DNA from: an uncultured Acidobacteriota bacterium
GTDB lineage: Bacteria; Acidobacteriota; UBA6911; RPQK01; JAPXNP01
Assembly: GCA_963777605.1 (NCBI GenBank)
Contig: CAVZRV010000007.1
Location: forward strand, 736,001 to 800,000
DNA: 64,000 nucleotides
Reading direction: 5' to 3'
A model generated the notes under the pieces. That model had not been told where the DNA came from, ran no database searches, and saw only the letters and a program-made list of their open reading frames with translations. Position numbers and translations under genes: made by a program. The first letter of the stretch is position 1; every line of letters starts with the position of its first letter. Positions 1-64,000 of this stretch are shown here, one piece after another.

Positions 1-471
1 GCCGTGGATGCCGACCCTTCGATAATCGACCCTGAAGCCCGCCGGCCCGGCCAGATTTCGGAACTTCACACCAAATCCCCAGTTGGTCAGAAAAGCGGTC
101 CCAATGTCAGGATAGGTACCGCCAAACCGGTGCAGCACTCCCACCCCAACAGCAAGGTTCGGGACCACGCGGTCGACCGGGAAGTTGAGGACCAGGTTCC
201 CGGTGTAGTAAAGGCCTGTCTCCCCGCCGCTTCCTCTAGGGGACAGGGTGTCCCCCGAAACCAGGACACTGTTTTCGAACCCGACGATGAAGAAGAAGTC
301 CTTTTCATAGCGGGCTCCGAACAAGCCGGATCGCTTGAAGTTCGTTTCGGCTCCTGGATTCTCCAGGTCGGAATAGCTCCCTCTTCCGGCCACGGCCGAA
401 AGATCGGAAGCAGCCAGGCTGGCGGACTGCACAAGCAATATTGTCAGAGCGAGTAACCAGATTCGGTTCAC
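1..471 (-). CDS. Outer-membrane beta-barrel-like secreted protein (partial, runs off the window; not in ORF track)
   Basis: Manual translation from GTG at 471, which overlaps the TGA of the upstream TPR gene: MNRIWLLALTILLVQSASLAASDLSAV...GLYYTGNLVLNFPVDRVVPNLAVGVGVLH...NWGFGVKFR...GFRVDYRRV. Signal peptide plus alternating beta-strand pattern; open to base 1. Confidence 0.7.
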   Translation of the reverse strand, partial: MNRIWLLALTILLVQSASLAASDLSAVAGRGSYSDLENPGAETNFKRSGLFGARYEKDFFFIVGFENSVLVSGDTLSPRGSGGETGLYYTGNLVLNFPVDRVVPNLAVGVGVLHRFGGTYPDIGTAFLTNWGFGVKFRNLAGPAGFRVDYRRVGIHG

Positions 472-1229
472 AAGAAGACTCCATGAATTGCGAGGAAGCG
501 ACGAAATTGATCGTTCGCGGCCAACCGCTGAAAAGCCGGTTCTGCCTTGACACGATCAAAATCTGAGAATCCTCCACCGAAGGCTCTGCTCAAATAGCGG
601 ACGGTGTAGCTGAGGTTTCCGAGTTTGGCGAACACTACCGCAAGGTTGTAGTACTGTTCGGGCGAAAGGTCTGATTCGGAGGAATAAGTCAACTCGACCA
701 TGTTCTTCTGTTCGAAGATGTGCGGATCGAGAGACAGGGCCTTTCGGTAAGCCTCCATGGCTTCCGAAGCTCGCCCCAACTGAACCAGGCTGAACCCGTA
801 GTTGATGTAGAAATTGGGCACACCGGGCATGATATCGATCGCTTTTGCAAAGGCGCCTGCTGCTGCCGACGAGTCACTGAAGGCCAGGTCGATAATTCCC
901 TTGGTGTTGTAACCGTACGCATACTTTCGTTTCAGGGCCAGGGCGCGATCCACCGCAGCGCGCGCCTGGCTCAGCATCCGGAGACGAACATAAGTAATTG
1001 CCAACTTGTTGAAAATGACCTCGTAATAGGGATTAAGTTCGCTGGCTTCGAGATACTTGAGCATGGCCAGGTGATCCTTTCCCTCCTGGAGCAACAGGTC
1101 TCCCTCGCCAAGGAGTCGGAAGCTCTGAATCTCGCGTTCCCGGGGAATAGGATGCTTCTGAATAGACCTAGGCCCGCATGAAATCGTCAAGAGTGAGATC
1201 ATAAGCATGACCGGAGTTCGAAGGTGCAT
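468..1229 (-). CDS. TPR-repeat lipoprotein
   Basis: Lipobox-like LLTISC; TPR motifs (YNTKGII...AFAKAIDIMP, YINYGFSLVQLGRASEAMEAYRKALSLDP, YYNLAVVFAKLG). Confidence 0.8.
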   Translation of the reverse strand: MHLRTPVMLMISLLTISCGPRSIQKHPIPREREIQSFRLLGEGDLLLQEGKDHLAMLKYLEASELNPYYEVIFNKLAITYVRLRMLSQARAAVDRALALKRKYAYGYNTKGIIDLAFSDSSAAAGAFAKAIDIMPGVPNFYINYGFSLVQLGRASEAMEAYRKALSLDPHIFEQKNMVELTYSSESDLSPEQYYNLAVVFAKLGNLSYTVRYLSRAFGGGFSDFDRVKAEPAFQRLAANDQFRRFLAIHGVFL

Positions 1230-1323
1230 GCCAGCTCCAGTTTAACACGGGCACTGCAATGGTTTACTCCGGAAGATTTCCTGTTAGAATGCGATTTTGA
1301 AAACGTTGAAAATGGGGAGGACC

Positions 1324-1905
1324 GTGGAGTCATTAGAAACAGTTGATGCGGTACTCAGCGACATAATCGACGAGTGGTACAACAAGGTATCCAGCTTTTA
1401 CCTGACCGCACAGAAAATCGCTGAAAGCTCGAATTCAGATCAGGAAGAGGAACTCAAGCGGTTCCACGACAAGAACGGGCACAGAATCAAGTTCAGCAAG
1501 GATGAACTGGATTTCACCTATGGCTTGCGCGCGGTCCAGGAGGACGGCAACCTGGCCATAGAGGTGAGCGTCAACAACAAAGTGAAGAACTTCGACATCG
1601 ACGAGTTCCGTCGCCGGTTGGAGGCTCACTACCGAAAGGCCGAGAACGAACTCGCTCCGGCGCCAACCGAACTGACGGGTTACTCCTACGGGGAGATCTT
1701 CGTCATCGGTACCGATTTTTCTGAAGCTTTGACGCTCGAAATCCGAGAGGGAAAGGCCGACATCATGCGTCTGGCCTTCAACCTGAACTCAGAACTCCTT
1801 GGCGATCTGTTGGCCGACCCGGGAGCCTCGCGGCAGTTGGTCGAGAACTTCTGTGTGACCCCGTTTCGGAGCATTTATGCCTCCGTCTATCGCCGGGGTG
1901 GATAG
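1324..1905 (+). CDS. Hypothetical acidic cytoplasmic protein
   Basis: ORF 1297..1905; GTG at 1324 follows a GGGGAGG RBS; protein-like composition, no recognised motif. Confidence 0.6.
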   Translation: MESLETVDAVLSDIIDEWYNKVSSFYLTAQKIAESSNSDQEEELKRFHDKNGHRIKFSKDELDFTYGLRAVQEDGNLAIEVSVNNKVKNFDIDEFRRRLEAHYRKAENELAPAPTELTGYSYGEIFVIGTDFSEALTLEIREGKADIMRLAFNLNSELLGDLLADPGASRQLVENFCVTPFRSIYASVYRRGG

Positions 1906-1938
1906 GCCGAGATTGGACTCCGGAACTCTTGTCGGGAA

Positions 1939-2709
1939 ATGACAACTGACCGGGCGTTAGTCTGCGTTCTTGCTGACCGTCTGGCCCAGGCGACGAAAAC
2001 CCTTGTGTTCACCGGCGCCGGCATTTCTACCGGATCAGGCATCCCCGATTTCCGGGGCCCCAAGGGACTCTGGCAAACTTGGAAGCCCGTCTACTTTCAG
2101 GAATTCCAGTCCTCCGAAGAAGCGCGCATCCGGCACTGGGAGTTCAAGCTCGCCGGCTGGCACGGCTTTCGTGATGCCCGCCCGAACGCAGCCCATTTGG
2201 CGTTGGTCGATCTCGAACGCAGGGGAATGCTTCACGTCGTAGTGACGCAGAATATCGACGGCCTTCACACCTCGGCAGGTCAGTCGGCGTCGATCCTCAT
2301 CGAACTGCACGGCACCAACCTCGCCGTGGAGTGCCTCTCGTGCGGCCGCCGCTCAGATCCGGATCCACACTTTCAGGAATTTGAACGTAGCCACAAAACA
2401 CCGCTTTGCACGAAGTGTGGAGGCTACCTGAAACCAGCCACGGTTTCCTTTGGACAGCAGATGCCGATGGACAAGCTGCAGAGGGCCTTCCGGGAGGCGG
2501 AAGAGTCCGACCTTGTCATTGCCATCGGCTCCACGCTCGAAGTTGAACCCGCGGCCTCGGTGCCCTTGGCGGGGAGGAGTTCCGGCGCCTTCTACGCGAT
2601 CGTAAACCTCGGCAAAACGGCTCACGACCGGTTCGCGGACCTGCGCATAGAAGGCGACGCGACTGAGGTACTCCCCCAGGTCGTCAACGAGCTTTCCACT
2701 CGGGATTGA
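1939..2709 (+). CDS. cobB: NAD-dependent protein deacylase, Sir2/CobB family
   Basis: FTGAGISTGSGIPDFRG, TQNIDGLH, ELHGT, CxxC...CxxC zinc ribbon, KPATVSFG, GSTLEVEPAA. Confidence 0.9.
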   Translation: MTTDRALVCVLADRLAQATKTLVFTGAGISTGSGIPDFRGPKGLWQTWKPVYFQEFQSSEEARIRHWEFKLAGWHGFRDARPNAAHLALVDLERRGMLHVVVTQNIDGLHTSAGQSASILIELHGTNLAVECLSCGRRSDPDPHFQEFERSHKTPLCTKCGGYLKPATVSFGQQMPMDKLQRAFREAEESDLVIAIGSTLEVEPAASVPLAGRSSGAFYAIVNLGKTAHDRFADLRIEGDATEVLPQVVNELSTRD

Positions 2710-2725
2710 CCGGAATTGACCGGCG

Positions 2726-3573
2726 TCAGTGCACAAGCGGGGGTCGAACGCTGGTCACGAACCCGACCACCTTCTGCATGTAGCGCTGACTGTCTACCAT
2801 GTGAATGTCGATGTGTCCGGCTCCCGGGGACGGTCCAGAATTCTTTGGGCCCCGAAACTGATTGTATAGGATCTGGCCCTGCCGGAGAGGCACGGTGCGG
2901 TCCTTGTCGCCGTGCAGGATCAGAACCGGGAATTGATGGTCGTCGAGAAAGCGGGCCGTTTCCAGCCGGTAACGCGCAAAAAGGCTGAATCGGCGGAGTT
3001 GCGGGTACTCTTCCGATCAGCGAAGCCTTGCTGGGAAATGTGGTTTCCAGTATGAGCCCGTTGGGAGGCAGTTGCTTCGACGCAAACGAAGCAATGCAGC
3101 CACCCAGTGACCGCCCCCAATAGACCACCGGAACCCGGAACTTCTTGAAGTTGGTTTCGAAGTACTCGACCGTAGCGACGGCATCCTCATACACTCCCTG
3201 TTCGCTGGGAGCGCCGGTGCTCCAGCCATATCCTCGGTAATCAACCGCCAGGACCTGGAGCCCGTTCCGATAGAACATGGCCAGCAACTCGCTCAGGATT
3301 CCCAGGTTGCCCGTGCTGCCGTGAAAGTAGATGACGCTGCCCACCGGGTGCTCGGGGCAAAGATGCCACGCAGCCAGCCGACACCCGTCCTTCGTATCAA
3401 TAAAGCACTGCTCGTAAGGGAATCCCGCTGTCCGCCGGGGTCTTCAGCACGTCCTTGGACGGACGAAAAACGTATAGCCTTTCCAGCCGGGGGATCGTGA
3501 ACCAGAGAATGACGAACGCAGCGACAACGGCTCCCAGCGGGATCCCCGCCAAGACTCCGATCAGGAACCACAT
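2726..3573 (-). CDS. Membrane-anchored alpha/beta hydrolase (frameshifted in this sequence)
   Basis: Reconstructed across frames: MWFLIGVLAG (TM)...YFHGSTGN...VDYRGYG...WGRSLGG...LILHGDKDRTVP...KEFWTVPGAGH. Indels near 3416, 3013, 2855 and 2826. Confidence 0.75.
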
Positions 3574-3585
3574 GGGAGCAAGATA

Positions 3586-4261
3586 TTAACACACAGCGGG
3601 ATCCCAGAGAGCTGCCAGCTCCCGGCAGCTCAGGCCCTTGAAATCGCTCACAATCCGGTCGGGTGCGAGGGCCTCGAGTTGGGCCCGGTCGTGGGTGGTA
3701 GTCAGGGCGACACACTTGGATCCCGCAGCCAGCGCGGCCTTCACGCCGGAAAGTGAATCTTCGAAGACCACGGCCGCCGAGGCCGGCATTTCGAGCGCTT
3801 CTGCCGCCTTGAGAAAAGCTTCCGGGTGGGGCTTTCCTTGTCTTGACCTGACGGCTCGTAATCACGGCGGAGAAGTACTTCCCCAGGCCGAGTTCCGCCA
3901 TCACCATCTCGGCATTCTCAGGTGGCCCGCTGGTCGCAACGGCCATCCGGATCGACGACGCCCTCAAATCGCCAAGCAGGGTCAGCAGGCCAGGGACCAG
4001 GTGGCTAGCCAAGGTCGGGCGGATCAACTCCCGGTAGATCGACTCCTTGCGATCCTCGAACCGCACCACCTCTTCGGACGACAGCTCTCGCCCCAGCAAC
4101 GAGGGAAACATGTCCTCGTTCTTGCGCCCAAAAACCCGGTACACGTCCGCGCGAGTCAGGTGCCTGCCCTGTTCCTCGCCAAATCTCCGAAAAGCTTCCA
4201 GGTGGAACTCCACGTTGTCGAGCAGCACTCCGTCCATGTCGAAAATCGCACCCTGCATCAT
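3586..4261 (-). CDS. HAD-family phosphatase / beta-phosphoglucomutase-like (frameshifted)
   Basis: AIFDMDGVLLD motif I and ATS motif II; GKPHPEAF and VVFEDS lie in the next frame after one extra base near 3843. Confidence 0.8.
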
Positions 4262-5061
4262 CCGATTGACTCCTCGGCCATTCCATTGAGTTCGATCCAT
4301 CCTGCGATTATCCGAGCAAGACTCGCGACCTCTTCCCTGGTCGTGTCGAGCAGGTGCCCGGCTCCGGGAAGTGCCCAAAATGCCTTCGGCTGGCGGGCTG
4401 CGACGAAAAATTGTTCGGCGTCACCAATAGGAATCACACTGTCGGCCGTACCGTGAACGAGAAGAAGAGCCTTGTCCCACGAGGACGAAGTCTCGAGCAG
4501 ATCGTGGGAGTCCAGGTCCTGCATGAACTCCAGGGTCAGAGGGTAGATTCGATCATTGATCACCACACCCGTTTCCCCGTCCCTTTCCAGTACGTTCATG
4601 TCGGCCGGACGAAGCAGCTGACGAATCCGCCACCCGACCCGGTGTGAAGTCCCCAGTGTGACCACGCTTCGGACATTTTGAAGTTGCGCCGCAGCCTGGA
4701 CAGCGGCTGCCCCACCCATCGAATGACCAATCAACGTGATGGGAGGAACACCCTGCTCTTCCATCCAGGAAGCTGCAGCGACAACGTCGAGCACGTCGGT
4801 CGTAAGAGTTGTCTCACGGAAACTGCCCCCACTCTTGCCCAACCCGGCAAAATCAAACCTGAGGACCGCGAAACCAAACTCGGAAAGGCTCCGGGACATC
4901 CAGGAAAGAACCTTGTAGTCCTTGTTGCAGGTGAAACAGTGACAGATCACCACTCCGCCCAGGACCGGAGGACGTCCGGCCTGATAGAGTCCGCTGAGTC
5001 CAATCTCGTCGTGACCGGGAAAAATCACCCGTCGCGGCCGATCCAGCTTTCGTTCGGTCAT
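4258..5061 (-). CDS. Alpha/beta hydrolase resembling the N-terminal domain of OsmC-fused hydrolases
   Basis: HCFTCNKD, LRFDFAGLGKSGG, IGHSMGG, LVHGTAD, GAGH; start taken at ATG 5061. Confidence 0.8.
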   Translation of the reverse strand: MTERKLDRPRRVIFPGHDEIGLSGLYQAGRPPVLGGVVICHCFTCNKDYKVLSWMSRSLSEFGFAVLRFDFAGLGKSGGSFRETTLTTDVLDVVAAASWMEEQGVPPITLIGHSMGGAAAVQAAAQLQNVRSVVTLGTSHRVGWRIRQLLRPADMNVLERDGETGVVINDRIYPLTLEFMQDLDSHDLLETSSSWDKALLLVHGTADSVIPIGDAEQFFVAARQPKAFWALPGAGHLLDTTREEVASLARIIAGWIELNGMAEESIG

Positions 5062-5123
5062 TCTGTTGTGCCCTCGCTGCGCCGACAACCACCCATCCTC
5101 GTGGATATCGACTTCCGAGTCTA

Positions 5124-5766
5124 TCAGTAACGCGGACAAGGCTCACCGGAGGGAAGCCGGCACCTCTTCCCATCGAGGCCAAGGTCCGGTTCCAGCTGGT
5201 TCAGGAGGCCTTCCACCTCGCAAAGTGGAAGTCCGACGATATTGCTGTAGCATCCGGTGAATGCCGGCTACCAGCCCTCTCCCCAGGCCTTGAATCGCGT
5301 AAGAGCCCGCCTTGTCCAGCGGCTCACCAGTCTGGACATAATCGTAAATGGCCGCATCCTCAAAGTTGGCCATTTCGACTTCCGAGACTACAACGGACGA
5401 GGCTGTGCGAACAGAATCCCCCGCATCGACCAGGAAAAGGCCGGTGATCACCTGGTGCCGTCTGCCCCGAAGCCGGGCCAACATCCGGATGGCATCAGCC
5501 GAATCGAGCGGTTTTCCCAGGACGCTGCCTTCGAAACCGATAACGGTATCCGCAGCAAGAACAATTCCCCGATCGACAGAATCCGCAACTTCGATTCCCT
5601 TGGCACGAGCCAGGACCAGGGCCGTATCCGGGGGAGACTCAGCGACGAAACCACCTTCGTCAACCTGACTCGGCACGATGGAAAACCTGGACAGAAGGCG
5701 ACCCAGTAGCTCTCGTCGCCGGGGCGAAGCCGAAGCCAGGATGATCTCGGAGGTGGAACTGTTCAC
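5124..5766 (-). CDS. maf: Maf nucleoside triphosphate pyrophosphatase (frameshifted near the C-terminus)
   Basis: IILASASPRRRELL, ADTVI, LGKP, EPLDKAGSYAIQG; conserved GCYSNIVGLPL lies in the next frame after one extra base near 5256; stop at 5124-5126. Confidence 0.85.
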
Positions 5767-5905
5767 GGCATTCGAGTGTAACCGAAACCGCCTCCGACGG
5801 TAGAATCAGGGGGTTGCCGTTTCCAAGCACAAGTCCCTGGAGGCACCGGCCCGCCGGAGTCACGGTATCAGGGCATAATGCTAGTGGTTCGCTCTAAACG
5901 AAATC

Positions 5906-8900
5906 ATGTCGCTTCGAATCGTTCGCTCTCCGTCATTTCGTGACCTTCTCACCCGGCTGATTGCTGATGTGCAGGCGGAGTGCAGGCGCGCCCCGTTCGA
6001 CCCGAAGTGGGTACTGACGCCGACATCGGTGGTGGCAACCCAGGTTCGAACAGCGTTCGCGACGGCCTCTGACTCTCCGCAAATGGGGATCCGCGTTGCG
6101 CCCCTTTCCCAGCTTGTCCATCGGCTTTACCGGGAAAAGACCCAAGTCCCCCCGGTTCGTTGGGACCCGTTCCTGGACACCCTGCTCTCCAGTTTTGTCG
6201 CGGCTGCACAAAAGGACGATGCCTTTCCCGGGCTCTTGATCGAGAACGACGGTCACTCGTTGCTGCTTCCGACCTTCCTTGACCTGGCCGAAGCCGGATT
6301 CGGCCCGGAACAGTCCGAATTGCTTCGAGAATTTGCTGGAGAGAGGGACCTGGAAGACCGGGCCAAGGCCACACTGCTGCTCTACCTGAATTGGATCCAG
6401 ACGCTGGATGATCTCGACTATCCCTGGCTTCCCCGGCTTCAGCTGCACATGACCCGGCGGCTCAAGGAAATGCCCCGCCGAGCGGTGCTGCGAGCGTTGG
6501 CAGCCGAACAGGAGCAGGAAGCGACTATATTCCTGTTCGGTTTTTACGACTTCACAGACCTCAACCTCGAAACGGTTGCGGCACTCTCCAGCCAAGTCCC
6601 GGTCAACCTCCTGGTGCCCGGCCTGGAAAAGCAGGGAATCCAGCCCGGTTCTCCCTATCACCTGACCCAGGAACTGGTCGAAGATCTGAGCGTGAGGGTC
6701 ACTTCAGCCACCCACGAATGGCATCTCCCGAGCGATCCCTGCACCCGCTTTTTCCTGGACACATTCCCGGAAGGCGTCCTCGGAGAACAACCCGACTTTC
6801 TTTCCTTCCAAAAGGTTTACGGGATGCATTCCGAGGCTCTGGCAGCCGCAGTGCGGGCACGCCGGTGGCTTGACCAGGTTCCCGACCTGAATTCCGAAGA
6901 GATTCTTATCGTGGTTCCGGACACCAGCACCTATTACTCCCACCTCAGGATCGCGTTCGAACAGTTCCGGCTGCCGCTCGACTTTCCGGACCTGGAACTC
7001 GAGACGTCGCCCGGGCTCACGGCACTGGGCGGATTGACTCAGTTGCTCGCCACGGGTGCCGCAACCGAGTGGCTCTTCGATTACTGTCGCGAATTCCCCG
7101 AAGTTGCGCACAAACTCCTGGCTCACCCCGAAAGTTTCGAACGGAAACTGCGGAAGATCTCATTTCCCGGCGGTCCAGCGGCATGGACCGGACTCTGGGA
7201 TCAAATCCAGTCTGATCGCGCGCATATCGAAGCCGCCCTGGGCACGCTGTCCGATGACGAGATCAGGTTCATCCGGGAAGTGATTGAACTCTGGCTGGAC
7301 GAAGGACGTCCAAACTCCTCCCTGAGCGCAGAAGCGGCCTGCGCCTGGTTGGGCAAAATCTCCCGGTGGCTGCCCGATCCATCATTGCTGGCAGAAGTCA
7401 TCGAATCGGTCAAAGAAATCGCTGAGGGCGCCGGCGACCGACATTTCAACCGCCAGGCCCTGCTCCGGCTTGCCCTGCGTACGACTGCACCTGATTCGGC
7501 ACCCTCTTCCCCCGACCTTCCGTCAATCCGGGCCCTCAGCTACATGAAGGCTCGGGGACTCTCGTGCCGCGGGCTGATTTTCCTGGGACTCAGTTCCGTC
7601 AACTTTCCACGTCTCGTTGAAGAGGACTCGCTTCTGCCCGATGCCATCCGCCGTCAAATCGCCTCGAGGGCGCAGGCGCTCGGCCATCGACTGCCGATTA
7701 AATCGCGAGTGTCCGAGGAGATGACACTCCTCTTTTCGGTCCTGAACACCAGCGCCGAATTCGTCCACTGGGTGATCCCCGAATCAGACGAGAACGGCCG
7801 GGCCGTGGCCCCGTCCCCGTATGTCCTGCGCTACCTTAATCGCTGGGCAGGCCAGGAGTTTGCCCGGCCATTCTCGAGACGGGTGCCCCGGAGCCCGCTC
7901 CAACAGGCAGAGTGGCTGTCCTCGCTCGATCCGTCGAAGGGCTCCTATATTCCTCCTGAGACGCTTGCGTGGTGGCTGCAAGCCACGAGTCCGACCAATT
8001 CAAGATCGATCCCGGAACCGACGGTCAGCCTCCCCGTGGACGAACCGGATCCCGAACGTCAGGGCTGGATTCCGGGAGCCCAGTTGAGGTCCGGGGAGAA
8101 GCCTCTCAGCCTCAGTGTCACTTCGCTGGAAACGCTTGCCAGGTGCCCGTTCCGCTTCTGGGGAGAGCGGATAGCCCGACTCGAGCCGCTTCCACTGGCA
8201 TCCTGGACAGGCACGATTACCCCTCTCGAACGGGGGAGCCTGGTACACGCGTCACTGGCGGCCCTGGTTCAAAGCCACCCCGGAGCGTCGATCCAGTCGA
8301 TAGCCCAAAAGGCAGCCGCCAGGGGCGCCATTGAGTCGAGTCTCCAGTGCCTCCCTCCCGAATACCTTCGGCTCTCGCTTCTCCCTGAATCGATCCGACG
8401 GGCTCTCCTGCGCGACATCGCGGAAATCGTCGCCAGTTACCTGACTGCGCTCGCCGACGGAACTTGCCGTGACGGCATTCCCCGGGCTGCCGAATGCCGC
8501 CTCACGACGGACATCCCATCGCTGCCGGGATGCGCACTCGTTGGCGTGGTTGACCGGATTGACGTGGCTCAAGGCAAAGCCTGGGTCGTCGACTACAAGA
8601 CCTCCAAGTCACCCTTCCGAAAACGAGAGCGGCCTGAAGAGGCTGAAGCGGTTGCGTGCGGCTTTCTCCTCCAACCCTCCCTCTACCCCTGGCTGGTGGA
8701 GAATTCACTGAAGCATCCCGTGGAAGGCTTCTCCTATGTCTACCTGGGGGATCCACCCCCCGTCGAGGTGCACTTCGACGAAATCCCCCCGGCGGATGAA
8801 CTCTTCCGGCAGTTCAAACCGATCCTCGAAAACCGATTGTTCGTGCCGACACCCAATGAGTTCTACGCCGCGATTGAACGGGACAACCTTCAGTCCTGTC

Positions 8901-9046
8901 GCTACTGCGAATTCGTCTCACTCTGCCGTCGCTTCGACCGCGTGTCGATGGGCACTGTGATCAAGTTGATGAGTCAAAGGGCGTCAGCACGCTTCCGCGT
9001 CCTTCGCGGGGCTTCATCGTCGGAGGGACCGAATGTCGATCACTGA
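5906..9046 (+). CDS. addB: AddB/RexB-like helicase-nuclease subunit (PD-(D/E)XK, Fe-S staple)
   Basis: LSVTSLETLARCPFRF, GVVDRID, VVDYKT, CRYCEFVSLC; paired with an addA-like gene. Confidence 0.75.
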   Translation: MSLRIVRSPSFRDLLTRLIADVQAECRRAPFDPKWVLTPTSVVATQVRTAFATASDSPQMGIRVAPLSQLVHRLYREKTQVPPVRWDPFLDTLLSSFVAAAQKDDAFPGLLIENDGHSLLLPTFLDLAEAGFGPEQSELLREFAGERDLEDRAKATLLLYLNWIQTLDDLDYPWLPRLQLHMTRRLKEMPRRAVLRALAAEQEQEATIFLFGFYDFTDLNLETVAALSSQVPVNLLVPGLEKQGIQPGSPYHLTQELVEDLSVRVTSATHEWHLPSDPCTRFFLDTFPEGVLGEQPDFLSFQKVYGMHSEALAAAVRARRWLDQVPDLNSEEILIVVPDTSTYYSHLRIAFEQFRLPLDFPDLELETSPGLTALGGLTQLLATGAATEWLFDYCREFPEVAHKLLAHPESFERKLRKISFPGGPAAWTGLWDQIQSDRAHIEAALGTLSDDEIRFIREVIELWLDEGRPNSSLSAEAACAWLGKISRWLPDPSLLAEVIESVKEIAEGAGDRHFNRQALLRLALRTTAPDSAPSSPDLPSIRALSYMKARGLSCRGLIFLGLSSVNFPRLVEEDSLLPDAIRRQIASRAQALGHRLPIKSRVSEEMTLLFSVLNTSAEFVHWVIPESDENGRAVAPSPYVLRYLNRWAGQEFARPFSRRVPRSPLQQAEWLSSLDPSKGSYIPPETLAWWLQATSPTNSRSIPEPTVSLPVDEPDPERQGWIPGAQLRSGEKPLSLSVTSLETLARCPFRFWGERIARLEPLPLASWTGTITPLERGSLVHASLAALVQSHPGASIQSIAQKAAARGAIESSLQCLPPEYLRLSLLPESIRRALLRDIAEIVASYLTALADGTCRDGIPRAAECRLTTDIPSLPGCALVGVVDRIDVAQGKAWVVDYKTSKSPFRKRERPEEAEAVACGFLLQPSLYPWLVENSLKHPVEGFSYVYLGDPPPVEVHFDEIPPADELFRQFKPILENRLFVPTPNEFYAAIERDNLQSCRYCEFVSLCRRFDRVSMGTVIKLMSQRASARFRVLRGASSSEGPNVDH

Positions 9047-12000
9047 CTACGCTGAGCGGCGCGGAGCCATCCTGACCGAAAGCCATGCCTTCGTCCAAGC
9101 CAGCGCAGGCACTGGAAAGACGCACACCCTGACACTTCGCGCGTTTTTCCTCCTGTGCCGGTTCGGTGGAACCGCGCTCTTCTCTCCTTCCCGGTCGAAA
9201 CGAATGTCCACGGCAAGGGAGGCAGTTCGCAGTCTGGTATTGACGACCTTTACTCGGAAAGCGGCTGCAGAGATGCAGACCCGCCTCTACCGCTACCTCG
9301 ACTTCATCGTAGCCGCCCCGGATTGCGAGGCTCTGCGCACCGAAGAGTCCCTCCAATGGGACTCCCTCTTCCTGGAAATTGTCGAATACCTTGTTGACCA
9401 TTTCTGCAGCGGCAGTTTCGACGTCTTCCGTGCAGGAATTGAATGCCTCGCCGAACTGGCTTCAGAAATGAACATCACGACCCTCCATGGCTACTCGGCG
9501 GGAATTCTGAAGCGCCATCCCGTCGAATCGGCGATCCCCCCGTGGTGTCGTTTCGCCGAGGAAGACGAGGACGATCTTTCCGACTTCGAGGATCGACTGG
9601 TCGATCGATGGTGGCAAACCGAGGCAGTGACCAACCCCGTCATTAAAGAACTCTTCGACGAGGTCTTGCGGGAGATCTCCCTCGACCAGCTTCGGAACTG
9701 GTTCAAGCTGGTTGCCCGGGCACCTTCCCTTTGCAGGAGACTCGACCAGTTCCCGTCCTTGCCGGAGCAACGCGCGGAGCGGGTAATCCAGGCCCTGCAG
9801 TGGCTCGCCTGCACCCTCCAGGGACTCAAAGGAGCCAAGCTCGTTAGAACAGGTCGAGAGTTGGAGGACCTGGTTTTGCCCGATCCTGGGCCGGCCTCCT
9901 GGCGGCAGATCTGCGGGTTTCTGGACCGCAATCAGAAGTACCTTTTTACCGGCAAAACGAAGTCGCTGAACGCAGCCCTCGCCGAGGCTCCTGCCCCGAT
10001 CAGGGATGAATTGGACGACTACTATGCTCTCTACGGCACGGCTCTCTCAAAAGTCCTCTCAACCGAGTTGGCCGCGGCCTGGGAAGCCTGGACTCGCCTG
10101 GTGACCGACTTTGCAGAATGGCAACGATCGGCCCGGCTGAACGACCTGGGTCTGTTGACCTTCGACGACATGATCACCCGCTGCGTGGAACTCCTCCGCA
10201 ACCACGACGCAGTCCGAAAGGCCGAACACCGGCGAATCCGCGCCTTGCTGGTGGACGAATTCCAGGATACCGACCGGGCTCAACTCCAACTCCTCTCTCT
10301 GCTGCTCGCGAAACAGCCGGGCGACAACCACGAGCCGATTGGCTTCTTCGTGGGGGATTCCAAACAGTCGATCTACCGGTTTCGCGGGGCAGACGTTCCG
10401 TCGGTCAACCGGTTCAGGGAACGCTACCAGTCACTGATCGGGATCGAGAGCCCTCCGCGAATGTTCCAGCTGCAAACCAGCTTTCGGTCGTCCGACCAGT
10501 TGATCGAATTCACGAACCGGCTCTTTTCCGACGACATCCCGCTGGCAACAGACACCGAACAACTCGTCCCCTTCCATGGACCGGGGAAGGGCCCGCCGGA
10601 GATTCTCGTCCCTGTGAAAGACCCCGAGATCGAGGTCCATTCGGCCGGTGCCTCCCGTGAAATGAGCGTCAACGCCCTTCTCTCGGTTGTCAGCGAATGG
10701 ATGGAAGGCCCCAGGCGGAAATTCAAAGACATCATGATTCTGACCCGCAGCAATCACGAACTCGATCTGATCCTTCCAGCCATGCTGCATGCCGGGGTCC
10801 CCGTGGTCGCTTCCGGTGCCAAGACCTTCTATCGGCACCCTGAAGTTCTGGATCTTCTAAACCTCCTGATCGCACTGCACCATCCTGACGACAGTCTCGC
10901 CACGGCCGCCACCCTCCGCGCTCCCCTATTCAACCTCACGGATGATCAGATCGATCGAATCCTCAGAGAAATGACCGCCCCGGCGATTTTTCACGGCCCT
11001 GCGGAAGTTCCCAAGTGGTTTCCCCAGGCCGAGTCGGAGAAAATCGCGGAATTACGCCGTCTGGTGACAGAACGGCACAGCACCTACCTGCCCGACTGGC
11101 TGATCGAGGTTCGCCGTCACTTCCCGATGACGTCTTATACCGACCCGAGGGACTGTGAAGGCCGCGCTCTCGCCCGGGTGGACAAAGTGCTGACGTCGTT
11201 TCAGAAGGTGCGCCTCTCCGGGAGCAACCCGCCGATTGTCTGGCTCGTTCAGCAGCGCCAGCGGGCCGCGGAAGCAGATCGCTGGGATGCCGAGATGGGA
11301 GAGGATGTGGCTCTCACCGATGAAACGGTCGATGCAGTCCGAGCCCTGACAGTGCACAAAGCCAAAGGACTTGAAGCCCCCCTGGTCATCCTTTTCGACT
11401 GGGGAGGCCTGATGCGGAGCACCCAATCACCCCGGCTGGAGAGTCCGCCATTGCTCGCGGCACCCAGTCGATCGGAAAGACTTGGTCTCGAGTTCAAGCT
11501 GCCCTGGGGCGACTTGTCCATTCTTTCGCCCGGATACCCGGAAGCCCTCGAGCGCGAACAGGAAGAATGTCGAAAAGAAGCCTGGAACCTGGCCTACGTG
11601 GCAGCGACCCGTGCCCGTGATCACGCCGTTCTTCTCGTCCCCCCCCGAAAGGAAGCCCGGTTTGCCATAGACCATGCGACCGGAGCATCCGAACGGGGAA
11701 TCGTCACCCTTCGGTGTCAGTCCTTTGAAAAACTGCACATCCAGACTGCCGCACCAGATCGGCGGGACCTTGACCGGGGGGAACATGCCAGTTTGTGGAA
11801 TTCCCGAAAGGAGCCGACCGACCGCAAGATTACCTACCACCCCAGCCACCTCGAAGACGATCGAGATCAACCACCTTCACTTGAAAAACGGCCGGTTTCC
11901 TCGTCAGACCCAGGACTGGGAAGCCAGGTGGGCCGGTTGGTCCACCGTTACCTGGAATGCCATCTCGAGGCTTCCTCGCTCGACCGTTCCAGCCTGGAGG

Positions 12001-12377
12001 GTCTGGCAGTTGAACTCGGTTTGGAGAAGAGCGGTCCTGAGGTCAGTAATGCCGCCGGCATCCTGGAACGGTTCCTGGCAGGAGAGACAGTAGACGGGGC
12101 CGGGTACCCCCTCATCACCCGCATCCGGAACGGACAGATCCTCGCCCGGGAACTGCCGGTATTTCTAACGTTCCAGGGAAAAGCCTGGAGCGGCGTTATC
12201 GACCTGATTTTATCTGAAGGAGCAAAGACAACCGGGATTGATTACAAAACCGGGTCGGCTGAGGGGAACCTGGGCCGCATTTACGCCCAGCAAAAGACGA
12301 TTTACCGGGAAGCGCTCTCACGAAGTCTGCCTGGAGCAGATGTGGCGTTCGAATTCTGGTGGCTCGGTTCCTCCTGA
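9033..12377 (+). CDS. addA: AddA/RexA-like UvrD helicase-nuclease
   Basis: ASAGTGKT Walker A, TFTRKAAAEM, LVDEFQDTD, VGDSKQSIYRFRGAD, LTVHKAKGLE, YVAATRARD, C-terminal GVIDL...IDYKTG. Confidence 0.85.
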   Translation: MSITDYAERRGAILTESHAFVQASAGTGKTHTLTLRAFFLLCRFGGTALFSPSRSKRMSTAREAVRSLVLTTFTRKAAAEMQTRLYRYLDFIVAAPDCEALRTEESLQWDSLFLEIVEYLVDHFCSGSFDVFRAGIECLAELASEMNITTLHGYSAGILKRHPVESAIPPWCRFAEEDEDDLSDFEDRLVDRWWQTEAVTNPVIKELFDEVLREISLDQLRNWFKLVARAPSLCRRLDQFPSLPEQRAERVIQALQWLACTLQGLKGAKLVRTGRELEDLVLPDPGPASWRQICGFLDRNQKYLFTGKTKSLNAALAEAPAPIRDELDDYYALYGTALSKVLSTELAAAWEAWTRLVTDFAEWQRSARLNDLGLLTFDDMITRCVELLRNHDAVRKAEHRRIRALLVDEFQDTDRAQLQLLSLLLAKQPGDNHEPIGFFVGDSKQSIYRFRGADVPSVNRFRERYQSLIGIESPPRMFQLQTSFRSSDQLIEFTNRLFSDDIPLATDTEQLVPFHGPGKGPPEILVPVKDPEIEVHSAGASREMSVNALLSVVSEWMEGPRRKFKDIMILTRSNHELDLILPAMLHAGVPVVASGAKTFYRHPEVLDLLNLLIALHHPDDSLATAATLRAPLFNLTDDQIDRILREMTAPAIFHGPAEVPKWFPQAESEKIAELRRLVTERHSTYLPDWLIEVRRHFPMTSYTDPRDCEGRALARVDKVLTSFQKVRLSGSNPPIVWLVQQRQRAAEADRWDAEMGEDVALTDETVDAVRALTVHKAKGLEAPLVILFDWGGLMRSTQSPRLESPPLLAAPSRSERLGLEFKLPWGDLSILSPGYPEALEREQEECRKEAWNLAYVAATRARDHAVLLVPPRKEARFAIDHATGASERGIVTLRCQSFEKLHIQTAAPDRRDLDRGEHASLWNSRKEPTDRKITYHPSHLEDDRDQPPSLEKRPVSSSDPGLGSQVGRLVHRYLECHLEASSLDRSSLEGLAVELGLEKSGPEVSNAAGILERFLAGETVDGAGYPLITRIRNGQILARELPVFLTFQGKAWSGVIDLILSEGAKTTGIDYKTGSAEGNLGRIYAQQKTIYREALSRSLPGADVAFEFWWLGSS

Positions 12378-12388
12378 AACCCCAGTTT

Positions 12389-12946
12389 TTACTCTCGCAA
12401 GTCGGGGTCTTGCTGCCAGAGAACGTCCGGTGCTCCCGCATCCCGATTAATGATCCGCGCAGCCACGAAGAGGAGGTCGGAGAGGCGATTGAGGTACTTC
12501 AGCCCTTCCGGGTTAACGGTTTGCTGTTCCATTAAGGTCACGAATTTTCGCTCCGCCCGGCGGCACACCGCTCGAGCAACGTGGCATGCCGCTGCTGCAG
12601 GAACCCCGCCGGGCAGGATGAAGTTGGCAAGGGGCTCCAGTTGTTCGTTGAAGCGGTCCAGCATCCCCTCCAATTTCTCGACCTGCTCCTGCTCGATGAG
12701 CTTGTGTCCGGGGACAGACAGTTCTCCGCCCAGATCGAAAAGGTCATGTTGGATATCCACCAGGACAGACCGCAACTCGGAACTTAACTCAAGGCTGAGC
12801 AGGACGCCCAATTGGCTGTTCAATTCGTCGATGTCTCCGGTGCAGTCAACGCGGGGGTCGTTCTTGGAGACCCGGCTGCCGTCGCCCAAGCCGGTGGTCC
12901 CCAAGTCACCCGTCCTGGTGTAAATCTTCGAAAGTCTGTAGCCCAT
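12389..12946 (-). CDS. pduO: ATP:cob(I)alamin adenosyltransferase, PduO type
   Basis: KIYTRTGDLGTTGL, GDIDELNS, FILPGG, ARAVCRRAER, YLNRLSDLLF. Confidence 0.92.
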   Translation of the reverse strand: MGYRLSKIYTRTGDLGTTGLGDGSRVSKNDPRVDCTGDIDELNSQLGVLLSLELSSELRSVLVDIQHDLFDLGGELSVPGHKLIEQEQVEKLEGMLDRFNEQLEPLANFILPGGVPAAAACHVARAVCRRAERKFVTLMEQQTVNPEGLKYLNRLSDLLFVAARIINRDAGAPDVLWQQDPDLRE

Positions 12947-13093
12947 CCGGATACGCCGCCTTTCCTTCTGTCCGGGAAACGAGGGCTCCCGGAGATGCAT
13001 CAGATCAAACTGCAAATCACCTGGCAACGGCCCGCCTTCCCGGAGGCATGCCGATCATGTCCTATAATCGTAACCTAGCGATACGGTGGTCGC

Positions 13094-14122
13094 ATGCGCA
13101 TAGCACACATAGAATTCGGCCACAGGCCCATATTCCTGGCACCAATGGAGGATGTCAGCGATCCTCCATTTCGGCGGCTGTGCAAACGGTATGGGGCCGA
13201 TTTGCTCTACACCGAGTTCATCTCCTCCGGGGGACTGGTCTACCAGGCAGAAGACTCGCTCAAGAAACTCGAGTTTCACGAAGACGAACGGCCGGTTGCC
13301 ATTCAGATCTTCGGAGGGGAGATCGAACAGGTTCGCGAAGCCGCCGCAATCGTGGACCGCGCCGAACCCGACATCATTGACATCAACTTCGGCTGCCCGG
13401 TCCGAAAAGTGGTCTGCCAGGACGGTGGAGCCGGCATTCTGCGCAACCTTCCCAAGATGGAAGCCATCGCGGCGGCGGTGGTGGAGGCGACTTCCCGGCC
13501 CGTTACCGTAAAGACGCGACTCGGCTGGGACGACGCAACGATCCGAATCCACGAAGTCGTACGTATGCTGGAGAGTGTCGGAGTCCGTGCCGTTGCGGTT
13601 CATGCTCGGACCCGATCACAGCTGTACAGTGGCTCCGCCCGCTGGTCATGGCTCAGAGAACTCAAGGATTCCTCTTCCGGTCGAATACCCATTATCGGTA
13701 ACGGTGACGCAACAACCCCGGACAAGATTCGGGCAATGTTCGAGGAAACTGGAGTGGACGCTGTCATGATCGGCCGAGGCGCTATCGGCAATCCCTGGAT
13801 CTTCCGGGATGCGAAAGCTCTGCTGGAATCAGGCGAGGTTCCGGCCCCCCCGTCATGGGAGGAACGAGTTGCGGTAGTCGGCGAACATCTCACGATGAAG
13901 AGTGACTGGCTCGGCGAGCGACGGGGAGTACTGGAAATGCGACGTATGTACAGCGGTTACTTCCGGGGGTTCCCGGGTTGCGTCGGGTTCAAGCAGCGCA
14001 TCATGGAGGAAACCACCTGTGGAGGGGTTCTCGAGATTCTGCTCAACAGTTCTCCGGCCGACTTCACGAGATCCAGAATCGCGGTCCCGGAAACAGAGGC
14101 TGTAGGTCCCGAGACCCAATGA
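13094..14122 (+). CDS. dusB: tRNA dihydrouridine synthase B
   Basis: LAPMEDVSD, IDINFGCP, VTVKTRLGW, VHART, IIGNGD, VMIGRGAIGNPWIF. Confidence 0.92.
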   Translation: MRIAHIEFGHRPIFLAPMEDVSDPPFRRLCKRYGADLLYTEFISSGGLVYQAEDSLKKLEFHEDERPVAIQIFGGEIEQVREAAAIVDRAEPDIIDINFGCPVRKVVCQDGGAGILRNLPKMEAIAAAVVEATSRPVTVKTRLGWDDATIRIHEVVRMLESVGVRAVAVHARTRSQLYSGSARWSWLRELKDSSSGRIPIIGNGDATTPDKIRAMFEETGVDAVMIGRGAIGNPWIFRDAKALLESGEVPAPPSWEERVAVVGEHLTMKSDWLGERRGVLEMRRMYSGYFRGFPGCVGFKQRIMEETTCGGVLEILLNSSPADFTRSRIAVPETEAVGPETQ

Positions 14123-14289
14123 TCCCACCGGATTGATCGGCCAGGCCGGACCCGTCGAAAGGGACCAATTCTGCGCGGGGAGTCGCGGCGAACGGTTCTT
14201 TGCCCCCCAAGGACGTTTCCGAATCTCAACCGAGAATAGGTAGAATAACGTTTTTGCAATCGGGGACCGCACTGGAGGAAGAGGTAACT

Positions 14290-15630
14290 ATGGAGATCGT
14301 ACCCGGTCATCTGGTCTGTATCGTAGGCGGCGGAATTGCGGGCTCCGAGGCCGCAAATCGACTGACGAGCCGCGGAATACGCACCATCGTGATTGAGCAG
14401 GGCGCAGTCCCCTGGGGAAAAATTGAACTGGGTCTTCCGAAATGGCACGCCAAGCAGAGAGACCAGGAGGAAGCCGGTATCGACGATAAACTGGCTCACC
14501 CGCTGGTTCACTACCTACCCGGCACAAGGGTCGGGGCGGATCTTTCGATTCGGGATATCGCTGATTGGGGTGTCAGCGCGGTGCTTCTGGCAGTCGGCGC
14601 CTGGCGAGACCGCCCTCTCGATCTTCCCGACATTCATGATTTCCTCGACAAGGGTTTTGTCTACCAGAACCCCTTTGTTTCCTGGTTCAATCAGTATCAC
14701 GATCCGCGCTATCAGGGACCCCATCTCGAGATCCCGGACGGAGCCATCGTAGTGGGCGGAGGGCTGGCGTCACTCGACGTGGTCAAGATCCTGATGCTGG
14801 AAACCACGATCAACGCCCTCGCCAGACTGGGCATTAAGGTCGATCTCTTCACGCTCGAGAAGAAAGGTATTCCCAAGACCCTCGACGCCCTGGGCGTCAC
14901 CTGGGAATCCCTCGGGCTCAAGGGATGTACGCTGTTTTACCGTCGCGGCCCCGAGCACATGCCCCTGATTCCCCTCGACGACGATCCCACGCCGGAACGT
15001 CTCGCCCAGGCCGAGAAAGTGCGCGTCAAGCTGCTTCAGAACGCCCAGGACAAGTACCTGTTCGGTTTCCAGCCCTACTCGATTCCGGTCGACACGATCG
15101 CGGAGGCCGGTCACCTCAAGGGCTTGATCTTCCGCAAGACGGCAGTCCACGAGGGGCGGGTCAAGGAGATACCCGGCAGCGAATTCAGCGTTCAGGGCCC
15201 CCTCGTCATTGCCTCGATCGGAAGCCTTCCCGAGCCGATCCCCCATCTGCCGCTCGACCGGGAACTGTTCCACCTGGAAGAAGAATCGACCTGCAGGGTA
15301 AAAGGGTTTGACAATGTGTTTGCCCTCGGAAACGCGGTCACCGGGCGGGGCAACATCCGGGCGTCCCGCATGCACGCCCGGGAAACGGCTGACTGGGTCA
15401 TCGACCAGTTCCTCCATTGGACAGTTCAGGACCTCGAGGTCCTGAACCGACTCGCCCTGCTTCAGGACAGCGAGTTGGAGGAATTCTGCCGGACAAAGAA
15501 CATCCTCTCCACAAACCAGATTCGATCCATCCTGGCAGAGGTAGCCGAACTGCAGCAGGAAGTCGGTTACGACGGCAATTACCGGCAGTGGATCGAGGCC
15601 AACCGGCCCCTGCGACTGGAGCATTTATGA
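14290..15630 (+). CDS. FAD/NAD(P)-dependent oxidoreductase (GltD/ferredoxin-NADP reductase-like)
   Basis: VCIVGGGIAGSEAA FAD motif, second VVGGGLASLD motif, YRRG, VFALGNAVTG; GAGG RBS before ATG 14290. Confidence 0.75.
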   Translation: MEIVPGHLVCIVGGGIAGSEAANRLTSRGIRTIVIEQGAVPWGKIELGLPKWHAKQRDQEEAGIDDKLAHPLVHYLPGTRVGADLSIRDIADWGVSAVLLAVGAWRDRPLDLPDIHDFLDKGFVYQNPFVSWFNQYHDPRYQGPHLEIPDGAIVVGGGLASLDVVKILMLETTINALARLGIKVDLFTLEKKGIPKTLDALGVTWESLGLKGCTLFYRRGPEHMPLIPLDDDPTPERLAQAEKVRVKLLQNAQDKYLFGFQPYSIPVDTIAEAGHLKGLIFRKTAVHEGRVKEIPGSEFSVQGPLVIASIGSLPEPIPHLPLDRELFHLEEESTCRVKGFDNVFALGNAVTGRGNIRASRMHARETADWVIDQFLHWTVQDLEVLNRLALLQDSELEEFCRTKNILSTNQIRSILAEVAELQQEVGYDGNYRQWIEANRPLRLEHL

Positions 15631-16835
15631 ATCACGCTGATCCCGAGCCGGCCGCCGGTTCGGATGCCCCCGAACTTCCTGCAAGTGTGCGCACGGTCCA
15701 CTTGGGCGAAAGACAGATCTACCTGGTCGGAACGGCCCATGTTTCCCGGGAGAGCGTGTCCGAAGTTCGACAGACCATCGAAGCCCTGCGACCGGATGTG
15801 GTCTGTGTGGAGCTGGATGAGGGGCGCTACCAGAACCTGACCGACCTGAGCCGATGGAAGAAGACCAACATCAGCGAGGTAATCCGCAAAGGGAAGGCGA
15901 TGCTCCTGCTGAGTTCCCTGATCATGACCTCCTTCCAACGGCGGATCGGTAAGAAGCTGGGGGTGATACCGGGAGCGGAGCTCCTCGAAGCCGTCAACGC
16001 CGCCCGCGACGTCGATGCCCGCGTCGTGCTGGCCGATCGGGACATCCAGATCACGCTCAAGCGCACGTGGAGCAAATTTCGACTCCTGGATCGCATCAAG
16101 GTTGCCGGGCAACTGGCTGCCAGTCTGTTTGTTTCCGATGAAATCGACGAGAAAACGATCGAGGAACTGAAGCAGCAGGAGAAGCTGGGCGACGTGCTGC
16201 AATTGCTCGCCGACGAATTCCCTTCGATGAAGGGAGGGCTGATCGACGAGCGGGACATCTACCTTTCTCAGCGCATCAGGGAAGCCGGGGGCAAGCGGGT
16301 GGTTGCGGTAGTCGGTGCGGGTCACGTCCCCGGGATCCTCACCCACCTCGACGAGGATCAGGATCTCGCCCCGCTGGACACCGTTCCGCCGCCATCGACG
16401 GCGGGAAAGATTCTCAAGTGGGGGATTCCGGCCCTGATCATTTGCCTTCTTGCCTACGGGTTCATCACTGGCAACTCCGACCAGTCGCTGCAGTCCATCT
16501 ACATCTGGTTCTTTGTCCACGGAGTCCTTTCCGCTCTCGGTGCGGCCGCCGCGCTCGGCCACCCATTGACCGTCCTCTCCGCCTTCCTGGCTTCTCCCTT
16601 AACGAGCCTGAATCCCATGATTGCCGCGGGCTGGGTAAGCGGACTCGTCCAGGCGCTGGTCAAGAAACCCAAAGTAGAGGACCTGGAGAACCTGCCCGAA
16701 GCAATCACTTCGGTCAAAGGCTTCTGGACGAATCCCGTGTGCCGCATCCTGCTCGTGGTTGCCTTTTCGAACCTGGGCAGCGCGCTTGGAACGTTCGTTG
16801 CGGGAAGCTGGATCGCGGCCAGGATTTTCGGCTGA
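15627..16835 (+). CDS. TraB/PrgY (pheromone shutdown) family membrane protein
   Basis: YLVGTAHVS, VCVELD, PGAE, LADRDIQITLKR, LIDERD, VAVVGAGHVPGI, C-terminal TM helices; ATGA overlap with the upstream gene. Confidence 0.88.
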   Translation: MNHADPEPAAGSDAPELPASVRTVHLGERQIYLVGTAHVSRESVSEVRQTIEALRPDVVCVELDEGRYQNLTDLSRWKKTNISEVIRKGKAMLLLSSLIMTSFQRRIGKKLGVIPGAELLEAVNAARDVDARVVLADRDIQITLKRTWSKFRLLDRIKVAGQLAASLFVSDEIDEKTIEELKQQEKLGDVLQLLADEFPSMKGGLIDERDIYLSQRIREAGGKRVVAVVGAGHVPGILTHLDEDQDLAPLDTVPPPSTAGKILKWGIPALIICLLAYGFITGNSDQSLQSIYIWFFVHGVLSALGAAAALGHPLTVLSAFLASPLTSLNPMIAAGWVSGLVQALVKKPKVEDLENLPEAITSVKGFWTNPVCRILLVVAFSNLGSALGTFVAGSWIAARIFG

Positions 16836-16862
16836 GGCCGGTTTCGTGTTATTCATACTGCG

Positions 16863-17978
16863 ATGGCCGGAAACACCTTTGGAGAGGCATTTCGAATAAC
16901 GACCTGGGGAGAGAGCCACGGAGCTTCGGTCGGTGTGGTTATCGACGGTTGCCCGCCGGGCGTTCGGGTCGATTCCGAAGCCATTCAGCTCGAACTTGAT
17001 CGAAGACGCCCGGGACAAAGCATCCTGACTACCCAGCGCCGGGAAAAGGACCAGGTTGAAATCCTCAGTGGCGTCCTCGAAGGGCGGTCCCTCGGCACTC
17101 CCATTGCCTTGATGGTCCGAAATACCGATGCGCGCTCGCAAGACTACTCCGAAATGGAGACGATCTACCGGCCGTCTCATGCTGACATGACCTATGACTT
17201 CAAGTACGGCCTTCGAAGTTGGGCCGGAGGCGGGCGGGCAAGTGCAAGAGAGACCATCGGACGAGTAGCTGCCGGTGCCGTCGCCCGCGAGTGGCTGAAA
17301 TCGGAGTTTGGCGTGGAAATCGTGGCCTGGGTCCAGCAGGTCCACGAGGTCGCGCTTCAGGCGATCGACTACGACACCATCACGCGTGAACAGGTGGATG
17401 CCAATCCGGTTCGCTGTCCCGATCCTGCCACCGCCGACCGGATGATAAGTGCAGTTGACGAAGCCCGCCGCAGCCGGGATTCCGTTGGCGGTGTCGTCGA
17501 GGTTGTGGCACGCGGCTGTCCAGCCGGCTGGGGCGAACCGGTATTTGACAAACTGGACGCTCTACTCGGGCTGGCCTTCCTTTCGATCCCCGCGGCAAAA
17601 GGGGTTGAAATCGGGAGTGGTTTTCGCGGCACGACGCTCCGAGGCAGTGAACACAACGACGAGTTCATCAAAGTCGGAGGTGAGATCCGGACCCGGACCA
17701 ACAACAGCGGGGGAGTTCAGGGGGGTATCTCGAACGGGATGCCGATCACCGCCCGAGTTGCCTTCAAACCGACTTCCACGATTGCCTCAGAACAACGTTC
17801 GGTGACGTCGTCGGGTGTCGAGACCGTTCTCAAGGCCAAGGGCCGGCACGACCCATGCGTCCTCCCGCGAGCAGTACCCATCGTAGAAGCGATGATGGCC
17901 CTGGTCCTGGTGGACCTGGCACTCCGGGATCGAGGCCAGATCGGACCCCGGGACAAAACGTTGCGGCCGCGCTTCTAG
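16863..17978 (+). CDS. aroC: Chorismate synthase
   Basis: [51 protein letters not shown]. Confidence 0.97.
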
Positions 17979-18067
17979 TGCCCTGTAAGGCACCTGTTCC
18001 GAGCACGACAGCATCAACGCCTCCTCCACAGTTGCATACCACGTTCTGATCCGGGACACTGGCTTCC

Positions 18068-19216
18068 ATGAACAATCCGGGCATGATGAAGCGCACGTGG
18101 CTGTACGACTGTCTTTTTGCAATCACCTTCTGTTTGCTCTGGACGCTCACCATTCCAACATCGGTTGCGGCCACCCACTCGATCTTTAACGGGAAGGACC
18201 TCACTGGCTGGACCGAAGTGAACGAGGAAGGGGCGTTTTCGGCGAGCAAAGGAGAACTGGTACTCTCCCAACCTCACCACTACCCAGGCTGGCTGAGAAC
18301 GGACAAGAAATACGAAAACTTTCGGCTGAGCCTCGAGTATCTGACCCCTGGCTGGTGTGAGTCGGGAATCTTCATTCACGCCCCGCTGTACGGCAGGCAA
18401 TCGCGCTCGGGAATCAAGATCCACCTGCGGCACAACAACGAAAACGAAGGCTCCCGATCGGTCGGCGCACTCTACGACATTCTCCCTCCGATGGCGTTGG
18501 TTGCGGACGGGCGCAACCAGTGGAATCGTCTCGAAATTGACTGTGACTGGCCCCATCTCAAGGTAACCCTGAATGGCACCGTCATCCAGGATGTGAACAT
18601 GGAACTGGTTCCCGAATTGCGCTGGCGGATGCGTTCCGGGTACATAGGGATTCAGGATCTGGGTTGCCAAATTCGTTTTCGGAACATTTCGATCGAAGAA
18701 CTTCCCTCCCGGGAGACCTGGAAAGAGCTGTTCAACGGACGGGACCTGACCGGCTGGCACATCAGGGACAACGCTCCGTGGAAGGTTGAGGATGGGAAAA
18801 TCATCTCCGAAGGCGGAGACGGCTACCTGATCACTGACGACACCTTCAGCTCGTTCGTGTTCCAAGTCTTCGTGAAAACCTCAAAACTCGCCAACGGCGG
18901 CATCTTCTTCCGCTGGGGAGTCGATGGCGGTCGCGGTTATGAGACCCAGGTTTTCAACGTTCCCGATGCCACCAATCCGACCGGAAGCATATACGGCGTC
19001 GTTCCCTCGAAAGACCCGTCGTCGCGGGATGGGGAGTGGTTCAGCCTGCAGATTATCTCCGACGGTGCCTACGCTGCGGTCTTTGTCAACGGGGACAAGG
19101 TTGCCGAATCCTCGAGTCTCCCGCTTCGCGACCAGGGTCAAATCGCATTCCAGATGCACCGTGACGGATCAAGGTTGGAGTTTCTCGAGCCGCGGATCAA
19201 GCCGATTCCGCACTGA
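18068..19216 (+). CDS. Secreted tandem DUF1080 (3-keto-disaccharide hydrolase-like) protein
   Basis: Signal peptide; two IFNGKDLTGW/LFNGRDLTGW repeats, SGYIGIQD, ANGGIFFR, GQIAFQMH. Confidence 0.85.
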   Translation: MNNPGMMKRTWLYDCLFAITFCLLWTLTIPTSVAATHSIFNGKDLTGWTEVNEEGAFSASKGELVLSQPHHYPGWLRTDKKYENFRLSLEYLTPGWCESGIFIHAPLYGRQSRSGIKIHLRHNNENEGSRSVGALYDILPPMALVADGRNQWNRLEIDCDWPHLKVTLNGTVIQDVNMELVPELRWRMRSGYIGIQDLGCQIRFRNISIEELPSRETWKELFNGRDLTGWHIRDNAPWKVEDGKIISEGGDGYLITDDTFSSFVFQVFVKTSKLANGGIFFRWGVDGGRGYETQVFNVPDATNPTGSIYGVVPSKDPSSRDGEWFSLQIISDGAYAAVFVNGDKVAESSSLPLRDQGQIAFQMHRDGSRLEFLEPRIKPIPH

Positions 19217-19236
19217 GGTAGCTTATGCGGGATTCG

Positions 19237-19245
19237 TGCTAAGGT
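19237..19245 (+). promoter_or_regulatory. Extended -10 promoter (TGcTAAGGT), 6 nt before the msrP ATG; probable leaderless start
   Basis: Sequence gTGcTAAGGTttcttaATG with no Shine-Dalgarno. Confidence 0.45.
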
Positions 19246-19251
19246 TTCTTA

Positions 19252-20268
19252 ATGGCATTCCTGCGCATCCCGAGACCTTGGGAGAAGATACGTGAGTCGG
19301 AGGTTACCCCGGAATCGCTCTACCTGAATCGGCGCGATATCCTTCGTCGGTTCGGCATCGCCGGCCTTGGAGCGACAGCGGCGGCAGCCAGCCTCGGAAA
19401 GGCACTGGCCCAGGAGACCCGCCTCGGCCCTTACGGTCATGTTTCAAGATTCTGGTCCGAGAAGTGGTCCGACCTGTTCCCGGCGACGAGGGATCAGCGT
19501 TTCAAGGTCGAGCGCGGCATTACCGACGAGCGTATCGTTGCGGGCTACAACAACTTCTACGAGTTCTCGCTCAAGAAACAACAGGTCAAGGAACGGGTTG
19601 ACCAGTTCGAAGTCCATCCCTGGCAGGTGGAAATCGCCGGGGAGGTTGAGAAGCAGGGGACCTTCGATCTGGACGACCTCATCCGGATGGGAAATCCGGA
19701 AGAGCGGGTCTACCACCTCCGCTGCGTCGAGGCCTGGTCTGCCAACGTTCCCTGGACCGGCTTTCCACTCTCTCAGTTGATCGAGAAACTCAAGCCCACG
19801 GCAGACGCGCACTTCGTGCGGTTTTTCACACTGCTTCGTCCTTCGCAAATGCCGACCCAGCGCAACGGCGGCTATGGGTACCCCTGGCCTTACTACGAAG
19901 CACTCCGCATGGACGAGGCCATGAACGAGCTCGCCCTGCTGACATTTGGCGTCTACGGGCATCCGCTGAACAAGCAGAACGGGGCTCCGGTCCGCCTGAT
20001 TCTGCCCTGGAAGTTCGGGTTCAAGAGCATCAAGTCAATCGTCAAGATTGAGTTCGTGAAGAAACAACCAGGGACTTTCTGGACCGACATTTCCAGAGAA
20101 TACGGGTTCTATGGTAACGTCAATCCCGGGTTCGACCATCCAAGATGGAGCCAGGCATCCGAGCTGTTCCTCAACACGAGGGAACGGATACCCACAAGGC
20201 TCTACAACGGTTACGGGGAGTTTGTAGGCGGGCTTTATGATGAAACGGAACGAAAGTACTTCTACTAG
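19252..20268 (+). CDS. msrP: Periplasmic molybdoenzyme methionine-sulfoxide reductase catalytic subunit
   Basis: ESEVTPESLYLNRRD Tat signal, YNNFYEF, Mo-ligand LRCVEAWS, WPYYEALRMDEAMNEL, QNGAPVRLILPWKFGFKSIKSIV, HPRWSQASE. Confidence 0.93.
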   Translation: MAFLRIPRPWEKIRESEVTPESLYLNRRDILRRFGIAGLGATAAAASLGKALAQETRLGPYGHVSRFWSEKWSDLFPATRDQRFKVERGITDERIVAGYNNFYEFSLKKQQVKERVDQFEVHPWQVEIAGEVEKQGTFDLDDLIRMGNPEERVYHLRCVEAWSANVPWTGFPLSQLIEKLKPTADAHFVRFFTLLRPSQMPTQRNGGYGYPWPYYEALRMDEAMNELALLTFGVYGHPLNKQNGAPVRLILPWKFGFKSIKSIVKIEFVKKQPGTFWTDISREYGFYGNVNPGFDHPRWSQASELFLNTRERIPTRLYNGYGEFVGGLYDETERKYFY

Positions 20269-20836
20269 GTCAAGGTTCCTTCCCGGGACGAGGTTGCTCG
20301 GCACCGTTCTGTCCTGGACGGGACTGGTCTTCTTCCTGCTGTGGGCTTGCCCCGGCTGTTCCACCGGATACTCCCCGGAAGGCGAACCAATCGACATGAA
20401 AGCCCTGCGGGAGTTCAAACCCTTCGAGTTGCCCGACCTCTCCGGCCAGACCCGCCAGCTTTCCGATTACCTCGACAAAGTGACCCTGGTTTCTTTCTTC
20501 TTTCCCACTTGAGGGACCTGTAATGCGGAGTTGCCGCAATTGCAGAAGCTCTACGATCAGTACTCCAGCCAGGGAATGAAAATGGTCGCCATCAACGTGA
20601 TTCCCGAGCAGGACGACATGGTGGCACCCTGGCAGGAGAAAAACGGGTTCACCTTCCCGATTCTGGTGGGAAGCGACTCAGACTCCATCATGAACGACTA
20701 TCGCATGACGGCAGCACCGCTGAACTTTCTGCTCGATTCCGAGGGTAATATTCTCAACAGGTTTGAAGGCTACGCGCCGGGCGGAGAGAAAGAGATCGAG
20801 AAAGACATCCGTCAGGCGCTGAAACTCGACTCCTGA
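20237..20836 (+). CDS. Selenocysteine-containing TlpA/redoxin-family protein (UxxC), probably exported or a lipoprotein
   Basis: ORFs 20237..20512 and 20531..20836 are in the same frame. Readthrough gives FELPDLSGQTRQLSDYLDKVTLVSFFFPT-U-GTCNAELPQLQKLYDQY...AINV...FTFPIL...APLNFLLDSEGNI. The TGA at 20510-20512 occupies the first Cys position of CxxC. Start uncertain. Confidence 0.85.
20518..20545 (+). promoter_or_regulatory. Bacterial SECIS-like hairpin
   Basis: CTGTAAT-GCGG-[AGTTG]-CCGC-A-ATTGCAG; the loop begins 17 nt after the TGA and has G in its second position. Confidence 0.7.
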
Positions 20837-21474
20837 TCCGGCTGGTTCAACCGGTCGAGGATACCGAGAATTTCAGGGAAGGCGTCGATCTGGAAATCGG
20901 CCCCAACCGGGTCTTCTCCAACAAACCCGTAGCGACAGAAGATGGATCGGCATCCAGCCGTCCTGGCCATTTCAATATCCGGGGAATGGTCACCCACAAC
21001 GAGAATCTCTTCCGGCGCCAGATTATAGCGGGCCTGCAGGAACTTCACCGGGAAGGGGTCGGGTTTCTTAGCCGAAAAAGTATCACCCCCAGCCACAAAA
21101 TCGAACAGGTTCCCCATATCATGCTCCCGAAGCATGGCCCACACCAGAACCTCGGGCTTGTTCGAGACGATGGTCCGGACCGCCTCCACCTTGGGAAGCG
21201 TCTCCATCACTCCCGGGTAGGGTGTTGCCCGATCGCCCGGGTGCGCTTCGTAATACTCCATGATCACGGGCAAAGCGGTCGCGACATCGACCCCTGCATC
21301 TGCAAACGCTTTCTGAGCGAGGACCTGCACCCCAAAACCGACCATCGCGGTGACCGATTCGATGGAGTGAAGACTCAACCCGAACTCCCGGCGGGCATGG
21401 TTCACAGCGTCCGTAATGTCCTGTCGTGTATCGAACAGGGTGCCGTCAAAATCAAACGTGACTACTTTGATCAA
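20812..21474 (-). CDS. gph: HAD-family hydrolase, phosphoglycolate phosphatase-like
   Basis: FDFDGTLFDT, VSNKP, KKPDP, VVGDHSPDIEMA. Confidence 0.75.
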   Translation of the reverse strand: MIKVVTFDFDGTLFDTRQDITDAVNHARREFGLSLHSIESVTAMVGFGVQVLAQKAFADAGVDVATALPVIMEYYEAHPGDRATPYPGVMETLPKVEAVRTIVSNKPEVLVWAMLREHDMGNLFDFVAGGDTFSAKKPDPFPVKFLQARYNLAPEEILVVGDHSPDIEMARTAGCRSIFCRYGFVGEDPVGADFQIDAFPEILGILDRLNQPDQESSFSA

Positions 21475-21658
21475 AATCCTGTCCCTTTCCCGGTCCGGGC
21501 CATTCTCTCACAAGCGAGGTCAGGGCGGGACGCGCTCCGGTCTTGCTGTTTACGGTTCTCCAGGTTGGATATCGGCCGCCCGCAAGGTATAAGTCTTGGG
21601 CGACGAAACACTCGTTGCAAGCGTACCCGGATTTTTTGGAAACAAACGGGGAGGTACT

Positions 21659-24600
21659 GTGCCAAAAGCCTTCGTTCTCAATTTCCTGGTTTTGTCCCTG
21701 GTTGCGTTGACCCCGCTCCCGGCTGCATCCGGGAACGTCGATTTCCCACGCTATCCGTCGATAAGTCCCGACGGCAAGATGGTGGTCTTTTCATGGCATG
21801 GGGACCTCTGGAAGGTTTCCTCATCGGGCGGAGAATCAATCCGGTTGACCAGCAACCCCGGACTCGATGCCCGGAGTGTCTGGAGCCGCGACGGGAAACG
21901 GATCTACTTCGAGTCTGACCGAACCGGTTTCCAGAACATCCACGGCATGAACTCCGATGGAACCGGAGTTCGGGAGATCTCACGTTCCGATGTCGATTTC
22001 TCGCTGGCCGGTGTCGGCGTCGACGAGAACAGAGGCGAGACGATTACCTTCTCTTCTGCCCGAGACGGCGACAACTATCGCTCAGCACGGCCGTTCTCCA
22101 TCTCCTCCGACGGAGGCGAAATCGCCAGGATTCACGATGCATTCGGAGACTTTCCCGTCTGGAGCCCCGACAATCGCCAACTGGCTTTCACCCGGGGAGG
22201 TGCCCGTTGGTCCCGGCGACATTACCGAGGAGCAGACCGGCGCAATATCTGGCTGTACGATCGGGAGAAGGGCTCCTTCCGCCAGCTTACAAACTGGGAC
22301 GGTAATGACGGGTTAGCCCGGTGGGGAAGCCCGACGACTCTGTACTTCCTCTCGGATCGTGAGAACCGACGCTACAACATCTACCGTCTCGATCTGGATG
22401 GAGATCGTGTCAACGTTCGCCCGGTTACCCGCTTCACGGACCGGGATGTCTGGAGTTTCGACGTCTCCTACGACGGCAAGCGCCTCGTCGCCCATGCCTG
22501 GGACACCCTGTATTTCGTCGACCTGTCATCCTCCAACCCGCAACCCAGAGCGCTCGCCATCTCGGCTCCGGATGACGGGAATGATCCATCCTTTCTGCAG
22601 CCGATCGATAAAACCGTCTCAGAGGCCGTGCTCAGCCCGGACGGAGAAACCATGGCGTTTGTGACGTTCGGAGAGGTATACGTTCGTAACGTCGCTGAGA
22701 AGAGCCCGACACAAAGAGTCACCGAAACTCCGGCCCGGGAAAAGGACCTGGCATGGTCTCCGGATGGCCTGCGCCTCTACTTCACCAGCGACCGGGAGGG
22801 AACCTGGTCGATCTACTCCGCGTCGGTCTCACTGAGTCGAAGCGAAGTCAAGGAACAGTTTGAGCCGGCCCAGGTTGAGCAAGCGGCACCGGAGAAGTCG
22901 CAGGAACCTCCCTCTGAAAGCGATCAAACAGCCGGGGACACGAAAAAGGCCAGGACCACCGAAATGAGCCCCGAGAAAGACCCCTCCAGATGGCACGATG
23001 CGGTGCAGTTTGAAATCCTGCCCGTAGTCGTTCGGGGTAGCGACGACTGGAAGCCGCGCCCCTCTCCGGACGGCAAGCTGCTCGCATTTCAGCACGAACG
23101 CGGTGACCTCCGGATTCTCGACCTGCAGACCGGCGCGATTCAGACCCGGGTTTCGGGTTGGGATTTCACCATCGACTGGCGCTGGAGCCCTGACTCCCGC
23201 TACCTTGCCTACCACCAGAATGATCTCAATTTCAATGCGGACATCTGGGTGGTGCCGGCAGACGGGTCAAACCCTCCGGTCAACGTGAGCCGGCATCCCG
23301 ACAATGACCTCGATCCGCGGTGGTCCTCCGACGGGAAGATCCTCAGCTTCGTTTCGGAACGAGTCAACCAGGAATTCGACGTCTGGGCAGTCTATCTGGA
23401 TCGTTCCGTCGAGTCTCTCACCCCGGCAGAACTCGAGCAGTACTACGAGGCCCGCGCCAAAGCCGCCAAAGGGATCAAGCCTCTCCCCACGGAGGAAGCG
23501 GCGGTGGCAGACCCCGGTGACAACAGCCCTGCCCTCAATCTGGAGGATGCCTATCTGCGACTCCGCCGGATCACGCGACTCAATGGCTCGGAATCAAATC
23601 TCGAGATGTCTCCCGGGGGAGATCTCCTTGTATTCACCGCGACCACCGATCGCCCCGGCCTTTACACCATAAAGTGGGACGGTCAGGGCCTCAAGAGGAT
23701 TGGTGACGCCGCGGGTGTTCAGCACATTTCACTCGATGGCCAGAAGGTGGTTCTGCTGAGCAAGGGCCAGGCTTACTTATCCGACATCGACGGCAAGGAG
23801 CGGAAACTGGTGGATATCTCCGACCGCATTCACGTTGACCGCCGAGCCCTGTCCACCGAAAAGTTCGAGGAACTGGCCCACACCCTCGGATCGCTCTTCT
23901 ACCACCCGACCATGAAAGGGCTCGACTGGCCTGCTCTCACCCGTCAGTATCTAAACTTGGCCAGAAACGCTTACACAGCCGACGAGTTCAACGACATCTC
24001 AATGCGGTTGCTGGGAGAACTCAACGGCTCTCACCTGGGAGTCTATGCGAGAGACGGTCGGGAGCCGACTTCCGAGCCGCAGGGCCGCCTGGGAATCAGG
24101 GCTCGCCGGGTGGTCGACGGATATGCAGTTGACGATGTCATTCCGCTCTCTCCGGCCGACGTCGGGCCGATGAAACTACGCCCCGGGGACGTCATCCTGA
24201 CCGTGGAAGGTCAATCCTTTGAAACTCTCGGCACCCTGGACAGTGCGCTCGAGGGCAGAGTTGGAAAGGAAACGCTCTTCCTCATTCGCAGGGGCGGCTC
24301 GTCGTCGGATGCCCCGGTTGAACACACCGTTCTCCTGACTCCGGTCAGCGCGGCACAGGAACGCCAGCTCAAATACGACGACTGGCGCACCTCGAACGCG
24401 CGCAAGGTCTCCGAACTGTCGAATGGGAAGCTGGGTTACATCCACATTCGGGGCATGGACCAGCCTTCCCTCGATGTCTTCGAGCGTGACCTGTACGACG
24501 CAGCCGCCGACCGTGCCGGCCTCATTATCGACGTCCGCAACAACGGCGGCGGATGGACGACTGATCGCCTCCTTGCTTCGATTATGGTCACTCCCCACGC

Positions 24601-25000
24601 CTACACGGTGCCCCGCGGTGCCGACGGGAAGCGGACCGATGTTTACCCCCAGGACCGTCTCTTCATCCAGCGCTACAGCCTGCCGATCGATCTTCTCTGC
24701 AATGAAAAGAGCTTCTCCAACGCGGAGATCATCTCTCATGCATTCAAAACCCTGAAAAGGGGGAGACTGGTGGGACAGGAAACCAATGGATCCGTCATCA
24801 GCACGGGCGCGTTCGAGTTGATCGACGGAACCGTCGTTCGCCTCCCATATCGGGGCTGGTACCTGCCGGACGGCACCGACATGGAGAATCACGGGGCCGT
24901 ACCGGACCTGATCGTGGCCCAAACGCCGGATGCCGAGGCCAAAGGAGTAGACGAGCAGTTGGAGGCCGCCGTCAAGGATCTGCTGGAACGGATCAACTGA
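21659..25000 (+). CDS. Tricorn-like S41 protease (PD40 propellers, PDZ, S41 domain)
   Basis: Signal peptide, repeated xWSPDG, LLGELNGSH, GYIHIRGM, IIDVRNNGGG, SFSNAEI, ENHGAVPD; GGAGG RBS before GTG 21659. Confidence 0.92.
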   Translation: MPKAFVLNFLVLSLVALTPLPAASGNVDFPRYPSISPDGKMVVFSWHGDLWKVSSSGGESIRLTSNPGLDARSVWSRDGKRIYFESDRTGFQNIHGMNSDGTGVREISRSDVDFSLAGVGVDENRGETITFSSARDGDNYRSARPFSISSDGGEIARIHDAFGDFPVWSPDNRQLAFTRGGARWSRRHYRGADRRNIWLYDREKGSFRQLTNWDGNDGLARWGSPTTLYFLSDRENRRYNIYRLDLDGDRVNVRPVTRFTDRDVWSFDVSYDGKRLVAHAWDTLYFVDLSSSNPQPRALAISAPDDGNDPSFLQPIDKTVSEAVLSPDGETMAFVTFGEVYVRNVAEKSPTQRVTETPAREKDLAWSPDGLRLYFTSDREGTWSIYSASVSLSRSEVKEQFEPAQVEQAAPEKSQEPPSESDQTAGDTKKARTTEMSPEKDPSRWHDAVQFEILPVVVRGSDDWKPRPSPDGKLLAFQHERGDLRILDLQTGAIQTRVSGWDFTIDWRWSPDSRYLAYHQNDLNFNADIWVVPADGSNPPVNVSRHPDNDLDPRWSSDGKILSFVSERVNQEFDVWAVYLDRSVESLTPAELEQYYEARAKAAKGIKPLPTEEAAVADPGDNSPALNLEDAYLRLRRITRLNGSESNLEMSPGGDLLVFTATTDRPGLYTIKWDGQGLKRIGDAAGVQHISLDGQKVVLLSKGQAYLSDIDGKERKLVDISDRIHVDRRALSTEKFEELAHTLGSLFYHPTMKGLDWPALTRQYLNLARNAYTADEFNDISMRLLGELNGSHLGVYARDGREPTSEPQGRLGIRARRVVDGYAVDDVIPLSPADVGPMKLRPGDVILTVEGQSFETLGTLDSALEGRVGKETLFLIRRGGSSSDAPVEHTVLLTPVSAAQERQLKYDDWRTSNARKVSELSNGKLGYIHIRGMDQPSLDVFERDLYDAAADRAGLIIDVRNNGGGWTTDRLLASIMVTPHAYTVPRGADGKRTDVYPQDRLFIQRYSLPIDLLCNEKSFSNAEIISHAFKTLKRGRLVGQETNGSVISTGAFELIDGTVVRLPYRGWYLPDGTDMENHGAVPDLIVAQTPDAEAKGVDEQLEAAVKDLLERIN

Positions 25001-25204
25001 TCCACCTGGTTGGATCACTTCACCAAAAAAGACGGAACCTTTCCATCCAGATGGCAAGATCGGACTTGACCGGTTTCGGCCGACTTTCCTAATTTAGTGT
25101 TTGACCGCGAGTTTCAATCTTCGAAACGAGCGGTTTCGCCTTTTTGAGAGAGGCTATTTAGAGCGGGTTTCGAGCTCGATTCGTTTTTATTGGAGGGTTT
25201 TTCT

Positions 25205-27226
25205 ATGCCCAGAAATGGAGCCAGCGCCAAGGTCTGGAAGGCTGTGGATGCAGCCATTTGCTTTTCGGCCGGCAAGGCATTCGACACTATTCAGTTTTTC
25301 AACAAGTACAAACCCAATCCGAGTTTCACACCAAAGTGGTCTGACAAACCGCTGCTGAAGTCGTGGGAGAAATCCAAGCCGAAATTGGGCTGGCCTCGTG
25401 AGACCGACTCGCTCTGTCCGAAGTGCGTTATTGAAGCCCGGGAACGCATTCTCTCGGGAGACGAAGACTATCGCATCCTCATCGACGAAAAGGTCGGCGA
25501 GGTCAAAGCGACGGTCCTGGAGCGGGACGGAGAAGTCTGGATGGTCAAAGAATGTCCTATCCACGGGAAGTACGAGGACATCATGGCCGTAGACAAGAAC
25601 TTCCTCAAGTGGATCGAGTCGAACTTCCCTGGCCGGGATATCCAGGCTCACAATGACGAGGACCTGCACAACCACGGCTCGAGCACGATTCGCCACGGGC
25701 GTGGCGCGGTCCTGACTGTGGACCTCACCAATCGCTGCAACATGATGTGCGATCCGTGCTTTATGGACGCCAACCAGGTCGGCTTCGTCCACCAGCTGGC
25801 GTGGGAGGAGATCAAGGAGATCCTCGACAACGCTCTCAAGATCAAACCGCGGCGGCAGCTTTCGGTGCAGTTCTCTGGTGGGGAGCCCACCCTCTCTCCT
25901 CACTTCTTCCGCGCTATTCGTTACTCGCGTCGGGTCGGCTACAACAGCGTCCAGGCGGCATCCAATGGCATCGAATTCGCCCGCGACTTCAACTTTGCGC
26001 AAAAGGCCGCGGAAGCGGGACTCCGTTTCGTCTACTTCCAGTTTGACGGAATCGGCAACGACGCCAACAGCCATCGGCACATCGGCAACCTTTTCGACGT
26101 CAAACTGCGTGCCATCGAGAACATCCACAAGGCCGGTACGGAACTCGTGCTGGTCACGACCCTGGTCAACAACGTCAACAATGACCAGGTGGGTCCGATC
26201 ATCCGTTTCGCGATGGACAATCCGAAAAAGATCGCGTTCATTTCGTTTCAGCCCGTTTCATTCACGGGTCGCGACGAGGCCATCACTCCGGAACGCCGGC
26301 TTCTTCAGCGCTACACCCTGTCCCACATGGCGCATGACGTCAAGAAGCAGACCGGTCTGACCGAACCGCTCCGAGACTGGTTCCCGCTCTCGATGATGCA
26401 GAGCTTCTCCGATTTCGCCGACCTGTCTCACGGCCCCGACGCCGAGTGGGGCCAGGTCAGCTGCGGATGTCACCCCAACTGTGGTGTAGGCACCGCCCTG
26501 ATGGTGGACAAAGAAACCAAGGACGCCAAGCCGGTTCCGGAGTTTCTCAACATTCCCGGTCTGGTTGGCGATATTCAGAAGATCACCGATGCCGGCCGTG
26601 GGAAGGTCATCAGCAACCTGATGATGGGGCTGGCCCTCCTGAAACACTACAAGCCTTTCAAGGCGCCCAAGCGGCTCACCTTGGGCGATGTCCTGAAGAA
26701 GTTCGACAAGAGCTACGGCCTCTCCGGAATCGATTACGGGAAGAATTTTGGTGACGAGGCGTTCGAACGCCGGAAGGATCCCTGGAACTTCCTCTTCATC
26801 GCCGGGATGTGGTTCCAGGATCTCTTCAACTACGACTTCCGCCGTACCGAGATGTGCGTCATCCCTTACGGGACCCAGGAAGGGGAGATTTCCTTCTGTG
26901 CTTACAACACCGGACACGGCTGGCGAAACATCATCGAACACATGCACATGAATGCGACCGTCGCCGAGTGGTACAAGGAGCATGGCCGGCACTCGATCTA
27001 TGCCGGCGGCAAGAACCTTGACCTGTCCACTTACAATCACAGCCTCGATCTGAACCAGGAGGACGTCACCCACGTCCGGGATCGCCAGACCGAGATCCCC
27101 ATGACCGCACGAGAAGAGAAATTGGCCCGTCGCCGGGCTGCCCGCGAAGCGGCCATGGTGAAGGAGTACTACGAGGAAACGGTTCTGAAAAAGAAGAAGA
27201 AGACCGACCTCGTGCAGCTCGGCTAG
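25205..27226 (+). CDS. Radical SAM enzyme, tetraether lipid synthase (Tes/GDGT-MAS)-like
   Basis: TDSLCPKC...KECPIHG rubredoxin-like motif, DLTNRCNMMCDPCF, QFSGGEPT, YFQFDG, FQPVSFTGR, CHPNCG, GMWFQDLFNYDFRRTEMCVIPY...ISFCAYN. Confidence 0.8.
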   Translation: MPRNGASAKVWKAVDAAICFSAGKAFDTIQFFNKYKPNPSFTPKWSDKPLLKSWEKSKPKLGWPRETDSLCPKCVIEARERILSGDEDYRILIDEKVGEVKATVLERDGEVWMVKECPIHGKYEDIMAVDKNFLKWIESNFPGRDIQAHNDEDLHNHGSSTIRHGRGAVLTVDLTNRCNMMCDPCFMDANQVGFVHQLAWEEIKEILDNALKIKPRRQLSVQFSGGEPTLSPHFFRAIRYSRRVGYNSVQAASNGIEFARDFNFAQKAAEAGLRFVYFQFDGIGNDANSHRHIGNLFDVKLRAIENIHKAGTELVLVTTLVNNVNNDQVGPIIRFAMDNPKKIAFISFQPVSFTGRDEAITPERRLLQRYTLSHMAHDVKKQTGLTEPLRDWFPLSMMQSFSDFADLSHGPDAEWGQVSCGCHPNCGVGTALMVDKETKDAKPVPEFLNIPGLVGDIQKITDAGRGKVISNLMMGLALLKHYKPFKAPKRLTLGDVLKKFDKSYGLSGIDYGKNFGDEAFERRKDPWNFLFIAGMWFQDLFNYDFRRTEMCVIPYGTQEGEISFCAYNTGHGWRNIIEHMHMNATVAEWYKEHGRHSIYAGGKNLDLSTYNHSLDLNQEDVTHVRDRQTEIPMTAREEKLARRRAAREAAMVKEYYEETVLKKKKKTDLVQLG

Positions 27227-27245
27227 GCCGTCGCTGTCTGTATGC

Positions 27246-27290
27246 GCCCTGCTCCGTCAATCCTGCGATCGGCGGAGCAGGGCTTTTTTT
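27246..27290 (+). terminator. Rho-independent terminator
   Basis: GCCCTGCTCCG...CGGAGCAGGGC stem followed by a T7 tract. Confidence 0.85.
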
Positions 27291-27330
27291 ATGGGCAACT
27301 ATGATTCCAGCCTGCGTTGCGGCCGGCGTC

Positions 27331-27358
27331 TTGACGATCGCGGATCCTCGGTTAGACT
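27331..27358 (+). promoter_or_regulatory. Sigma70 promoter TTGACG-N16-TAGACT, 6 nt before the GTG start
   Basis: Near-consensus boxes directly upstream of 27365; no Shine-Dalgarno. Confidence 0.55.
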
Positions 27359-27364
27359 CAGGGT

Positions 27365-28282
27365 GTGAAATTCAGGTTTCTCCCCTCGGCATGTTTGATG
27401 ATCGTAACTGTCGCGCTTTCGGCCGGCACCGATCTGGCGTTGCCCGGCCAGGCCGTCCCCCGAGCGAGTAGTGCTCCTGCCCGGATGCTGGACCTGTTTG
27501 ACGGACATGATCTTTCACAATGGCGAGGCCTCCACGGGAGCCTGATCCAGGACCAGATATGGCAGATTCGGGACGGACTTCTATGCGTTCAGCCGAACCG
27601 CCGCTCAGGAGACGACATCATCTCGATCCGGAGCTTCGACAACTTCGATCTCCGGTTTCAGTGGCGCATCGCTCCTGGCGGGAACTCCGGGGTCAAGTAC
27701 CTGATCCACGAAGAATTGACCGACCCGACCCGAGTCCGCTTGCATTACGGCTCCCTCTGGGTGTCGATAGCGCTCGCCTTTGTGACGCTCGCGTTTGTCC
27801 TGCTGGTCAGGGATCACCGGTTCAGCTCCCGCCGACCCCTTTTCGGTATTCTTCTCGGAGTCACCCTCTTCCTCTGCCTGTTTGCAGCTGGTGTGAGCGT
27901 CTTCCAGAGCGGCCAAGGGACATCTGCAGTAGGACTGGAGTTCCAGCTCTTCGACGCTCCTGGAGAACCGCCCTCCACGACGAGGACCTCCGGGGCACTC
28001 TACGACCTGTTCGCCCCTTCGGTCGATGCGACGAAACCGGCCGGTGAGTTCAACGAGGGTCGAGTGCTGGTTCGGGGCACCCACATCGAACACTGGGTCA
28101 ACGGAACCCGGGTCCTCGAGGTCGATCTCGACTCGGAAGAATTTCGCACCGCTCTTCAGTACAGCAAGTTCTCGGGCCTGGCTTTCGACTTGAAACACCC
28201 CGGACCGATCAGCCTTCAGAACCACATGGACGGCGCTTGCTTTCGGGCTGTCCAGATCAGCGAGATCCCAACCGGTCGTTGA
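27365..28282 (+). CDS. DUF1080 protein with an internal two-TM insertion
   Basis: Signal peptide, LFDGHDLSQWR, GGNSGVKY, two hydrophobic helices, then GLEFQLFD, GALYDL, HIEHWVNG, GPISLQNH. Confidence 0.8.
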   Translation: MKFRFLPSACLMIVTVALSAGTDLALPGQAVPRASSAPARMLDLFDGHDLSQWRGLHGSLIQDQIWQIRDGLLCVQPNRRSGDDIISIRSFDNFDLRFQWRIAPGGNSGVKYLIHEELTDPTRVRLHYGSLWVSIALAFVTLAFVLLVRDHRFSSRRPLFGILLGVTLFLCLFAAGVSVFQSGQGTSAVGLEFQLFDAPGEPPSTTRTSGALYDLFAPSVDATKPAGEFNEGRVLVRGTHIEHWVNGTRVLEVDLDSEEFRTALQYSKFSGLAFDLKHPGPISLQNHMDGACFRAVQISEIPTGR

Positions 28283-28386
28283 GTTCCCCGCCCGTCCGCG
28301 GGCTTTGGGAAATGGGCGAAGAATTTGAAGCCTTAAGAAGACATCGCTAGGGTGAAAAGGAGACAATAGCAGGACCGGGGTTTGTT

Positions 28387-29730
28387 ATGGAGCCAATGGA
28401 ACAGGTACTGGAACAACTGCGCGACGCCCTGGAGCGAAAGGATTACTCCAGCGCTGCCCAGCTCATTGCCGGTTACCGGGCTCCCGATCAGGCTGAGTTC
28501 TTCTCGGAACTCGAGGACGACGAGCAAGTAGCCCTGCTTCCCGAACTCTCGCCTGAGGCGTCCGCCGACATCCTTGAAGAACTGGACAACGAACAGGCTG
28601 CGCAGTTGATCGAGGCCCTGCCGGACGAGACCGTCGTGCGAATCGTCGAAGAGATGGAACCGGACGAGGCAGCCGACGTTCTGGCAGAATTGAATCCGGC
28701 TCGTGCCGAGGCCCTGGTGTCCGCACTCGAGGATCCCGACGAGGTTCGCCCCCTCCTCGTACATCCGGACGAAAGCGCCGGCGGCCTGATGACCTCCGAG
28801 TTTCTCGCCCTCCGCCGGCGCATGACAGCCCAGGAGGGGATCGACGCCCTCAGGCGCTGGCACCCGAACGCCGAAGCCGTTTATTACCTTTACGTCGCCG
28901 ACCGCCAGGGGAAGCTCTGTGGTGTAGTCAGTCTACGTGAACTTGTCGTCTCCGAGCCGGACGCCTTGATCATGGAGATCATGGATTCCAGCGTGATCAC
29001 AGTCCGCGACGACATGGACCAGGAAGAGGTCGCTCGTATCATGGGTCGCTACGGCTTCATGGCCCTACCCGTAGTCAATGCCAACGGGCGGATCATCGGG
29101 GTCATCACCGGTGACGACATCATCCAGGTCATGGAGGAAGAAGCCACTGAAGACATTCAGAAGTTTGGAGGAGCCGAACCGCTGGAGCGCGGCTACCTGG
29201 ACACCTCTCCCCTCCAAATCACCCGAAAGCGAATCGGCTGGCTCCTCCTGCTCTTCTTCACCGCAACCCTGACTGGTTCGGTGCTGCGCTACTTTCAGCA
29301 CGAAGTCGAGGCGATGGTGGCCCTCGTGATCTTCATCCCTCTACTGATTGGAACCGGAGGAAATGCGGGTTCTCAGACGACTGCTACCGTCATCCGTGCA
29401 CTGGCAACTGGAGACATCGTCACTTCGGAAATATTTAGAGTTTGGTGGCACGAGGCTCGTGTCGGGATTCTCCTTGCTCTGGGAATGTCCGCAGTCGCAT
29501 ATGTCCGGGCCATCACCTGGGAGCCCAATTCATCCCTCGCCCTGACAGTTGCACTCGCAACCGCCGGGGTCGTGGTCTGGGCGACTGGAGTCGGTGCCCT
29601 GCTTCCACTACTGGCGGCGAAATTGAAGATCGATCCCGCGGTCGTTTCAGGGCCGGTCATGAGTACCCTGGTCGATGCCACCGGGTTGCTGATCTATTTC
29701 TGGACCGCACGCTGGATTCTCGGTCTGTGA
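28387..29730 (+). CDS. mgtE: Magnesium transporter MgtE
   Basis: MgtE_N, CBS pair (SAGGLMTSEF), EEATEDI, IGTGGNAGSQ, DPAVVSGPVMSTLVDATG. Confidence 0.95.
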   Translation: MEPMEQVLEQLRDALERKDYSSAAQLIAGYRAPDQAEFFSELEDDEQVALLPELSPEASADILEELDNEQAAQLIEALPDETVVRIVEEMEPDEAADVLAELNPARAEALVSALEDPDEVRPLLVHPDESAGGLMTSEFLALRRRMTAQEGIDALRRWHPNAEAVYYLYVADRQGKLCGVVSLRELVVSEPDALIMEIMDSSVITVRDDMDQEEVARIMGRYGFMALPVVNANGRIIGVITGDDIIQVMEEEATEDIQKFGGAEPLERGYLDTSPLQITRKRIGWLLLLFFTATLTGSVLRYFQHEVEAMVALVIFIPLLIGTGGNAGSQTTATVIRALATGDIVTSEIFRVWWHEARVGILLALGMSAVAYVRAITWEPNSSLALTVALATAGVVVWATGVGALLPLLAAKLKIDPAVVSGPVMSTLVDATGLLIYFWTARWILGL

Positions 29731-29941
29731 TGCGTCCGGACAACCCCCTGGCAGGGAACGCAGTTCGTCCTCGGGCAGTTCAACGAGTCCCTCGACCAGG
29801 TTAAGGCGGAAACGCCGCGATAATCGGATCGCTTGGCGGGTGGCGCACGTCTCGAATGTCCATTCCTCTGGGCGCAACATTTTGGGAGAACCCGCATCGA
29901 CGGATACAATGGAACTGTTAATGCTATGAGGAGGTTTGAGA

Positions 29942-30775
29942 ATGTCTGAAAGCGGAGGCCGAAAATGGATTCCCTGGGTTGCCCTGGGAGCCACGCTCGT
30001 GATCGTTATGGTGGTTGGCGGCCTTTTGCTGTCGAGAATTGACCGAATCGGCGAACGCATTAATGGGATGCAGGGCCGACTGGAAGAGGCCGTTACCACT
30101 GCCGATGCGGCAAGAACCACGGCCGAGTCGGCCCAGCGGAAGGCCGAGGAATCCGAGCAACTTTCCCGGGTCGCAGCCGAAGGCCGCAACCGGGCCGAGT
30201 CCGATCGCGACGAATTCCAAAAGAAGGCCTTTGAAGCACAGGACCAGGCCCAGTCGACACAGCGCAAGTTCCTTGCCGCAAAGGAAGAACTCGCAGTTCT
30301 CAGGAAAGAGCGTGACGTCGAGATGAGTCGCCTTCAAAAAGCCCTCAACCGGATTGCCGCGACTCGACGAACCAGCGACGGCCTGGTCATGAATCTGGGC
30401 ACCGATTCGATCAACTTCGACTTTGACAAAGCGTCACTCCGACCCGAAGAACGAGAATTGCTCAGTCGAATCGCCGGTATTCTTCTGACTTCGAGCGGAT
30501 ACCGGGTCCAGGTATACGGGCACACCGACGACGTCGGGAGCAACCAATACAACCTGGAACTGTCCGAGCGGAGAGCAAAGGCTGTTGAAAAGTACCTCAT
30601 AGAAGCCGGCATCGACCCCAGCATCATCACGATGAAAGGCTTCGGGAAGTCCATTCCACTCGTTCGGGGGTCCTCCAAAGAGGCTCGCGCGAAGAACCGG
30701 CGTGTTGAAATCGGCATTATCGACACAGTCATCAAGTACCACAGTCTGGTCGATGGTGACCCTTCGTCCAAGTAG
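29942..30775 (+). CDS. OmpA/MotB C-terminal domain protein with N-terminal TM and coiled coil
   Basis: TM helix, Ala/Glu/Arg coiled coil, INFDFDKA, GHTDDVG, NLELSERRA, KNRRVEI. Confidence 0.85.
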   Translation: MSESGGRKWIPWVALGATLVIVMVVGGLLLSRIDRIGERINGMQGRLEEAVTTADAARTTAESAQRKAEESEQLSRVAAEGRNRAESDRDEFQKKAFEAQDQAQSTQRKFLAAKEELAVLRKERDVEMSRLQKALNRIAATRRTSDGLVMNLGTDSINFDFDKASLRPEERELLSRIAGILLTSSGYRVQVYGHTDDVGSNQYNLELSERRAKAVEKYLIEAGIDPSIITMKGFGKSIPLVRGSSKEARAKNRRVEIGIIDTVIKYHSLVDGDPSSK

Positions 30776-30881
30776 TGCCTTTATTCACTGGAGATCGCAC
30801 CCAATCTGACGAGAAACTGGCGCTCGGCGACGCTTTTTGGATAATATACCTGCGATATTCCTTTCCGAAAGAGCGCTGACA

Positions 30882-31949
30882 ATGGTCCAGAAGTCACATC
30901 TGTCTGATCTGGATGAACGCTCACGAAGCGTTTTGCGTACGTTGATCAAGGAACACGTGCGCTCGGGGCGACCTGTCGGCTCGAGACGCCTTTCCAAGAT
31001 CTATCATGAGCGCCTCAGTCCGGCCACCCTGCGCAACGTCATGGCGGACCTCGAAGATGCCGGGTACCTTTCCCAGCCGCACACTTCCGCAGGGCGGGTT
31101 CCGACCGCGGAAGGGTACCGTTGCTTCGTTCGACAGCTCCTCAAGTCTCGAGAGTTGTCTTTCCTCGAGTCAGGCGAAATCAGGAAATGCCTGGAGGAAA
31201 AGAGCGATCCGACAGATCTGATGTCGACTGCCTCCCAACTCCTGTCCAGCTATACCAACAACATTGGCATCGTGCTGGCACCTCGGATCTTCCGGGCTGT
31301 GATGAAACACATCGAGTTCGTTCGCCTTTCCGAGCGGCGGGTGCTGGTAATACTGGTCAGCAAGGCCGGCCTGGTTCAGCATCACATGATCCGCCTCGAC
31401 GAAGCCATCGCCCAATCCGAGTTGGATCAGGCTGCGAACTACCTGACGGCAAACTACGCCGGCAGGAATCTGCTCAGTATTCGGGCGGAATTGGTGCGGC
31501 TCATGTCGCAAGAGCGCGCCCTTTACGATCGCCTGCTCCGGAACGTGGTTCTCCTGGGAGCGGCCGCTCTGGGACCGGACGACAGCGAGGCCGAGGCCGA
31601 ACCTCAGGTTTTTCTCGACGGCACATCCCGAGTGCTGCATCGCATCGACGGGGCGGATGTTGAACGTCTGATTGCGCTGTTTGAGACCCTGGAGGAGAAG
31701 AAGCGTCTCGTCCAGATCATTTCGGAATGCATTACGGAGGGTTCCTGCAGCCCTTCGGTGATCATCGGACTCGAGCAGCACATCCCAGGGATGAGCAACT
31801 GGTCGCTGATAACGTCTTCCTACCGGTATGATTCCCACGTCTCGGGTACGCTCGGGATTCTGGGACCCTCCCGGATGGAATATGACCGCGCCATCGGTCT
31901 GGTCGATTATGTGGCACGGCTTTTTGGGCAGATTATGGACCCGAACTGA
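30882..31949 (+). CDS. hrcA: Heat-inducible transcription repressor
   Basis: PVGSRRL, LSPATLRNVMADLEDAGYLSQPHTSAGRVPT, GILGPSRMEY. Confidence 0.95.
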   Translation: MVQKSHLSDLDERSRSVLRTLIKEHVRSGRPVGSRRLSKIYHERLSPATLRNVMADLEDAGYLSQPHTSAGRVPTAEGYRCFVRQLLKSRELSFLESGEIRKCLEEKSDPTDLMSTASQLLSSYTNNIGIVLAPRIFRAVMKHIEFVRLSERRVLVILVSKAGLVQHHMIRLDEAIAQSELDQAANYLTANYAGRNLLSIRAELVRLMSQERALYDRLLRNVVLLGAAALGPDDSEAEAEPQVFLDGTSRVLHRIDGADVERLIALFETLEEKKRLVQIISECITEGSCSPSVIIGLEQHIPGMSNWSLITSSYRYDSHVSGTLGILGPSRMEYDRAIGLVDYVARLFGQIMDPN

Positions 31950-32084
31950 ATCGGGATTCCTGGTTTACTTGCATATCGCCCCCGCAAATCTTAAGAAAAG
32001 AGCGTAATAAAGGTGAAGATGCAGTGTGCCCGCCGAGGGAGATCTGGCTCTTGCGGGCGGACAGAGCTCAAGGGATAGGAGTCA

Positions 32085-32714
32085 ATGGCTAAATCGGATA
32101 AAGGAAAGTCCCGGCAGAGTGATTCGGTGATCGGCCTGAACCTTCGGCAGGCGTCGGAGGACTCACAGGTGCTCGAGTCGGATAATACGCCGGTGGATTC
32201 GCAGCCGGATGAAGCGGTCGTCACCCAGGCCGGTGAAAGTAACCCGCTGGCGACAATTGAAAGAGAACGAAACCAGTACTACGATCTGCTCCTTCGGAAG
32301 CAGGCAGAGTTTGAGAACTTCAGGAAGAGAACCGCGCGCGAGCGCGAAGACACTCGGACGATGATTCGAGCGGAGATCCTTGGAGAGCTCTTGCCGATCG
32401 TCGATGCCTCGGAAAAGGGCATGGAGGCAATGAAGGCTCAAAACGTCCCGGAGAGCTGTCTCGCCTTCCAGGACGGCTACGAACTCCTTTTGCGCCAGTT
32501 GCAGAACTTGCTGGAAAAGTTCGAAGTGACCCCGGTCCCGGGAGTTGGGTCCACCTTTGATCCGAACGTGCATGAAGCTGTGTTGCGGGAAGTGACCAAG
32601 GATTTCAGCGAAAACGAAATCGTCGAGGAATACCGCAAGGGATACCTGATCGGGGACCGCCTGCTTCGGCCTTCCCAGGTTAAAGTCGCTGTCTGGCCTG
32701 AGGAGGCTGAGTAA
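32085..32714 (+). CDS. grpE: Nucleotide exchange factor GrpE
   Basis: AEFENFRKR, FDPNVHEAV, KGYLIGDRLLRPSQVKV. Confidence 0.95.
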   Translation: MAKSDKGKSRQSDSVIGLNLRQASEDSQVLESDNTPVDSQPDEAVVTQAGESNPLATIERERNQYYDLLLRKQAEFENFRKRTAREREDTRTMIRAEILGELLPIVDASEKGMEAMKAQNVPESCLAFQDGYELLLRQLQNLLEKFEVTPVPGVGSTFDPNVHEAVLREVTKDFSENEIVEEYRKGYLIGDRLLRPSQVKVAVWPEEAE

Positions 32715-32754
32715 CGCGGGCCGGAGCCGGCCCCGACGTGAAGGAGTCTGACAT

Positions 32755-33870
32755 TTGAAGCGAGATTACTACGAAATTTTGGGAGTGGACCGTAATACTT
32801 CACAACAGGAGATCAAGAGCTCCTACCGCAAGCTGGCGGTTCAATTCCATCCCGACCGGAACGGGGGCAACAAGGAGGCTGAAGAGCGCTTCAAGGAGGC
32901 AGCCGAAGCTTACAGTGTGTTGAGCGATCCCGAGAAACGCGCGCAGTACGACCGTTTCGGACACGCCGGGATTGGTGGCGGAGGCTTCGGTGGATTCGAT
33001 CCGGACATCTTCTCCGACTTCAGCGATGTCCTTGGTGATTTCTTCGGCTTCGGGGACATCTTTGGTTCATCCCGCAGGCGGCGCAACCAGCCCCAGCGAG
33101 GTGTAGATCTCCGGTACGACCTGACCGTTGAATTCGAGGATGCAGTCTTTGGGAGTAAGGCCAAAATCCGGATCCCCAGGTCTCAGACCTGCGAACAGTG
33201 CAAAGGGACCGGCGCGGATCCGAACCATGGCACTTCGGGCTGCTCCACCTGCGGTGGTTCCGGCCAGGTCCGTTTCCAGCAGGGCTTTTTCACGATCAGC
33301 CGCACCTGCAGTACCTGCCGGGGCACCGGCCAGATTATCAAGGAGCCCTGTTCAGCATGCCATGGAAACGGGCGGATCCAAAAGGAGAAGATCCTCGAAC
33401 TGAGGATCCCCGCCGGGGTCGAATCCGGTTCCCGTTTGAGGGTCAACGGCGAGGGTGAATCAGGCTTCAATGGAGGGCCTCCCGGGGACCTCTACGTCGT
33501 CATCACCGTCAAGGAGCATCCCATCTTCAAGCGGCAAGGTGACGACATCTACTGCGAGACCCCTCTGACCATTACCCAGGCCGCCCTGGGCACCGACGTG
33601 AAGGTCTCCACACTCGAAGGAGAGCAAAATCTGCGTATTCCCGAGGGCACACAGACCGGTGCAATCTTCCGGTTGAAGGGGAAAGGAGTGGTCAACATCA
33701 ACGGCATGGGGCGGGGCGATCAGCACGTCCGCGTTGTGGTCCGTACTCCTACCAAGCTGAGCCGGCGCCAGCGCGAACTCCTTCAGGAACTCGACAACGA
33801 ACTTCCTGCCGTGAATCAGGTTGAAGCCAGTGAAGGCTTCTTTGATCGCGTCAGAGAAATCTTTGGTTAG
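32755..33870 (+). CDS. dnaJ: Chaperone DnaJ
   Basis: RDYYEILGV, HPD, G/F region, four CxxCxGxG repeats; TTG start after AAGGAG. Confidence 0.97.
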   Translation: MKRDYYEILGVDRNTSQQEIKSSYRKLAVQFHPDRNGGNKEAEERFKEAAEAYSVLSDPEKRAQYDRFGHAGIGGGGFGGFDPDIFSDFSDVLGDFFGFGDIFGSSRRRRNQPQRGVDLRYDLTVEFEDAVFGSKAKIRIPRSQTCEQCKGTGADPNHGTSGCSTCGGSGQVRFQQGFFTISRTCSTCRGTGQIIKEPCSACHGNGRIQKEKILELRIPAGVESGSRLRVNGEGESGFNGGPPGDLYVVITVKEHPIFKRQGDDIYCETPLTITQAALGTDVKVSTLEGEQNLRIPEGTQTGAIFRLKGKGVVNINGMGRGDQHVRVVVRTPTKLSRRQRELLQELDNELPAVNQVEASEGFFDRVREIFG

Positions 33871-33872
33871 CA

Positions 33873-34757
33873 TTGGCCCAGGAAGACTCTCCTCGACAAC
33901 CCGATCAGTACTGCTGTGTGGAAGCAGAGCTCCCACTTTCGTTTCGGGAACTGTTCGTCGAATGTCTATGGGACCTCGGCACTCTCGGAATTGAGGAATT
34001 GGAGTCGGATACCGGGGGCCGTTTTCTCGCCTATTTTGAGGCGGGGCAATCATTGAAAGTGCTGCAGTCCCAGATCGAATCCAGCCTTCTCGAGATGGGC
34101 TGTAGCCAGGGGAAGATCTGGTACCACCGTCTCAAGTATGACGAATCGGCGTGGATCGAGAAATTCAATGCCTCCTTTGTCGGATTCGAAGTCAATCCGA
34201 CCTTTTGGGTTTACCCCCCGTGGGATCATCCCTCCAAGAATCACCTCGTCAACATACTCCTGGAACCGGGGCACGGCTTCGGCACCGGGACTCACGAATC
34301 GACCCAACTTGGGATGGGCGCCATTGAAGGCTGCGTTGAATCCTGTTCGACTCTGCTCGACTTTGGCACGGGAAGCGGCATCCTCACCGTAGCGGCAAGT
34401 AAACTGAAGCCTGAACTGCGCACGCTATCATTTGATATTGATCCCAATGCAGTCAATGCCGCCGCCCGTACCCTGGAACTCAATGGCCTCGACCAGTCTC
34501 CCCTCTTCGTCGGCGAAGGTTGCTCGGTGACTCGGCAGTTCGACGTGGTCGTGGCCAACCTCACCGCGGCAATCATCTTCACCGTGGCAGCTGACCTGGA
34601 GCGCCTCGCCTCCCACTATCTGATCGTTTCCGGGTTTACTGCTTCGGAGATTGAATTCGTCAGCAGCTTTCTGCTCCAGTCAGGTACCTTCGCTGAAAAG
34701 GAACGTTGGGTAAAGAACGACTGGATATGCCTTCTCCTTGAGCGATGCGAAGAGTAA
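33873..34757 (+). CDS. prmA: Ribosomal protein L11 methyltransferase
   Basis: EPGHGFGTGTHEST, LDFGTGSGIL, VVVANL; follows dnaJ. Confidence 0.9.
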   Translation: MAQEDSPRQPDQYCCVEAELPLSFRELFVECLWDLGTLGIEELESDTGGRFLAYFEAGQSLKVLQSQIESSLLEMGCSQGKIWYHRLKYDESAWIEKFNASFVGFEVNPTFWVYPPWDHPSKNHLVNILLEPGHGFGTGTHESTQLGMGAIEGCVESCSTLLDFGTGSGILTVAASKLKPELRTLSFDIDPNAVNAAARTLELNGLDQSPLFVGEGCSVTRQFDVVVANLTAAIIFTVAADLERLASHYLIVSGFTASEIEFVSSFLLQSGTFAEKERWVKNDWICLLLERCEE

Positions 34758-35515
34758 TTGCCCAGTCTGTCAGCGAAAGCCAGGTCATCCTGGATCCCGA
34801 AGAGCAACAGCACCTCGTACGAGTGCTTCGCTTGAGAACCGGGGATCTCTTCGAGGCGATCGACTCGCAGGGTCGCCGATTCAGGTGTCAGCTCGCCAAC
34901 GATCGCGGCAGTTGGTACGGGATAATCTCCGAAATGTCCGTTGCTACATGGGAATCCCCTTCGTCCATCATCCTGGCACAGGCACTGATCAAACGGGACA
35001 AGTTCGAGTGGGTGGTTCAAAAGGCCGTCGAACTCGGCGTGACCGGGATTCATCCCCTGATCACGACCCGAACCGAAATCGAATTGAACGAGCGTCGCAC
35101 TGATCGCAAGATGGAGCGTTGGAACCGCATCCTGTCCGAAGCGGTCAAGCAGTGCGGAAGGACCCGGGTCCCGGCGCTTTACGAACCCGCCTCTCTACGA
35201 GAGGTGCTCCCGGAGATGACGGGGATCGCCCTGCTGGCACCCGATGAAGAGGGCACCAGGACGCTGGCGAACTGGATTTCGACAGTGCATCGCCCCTGCT
35301 CGTGTTGTCTCTTCATCGGGCCGGAAGGCGGATGGGATGAGGAGGACCGGGCCCTCTTTCAGGAATTCAATGTCACCCGGGTCCGCATCGGCCCGCGGAT
35401 CCTGCGGGCGGAGACCGCGGCAATCTGCAGCCTGTCCCTCCTCCAGTACGAGTTGGGCGACTTGAATGCTGCTCCCGAGTCGTTTCAAATTGACTACCAG
35501 CCCTTCAATCAATAG
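34745..35515 (+). CDS. rsmE: 16S rRNA m3U1498 methyltransferase
   Basis: HLVRVLR, QKAVELGV, EAVKQCGR, IGPEGGW, RILRAETA. Confidence 0.95.
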   Translation: MRRVIAQSVSESQVILDPEEQQHLVRVLRLRTGDLFEAIDSQGRRFRCQLANDRGSWYGIISEMSVATWESPSSIILAQALIKRDKFEWVVQKAVELGVTGIHPLITTRTEIELNERRTDRKMERWNRILSEAVKQCGRTRVPALYEPASLREVLPEMTGIALLAPDEEGTRTLANWISTVHRPCSCCLFIGPEGGWDEEDRALFQEFNVTRVRIGPRILRAETAAICSLSLLQYELGDLNAAPESFQIDYQPFNQ

Positions 35516-35529
35516 ACTCCGCATCGGCC

Positions 35530-36366
35530 ATGAATTCTAACCGCTTCTTCCTTCTTGTCGGGATGCTCCTTCTCGGGACCAGCTTCGCTACCGCGCAGAA
35601 TCGCCCGCTCTTGACAGAGTGGACCGATACGGTTCCAGTCGGGAAACTTCGAACAGAACTCGGCTTCGAGTTCCTTCAAAATGTGCGCTTCAACCTTTCC
35701 GGGCTTGAAGGTGACCTGACCAACCTCGGGATCCTGGGTTTGCGTGCCGGTGTGGGAAAGCGGGCTGAAGTCTCGATAGCCTGGACGCCACAACAGTTCC
35801 TGAATGTAGATCGGCGATTCGATGCCCCTAACAGCTCCCTCCTGGACTTTTCCGGGAATTCGACCAGCGACTTCGGGAATATCCTCCTCGGTACCAAGCT
35901 TAGATTTGCCGACGAAAGTGGCTCCCGCCCGGCAATCGGGTTCGCTTTCGGTGTCGAGTTGCCGAACGGCGCTACTGAAAAAGGGATCAGCACGGACGAG
36001 ACAAACTTCTCTTCCCGTCTCCTCCTCCAGAAGAAGATTGGGAAGCTACAACTCCTTTCTAATCTGGGCCTTGGTATCCTGGGCGATCCGCTCTCGGCAG
36101 GATCCCAGGACGACTTGTTCCTTTACGGGCTGGCCTGTGTCTATGCTCTCCAGGATGACCTCAACATAATCGCTGACTGGAACGGACGGGCGGGAGCGGG
36201 CGGGATTGGAACGGAGGAGCGTTCGAGCCTGCGACTCGGCGCGCAGGTCAACGCGGCTGGACTTTACTGGGATGCCGCCTTCATTCTCGGCTTCAAGGAT
36301 ACGGATCCCGAGACCGGACTCACAGTGGGACTGTCGAAAGACTTCAGCATTTCCTGGTTCAAATAG
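35530..36366 (+). CDS. Secreted outer-membrane beta-barrel protein (MetA-pathway transporter-like)
   Basis: Signal peptide, RPLLTE, DFGNILLGTKLRF, VELPNG, alternating beta-strand pattern. Confidence 0.6.
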   Translation: MNSNRFFLLVGMLLLGTSFATAQNRPLLTEWTDTVPVGKLRTELGFEFLQNVRFNLSGLEGDLTNLGILGLRAGVGKRAEVSIAWTPQQFLNVDRRFDAPNSSLLDFSGNSTSDFGNILLGTKLRFADESGSRPAIGFAFGVELPNGATEKGISTDETNFSSRLLLQKKIGKLQLLSNLGLGILGDPLSAGSQDDLFLYGLACVYALQDDLNIIADWNGRAGAGGIGTEERSSLRLGAQVNAAGLYWDAAFILGFKDTDPETGLTVGLSKDFSISWFK

Positions 36367-36542
36367 CCACCCCTCGACCGATGCGATCCTCGGGACGATT
36401 TGCCCGCCAGTCTGCAGGAAGGCGGCAAGTGGCCGACCGTCCCGGCCACCTGCTTTGCTGCCTTATCGCCGGATGCCTGGTGTCCCGTTGCAGGGGTCGG
36501 CCAAGGGGGTGCGAGCCATTCCCTGCGATCTGTGACGGGACA

Positions 36543-39260
36543 CTAGCTGCAGCCTGAGGTGCTTCCGCAGCCCGTGCAAACGTAACAGGCCCCATTGCGC
36601 TGCATCAGATTGCCACACTGTAGGCAGGTCGGTGAATCCGCTTTCTTGGCCTCGGAAAGGAGCCGCTCGGTGAGGGCACCTTTCTGTTGGGTCCCTTCGG
36701 GGAACTTAACCTGAACTCCCTCTTGTAGCGAGCCGTTCCCATTCGCCTTGACATTGTGAATCCCGAGGGCTTCCTGCGCCTCGACCGGAAGGTACCTCGA
36801 CGCCAGGTACCGGACAACGTAATCCGGAATTGAACTCGCGAACGGGATCTGCGGATTGTCGGTGAATCCGCCGGGCTCGAAACTCATGTGCGAGAACATG
36901 CGGACATAGTCTTCCAGGGGAACTCCCCGCTGCAGTCCCATGGAGATGGCAATCGCCCAGGCCATTGCCATCCCCTGGAGGGTTGAGCCCTGCTTGGCGA
37001 AATTCACGAAGATCTCACCCAGTTCCCCGTCTTCGGGGAACATTCCCATGGTCAGGAACCCCTTGAATCCCTTGATCCGGAATTCATGCTGGTAGGCCGG
37101 GTGATCCTTGGGCATGTTCCGATGGATCGGAGAAGCCGCCGTCGTCTTGACCTGCTTTTCCTTGTTGGACAGCGGCTGCACCATCTTGCAGCCGTCCCGG
37201 TAGATCGAGACGGCCTTCATTCCGGCTTTCCAGGCTGCGATGTAGGCCTCCGCAATGTCATCCACGGTTGCTTCTCCGGGCAGGTTGACGGTCTTCGAGA
37301 TGGCACCGGACAGGAAAGGCTGAACAGCTCCGCACATGCGAATGTGCCCCGAATAGTGGATGGAACGAGTTCCATTTACCGAGCGGTCGGCACAATCGAA
37401 GATCACCAGATGTTCGGGCTTGAGATCGGGAGCACCTTCGATCGTCTCCTCGGTCTCTACGTAGCGGAGAATATTCCGGACGGCCTGCTCGTCATAATTG
37501 AGCCGTTTGAGGGCCAGAGGAATCGTGTTGTTGACGATCTTGAGCGAGCCGCCGCCGACCAGCTTCTTGAATTTGACCAGAGAGAAGTCGGGCTCGATTC
37601 CGGTAGTGTCGCAGTCCATCATGAAAGCGATCGTCCCGGTGGGAGCCAGCAGGCTGACCTGCGCGTTCCGGTAACCGCTGTCCGAACCCTTTTCAATCGC
37701 CTGATCCCAGGATTCCATGGCGGCATGCAGCAGATCCATCGGAACCAGCGCCGAATCGATCTTGGAAAGCGCATCCCGATGCTTGTGCATCACCCGCATC
37801 ATGGGAATCCGGTTGCTGGAAAAACCCTCGAACGGCTCGACCTTCTCCGCGAGCTCGGCACTCGTCTTGTAGGCTTCGCCGGTCATGAGCGCGGTAATGG
37901 CCGCAGCGAGGTTGCGGGCTCGGTCACTGTCGTACGGCAAGCCGCGCGCCATCAGAAGCGCCCCCAGGTTCGCATACCCCAGGCCGAGCGTCCGGTACTC
38001 GTGGCTGATCCGGGAAATTTCCGGTGTGGGATAGCTGGAGTTGTCGACAATGATCTCCTGTGCCGTGATCATGACCCTCACCGCGTGCCGGAACGACTCG
38101 ATGTCGAAAGTCCCTTCGTCATTGACGAACTTCATGAGGTTCAGGGACGAGAGGTTGCAGGCCGAATTGTCGAGAAAGACGTATTCGGAGCACGGGTTGG
38201 AGGCGTCGATCGGTCCCGTGTTCGAACAAGTGTGCCAGTCATTGATGGTGGTGTGATACTGCAGGCCGGGATCGCCGCAAATCCAGGTCGACTCGGCAAT
38301 CCACTGCATCATCTCACGAGCTTTGTAGGTGTCGATCGGGTTTCCGCCCGTCACGGTGCGCGTCTGCCAGTCCTTGTCATCGACGACTGCTTTCATGAAA
38401 TCGTCGGTCACGCTGACGCTGTTATTTGCGTTCTGGAACTGAACGCTCTGGTAGGCCTCTCCATCAATCGAATCGTCATAACCCAACTCGATCAATTTAT
38501 GAGCCTTCTCCTCTTCCCTGGACTTGCACCAGATGAACTCCCTGATGTCGGGGTGGTCCGCATTGAGAATGACCATCTTGGCAGCACGACGGGTCGCTCC
38601 GCCCGATTTAATCGCACCAGCGAAGGAATCGAACCCGCGCATGAAGGAAACCGGTCCCGAAGCCACTCCGCCGGCGGAAAGATGTTCCCGAGAGGATCGA
38701 ATCTTGGAGAGGTTGACGCCGGAACCCGATCCGCCCTTGAAGATCATGGCCTCGGTCCTGGCAAGGTGCATGATCGAATCCATCGAATCGCCCACCGAGT
38801 TAATAAAACAGGCGGAACACTGGGGTTTTTCCTGGATTCCTACGTTGAACTGGACCGGGGAATTAAAGGCGGCCATCTGGTTAACCAGAAGGTGGGTCAG
38901 TTCGTGGTTGAATGTCCCCGCATCACTCTTATCGGCGAAGTAGTGCATGGTTTCGCCCCACTTCGAGATCGTGTTAACGATTCTGCCAATCAGTTGACGA
39001 ACACTGTGTTCCCGCTTGGGCGTCCCCAACTGGCCCCTGAAGTACTTGCTCGCAACGATGTCGGTTGCCCGCTGGGACCAGAACTTGGGAAATTCGATGT
39101 TCTCCTGTCGAAACGCGATCTTTCCCGTCTGCCAGTCCTTGATTTCGGCCGACCGGAGCTCCCACTCGACGGCGTCCAATGGGTGAATGTCCGGATTCGT
39201 GAAATAGCGTTCAAATCGCAATCCGTTGGCCGCCTGTGCCTTTCGTTGTGCCTTATTCAT
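36543..39260 (-). CDS. nrdJ: Class II (adenosylcobalamin-dependent) ribonucleotide reductase
   Basis: FNSPV, QCSACFI, GGATRRAAKM, ASNPCSEY, LGLGYANLG, APTGTI, ISKTVN, C-terminal TSCPD region and CxxC...CxxCGSTSGCS. Confidence 0.95.
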   Translation of the reverse strand: MNKAQRKAQAANGLRFERYFTNPDIHPLDAVEWELRSAEIKDWQTGKIAFRQENIEFPKFWSQRATDIVASKYFRGQLGTPKREHSVRQLIGRIVNTISKWGETMHYFADKSDAGTFNHELTHLLVNQMAAFNSPVQFNVGIQEKPQCSACFINSVGDSMDSIMHLARTEAMIFKGGSGSGVNLSKIRSSREHLSAGGVASGPVSFMRGFDSFAGAIKSGGATRRAAKMVILNADHPDIREFIWCKSREEEKAHKLIELGYDDSIDGEAYQSVQFQNANNSVSVTDDFMKAVVDDKDWQTRTVTGGNPIDTYKAREMMQWIAESTWICGDPGLQYHTTINDWHTCSNTGPIDASNPCSEYVFLDNSACNLSSLNLMKFVNDEGTFDIESFRHAVRVMITAQEIIVDNSSYPTPEISRISHEYRTLGLGYANLGALLMARGLPYDSDRARNLAAAITALMTGEAYKTSAELAEKVEPFEGFSSNRIPMMRVMHKHRDALSKIDSALVPMDLLHAAMESWDQAIEKGSDSGYRNAQVSLLAPTGTIAFMMDCDTTGIEPDFSLVKFKKLVGGGSLKIVNNTIPLALKRLNYDEQAVRNILRYVETEETIEGAPDLKPEHLVIFDCADRSVNGTRSIHYSGHIRMCGAVQPFLSGAISKTVNLPGEATVDDIAEAYIAAWKAGMKAVSIYRDGCKMVQPLSNKEKQVKTTAASPIHRNMPKDHPAYQHEFRIKGFKGFLTMGMFPEDGELGEIFVNFAKQGSTLQGMAMAWAIAISMGLQRGVPLEDYVRMFSHMSFEPGGFTDNPQIPFASSIPDYVVRYLASRYLPVEAQEALGIHNVKANGNGSLQEGVQVKFPEGTQQKGALTERLLSEAKKADSPTCLQCGNLMQRNGACYVCTGCGSTSGCS

Positions 39261-39346
39261 GCCCCCTCCAAATCTGATGCCTCGTCTCTGCCACTGAAAG
39301 TGAGCGCTATTGTAGAGACGCCTCCTGACATTCCATAACCCGACAA

Positions 39347-39393
39347 CAACAAGATGTTGAGCTTGAGTAAGATCATCCTACCAGATATTGGGT
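39347..39393. promoter_or_regulatory. Tandem NrdR boxes upstream of nrdJ
   Basis: caaCAAGATGTTGagc (39347-39362) and ctaCCAGATATTGggt (39378-39393), 31 bp apart, resemble acaCwAtATaTwGtgt. Confidence 0.75.
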
Positions 39394-39681
39394 CAACCGA
39401 TCGAGGACTTGTTCGACTGAAAAGCCACTGGCAGCAACGACTTTGTGCTTAGATTTGGAACCTGAAGCAATCTCAATCGACCGCTTTGGGCAACCCAGGA
39501 TATCGGACAGAAACTTCTGCAAGTGCCGGTTTGCACGATTCTCAATCGGGGGGGAGGTCAGACGAATCTTCAACGAGTCCCCTTGAAGTCCGGCAACTTC
39601 GTCAGCGGAGGCCCGGGGCTGCAGAAGCACCTTGAAACGGACAGTAGCGCCCTGCTCCCAGATGGCCAGACCTGTCGTCAC
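39373..39681 (-). CDS. yggU: DUF167 / YggU family protein
   Basis: LQPRAS, LKIRLTSPPIENRAN, SGSKSKHK; follows yggS; start uncertain. Confidence 0.85.
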   Translation of the reverse strand: MTTGLAIWEQGATVRFKVLLQPRASADEVAGLQGDSLKIRLTSPPIENRANRHLQKFLSDILGCPKRSIEIASGSKSKHKVVAASGFSVEQVLDRLTQYLVG

Positions 39682-39703
39682 TGTTGTCGCATCCCGAACG
39701 TTG

Positions 39704-40387
39704 TCAAGGTCGGTGTCCAAAGATGGCGGTCCCGACCCGGACAATGGTGGCACCTTCTTCGATTGCGACCCGAAAGTCAGACGACATCCCCATCGAGAGT
39801 TCCCGCAACCCGGGGGCCTGCTCTTTCAGTTGAGAGGACAACACCGCCAAGCGGCGAAAATGCGGTCGGCTGACCTCGGGGTCATCGAAGAACGGGGGGA
39901 TCGCCATCAACCCAACGGGGTCGAGATTCTTCAGGCCGCCCAGCAAACTGAGCAGTTCACCGACATCGGAAGGCGCAACTCCGGCTTTCTGGGGTTCTTC
40001 AGCGATGTTCACCTCGACCAGGACCGGCATCACTTTGCCGAACTCTTCGCAAACACGATCGAGGCGACGCGCAATCCTCGCTGAATCGACAGTCTGGATC
40101 ATGTCGAACAGCTCGACCGCCAGGCGGACCTTGTTGCTCTGCAGATGTCCAATCAGGTGCCACCTCAGGCCGGGCCGAGCGACCCCGGGGACCTTGTCTC
40201 GCGCCTCCTGGACCCGATTCTCTCCAAAATCGAGCTGTCCGGCATTGGCGGCTTCGGTCACGGCCTCCGGCGGGAAGGTCTTCGAAACGGCCACGAGCCG
40301 GACCTCAGACGAGTCCCGCCCACACGTCCGGCAGGCTTCCACAACTTCGGCCTGCACTCGCTGAAGATTCTCCTGGATCTGGTTCAC
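39704..40387 (-). CDS. yggS: PLP homeostasis protein
   Basis: LVAVSK, FGENRVQE, WHLIGHLQSNK, GLMAIPP, LSMGMSSD, EGATIVRVGTAIFG; AGGAG before GTG 40387. Confidence 0.95.
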   Translation of the reverse strand: MNQIQENLQRVQAEVVEACRTCGRDSSEVRLVAVSKTFPPEAVTEAANAGQLDFGENRVQEARDKVPGVARPGLRWHLIGHLQSNKVRLAVELFDMIQTVDSARIARRLDRVCEEFGKVMPVLVEVNIAEEPQKAGVAPSDVGELLSLLGGLKNLDPVGLMAIPPFFDDPEVSRPHFRRLAVLSSQLKEQAPGLRELSMGMSSDFRVAIEEGATIVRVGTAIFGHRP

Positions 40388-40498
40388 AACTCCTAAGTAT
40401 AGCCGAACCAGACTCATGCAGGGTTCCCTGCCGTGGCCCAACACCCTGCCGCCCACCCCTTCGCGCTGTGCTACCATGAGCGGGAAATCAGATCCGGA

Positions 40499-41140
40499 AT
40501 GGGAAACAGAGGCAAATTCATTACCTTTGAAGGTATCGAGGGTTCCGGCAAGAGCCTCCAGTTGAAGAGGGTTGCGCAGGCTTTCCAGGAGCAGCGAATT
40601 CCGTATCTGCTTACACTTGAGCCAGGCGGGACCGAACTCGGGCGGGAACTGCGCGCCGTGCTGCTCAAGACCGACGGTGCCCCGCGGGCTCCTGTAGCCG
40701 AACTGCTTCTCTACCTTGCCGATCGTTACCAGCACATCCATGAGGTCGTCACGCCCGCCTTGGACTCCGGCCGCAACGTACTGAGCGACCGCTACCACGA
40801 CGCTACGCTAGCCTATCAGGGATACGCCCGTGGACTCGGAATTGAGTGGACCGACGGCCTGGCACGCTATCTTTGCCTTCCGCGGCCCGACCTGACGATT
40901 CTCTTCGACGTTCCGGTTGCGGTCGGATTGAGCCGGGCGCGATCGCGTGAAGCACTGAACAACTCTGAGATGGGTCGGTTTGAAGCCGAGGCTCTGGACT
41001 TTCACGAGAAAGTTCGCTTTGGCTACCTCCAGCTCGCCGAACGGGAGGGCGACCGCATTGTCGTTATTGATGGGACCGGTACACCCGACGCGGTCTTTGA
41101 AAGGGTCAGCCATTGCCTGATTCAGCGACTGCAGCACTGA
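40499..41140 (+). CDS. tmk: Thymidylate kinase
   Basis: FITFEGIEGSGKS, EPGGT, SDRYHDATLAYQG. Confidence 0.95.
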   Translation: MGNRGKFITFEGIEGSGKSLQLKRVAQAFQEQRIPYLLTLEPGGTELGRELRAVLLKTDGAPRAPVAELLLYLADRYQHIHEVVTPALDSGRNVLSDRYHDATLAYQGYARGLGIEWTDGLARYLCLPRPDLTILFDVPVAVGLSRARSREALNNSEMGRFEAEALDFHEKVRFGYLQLAEREGDRIVVIDGTGTPDAVFERVSHCLIQRLQH

Positions 41141-42153
41141 AGGCCAGGACCCTCCGCGAGATTGTGGGGAATCGCCACCTAGTGGACCTTCTGGTTCGGA
41201 GCGGCCTACCCCAGTCGGCGCTCTTCGAAGGACCTGAAGGAATCGGCAAGCGTACCATCGCAGCCCTGCTGGCCACGCGCGAAAACTGCCGGGACCCAAA
41301 ATCGGACGATTTGTGTGGGCGTTGCCCTTCCTGCACCAAGGCTTTTTCCGGTTTCCATCCCGACATCCGTTTTTACCCCGAGGTTGAGCCGGCCAATACG
41401 ATTGGGATCGATGACGTCCGCGGGCTCAGCCAGGAGGCCCAGTATCGCCCGTTCGAAGGCAGCCGGCGCGTGTTCATCATCGACCGTGCCGAACGGATGA
41501 CGCCGCAGGCGCAGAATGCGTTGCTGAAGACTCTTGAGGAACCGCCCGAGACATCTCACCTGGTCCTGGTTACGGGCTATCCCCAGCGGCTCCTCTCAAC
41601 CATTCGCTCCCGCTGCCAGCTAATCAGCTTCCGCCCACTGCATCGCAGAGAGATCGAGAACTTCTTGCGCGAGAAGAGTGAACTTCCCCACCCGGGGTTG
41701 CGCGCTTCCTTCGCAGGGGGGAGCCTGGGGACGGCTCTCGAGCTTGATCTGGATGCCCTCCTCTCGCGCCGTGACCGCGTCCTGAAGTTGCTGCAGGCGT
41801 GGTTTGCCGATGGAACTTTCGAAACCGTTTTCGCCCACACCGAGAGCCGGGAATGGTCGGGGTTGTTGAAGAAACGGGACGAAGTAACCTACCTGCTCGA
41901 CCTGTTGCAATCGGTTTGCTACGACGTCCATTTCCAGCTCGAAGGGACCCCCGGTCGAATCGTGAGTACCGACCGCACTTCCGACATTGAGGCCCTGGCT
42001 AATGAGGTTGACGATATCCGGCAGTTGCGTGCGCTGCTCGATGCCGTCGTCGAAGCCCGCCGGGATATTGACCGCTACGTCAACCCTCAAATGTGCTTTG
42101 AGACTCTCTGGCTTTCGGCCGCCCGAAAGCTCCAGGACTCTATCCTGCTCTGA
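41113..42153 (+). CDS. holB: DNA polymerase III delta-prime subunit
   Basis: LFEGPEGIGK, CGRCPSC, HPD, NALLKTLEEPP, TIRSRCQ; follows tmk. Confidence 0.9.
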   Translation: MPDSATAALKARTLREIVGNRHLVDLLVRSGLPQSALFEGPEGIGKRTIAALLATRENCRDPKSDDLCGRCPSCTKAFSGFHPDIRFYPEVEPANTIGIDDVRGLSQEAQYRPFEGSRRVFIIDRAERMTPQAQNALLKTLEEPPETSHLVLVTGYPQRLLSTIRSRCQLISFRPLHRREIENFLREKSELPHPGLRASFAGGSLGTALELDLDALLSRRDRVLKLLQAWFADGTFETVFAHTESREWSGLLKKRDEVTYLLDLLQSVCYDVHFQLEGTPGRIVSTDRTSDIEALANEVDDIRQLRALLDAVVEARRDIDRYVNPQMCFETLWLSAARKLQDSILL

Positions 42154-42243
42154 CCAGGGCAGGAACCCGTTCTGAAAAGTCGCGGGTTCAAGGGCCAATG
42201 TGCGACGATCGTTTATACTGTGGTTTAAAGGCCCGAACAAGCG

Positions 42244-42924
42244 ATGCTCGAGATCATTACAGTTAAGTTACCCCAGGATAAGCGCCTCCTCGAATTCCTG
42301 GCTCACGACATTCCGCTTCGAGTCGGCGACCAGTGTGTTGTCACCACCGATCGCGGCGTCGAACTGGGGATCGTGACCAGGGGCAGACAAGCCGAAAACC
42401 TGGGCGAGTACAAGCTTCAAAAAGTTCTGCGCAAGGCTACCGAGCGCGACCTCTATCTCAACGAGAAAAAGCAGGAAAATGAGGAGTCCGCCTATCGACT
42501 CTGCCGCAAGCAGATCAAGGTGCGCGATCTCCCGATGAAGCTCTCCAAGGTAGAATACCTCTTCGACGGAAGCCGTGTCATTTTCTACTTTACGGCAGAC
42601 CACCGCGTCGATTTTCGCAACCTGGTGAAGGACTTGGCCCGGGAACTTAGAACCCGCATTGAGATGCGTCAGGTCGGCGCCCGGGATGAAGCACGCCTGA
42701 TCGGGGGATTGGGCAGCTGCGGTCGGGGCGAGAATTGTTCCAAACTCTTTCTACGTGAACTGGAGTCGGTCAGCGTTCGCACGGTCAAGAAACAGGGCCT
42801 TGGATTGAACCTGAATCGTCTCTCGGGGATGTGCGGACGCCTGAAGTGCTGCCTCAACTTTGCGGGTCCCAACGACCGTGAGGACGCTCACTGTTCTGAC
42901 GGTTGTTGTGACAGCGGGAACTGA
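42244..42924 (+). CDS. ricT: PSP1 / RicT (YaaT) family protein
   Basis: FYFTADHRVDFRNLVKDLA, RIEMRQVGARDEA, SGMCGRLKCCL. Confidence 0.88.
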   Translation: MLEIITVKLPQDKRLLEFLAHDIPLRVGDQCVVTTDRGVELGIVTRGRQAENLGEYKLQKVLRKATERDLYLNEKKQENEESAYRLCRKQIKVRDLPMKLSKVEYLFDGSRVIFYFTADHRVDFRNLVKDLARELRTRIEMRQVGARDEARLIGGLGSCGRGENCSKLFLRELESVSVRTVKKQGLGLNLNRLSGMCGRLKCCLNFAGPNDREDAHCSDGCCDSGN

Positions 42925-43380
42925 TCAGGGTGCTTCCGGACCAACTGGTTTTTCGGCAGCGCCTTTGTCAATCATTCGTCGCCGCAGTTTCTGGAACTTC
43001 TTCGTGTCGTTCGAGCCTGGATTGGCAGTCAGGAAGAGATCGCAGATGTGCAGTCCGTCCTGGTAACGATCCTGCTTTTCGTAAAGCTTGACCAGTTTCT
43101 CATATGAATCTCCCCACATCACATTAAAGTCAATCGCTTCCAGGTAGCGTGCTTCCGCCGCCTGGAAATTGCCCCGATTCGCGTAGTAGTCACCAATTTT
43201 GACGCTCTTCTTGGCCTGTTCCGGATCGTGCACCTTGATCTTCGCTTCGACCTCGTCGTCTTTTTTGTTCACCTCATCGCGAACGAGGACCGGTTTCCGG
43301 GACCTCGGGAGTTCCTGCGCCAATAATGCTGAGGGACTCAAAGCCAAAGCCGCCAATAGCACACACAAGTAAACATACAT
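42925..43380 (-). CDS. Secreted TPR-like protein
   Basis: Signal peptide; KIGDYYANRGNFQAAEARYLEA TPR-like helix pair. Confidence 0.65.
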   Translation of the reverse strand: MYVYLCVLLAALALSPSALLAQELPRSRKPVLVRDEVNKKDDEVEAKIKVHDPEQAKKSVKIGDYYANRGNFQAAEARYLEAIDFNVMWGDSYEKLVKLYEKQDRYQDGLHICDLFLTANPGSNDTKKFQKLRRRMIDKGAAEKPVGPEAP

Positions 43381-43519
43381 CTCAACCTGCCGAGCACTCA
43401 AGCTTATTTCCAGTTGTCAAATTCGGGTCCAAATGCTAGCATAACAAATCAAAAGCAGCATCTCCTCGACTTCGCAGGTCGTATCAAATGTCAAGTTCGA
43501 ATTCAGGACAGATTCTCGT

Positions 43520-43873
43520 ATGGTAAATCGCAAGCTCATCCGCCCATCCCTGTCCGATTTGCGTGAGCAGGAACAGGCCAAATTTTCCCGAACTCAACGA
43601 AAACGTGTTCCTCCAGAACAGACCAGTGCCGAGGAATATTACTACCTCAAGCAGATGGCCAACAAAACCCCGATGGTCGTCTTCCTCCTCGACGGCGAAG
43701 TGATCCATGGCGTGATCGAGTGGTACGATCGGAACTGCATCAAGGTGAACCGCGAGACAGGCCCGAACATCCTGTTGCCAAAGCACTCGATCAAGTACAT
43801 GTACAAGGAGAATGAGGTCAAGGAATCCGACGATCAGGATCTCGGCTACGGGATCGATGATCCGGACGAGTGA
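43520..43873 (+). CDS. hfq: Hfq-like (Sm-fold) RNA chaperone with N-terminal extension
   Basis: YLKQMANKTPMVVFLLDGEVIHGVIEWYDRNCIKV...ILLPKHSIKY Sm1/Sm2 pattern; acidic tail. Confidence 0.75.
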   Translation: MVNRKLIRPSLSDLREQEQAKFSRTQRKRVPPEQTSAEEYYYLKQMANKTPMVVFLLDGEVIHGVIEWYDRNCIKVNRETGPNILLPKHSIKYMYKENEVKESDDQDLGYGIDDPDE

Positions 43874-43896
43874 CCCGCCGGTTCTTTCCCTAAACG

Positions 43897-45369
43897 TTAA
43901 CCCAGCGCAAGCTCTGCGAGAGTCATGGCTCCGAAACCTCTCGGTCCGGGGCAGTCTTTTGCCGGGTCGAAAAGATCCATGCCAGCCATGTCGATGTGGC
44001 ACCAGGGCGTGTCTTCCACGAACGCCTCCAGGAACTTGGCGGCCGTCACAGCACCTCCCCAGCGCGATCCGACGTTCTTGATGTCTGCGATGAAGCTCTT
44101 GAGTTCATCGCCGTACTCGTCGTCAAGCGGAAGCCGCCAGAGCTTTTCACCTCCTCGAGTGGAGGCCTCTTCCAGCCTCCTGGCCAAGGCTTCATCGTTG
44201 CTGAAATAGCCGGCCCGAACGTGTCCAAGCGCCACCACGCAGGCTCCGGTAAGGGTCGCGAGATCGACGATCGCGCCGGGGGAGTAACGGTTCTTGGCGT
44301 AGGCGATTGCGTCCGCCAGAATCAGGCGGCCTTCCGCGTCGGTGTTGATAACCTCAATGGTCTTGCCGCTCAAGCTCTTTACTACGTCCCCCGGTCGTTG
44401 GGCACGCCCTCCCGGGAGGTTCTCAACCAAAGGCAGGATCCCCACCACCGGGTGTTCTGCACCCAGGCGGGAAACTGCGGAAACTGCCGCCAGCACTGCG
44501 CAGGCTCCTGCCTTGTCGCCCTTCATTTCCTCCATCGACTGCGAGGGCTTCAACGAAATGCCTCCGCTGTCGAACGTGACTCCTTTCCCGATCAGACAGA
44601 GTGGCTGATCGGGAACCTCTGCGCAAGCCGGTGTTTCAATGAGTGCAAGCCTTGGCGGTCGGCTGCTTCCCGAGCCTACCGCCAGAAGAGCTCCCATCTT
44701 CAACCGGCTGAGCTCCGCTTCATCCATGATGTGGACCCGACAGCCCGCCGCACCGGCAACGCGTGCTACTTCTTCCGCGAGTTCCGGGGGGCCGAGGAGA
44801 TTTCCCGGTTCGTTGCTCAGTCGCCGGGCCAGGTTCACCGCTTCCGCCAGCGCGAGGCCTCGACCGAGAGCCGGCTCGAGCCGGGCAGCGGACCCGTTCA
44901 GTCCAAACAACCGGACTTTCCCGACAGACGGGATTTCGGCATCCCGGGTCTTGTATGGGGAACTGTCGTAGCAGCCGAGAACAATTCCCTGCAGTACCCG
45001 GGCAGCAAACTCTTCCCCGGCCTGCAGGCCATCGAGGGCGACGCCCACCCTGTCGAGCCTGGCCGATCTGCAAGTCCTTACCAGGCGAATCACGGTCCTG
45101 CGCAGGCGGTCCGGATCGAGCGGTCCACTTCCGATACCTACAAGGATCGTTCGCTGCGCCGCGACCCCATCGAATCGGTGCAGGGTGAGAAATTCCGAAC
45201 CCGATCCCTTCCACTCTCCTGTCACCCTCAGGCGAGCCAGCAATTCGAGGATCTCAGCCGGAGTGCGGTCCGGTCCCCGCCTCTTTTCGTTGCCCAGTTC
45301 CAGGACCGGGAGGATCAGGAGATCACCGTCGAAATGCTCCCACCTGCCCGAATCGAGTGAATAATCCAT
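43897..45369 (-). CDS. pepA: Leucyl aminopeptidase M17
   Basis: IGKGVTFDSGG, MKGDKAG, NTDAEGRLILAD, ATLTGA, HIDMAG. Confidence 0.95.
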   Translation of the reverse strand: MDYSLDSGRWEHFDGDLLILPVLELGNEKRRGPDRTPAEILELLARLRVTGEWKGSGSEFLTLHRFDGVAAQRTILVGIGSGPLDPDRLRRTVIRLVRTCRSARLDRVGVALDGLQAGEEFAARVLQGIVLGCYDSSPYKTRDAEIPSVGKVRLFGLNGSAARLEPALGRGLALAEAVNLARRLSNEPGNLLGPPELAEEVARVAGAAGCRVHIMDEAELSRLKMGALLAVGSGSSRPPRLALIETPACAEVPDQPLCLIGKGVTFDSGGISLKPSQSMEEMKGDKAGACAVLAAVSAVSRLGAEHPVVGILPLVENLPGGRAQRPGDVVKSLSGKTIEVINTDAEGRLILADAIAYAKNRYSPGAIVDLATLTGACVVALGHVRAGYFSNDEALARRLEEASTRGGEKLWRLPLDDEYGDELKSFIADIKNVGSRWGGAVTAAKFLEAFVEDTPWCHIDMAGMDLFDPAKDCPGPRGFGAMTLAELALG

Positions 45370-45373
45370 GGTG

Positions 45374-45832
45374 TCAGCGTCTCCGCTTCATTTCCGCTTC
45401 AATTTCCCGTTCAACGACCTTGCGGCGAGCCGTCTCTCTCTTGTCGTAGAGCTTCTTGCCCTTGGCCAGGCCAATCTCCACCTTCACCTTGCCCTTGCTG
45501 AAGTAGAGTTTGAGAGGAACGATAGTCAGGCCTCCCTTGGTCACCTCTCCCATGAGCTTGTTGATCTCCCGCCGATTGAGGAGGAGCTTTCTCCGGCGTT
45601 CCGGATCATGGTTATGGATATTCCCGTGACTGTACGGACTTATGTGACAGCCCTCCAGCCAAACCTCCCCGTTCTCGACCCGGGCAAATCCATCCTTGAA
45701 ATTCACCCGATGCTCCCTGATTGACTTCACCTCGGTTCCAAGCAGTACTAGCCCTGCCTCGAACCGTTCCAGGATCTCGTAGTCGTGAAAGGCTTTCTTG
45801 TTTGTTGCCACTACTTGGACTGCCAACACCAC
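45374..45832 (-). CDS. smpB: SsrA-binding protein
   Basis: [41 protein letters not shown]. Confidence 0.97.
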
Positions 45833-45869
45833 ACCTCAGTCAATTGCTTTGCCAGGGTAAAGCTTCATG

Positions 45870-46994
45870 TTAGCCAACGCCCGGATCGCGAAGCAAACGC
45901 AGGTAGGCATCGCGTGTCGCCTGTAGTTTCTGGCACTGGGTGAACTGGGACTCAATTCGTCGATGCCCCGCTTCCCCGAATTCATGGCGCGCGTCGAGGT
46001 TGCAGAGCAGGGTTTCCAGAGCCTGGGCCAGGCTTTCAGGATCCTCCGGCTCGACAAGGTAGCCGGTTTCTCCATTCAAGACCAGTTCCGGGATTCCGCC
46101 GACGGTAGTCGAAACGACCGGCAGCCCAAAAGCCATGGCCGCCAGGATGGCCGAACTCAGCCCTTCCGAGAGGGAAGGCAGGCAGAAGATGTCGAATTGC
46201 TTCATCAAGGCGTCACTGTCCGGTCGAAAGCCAGTGAACATCACCTGTTCGGTCAACCCGAGTTCGCCCGCAAGGGTCTCCAACATTTCTCTCAACTCAC
46301 CGCCACCCACAATGACGAGCGAGAAGTCGAGCTTTTTCTCCTTCAGCATCCGTGCTGCCCGAAGAAGGGTGACATGTCCTTTCTCCATGCTGAGGTGGGC
46401 GACCGTGCCGATAATGGGCCCCTTCAGGGCAGGAGGAAGGCGATAGTCGGTCTGGAGTGCGTCAACCGTTGCCAGATCTACCCCTTCGTAAATGACTTCC
46501 ACCAGTTCCGCGTGCACTCCCAGGTTCACCAGCGTTGCCCTGATACTGGCCGAGACGGTAAAGACGCGATCGAGCAGAAGGTTGTACTTGAGAACGCTGA
46601 GTCGTGTCTTGAGCGGGAAATTGACTCGGCGCGAGGCCACCATCACCTTGACTCCGACCAATCGCCCAGCCAGGCATCCCACCAGGATTGGCTTGGGAGT
46701 ATTGAAGTGGAGAATTCCGCAGCCGGTCCGGCGAAGCAGCCCGAGAAATCGGAAGAACGCGGATATGCTCAGTTCGAATCGCTGGGGGAAATCAACGACT
46801 TCTATGCCCTCGTCCCTGGACCGCCGGCCGAGCGGAGAACCGGCTGGCGTAGCCAGGGCGATCCGGATTCCCAGCCGCTGCATGCCCAGCATCAAGCCAA
46901 GAAGCTGCTCCTGACCGCCTCGCCAAACCGTTTCAGTATCGACATAGAGGATCTTGACCTTGGGAAATGGGTCGGTCACACCTTCAACGCTCAA
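45870..46994 (-). CDS. Glycosyltransferase family 4
   Basis: WRGGQEQ, EKGH, FCLPSLSEGL, VGGIPELV; start uncertain. Confidence 0.88.
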   Translation of the reverse strand: MSVEGVTDPFPKVKILYVDTETVWRGGQEQLLGLMLGMQRLGIRIALATPAGSPLGRRSRDEGIEVVDFPQRFELSISAFFRFLGLLRRTGCGILHFNTPKPILVGCLAGRLVGVKVMVASRRVNFPLKTRLSVLKYNLLLDRVFTVSASIRATLVNLGVHAELVEVIYEGVDLATVDALQTDYRLPPALKGPIIGTVAHLSMEKGHVTLLRAARMLKEKKLDFSLVIVGGGELREMLETLAGELGLTEQVMFTGFRPDSDALMKQFDIFCLPSLSEGLSSAILAAMAFGLPVVSTTVGGIPELVLNGETGYLVEPEDPESLAQALETLLCNLDARHEFGEAGHRRIESQFTQCQKLQATRDAYLRLLRDPGVG

Positions 46995-47787
46995 GCCTGG
47001 ATCCCCTTTCCCGGCTCCATTCAGGCGGACCTGCGACTCCGCCTGACTGAAGCTCACGCAGCCGCATCAACCGGAAAAAGACCGAGGCCGCTGCCATGAT
47101 CGAAACGACAAAGCCCGGGAAACCGTCGAGAAAGCCTGCCCGCAAGAGATAGTTCTTCAGAAAAATCAACGGGGGGCTCAGGACAATCCGGCCAAGCCCA
47201 GCCTGCCGCCCCCGCTCCTGCTGATCGGCTGCCGCCAGGCTGGTAAACCGGGCCAACTGCTGCAGGTATTCTGAGATCGTCGAGTAGGTGAAATGATGAA
47301 TGTGGTTTCGAAATTGCCCCACCGGACCACTTGCCCGGAAGCCCTCATGAACCCGTCCCCCGGACCACTCCCCGCCATCCTTCCGAAACAGACGAACCTG
47401 CCAGTCGGGATACCACGTGGTGTGCCGGATCCAGCGGCCCATGAACCAGGTCAACCTGGGTATCCGGTAGGCGTCGCACTCCGGCTGGCGACTTTTCCAC
47501 TGCCTGATCTCATCCTTTAGTTCTTCACTCAGGCACTCGTCAGCATCCAGGCTGAGAACCCAGTTGTGCTGAGCAAGAGTCGTGGCATACGCTTTCTGAT
47601 CGCGATAGCCCAACCACGGTTGTGGGATAACCCGGGCCCCAAACCGGAGGCAGATTTCGGAAGTTCGGTCTTCACTGCCGGAATCGACGACTACGATCTC
47701 GTCACAAACCTCGGCCAGACTCGCCAGTGCTGCGGCGACCTTTTCTTCCTCATTAAATGTAATCACGACCCCGGAGAGCTTTCTCAC
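46984..47787 (-). CDS. Glycosyltransferase family 2 (WaaE/KdtX-like LPS core glucosyltransferase)
   Basis: VITFNEE, VDSGSED, LSLDADE, WYPDWQVRLF, VHE, GFLDG. Confidence 0.88.
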   Translation of the reverse strand: MRKLSGVVITFNEEEKVAAALASLAEVCDEIVVVDSGSEDRTSEICLRFGARVIPQPWLGYRDQKAYATTLAQHNWVLSLDADECLSEELKDEIRQWKSRQPECDAYRIPRLTWFMGRWIRHTTWYPDWQVRLFRKDGGEWSGGRVHEGFRASGPVGQFRNHIHHFTYSTISEYLQQLARFTSLAAADQQERGRQAGLGRIVLSPPLIFLKNYLLRAGFLDGFPGFVVSIMAAASVFFRLMRLRELQSGGVAGPPEWSRERGSRLER

Positions 47788-48840
47788 CGATATTCCGGAT
47801 GGTTTTCGATTACTTCACGCTGATTATAGTAGACACGAATCGGCGCTTTTGAATAGAAATCGTCCAGCAACTTCCGCACTTCCTGATCGGTTCTCCGGGA
47901 CGCGGCCCGTTCCGACCGCCTCAACCGGATTGCTTCACTCCAGTGCCCGAGCGCCGAAGCCAGGGCGCGGTAGAAATCAAAATCGAGTAGCCAGGAATCG
48001 GGTACCGGACAAAACCACCAGCATCAGGATGTGCCGGAGCAGAAAACTTGGACTGTGCAGGTTCACCCAATGGAAAAGCAACCGGTTGCGCAGCGACAAT
48101 CGCTCCACGGTCCGATTGCGGTAATGCCTGTCGATGGTGGTACTCGTCCGGTGACGGGCCCGGCTTCGCGGTTCATAGAGGATGAGCCATCCCCGCTTCC
48201 ATCCTCGATAGGAGAGATCGACGTCCTCCCAGTGGAAGGGCGACAGAAGTTCCAGGAATCCGCCCAACTGGGCAAGTTTCTCCCGGTCGAACGTGGCGAA
48301 CCCGCCGATTGCGTAGAACGAAAACAGGCGGTTGCCTTCGCGAGAGGGATCCAACTCGGACTCGGTCAAGTCGTAATTAAAATAGACACTCCAAAAGCCC
48401 CTGCGGAACCGCCCGTAGCGCCCTCCAGTCGTGAAGATCGGGGCGTCCCACTCGAAGACCTTTGCCGTTACGGCGAACACCTCGGGATCACTGAAATGCT
48501 CGGCCATGTAGACGAGGTAGTCCGGCTCAACCTGGACGTCGTTGTTGAGAAGAGCAACCAGTTGATGGCGAGCTTGGGCAAAACCGAGGTTGCAGGCTCC
48601 CGCAAACCCCCGGTTGGTCCCTCCGCGCACCAGAATGGCGGAGGGGAATTCATTGGGGAATGAGTCGGCCGTGCCGTCGGTACTTCCGTCGTCCACCACG
48701 ATCAATTCGGTTTCCGCTCCGAATTGATCCCGGTAGCGCTGCATCGCCTCCAGGACCGAGGGCAGGCTCTCCCGAAGGAGATCGAGTCCATTCCAGGATG
48801 GGACCACGACGCTGATCGAAGGGCCGGGTACCTTTGGCAC
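47784..48840 (-). CDS. Glycosyltransferase family 2 (frameshifted near the C-terminus)
   Basis: VVVPSWNG, VDDGSTDG, NRGFAGACN, LLNND, EDVDLSYR; removing one G near 47991 extends the ORF to the TGA that overlaps the next GTG start; start uncertain. Confidence 0.8.
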
Positions 48841-48889
48841 CCGGCCCGTGGTTTGGTTAACGATAGTCTTGTCCGTGGAGAGAGATCGA

Positions 48890-51173
<2,284 letters not shown>

Positions 51174-51369
51174 GGATCTGAATGTTGACAGAGGCGGCCT
51201 CGGCTGTCAACAAAGGAGACCCCTCTGCGCTCTTCAATCAGGATGGTCTAAACATCTAATAAAAATAGACTTGAGCGTATTGCAATCAGGAGTTCGGAAG
51301 GCCTGGTCCAGCCGCTCGGTGAAGGTCCGTCGCCCCCCTTTGGAAAGGGTTCTGATTCGCCCCGGTGGA

Positions 51370-52326
51370 CTACTGATTCTGCCGCTTTATGCGCTCCTGG
51401 ACCCTGCTCACACTCTGCTTGAGCGACGGATCCGGGTGGAGGCGTAATGCCTCCTGGTAGTTCTTGAGGGAATCGGCATAGCGCTTGTCGAGTTCGTAGA
51501 TATATCCCAGCCGGTTGAAGGTCTCCCATTTGGAGGGAAGCAACTGGGCGCTCTTGTGAAAAGCCTCTTCGGCTTTCGCCCGATCGTCCGCGAAGAGCCG
51601 GGCCAGGCCAAGGTTATACCATGCCTCTCCGTCGTCCGGATGGGCACGCACGAACTGGGCCAGGGCCGTCGCGGCTTCCCTGTAACGTTTCTCTCCGAGA
51701 GCCACTAGAGCTTCCTGGTATCCAACCCTGTCCAGATACAGTTTCGCCTGCTGGTTTGACGGCTGAAGAGCAACCGCCTGTTCCAGGTACTTCCGGGCCT
51801 CGGAGAACTTGCCGATGTTCAGGTAGGCCAAGCCCAACTGGAGCACGTCAGTGTACTCACCCCGTTGGATCGTTACGGCCTTCTCCAGATCGGCGAGAGC
51901 CTCCGCATAACGCTGGGCATTGTAATTAGCCGAGCCCCGCAGGTGATACAACTGGTATCGTTCTTTCGGGGAACGAGCCAGGTGTTCTGCACGAAGAAGC
52001 GTCGCGACGCAGTCCTGATAGCGGCCCAGGTTGAATTCCGCTATTGCAGCTCCCATTAAATCAACCAGGCTCTCAGGATCGAGTTCGGCCGCTTTGTGAA
52101 AGGCTTTTGACGCCTTGTCGAACTCTTTCAGCTTCAGGTAGCTGTCGCCCAGTACCCGGTACCCGGCTTCGTACTCGGGGTTGCTCTTGACCAGTTCCTC
52201 AAACTCCTCGATCGCCTTGGCAAACTGTCCCTGCTTGTAGTACGAGAAACCCTTCTGGAAATCCCCTTGCGCCCACACCGATCCCGGGAAGAGGAGAATT
52301 GCCAGGACTGGGAGTAATCGCCTCAT
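51370..52326 (-). CDS. Periplasmic TPR protein
   Basis: Signal peptide (VWA-Q) followed by about 8 TPR repeats. Confidence 0.85.
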   Translation of the reverse strand: MRRLLPVLAILLFPGSVWAQGDFQKGFSYYKQGQFAKAIEEFEELVKSNPEYEAGYRVLGDSYLKLKEFDKASKAFHKAAELDPESLVDLMGAAIAEFNLGRYQDCVATLLRAEHLARSPKERYQLYHLRGSANYNAQRYAEALADLEKAVTIQRGEYTDVLQLGLAYLNIGKFSEARKYLEQAVALQPSNQQAKLYLDRVGYQEALVALGEKRYREAATALAQFVRAHPDDGEAWYNLGLARLFADDRAKAEEAFHKSAQLLPSKWETFNRLGYIYELDKRYADSLKNYQEALRLHPDPSLKQSVSRVQERIKRQNQ

Positions 52327-52331
52327 GTCGG

Positions 52332-52772
52332 TTACTGAAAGTAGCCCAGCGCCTTCCACCGGGCAATTTCGGATTCCGTGGGGATTGACACGTTATTCAC
52401 TTGAAGCTGCCGGAGGAGGTCGAAGACATCGATCATGACGAAGTAGGGCACGTCCGGCATCGTCTGGATGATCACCGGCTTCTCGGGATTCTGTTCCATC
52501 TTTGACTGCACGTAGCCACCCATCTCCGCGAGCGTCATCGGCACTCGGTCAACCTGAAACTGGCCGTCCCCGACGATCTTGATGTGAATGGCCTCTTCCG
52601 GCTGCACGTTCAGCTCGGTCGGGTCGTCTTTCGGGAACTGAAATCGAAGTCCTTGATTGGTCGTGTATACGGCCGTCAGCATGAAGAAAACAATCAGCAG
52701 AAATGCAATATCCGCCATCGAGGAGGTCGGCACTTCGGCAGTCCGTCGCAAACGTGATCTTCGCGCCGCCAT
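52332..52772 (-). CDS. exbD: ExbD/TolR family protein
   Basis: SMADIAFLLIVFFML with the conserved TM Asp. Confidence 0.88.
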   Translation of the reverse strand: MAARRSRLRRTAEVPTSSMADIAFLLIVFFMLTAVYTTNQGLRFQFPKDDPTELNVQPEEAIHIKIVGDGQFQVDRVPMTLAEMGGYVQSKMEQNPEKPVIIQTMPDVPYFVMIDVFDLLRQLQVNNVSIPTESEIARWKALGYFQ

Positions 52773-52773
52773 G

Positions 52774-53214
52774 CTAGCCTCCGTTTTCCTTCTTGATCGG
52801 CTCGGGCCTGGTCAGCAACCCGATCCGCTTGGCTCCATTCTTCCTGAGGGCGTCCAGAACCTGATCGATTGACTGGTAGCGCGCCTCTCGATCAGCCTTC
52901 ACGACAAACTCCTTGCTCGGGACCAGAGCGATAATCTCCTTCACAAGGTTGCCCAGCTCTTCCGGCCCCGAAAGAGCAACCGATTCCTCTTCTCCGGTCG
53001 TGAACTTGATCTGGCCGTCCTTGGTGACGGCAATAATCGCGGCTTCCTTGTTCACTTCAGCCTGCGTGATCGATCTGGGCAGTTGAACGCTGGTACGTTC
53101 CGGCGAGAAAGAGGTCGTCAGCATGAAGAAGATGATCAGAAGGAACGCAATATCAGCCATCGACGCCGTCGGCACCGTCGGTTGAATTGTCGAAACCTGC
53201 TCCCTCAGCTTCAT
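52774..53214 (-). CDS. exbD: ExbD/TolR family protein
   Basis: SMADIAFLLIIFFML, VKADREARY. Confidence 0.9.
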   Translation of the reverse strand: MKLREQVSTIQPTVPTASMADIAFLLIIFFMLTTSFSPERTSVQLPRSITQAEVNKEAAIIAVTKDGQIKFTTGEEESVALSGPEELGNLVKEIIALVPSKEFVVKADREARYQSIDQVLDALRKNGAKRIGLLTRPEPIKKENGG

Positions 53215-53867
53215 GCGGCTTCCGTCGTGTCCCCTTCGACCTCGATCTCGTTGAAGGTCTCGAGCAGCACCGAGGAGCTGATTTCCATATCCAGGGCAAA
53301 CTGCGAAACCCTATTGTTAAAGTAGTTGTAGGCCGCCTGGACGGGCAGAGCGATCATGAGACCGGTTGCAGTCGTGATCAGTGCTTCCGAAATACCACCT
53401 GCAACCGCCTCCGGGTTGCCGAGACCGACTTCCGCCAAGGCCTCGAAGGACCCGATCATACCGGTTACGGTGCCGAGAAAGCCGAAAAGAGGAGCGATGT
53501 TTGCAACGGTAGCCAGTATCCAGAGCCCTTTTTCGAGCTTGGACACCTCGTGCAGGGCAACACTCTCCATCGCCTTCTCTATTTCCTCGTGAGATTTTCC
53601 GAACCGAAGCAGCCCGGACTTCAACGTAATCGCGACCGGGTGCTCAAAGCCTTCACAAATCTCGATGGCACGTCGGAGTTGACGATCCAGAAGGGACTCA
53701 CGAACTTCGGACACGATTTCCGCTGTTTCGCCCTTGATTCGGTAGTAGGCAATGACCCTCTCAACGATAAAGACCACACCCAAAATCGAGCAGGCGAGCA
53801 ACGGCCACATCATAAAACCGCCCTGCGAAAAATATCTCCAGAGCGGCCCGCCAATAGCTATCAACAA
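53211..53867 (-). CDS. exbB: MotA/TolQ/ExbB proton channel
   Basis: GGFMMWPL, APLFGFLGTVTGMI, GISEALITTATGL. Confidence 0.9.
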   Translation of the reverse strand: MLIAIGGPLWRYFSQGGFMMWPLLACSILGVVFIVERVIAYYRIKGETAEIVSEVRESLLDRQLRRAIEICEGFEHPVAITLKSGLLRFGKSHEEIEKAMESVALHEVSKLEKGLWILATVANIAPLFGFLGTVTGMIGSFEALAEVGLGNPEAVAGGISEALITTATGLMIALPVQAAYNYFNNRVSQFALDMEISSSVLLETFNEIEVEGDTTEAA

Positions 53868-54006
53868 ATTGCTACCCTCCAGCTGACGTTCAACACGACC
53901 AGTTCAGCGCCTTTGACTCGGCACTTGTTATCTTAGACGGCGAAAAGGCTTCAAAGTGATCAAATTAACAGAAAATCCGAAATGAGTGCAAAAACGGGCG
54001 GGCGGG

Positions 54007-55386
54007 TTAGGGGATCGAAATGTTGAGCCGCTTGAGCTTCTCGTTCAAGGTAGTGGGATTGACCTTGAGCAGGCTCGCCGCTTTCTTCTGATTCCAGTCG
54101 GTCTTCTTCAGCGCGGTGACGATCAGGTTCCGTTCGAACTCCAAAACCAGATCGCGCAGCGAGGCACCATTGTCGTTCAACTGGAGCCGCTCAATTGAGA
54201 GAGACGTCGATTCGAAGATCTCGTGAGGGAAGAGTTGGCGAGTGATGACCCCGTCTTCGGGGGCGAGCACGACGGCTCGCTCGATGGCGTTCTCCAGCTC
54301 CCGAACGTTCCCGGGCCAGTCGTACTCCATGAGCAGTTTCAGTGCCCCCTGGTCCATCGTGCAGGGCGGGCGGCCATTGATCTCAGAGAACTGCTTTACG
54401 AAGTGTTCCACCAACAGACTGATATCGTCCTTGCGGTCGCGCAGGGGAGGCAACGGAACGGTGATAACGTTCAGTCGGTAGTAGAGATCGTCCCGAAAAG
54501 TTCCCGCGGCGACGGCTTCTCGCAGATCGACGTTGGTAGCCGCCACGATTCGAACATCGACCTTGATGTTCTCGATTCCCCCAATGCGACGAAATTCCCG
54601 CTCCTGGATAACTCTGAGGAGCTTGGCTTGAGTCTCATGCGGCAAAGTCCCGACTTCATCGAGGAAAATAGTTCCTTCGTCGGCAACCTCAAATAGACCT
54701 TTCTTGGTCGCAACCGCTCCCGTGAACGCGCCTTTGACGTGCCCAAAGAGCTCACTTTCGAGCAAGTCCTGGGGGATGCTTCCACTGTTGACCGCCACAA
54801 AGGGCTTGTCTTTTCGCGGGCTGGTATTGTGCAGAGCTTTGGCGACCAGCTCTTTTCCGGTGCCACTCTCCCCAGCGATCAGTATCGTGCTCCGGCTGGG
54901 CCCGACGTGAGAGATGAGCTCGAAAACGCGCTGCATCGGCTCGCTCTTTCCGATGATGTTCTGAAAGGCGTATCGCTTTTCGAACGACTTCTTGAGGCGT
55001 CGGTTCTCCAGTTCGAGGCTCCGCTGCCGCAACCCATTGCGGATGAGGTGCAGGAGTTCCTCGTTCTTGAAGGGCTTAGTGACAAAGTCGAAAGCCCCCG
55101 CCTTGGTCGCCTGGACGGCGTTCTCGACTGAAGCGTATGCCGAAATCATCACAACGACGATATCCGGATCGAATTCGAGGATTTCCTCAAGGGCCTGCAG
55201 CCCGCTCTTGCCCGGCAGCATCAGGTCGAGGAGAACCAGGTCGAAGGGCTCATCCCTGAGCTTGGCCAGCCCCTCGTCCGCGGTCGGAGCGGTCTGGACG
55301 GCGTAACCCTCTCTGCTCAGAAGCCTCGAGATGACTTCTCGCATGATTTCCTCGTCATCGATGAGGAGAATTGCAGGGTTCGCCAT
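54007..55386 (-). CDS. Sigma54-dependent response regulator (NtrC family)
   Basis: REC domain (DD, DLMLP, KPF), GESGTGKE, ESELFGH, GAFTGA, WPGNVREL, Fis-type HTH. Confidence 0.95.
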   Translation of the reverse strand: MANPAILLIDDEEIMREVISRLLSREGYAVQTAPTADEGLAKLRDEPFDLVLLDLMLPGKSGLQALEEILEFDPDIVVVMISAYASVENAVQATKAGAFDFVTKPFKNEELLHLIRNGLRQRSLELENRRLKKSFEKRYAFQNIIGKSEPMQRVFELISHVGPSRSTILIAGESGTGKELVAKALHNTSPRKDKPFVAVNSGSIPQDLLESELFGHVKGAFTGAVATKKGLFEVADEGTIFLDEVGTLPHETQAKLLRVIQEREFRRIGGIENIKVDVRIVAATNVDLREAVAAGTFRDDLYYRLNVITVPLPPLRDRKDDISLLVEHFVKQFSEINGRPPCTMDQGALKLLMEYDWPGNVRELENAIERAVVLAPEDGVITRQLFPHEIFESTSLSIERLQLNDNGASLRDLVLEFERNLIVTALKKTDWNQKKAASLLKVNPTTLNEKLKRLNISIP

Positions 55387-55400
55387 GAAGCGGGCTCGAA

Positions 55401-58250
55401 CTAATTGACTCGCTTGACCGGGATGAAAACGGAGAAGGTCGTTCCTTTTCCAGGCAGGCTGTCTACCTTGATCCGGCCCGAGTGTTCCTGAATAATACCA
55501 TACGAAACGGCGAGGCCCAGGCCGGTGCCCCGACCTACCGGCTTGGTCGTAAAGAACGGATCGTAGATCCGCTTGATGTCGTCCGGAGCGATGCCTGTCC
55601 CCGAGTCTTCCACCAGGACCACCAGTTCAGAATTGACCTGCCGGGTCGAAAGTCGAAGCCGCCCCCCCTTGGGCATGGAATCACGCGCATTCAGGAAGAG
55701 ATTCATGAACACCTGCTGGAGCTTGCCGGAATTCCCGATCGTTGAAGGAAGTGTCGGTTCGAAGTCCATGTCGATCTCGATGGCGCTCTTCTTGAACTGG
55801 TGAGCCAAAAGGGACAGGGTGTCCAGCATCAGAGAGTTGAGATTGAGTTCTTCGAAATCGCGATCCGAAAAGCGCGCGAAGTTGAGCAGATTGTTCAGGA
55901 TATCGGAGGCCCGAAAACTCTGCTTCTCAATCTTCTCCAAAAGTTCTCGCTGCGGATCACCCTTCGGAGCATCCCCTAACAGCATCTGGGCATAACTGGA
56001 AATCGCCGCCAGCGGAGTGTTCACTTCGTGGGCGATTCCGGCGGCAAAGAGACCGATTGAGCTGAGGCGCTCGGCCTGCTGCAACTGGTTCTCCAACCGT
56101 ACCCGCTCGGTGATGTCATTAAATATCAGCAGGGTACCCGTATTGACATCCTCGTGGGAAATGAAGGGCGCGAGAGTGATGTTCAGCAGTCTCAAGTTAT
56201 CGTCGGCAAGTTCCAGGTGCGCCTTGTAGATCTGGTGAGATTCCTTCAGAACCCAGTCCGGCCCATCCACAATCTGGGCCAACACTTCGCGGAGATTCGC
56301 AGGCAATACGTCCTGGATCGGTCGACCGATTGCCGCATCCCTCGAGATTCCGGTCACAGCTGCCATGGAGCTGTTCCACACCGTTACGGTCCCGGAATCG
56401 GACACGACGGCAACTCCGAGGCTGATCGACTCGATCACATTTTCACTGTAGATCTGGAGTTCCAGAAGCTCGTTCGCCTTCTTCTCCAGGGATCGGTAAA
56501 GGAGGGCATTGTCGATGGCAATTGCCGCATAACCGGCCAGGCTGGAGACCAAGTCCAGGTCTTCGCTGGAAAGAAAGTCTCCGCCCCGGCGCCGGCCCAG
56601 GGCGATAAATCCGACCAGGCGGCCCCTCACCAAGAGAGGTTCCACGTAGCGCAGCCCACAACGGTGGAGCGACTCCCGCATCGGCGACAGCCTTTCCTCG
56701 CTCCCACCCATCTCCAAGGATGCTCCCTCGGAAGCCAATCGAAACAGTGCCGGTTCGGGAATTTCGAGAGAAGTGAGCCGGTCCACAGACTCCAGCCCGA
56801 CGCCGGTCTGGAGACGAAACGTCGCGCTCGTCCGATCGTCGCGCAGGAACACCGCTACTGCGGTCACATCGAGAGTCTGGTAAATCCGATTGGACACCTG
56901 TTCGGTCAATTTCCCCAATTGAATTTCGGAGCCGAGGGTTTTCCCGAAATCAAGAAAAGACTGGCGATACCCGTAGCGGTCTCGATAGAAATATCGATCA
57001 AGCTGTTCCTGGATCCGGTCGCGCAGCGGAGCAAAGAAAAACCCAACGGCCAGCGCGGACACGGCCAAAAGGAAAAAGCTGCTCTCGGGAGAGAGATCCT
57101 GGACCGCGCGTCCGATCAGGAGAGCGATCCCGACGTAGAAGGCAAGCAGGGTCGAGCTGGCCACAACGTAAGCCGCTCCCCGCTTGAAGATCACATCCAC
57201 GTCCTTCAGCCGGAACTTGGCAATCGCGTACCCGAAACTCAGCGGAACGAGGCAAAGCGAAATGACCGAGAACTCCATCCAGCGGGCAATCCGCAGATCG
57301 AGCAGGTAGGGGATCGCATACAGGACTGTGAATGGGAGCACCCCCAACAGACACCCAGAGGCAATCCACTGCATCTGCTTGCGCTGGACAGGGCGGTTCG
57401 TGCTCCGCTGGGCGCTCACAATGGCATAGCTCGCCAGAGCCAGGTAAATCACGAAATGCGCCAGTTCCAGTTTGTCGAGCACCAGGCCCGAGCGGCCGGA
57501 ACGGCCCCACCCGACAAAGCGCAACTGGCCAAAAAACCAGGCGGTGTGGATGACACCGAGCAGAATTGCCGGCGTGTACAGAATGAACTTCCGATGGGCT
57601 AGGCGCCCGAGAGCTTCCACCGGTTCCGGAAAGTAGAGGCAGAAATGCAGGATGATGGGAGGCAACAGCAGAAACGCCCCCGCTGAGAGCCAGTAGACTG
57701 CCACATCGAAAGCATCTGCTCTCCCTGAGTATCGGAACATCAGCAGCGCGAAGGCTACCAGGGAAAGTACGGCGAAATGAAAAGCCCCCGGTGCCCGGGA
57801 GTTCTTCATGAACGTCAGCACTCCTAAGATCAGGAACGCGAACGCCACCAGAATCAGGGGAAAATCCGAGGCCCCGAGTTGAGCCCTGCCTTCGAGCGTA
57901 ACCGGAACCGTAACCTCTGCTCCCGAACCAGGACGACGAAAGGTGTAGTCGGCCAAGGCTGCGGAATCGCGGCTCTCCACGAGGACTTCGGTGATCTCGG
58001 CATAATCATCGAGCGAGCGGACACGCAGCCCGTTGATGTCAACGAGGAGATCGCCCGGCTTGATGATCGCTTCAAGAGGCGAATTTGAGACCTCCGTGAC
58101 CACCACGCCCTGGTCCGACTGCTCCCACTGGATCCCGTCGATGGGACTTTTCCACTGGATGCGATCGGCAAGATTCAGCACGCCCAGGTAAACTAGTACC
58201 GGAGCCAAAGTGAGAATCAGAAGTGATCTTAGCCGACCGGACAAAAACAT
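55401..58250 (-). CDS. Multi-TM sensor histidine kinase (PDZ-like, GAF, PAS, HisKA, HATPase)
   Basis: IKPGDLLVDING PDZ-like segment, many TM helices, GAF (AAIAIDNALLY), PAS, AHEVNTPL, DPFFTTK, GTGLGL. Confidence 0.9.
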   Translation of the reverse strand: MFLSGRLRSLLILTLAPVLVYLGVLNLADRIQWKSPIDGIQWEQSDQGVVVTEVSNSPLEAIIKPGDLLVDINGLRVRSLDDYAEITEVLVESRDSAALADYTFRRPGSGAEVTVPVTLEGRAQLGASDFPLILVAFAFLILGVLTFMKNSRAPGAFHFAVLSLVAFALLMFRYSGRADAFDVAVYWLSAGAFLLLPPIILHFCLYFPEPVEALGRLAHRKFILYTPAILLGVIHTAWFFGQLRFVGWGRSGRSGLVLDKLELAHFVIYLALASYAIVSAQRSTNRPVQRKQMQWIASGCLLGVLPFTVLYAIPYLLDLRIARWMEFSVISLCLVPLSFGYAIAKFRLKDVDVIFKRGAAYVVASSTLLAFYVGIALLIGRAVQDLSPESSFFLLAVSALAVGFFFAPLRDRIQEQLDRYFYRDRYGYRQSFLDFGKTLGSEIQLGKLTEQVSNRIYQTLDVTAVAVFLRDDRTSATFRLQTGVGLESVDRLTSLEIPEPALFRLASEGASLEMGGSEERLSPMRESLHRCGLRYVEPLLVRGRLVGFIALGRRRGGDFLSSEDLDLVSSLAGYAAIAIDNALLYRSLEKKANELLELQIYSENVIESISLGVAVVSDSGTVTVWNSSMAAVTGISRDAAIGRPIQDVLPANLREVLAQIVDGPDWVLKESHQIYKAHLELADDNLRLLNITLAPFISHEDVNTGTLLIFNDITERVRLENQLQQAERLSSIGLFAAGIAHEVNTPLAAISSYAQMLLGDAPKGDPQRELLEKIEKQSFRASDILNNLLNFARFSDRDFEELNLNSLMLDTLSLLAHQFKKSAIEIDMDFEPTLPSTIGNSGKLQQVFMNLFLNARDSMPKGGRLRLSTRQVNSELVVLVEDSGTGIAPDDIKRIYDPFFTTKPVGRGTGLGLAVSYGIIQEHSGRIKVDSLPGKGTTFSVFIPVKRVN

Positions 58251-58313
58251 TCTCTCATCGCCGAAACAGCACTCTCCAGAGAGCGCACAATTACACTCTC
58301 CTTCACTAAACAA

Positions 58314-58329
58314 AGCACGTTGGGTGCCA
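58314..58329 (-). promoter_or_regulatory. Sigma54 -24/-12 promoter upstream of the kinase
   Basis: Minus strand TGGCAC-CCAAC-GTGCT with exact GG-N10-GC spacing, about 65 nt before the ATG. Confidence 0.6.
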
Positions 58330-58558
58330 CTCTGAGGATTCCCGGGCCGATCCGCAAGAACTACGGACACCGACACGTTTTCCGCATTCTCGGAGACGGC
58401 ACGGCGCAATCTCCACGACAATACTGATTCAATAATCTGAATCAGGGTTCACAATATTGAATCAGCCGGCTTCCCGGGCTTCATTCAAAACGAACAAAAC
58501 GGGTCATTTCCGGCCAGATGAAGATGAGTACGGCAAGATGAGACTTCGGTGCGAAGCG

Positions 58559-60331
58559 CTAGAATTTGAAGGAAACCCCACCCCGAATCGACCTCACGTT
58601 GTGCAGCAAAGTCACCGAACCGGACGGGGTGTCGAGGGTACCCAGATCGTCATTCATGAGATTGCGGATGTCTAACAGGGCTTCCACGCGCTGGGGGGAG
58701 AGGAAATCGAGTCCGAAGAACTTGAGGACTTCTTCAGGAAGGGGTACGACCTGGCGAACAAAGAGATTCACCCCTTCATTCCCCGTGTCATAAACGTCCG
58801 AATACGAGTCAATTGTAACCAGGGGATCCGCATTCGGCACAAACTTCAGCACGGCCGCAAGATGGGTCCCGGTGACCGGGATATAAGCTTCCCACTTCGT
58901 CATGACACCATGAAAGGTACCCGCCCGAACGAACTGAGGAAACGATTCCAACGCGCCGACCTGCCCGAAGACTCCCGGAGCGCGTCCCTGCACGTACGAG
59001 ACTTCCGCCTGAAGGAGGTCTCCGAATGCTCTCCGCAGCGAGATCCTGCAACCACGGGTGTCCGCCTGGCCCGCTCCCAGCGGGAGCGCTTCGGTCTCGT
59101 GGGTCGGTTCCAGAATAGCCACCACCGGGATCGCCGGACTGAATGCCTGGTTACGGAAAACCGCAAACTCCAACTCGGTGCCCAGGGTAACTTCCTGCGT
59201 CACGCTGCCGACATAATGACGGCCGACTCCGAACACCGTGTCCCCACCGTACCGGGCAATGTTCAAAGGAGTCGACACGCTGACCCGCTCGCCCTCCGGA
59301 AGGAGAACCGTGTTCGCGACCGTCGATCGCTTGGAGGTCATCTCCAGGCGTACCCTGGTCTTCTCCATCGGTGAGTATTGGATTGCCGCGGAGGGGCTCA
59401 CAAAGGAATCCCGCGCTTCCCCTCGAACCTGATCTACGTCAACACCCCACGTGAACGTCAGAGCAGGACCCAGCACCACGTTGTCTTCAAACCCGACATT
59501 AAGCAACCTTGAGGTACCCGAGAGCGCAGCAAACTGTCCGTGCTCAGGAGCAACGTTCGGGTCGTTCATCAGTGCAATGCTCGGCTGCTCGAAACTCACC
59601 CGGCCATAACCCAGAAAGAGATTCAAACGGTGGTTGTCGGCCAATTGATAGCCGATGATGTTTTTGATCCGCCAGAGAGAGTCTTCACCCGAGTTGAGTT
59701 GCCCGGCGACGATCTGCCGAGTCTGCCCCAGCGAGGGCAACACCGCCGCAAAGCTCGTGGTGGTGCCACCGGCGACATCCCCCGGCACAACAACGTAATC
59801 GCTGCCGGGACCGCCACTGCCGTAGACCTGTACAACGGCTTCCTCTACCGGGTTGGCGCCGCGTCGGTCGTCCGGAAGTTGACCAGGATTCTCTCGGAAA
59901 ATCAGTCTTCGGGACTGAGAGGTGCGGAAAAGCGCCTTCAAGCCGACGTTCTCATTGTCGGTACCGAGGCTGAACATCTGCTGCAGGATCAGGGTAACAA
60001 CAGAGGTCTCGTCGGGAGCAATCTCAACCAGGCGGCTCACCGGAGTTCGGTAGTCGACACTCTTGACCGCCAATCGGTAGGTTCCGGCGACAAGCCCATC
60101 GATCAGGATCCGTCCCGAATCGTCGGTTCGGGCCAGGATGGGCAAGACAGCATCATCGCTGCGCCCCAAAAGGGACACAAACACATCAGAGAGCGGTCGC
60201 CCGCCTTCATCAACGACTAATCCACTGAGTCGCCCAAACGGCGTTCCGGCGGCAACGGTCTGAACCGACGCCAGCACGGCAACTGCCAGGATAAGGCCCC
60301 AGTATCTCCAGCTTCGCAGGGATTTTGCCAT
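58559..60331 (-). CDS. Outer-membrane protein with N-terminal carboxypeptidase-regulatory-like domain and C-terminal beta-barrel
   Basis: Signal peptide, GRLSGLVVDEGGRPL...GTYRLAV, beta-strand-rich C-terminal part ending RSIRGGVSFKF. Confidence 0.7.
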   Translation of the reverse strand: MAKSLRSWRYWGLILAVAVLASVQTVAAGTPFGRLSGLVVDEGGRPLSDVFVSLLGRSDDAVLPILARTDDSGRILIDGLVAGTYRLAVKSVDYRTPVSRLVEIAPDETSVVTLILQQMFSLGTDNENVGLKALFRTSQSRRLIFRENPGQLPDDRRGANPVEEAVVQVYGSGGPGSDYVVVPGDVAGGTTTSFAAVLPSLGQTRQIVAGQLNSGEDSLWRIKNIIGYQLADNHRLNLFLGYGRVSFEQPSIALMNDPNVAPEHGQFAALSGTSRLLNVGFEDNVVLGPALTFTWGVDVDQVRGEARDSFVSPSAAIQYSPMEKTRVRLEMTSKRSTVANTVLLPEGERVSVSTPLNIARYGGDTVFGVGRHYVGSVTQEVTLGTELEFAVFRNQAFSPAIPVVAILEPTHETEALPLGAGQADTRGCRISLRRAFGDLLQAEVSYVQGRAPGVFGQVGALESFPQFVRAGTFHGVMTKWEAYIPVTGTHLAAVLKFVPNADPLVTIDSYSDVYDTGNEGVNLFVRQVVPLPEEVLKFFGLDFLSPQRVEALLDIRNLMNDDLGTLDTPSGSVTLLHNVRSIRGGVSFKF

Positions 60332-60536
60332 CTTGCTACTCGGATCGGTGATCAAGGCTAGATTTTAAGACCTGATTCGCCCTTTCGTCAATCACCACAA
60401 TTTTACTCGAGTCCAGCGACAGGTTTGGAACACCCACCCACGATACCTTTATCGACGGGTTTGACGGGCCAATGGTTCACTCCAATTGGCGGCTTCGTCA
60501 AATCCGTTTTCAAGAAGCAGGTTTATACTGGCTCGG

Positions 60537-62060
60537 ATGAGTATTCGAGTCAGGTTCGCACCCAGTCCTACCGGTTTCCTCCACGTCGGCAACGTCCGCA
60601 CCGCCCTTTTCAACTGGTTGCTGGCAAGGAAACTGGGAGGGCAATTCATACTCAGGATTGAAGATACCGACGCGGAACGGTCGGAAGCCCGCTTCGAAGA
60701 CCAGCTTCTGGAAGACCTGCGGTGGCTCGGCCTGGAATGGGACGAGGGATTCCGCATCGGGGGTGACTACGGGCCCTACCGTCAAACGGAACGGACCCAC
60801 CTGTATCAACAGAAAGTCGATGAGTTGCTCAATGGCGGGAGGGCATACCACTGTTTCTGTACCCAGGAACAGCTGGAACAGGATCGTATGGAGCAGCATG
60901 AAAAGCAGGCCCCTGTTCGTTACGTTGGCCGCTGTGCATCCCTCTCCCGAGAAGAGGCCGAATCGAGGCTCCGGCGGGGTGAACCGGCTACCGTCCGACT
61001 CAAGGTCCGGCCGGGCAGTGTCACCTTCAAAGACGAGGTGTTCGGCCGCATTGAGGTGGACACTTCGACGATCGGCGACTTCATCCTCCTCCGTTCCGAC
61101 GGATCGGCACAGTACAACCTCGCCTGTGTGATCGACGACGCGTCCATGGAAATATCCCACGTCATCCGCGGAGAAGGACATCTCTCCAACACGCCGCGCC
61201 AGGTGTTGCTATATGAGAGTCTCGGCTGGCCTGCTCCAAATTTCGCGCACCTTTCGACCATCCTGGGGCCGGACGGCAGCAAGCTCAGCAAACGGCACGG
61301 AGCCACTTCGATCCCCGAGTTCCGGCGGGAAGGATACCTTCCGGAGGCCCTCCTCAACTACCTCAGTCTCCTGGGCTGGTCTCCTCCCGAGGGAATGTCC
61401 GAAATCCTCACTGCCTCGGAAGTTGTTCAGGCCTTCGACCTCTCGAGAGTGCAACTGAGCCCTGCGGTCTTCGATCAGGACAAGTTGAAATGGGTCAACC
61501 GTTCACACCTGAAAACGCTCGACCCTTCCAGGCTCGTCGAACTCTCCCGGCCCTACGTCGCCGGCGCGGGCTACCTCCCGCCGCTCGAGTCACCGGCCAA
61601 CCAGGCCTGGCTGGAGTCGCTGACCTCCCTGCTGCTCAACTACATTGACACGCTGGGCGATATATCCACGGAAGCCTCTGCCATGCTTTCGTTCGACCCG
61701 TCGTCCTCATTCGGAGATCCCGAAGTTGCCTCCATCATCGACGATCCCGCTTCGCTTCACGTCATCTCGGCACTCGACCAACTGTTGAATCAGGTTGGGA
61801 CCGAGCCTCTGACATGGGAGAGTTATCGGGACGTCGCGCTCAAGGTCAAGGAACAGACACACGTCAAAGGCAAGGCACTGTTTCATCCTCTTCGCGTCTC
61901 CATCACGGGGAAGGCCTCAGGGCCTGAACTGGATCGGCTGGTTCCCTTGATCGAGGCGGGCTCTCAATTGGGTACTCCCCAACCGATCCCCGGAATTCGG
62001 GAACGGGTCTCCGAGTTTCACCGGCTCTTGGAGGAGCGTCATGGTCATCTACGGGATTAA
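60537..62060 (+). CDS. gltX: Glutamate--tRNA ligase
   Basis: RFAPSPTGFLHVG, LRIEDTD, HVIRGEGH, KLSKRHG. Confidence 0.96.
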   Translation: MSIRVRFAPSPTGFLHVGNVRTALFNWLLARKLGGQFILRIEDTDAERSEARFEDQLLEDLRWLGLEWDEGFRIGGDYGPYRQTERTHLYQQKVDELLNGGRAYHCFCTQEQLEQDRMEQHEKQAPVRYVGRCASLSREEAESRLRRGEPATVRLKVRPGSVTFKDEVFGRIEVDTSTIGDFILLRSDGSAQYNLACVIDDASMEISHVIRGEGHLSNTPRQVLLYESLGWPAPNFAHLSTILGPDGSKLSKRHGATSIPEFRREGYLPEALLNYLSLLGWSPPEGMSEILTASEVVQAFDLSRVQLSPAVFDQDKLKWVNRSHLKTLDPSRLVELSRPYVAGAGYLPPLESPANQAWLESLTSLLLNYIDTLGDISTEASAMLSFDPSSSFGDPEVASIIDDPASLHVISALDQLLNQVGTEPLTWESYRDVALKVKEQTHVKGKALFHPLRVSITGKASGPELDRLVPLIEAGSQLGTPQPIPGIRERVSEFHRLLEERHGHLRD

Positions 62061-62784
62061 TCCGGTTCTCGAAGCCCTGCAGTCGTCAACGTCCCGGGTC
62101 GAGCGAATCGTCGTTGCACGAGGAAAACACAGCGGCCGCATCCAGGACGTGATAGATCAGGCCCGCAGCGTCGGCATTGCGGTCCATTTCGAGCCGATCG
62201 AGAGCCTTCACCGCCGGGCCGGCGGCAAAGGCCATCAGATGGTCCTTGCGGAGATCGCGGAGATCACGTTTCGCTCCCTTGATTCGATTCTCGCCGAAAA
62301 GCCCGACCGGTTGCTGGTCCTTGACGGGGTGGAAGACCCCCGCAACCTGGGGGCCGTTTTGCGCACCGCCGAAGCGGCCGGGATTCACTCCATTCTGCTC
62401 CCCCAGCGACATACGTCAGGGGTCACTCCGACCGTTGTCAAGACGAGCGCCGGGGCCGCCCTGCACGTGAAGATCGCCAAGATCGGAAATGTCGCCGAGA
62501 CCCTCAAGAGGCTCAAGGAAGAGGGTTTCTGGACGGTCGGCCTGGATATGCAGGGGACGGAAGGCCTCGGGCATGTCGATCCAACGTCCAAACTGGTGCT
62601 GGTGGTCGGGGGTGAGGATCGGGGACTCCGGCGGCTGGTTCGGGAAAACTGCGACTTCCTCGTTCGGCTGCCGATGAAAGGACAGGTTTCTTCCCTGAAT
62701 CTCTCGGTTGCAGCCGGGATCCTCTTCTACCTGTTGATTGAGCGGGAAAGCGAAGTCACTTCCGCGGTTCAATCACCAGATTAA
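62041..62784 (+). CDS. rlmB: 23S rRNA Gm2251 methyltransferase
   Basis: IYGINPVLEAL, LDGVEDPRNLGA, GGEDRG, SLNLSVAAG. Confidence 0.93.
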   Translation: MVIYGINPVLEALQSSTSRVERIVVARGKHSGRIQDVIDQARSVGIAVHFEPIESLHRRAGGKGHQMVLAEIAEITFRSLDSILAEKPDRLLVLDGVEDPRNLGAVLRTAEAAGIHSILLPQRHTSGVTPTVVKTSAGAALHVKIAKIGNVAETLKRLKEEGFWTVGLDMQGTEGLGHVDPTSKLVLVVGGEDRGLRRLVRENCDFLVRLPMKGQVSSLNLSVAAGILFYLLIERESEVTSAVQSPD

Positions 62785-64000
62785 GCCACTTGTCGACATA
62801 AACCGAGAAGTCCTCGGGAACCCAGGTGGTCGCGCTGTACTCTACGACGACCGCTGGTCCCTCAAAGCGGTTCCCTGCTGTCAGCTTGCTCCGGATATAG
62901 AACTTGACCGGCTTTTCGGTTCTCTGTCCCTCGATTACCTTTTCCTGGAGCAGCGCCTCCTTGACCGGTTCCGCATCGGCGAGTTCGAATTCGGGTATCG
63001 CGGGCATCGGATAGCGGGCCCTGGCCCTCACCCTGAGATTGACCACTTCCACGGTTAACCCGTCGTTGCTGTAGCCGTAGACTTGTGCGTGACGCGCGTG
63101 AAAGCGCGCCACCAGGTCGTCGGAAAAGGGTATGTTGAGCTCGTAGGATTGCCCAAGGTAACGGGTATCGACCGATCGTTCCAATTCGATCGCGGCCTGC
63201 TCAAACCCCTGCTCGGCCAGCCGTGCCGCTACTTCGCCTTCGAGAGCGACAAGCTTCTCTCCGAGGGTGGGGATCAAGGCCTCGTCTTCCGAGTTCAAAA
63301 CCAGGGTCCGTGAAATATCGTGCACAACATCGGCCCGAAGGATACCCATCGCGGAAAGTGCGCCGGGATGGACCGGCACGAGCACCCGAGGAATCAGCAA
63401 GGCCCGCGCCAGCTCGCAGGCGTGAAGGGCACCGGCACCGCCGAAGGTCACCAGGGTAAAGTCCCGCGTATCGTAACCGCGCTGCAGGGAGATCACCCGG
63501 AGGGCACGTTCCATCTGTGTGTTGACAATCCGGATGATGCCTTCCGCGATCTCAGAAGTTGCCCGGTTACGCCCTTCCACCTGGGTGAGAGAAGCGGACA
63601 GCTGATCGAGTGCTTCAACAATCTTCTCGGGGAACAGCTTCATTTCGCCGCCCAGGAAAAAGTCTGGATCGATCCGCCCCAAAAAGACATTGGCGTCGGT
63701 GACGGTCGGATCCGTGCCCCGCCCGTAGCAAAGCGGCCCCGGGTCGGCCCCGGCACTGCGCGGCCCCACCTTGAGGAGACCTCCCTCGTCAACCCAGGCG
63801 ATCGAACCCCCGCCCGCACCCACGGAATGGATCCCAATCGACTGTATGGAAACGGGGTGATGCCCGATGACGTTCTCGTTCGTCGTCTCAATGCGGCCGT
63901 CGCACAGGCAAACATCGGTGGAGGTTCCCCCCATGTCCAGCGTGATGATCTTCTCGTAGCCGGCCGCTCGGGCAACTTCAAAAGCCCCCACGACTCCACC
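62756..64000 (-). CDS. Hydantoinase/oxoprolinase A subunit (partial, 5' end outside the window)
   Basis: DMGGTSTDV, GAGGGSIA, VGPRSAGADPGP, TVTDAN, FGGAGALH, RYLGQSYEL. Confidence 0.92.
   Translation of the reverse strand, partial: GGVVGAFEVARAAGYEKIITLDMGGTSTDVCLCDGRIETTNENVIGHHPVSIQSIGIHSVGAGGGSIAWVDEGGLLKVGPRSAGADPGPLCYGRGTDPTVTDANVFLGRIDPDFFLGGEMKLFPEKIVEALDQLSASLTQVEGRNRATSEIAEGIIRIVNTQMERALRVISLQRGYDTRDFTLVTFGGAGALHACELARALLIPRVLVPVHPGALSAMGILRADVVHDISRTLVLNSEDEALIPTLGEKLVALEGEVAARLAEQGFEQAAIELERSVDTRYLGQSYELNIPFSDDLVARFHARHAQVYGYSNDGLTVEVVNLRVRARARYPMPAIPEFELADAEPVKEALLQEKVIEGQRTEKPVKFYIRSKLTAGNRFEGPAVVVEYSATTWVPEDFSVYVDKWLNLVIEPRK

Follow-up and report, generated by a model that had tools for sequence, protein, structure and literature searches.

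The msrP gene of this uncultured acidobacterium is followed immediately, on the same strand, by the gene of a selenocysteine (Sec) redoxin, and we hold with moderate confidence that the two form an envelope-repair unit whose proteins act in parallel and not in series, the redoxin not being the electron donor of MsrP. The window referred to below is the whole stretch of 64,000 nt that was analysed. The features of the unit and its boundary, by position in the window, are as follows:

19237–19245, plus strand: TGnTAnnnT, resembling an extended −10 promoter element and separated by 6 nt from the ATG of msrP; predicted to drive leaderless transcription of the unit.
19252–20268, plus strand: msrP, 338 amino acids, open reading frame intact; periplasmic molybdoenzyme of an MsrQ-less group.
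20237–20836, plus strand: Sec-containing TlpA/ResA-like redoxin lipoprotein, 199 amino acids with TGA readthrough (Pfam, NCBIfam, alignment and PDB relatives).
20357–20359, plus strand: codon of the predicted lipid-modified Cys41 of the redoxin, a Cys after a hydrophobic stretch (alignment).
20510–20512, plus strand: Sec codon, an in-frame TGA.
20518–20545, plus strand: hairpin resembling a bacterial SECIS, with an AGUUG loop that follows the UGA at 16 nt.
20812–21474, minus strand: gph-like HAD phosphatase gene, convergent, overlapping the redoxin end by 25 nt and bounding the unit.

The msrP product scores 393.7 bits against NF003767 in an NCBIfam profile search (cut-off 207), and its closest named relatives, 66–67% identical, come from Acidobacteriota MAGs. 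It carries a twin-arginine motif, N-R-R-D-I-L (residues 26–31, read by eye), in a Tat signal predicted to cover approximately residues 1–53; tatC and moaA are found over cut-off in the genome, standing for the Tat and Moco machinery. Alignment with the structure of E. coli YedY, 1xdq (E 7e-77), places N101, Y103, C158 and E160 on chain positions 45, 47, 102 and 104, respectively; C158 thereby matches the Mo-ligating Cys, and the other three match neighbouring active-site residues. By prediction, the protein leaves the cytoplasm by the Tat route and its Mo centre reduces methionine sulfoxide in proteins. The initial annotation of this DNA had called msrP intact and its product Tat-exported, which these results bear out, export being a prediction.

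The downstream protein matches Pfam AhpC-TSA (PF00578) and Redoxin (PF08534) over cut-off and has ResA-like relatives among PDB structures. Its active-site motif is FFFPT-U-GT-C (U92-G-T-C95), and its Pro161 is invariant in the family alignment; no NCBIfam model, the WAxxUGC and TUGYCR models included, exceeds its cut-off on this redoxin. Translation would start at 20237, the first ATG, or at 20240; counted from the first ATG, the overlap with msrP is 32 nt (20237–20268), the upper value given previously. The Sec position is a TGA in all nine family orthologues, a TGC in a 61% identical orthologue (metagenome loci L172/L173) and a Cys in the aligned homologues at L059 and L062. The genome encodes selA, selB, selD (itself with an in-frame TGA) and tRNA-Sec (selC). 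The folding energy of the hairpin is not significant by itself (z of about −1); all 11 Sec orthologues nevertheless have the hairpin with the same loop, in genome G004 it shows a two-sided compensatory change, and the Cys orthologue has lost it. Reading the TGA as a Trp codon or as the stop of a pseudogene was rejected, because the genome has a tRNA-Trp(cca) besides its tRNA-Sec(tca), the TGA falls on the position of the catalytic Cys in the alignment, and the TGC orthologue exists. Judged by these comparisons, the redoxin is a true UxxC selenoprotein, as the initial annotation had it; standard gene callers break it into two pieces.

Two further redoxin-like proteins of the same genome have a TGA at this position. 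One, likewise split, with the motif FWFPT-U-GG-C, ends a long TPR-like lipoprotein (G000:C30:48672-50009); such long forms occur across the order, some with TGA and others with Cys. The other is a redoxin-like match with a TGA at the first Cys, IWASW-U-AG-C (G000:C35:154748-155110).

The N-terminal lipoprotein-like segment noted earlier also stands: the lipobox Cys, conserved in nine of nine family orthologues, is that of PGC (Cys41) and not that of WAC. Because this Cys is conserved after a hydrophobic stretch, the redoxin is predicted to be a lipoprotein, anchored to the membrane outside the cytoplasm.

The adjacency that the initial annotation had proposed to look for in relatives is kept. 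Among 16 genomes of the family, msrP occurs in nine, a redoxin orthologue in nine and both in seven; in all seven the two genes stand head to tail on the same strand, and a metagenome contig (L171) shows the same arrangement. In genome G004 the pair has a divergent gene on one side and a convergent gene on the other; in the window, the next gene is the gph-like one on the minus strand, so that the unit does end there, as had been stated. The relatives share a block of FNR-like, traB, aroC, msrP, redoxin and gph genes in shuffled order. Most family loci have aroC no more than about three genes away from msrP, and in 7/9 gph adjoins the redoxin gene or is one gene away. Since the pair sits in this block with traB, aroC and gph, part of its conservation is plain inheritance.

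The smallest clade that holds all redoxin-linked MsrPs (FastTree) has 13 loci; upstream of msrP, nine of them have the extended −10 motif at 6–7 nt from the start codon and two more at 10 and 16 nt, while two lack it. The genome background of the motif is 1.8e-4 per base per strand. A sigma-70 −35/−10 scan did not pick up the element at 19237–19245. The motif suggests a leaderless promoter of the unit's own, and msrP and the redoxin gene are likely to be co-transcribed as one unit. Extended −10 elements in the window (19237–19245) and at loci L012–L021 suggest leaderless transcription for the group.

These data could be read as gene order only, the redoxin being a general envelope disulfide reductase expressed from the msrP promoter in an inherited block, with no link to methionine repair. 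The conservation of unrelated housekeeping genes (aroC, gph) alongside the pair, the confinement of the adjacency to one family and a promoter that looks housekeeping and not stress-specific all agree with that reading. We nevertheless regard it as unlikely, given that, while the flanks shuffle, msrP–redoxin is the sole junction never broken in the seven genomes and L171, and that a second, unrelated family of Sec redoxins has been recruited independently behind msrPQ. The latter, with the motif TYG-U-IN-C, is 27% identical to the FFFPT-U-GT-C redoxin and follows msrP plus msrQ at loci L136 and L346 (the latter in G195); the two loci lie close together on the MsrP tree and are therefore counted as one event. 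Their arrangement implies that such redoxins are companions of MsrP even where MsrQ is present. At L346, msrPQ and the Sec redoxin gene are separated by the gene of a small lipopeptide that is rich in Met and Lys and resembles MrpX.

Gennaris 2015 is reportedly the founding paper on MsrPQ. MsrQ is treated as the specific, operon-linked donor of MsrP in the accessible parts of several sources (PMC8076862, PMC13488963, 10.1101/243626, PMC12525009). The absence of msrQ from the 64 kb, as initially noted, extends to the whole assembly (6.7 Mb, 96.7% complete, 5.7% contamination): no match to PF01794 reached the cut-off (best 15.6 bits vs 28), and an unfiltered profile of 46 MsrQ sequences gave nothing better than E 2.8. 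A full DsbD, which the initial annotation had wished to see searched for together with MsrQ, was found. Compared with the MsrPQ (YedYZ) system of E. coli and Rhodobacter sphaeroides, the source genome thus shares an MsrP over the NCBIfam cut-off, with the Tat motif and the Mo-ligand Cys seen against 1xdq, and differs in having no msrQ found anywhere and a Sec redoxin gene behind msrP instead. The assembly also holds identical duplicated segments on different contigs (C4:9390-9818 with C11:282228-282656, and C18 with C29:287504-288616, all G000), which fit contamination or repeats.

A haem-b-like membrane protein with a weak PF01794 similarity is encoded elsewhere in the genome with multihaem cytochromes (7–24 CxxCH) and a membrane Fe-S protein (G000:C10:145486-154845; L001 and beyond), a cluster that may be a transmembrane electron conduit. 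As a general MsrP donor this protein was rejected, being found in 7 of 61 genomes, of which only four belong to the 38 that have msrP; it may be a donor in the source genome.

The initial annotation had suggested that the locus may be a hybrid module in which the redoxin stands in for MsrQ. Several of its elements have held, namely the selenoprotein, the export signals on both proteins, the missing msrQ, the conserved adjacency and DsbD; the role of stand-in is not supported. DsbD would, on that account, reduce the Sec lipoprotein, which would then directly re-reduce the Mo centre of MsrP, other MsrQ-less lineages using other donors. It draws on the lack of msrQ, the 7/7 adjacency and the presence of DsbD in 14/16 family genomes; the closest relatives of this MsrP (59–67% identical), however, go without both MsrQ and the redoxin. 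Six of the 13 clade members (G003, G009, G018, G033, G039 and G048; 82–97% complete) have no redoxin gene behind msrP. None of these six genomes has a PF01794 match or a close redoxin homologue, G009 having a distant long form only; the contigs of G003 and G009 end about 400 bases after msrP, far enough to show that no redoxin gene follows directly. Conversely, the redoxin occurs without an msrP match in G001 (99% complete) and G006 (89%), at L172/L173, where the gene block is kept and msrP is missing from it, and at L169/L170, with no msrP within 4 kb. These gene absences rest on incomplete assemblies. MsrPs lacking MsrQ and redoxin alike, redoxins without msrP and Sec redoxins behind complete msrPQ all speak against the substitution of one for the other.

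MsrP without MsrQ is common well beyond this family, in other Acidobacteriota and in further phyla. In a sample of the order, msrP is over cut-off in 38 of 61 genomes, 27 of which have no PF01794 match at all, and only two of the 38 have msrQ beside msrP. The proteins that match PF01794 in G002, G005 and G010 are encoded away from msrP and, at 440–460 amino acids, do not have the length of a canonical MsrQ. Across GTDB, 38 of 80 msrP loci lack a neighbouring msrQ; 36 genomes of these 38 loci were searched, of which 26 gave no match to NF003831 and five a match over cut-off, so that some of these msrPQ pairs are split rather than missing. A redoxin gene lies near an MsrQ-less msrP in 0/38, 0/17 and 1/31 loci of three sets that overlap slightly and in which contig ends truncate some of the loci; the sole match is on the opposite strand, 2.2 kb from msrP. 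An all-against-all comparison of the open reading frames of the 38 loci yielded lineage-limited neighbours only, and a common replacement partner was rejected.

On a FastTree phylogeny of 181 distinct MsrPs (six of 187 having been dropped as short or duplicate), the state of the neighbouring msrQ changes seven times, compared with at least 49 times in 200 shuffles, a test that shows clustering only, as kin share labels. The MsrQ-less proteins cluster across several phyla, with the source MsrP among them, and a number of alignment columns, such as those in the segment after YEF, set them apart from MsrPs linked to MsrQ, a difference that would suit a direct selenol donor. Fusions tell little: among 69 long MsrP proteins, 18 have an MsrQ match and none has a redoxin domain, the latter being weak evidence against direct donation. 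Six long MsrPs (P0045, P0053, P0054, P0059, P0060 and P0064), two of them named as green algal, have cytochrome b561 or DOMON domains as fusion partners and appear to be other alternatives to MsrQ. A literature search, in which coverage of subscription papers was thin, found no account of an msrP–Sec redoxin pair or of the MsrQ-less group.

Potentials of TlpA-type proteins lie in the range of about −250 mV. For the Mo-pterin of MsrP, PMC12525009 gives a value of about −250 mV and argues against quinones as the donor; with both values in one range, thermodynamics would permit direct donation by the redoxin. The chemistry described points the other way. According to PMC9370002 and PMC10673323, thiols bind to MsrP and inhibit the isolated Mo(V) form, which disfavours direct selenol donation. 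A dithiol donor would fit a two-electron mechanism at the pterin, but this mechanism, PMC9370002 states, has been shown to be incorrect. Benzyl viologen serves as electron source in the in vitro MsrP assays described in the accessible text of 10.1101/243626. On balance, we rate a redoxin that directly re-reduces MsrP as decidedly improbable. If it did so, a thiol/selenol relay would drive a molybdoenzyme of the sulfite oxidase family, as one of several lineage-specific solutions in the MsrQ-less group; with the two-gene unit, one candidate donor can be tested cheaply in vitro. The 27 of 38 genomes without any ferric-reductase-family match, together with the clustering on the tree, give concrete form to the question of the reductant of MsrQ-less MsrP.

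The same thiol-inhibited state (PMC10673323, in the part available) lends itself to another account, whereby the redoxin protects or reactivates MsrP, for example by stripping the inhibiting thiol from the enzyme or by reducing the Cys that ligates Mo, and is not a catalytic donor. This would explain both the dispensability of the redoxin and the recurrence of Sec redoxins with or without MsrQ. We think it very improbable: it is pure conjecture, and some genomes that have no msrP retain the redoxin.

The parallel action of the two proteins fits these data, as does the weaker alternative mentioned initially, that the redoxin works beside MsrP on envelope clients. For it speak the stability of the pair in seven of seven genomes, the survival of each gene alone, the frequency of MsrQ-less msrP without a redoxin, the Sec redoxin behind msrPQ, the presence of DsbD and MsrAB, the inhibition by thiols and the want of any redoxin–MsrP fusion (0/69). 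MsrP would repair protein methionine sulfoxide, receiving electrons from an unlinked low-potential haem or Fe-S carrier. The redoxin, probably kept reduced by DsbD, would act by selenol/thiol exchange, its electrons likely going to oxidised cysteines of the envelope and to repair enzymes that depend on thiols, exported MsrAB among them. Against this reading stand a poor correlation of MsrAB with the redoxin, the lack of linkage of the redoxin gene to dsbD or msrAB and the 12 redoxin-like matches in the source genome.

The source genome encodes a fused MsrAB whose N terminus resembles a signal peptide, and exported MsrAB fusions occur in 9/16 family genomes. They are present in both redoxin-only genomes (G001, G006) and in six of the nine redoxin genomes, but were not found in G004, G005 and G011 (84–93% complete, all with the pair), and they also occur in G003, G009 and G013, which lack a redoxin orthologue. 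No redoxin was found in 27 msrA/msrB loci. Because the genome has so many redoxin-like proteins, others could serve MsrAB, which is a plausible but not exclusive client of the redoxin.

Relays from DsbD/CcdA through a TlpA-like redoxin to exported MsrAB are described for Neisseria PilB, S. pneumoniae Etrx1/2 and H. influenzae MsrAB (PMC13488963, Table 1, in the part at hand), and a ScsB-TlpA-PprX relay for Caulobacter (PMC3322552, in its accessible part). The likeness lies in a lipoprotein reductant of the thioredoxin fold and, in the source genome, in DsbD and exported MsrAB; here, Sec replaces the attacking Cys and the gene is linked to msrP instead of dsbD/ccdA or msrAB. Catalogued UxxC selenoproteins, listed as “Prx-like thiol:disulfide oxidoreductase” (PF00578), “Thiol-disulfide isomerase-like” (cd02966) and “Redoxin family protein” (PF08534), share folds and the UxxC motif with our redoxin, and the available portion of that source (PMC13188914, Table 1) notes no msrP link; the FFFPT-U-GT-C lipoprotein subfamily falls below all NCBIfam cut-offs. 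The hypochlorite system MrpX-YedY1Z1 of Azospira suillum, as described in the accessible part of PMC4436054, resembles the source unit in joining an accessory oxidant-defence gene to an msrP operon, but it has YedZ and is under SigF control, whereas the source unit lacks YedZ. Neither the surroundings of the source msrP nor 11 loci of the family contain a gene for a Met-rich peptide. Should the redoxin be no more than a companion, the unit would be a lineage-specific variant of known envelope repair.

Elsewhere in the window (25190–27226), a 678-amino-acid radical SAM protein with an HMPTM zinc ribbon scores 310.6 bits against the tetraether lipid synthase Tes (cut-off 450); it is a candidate enzyme for membrane-spanning lipids in an acidobacterium.
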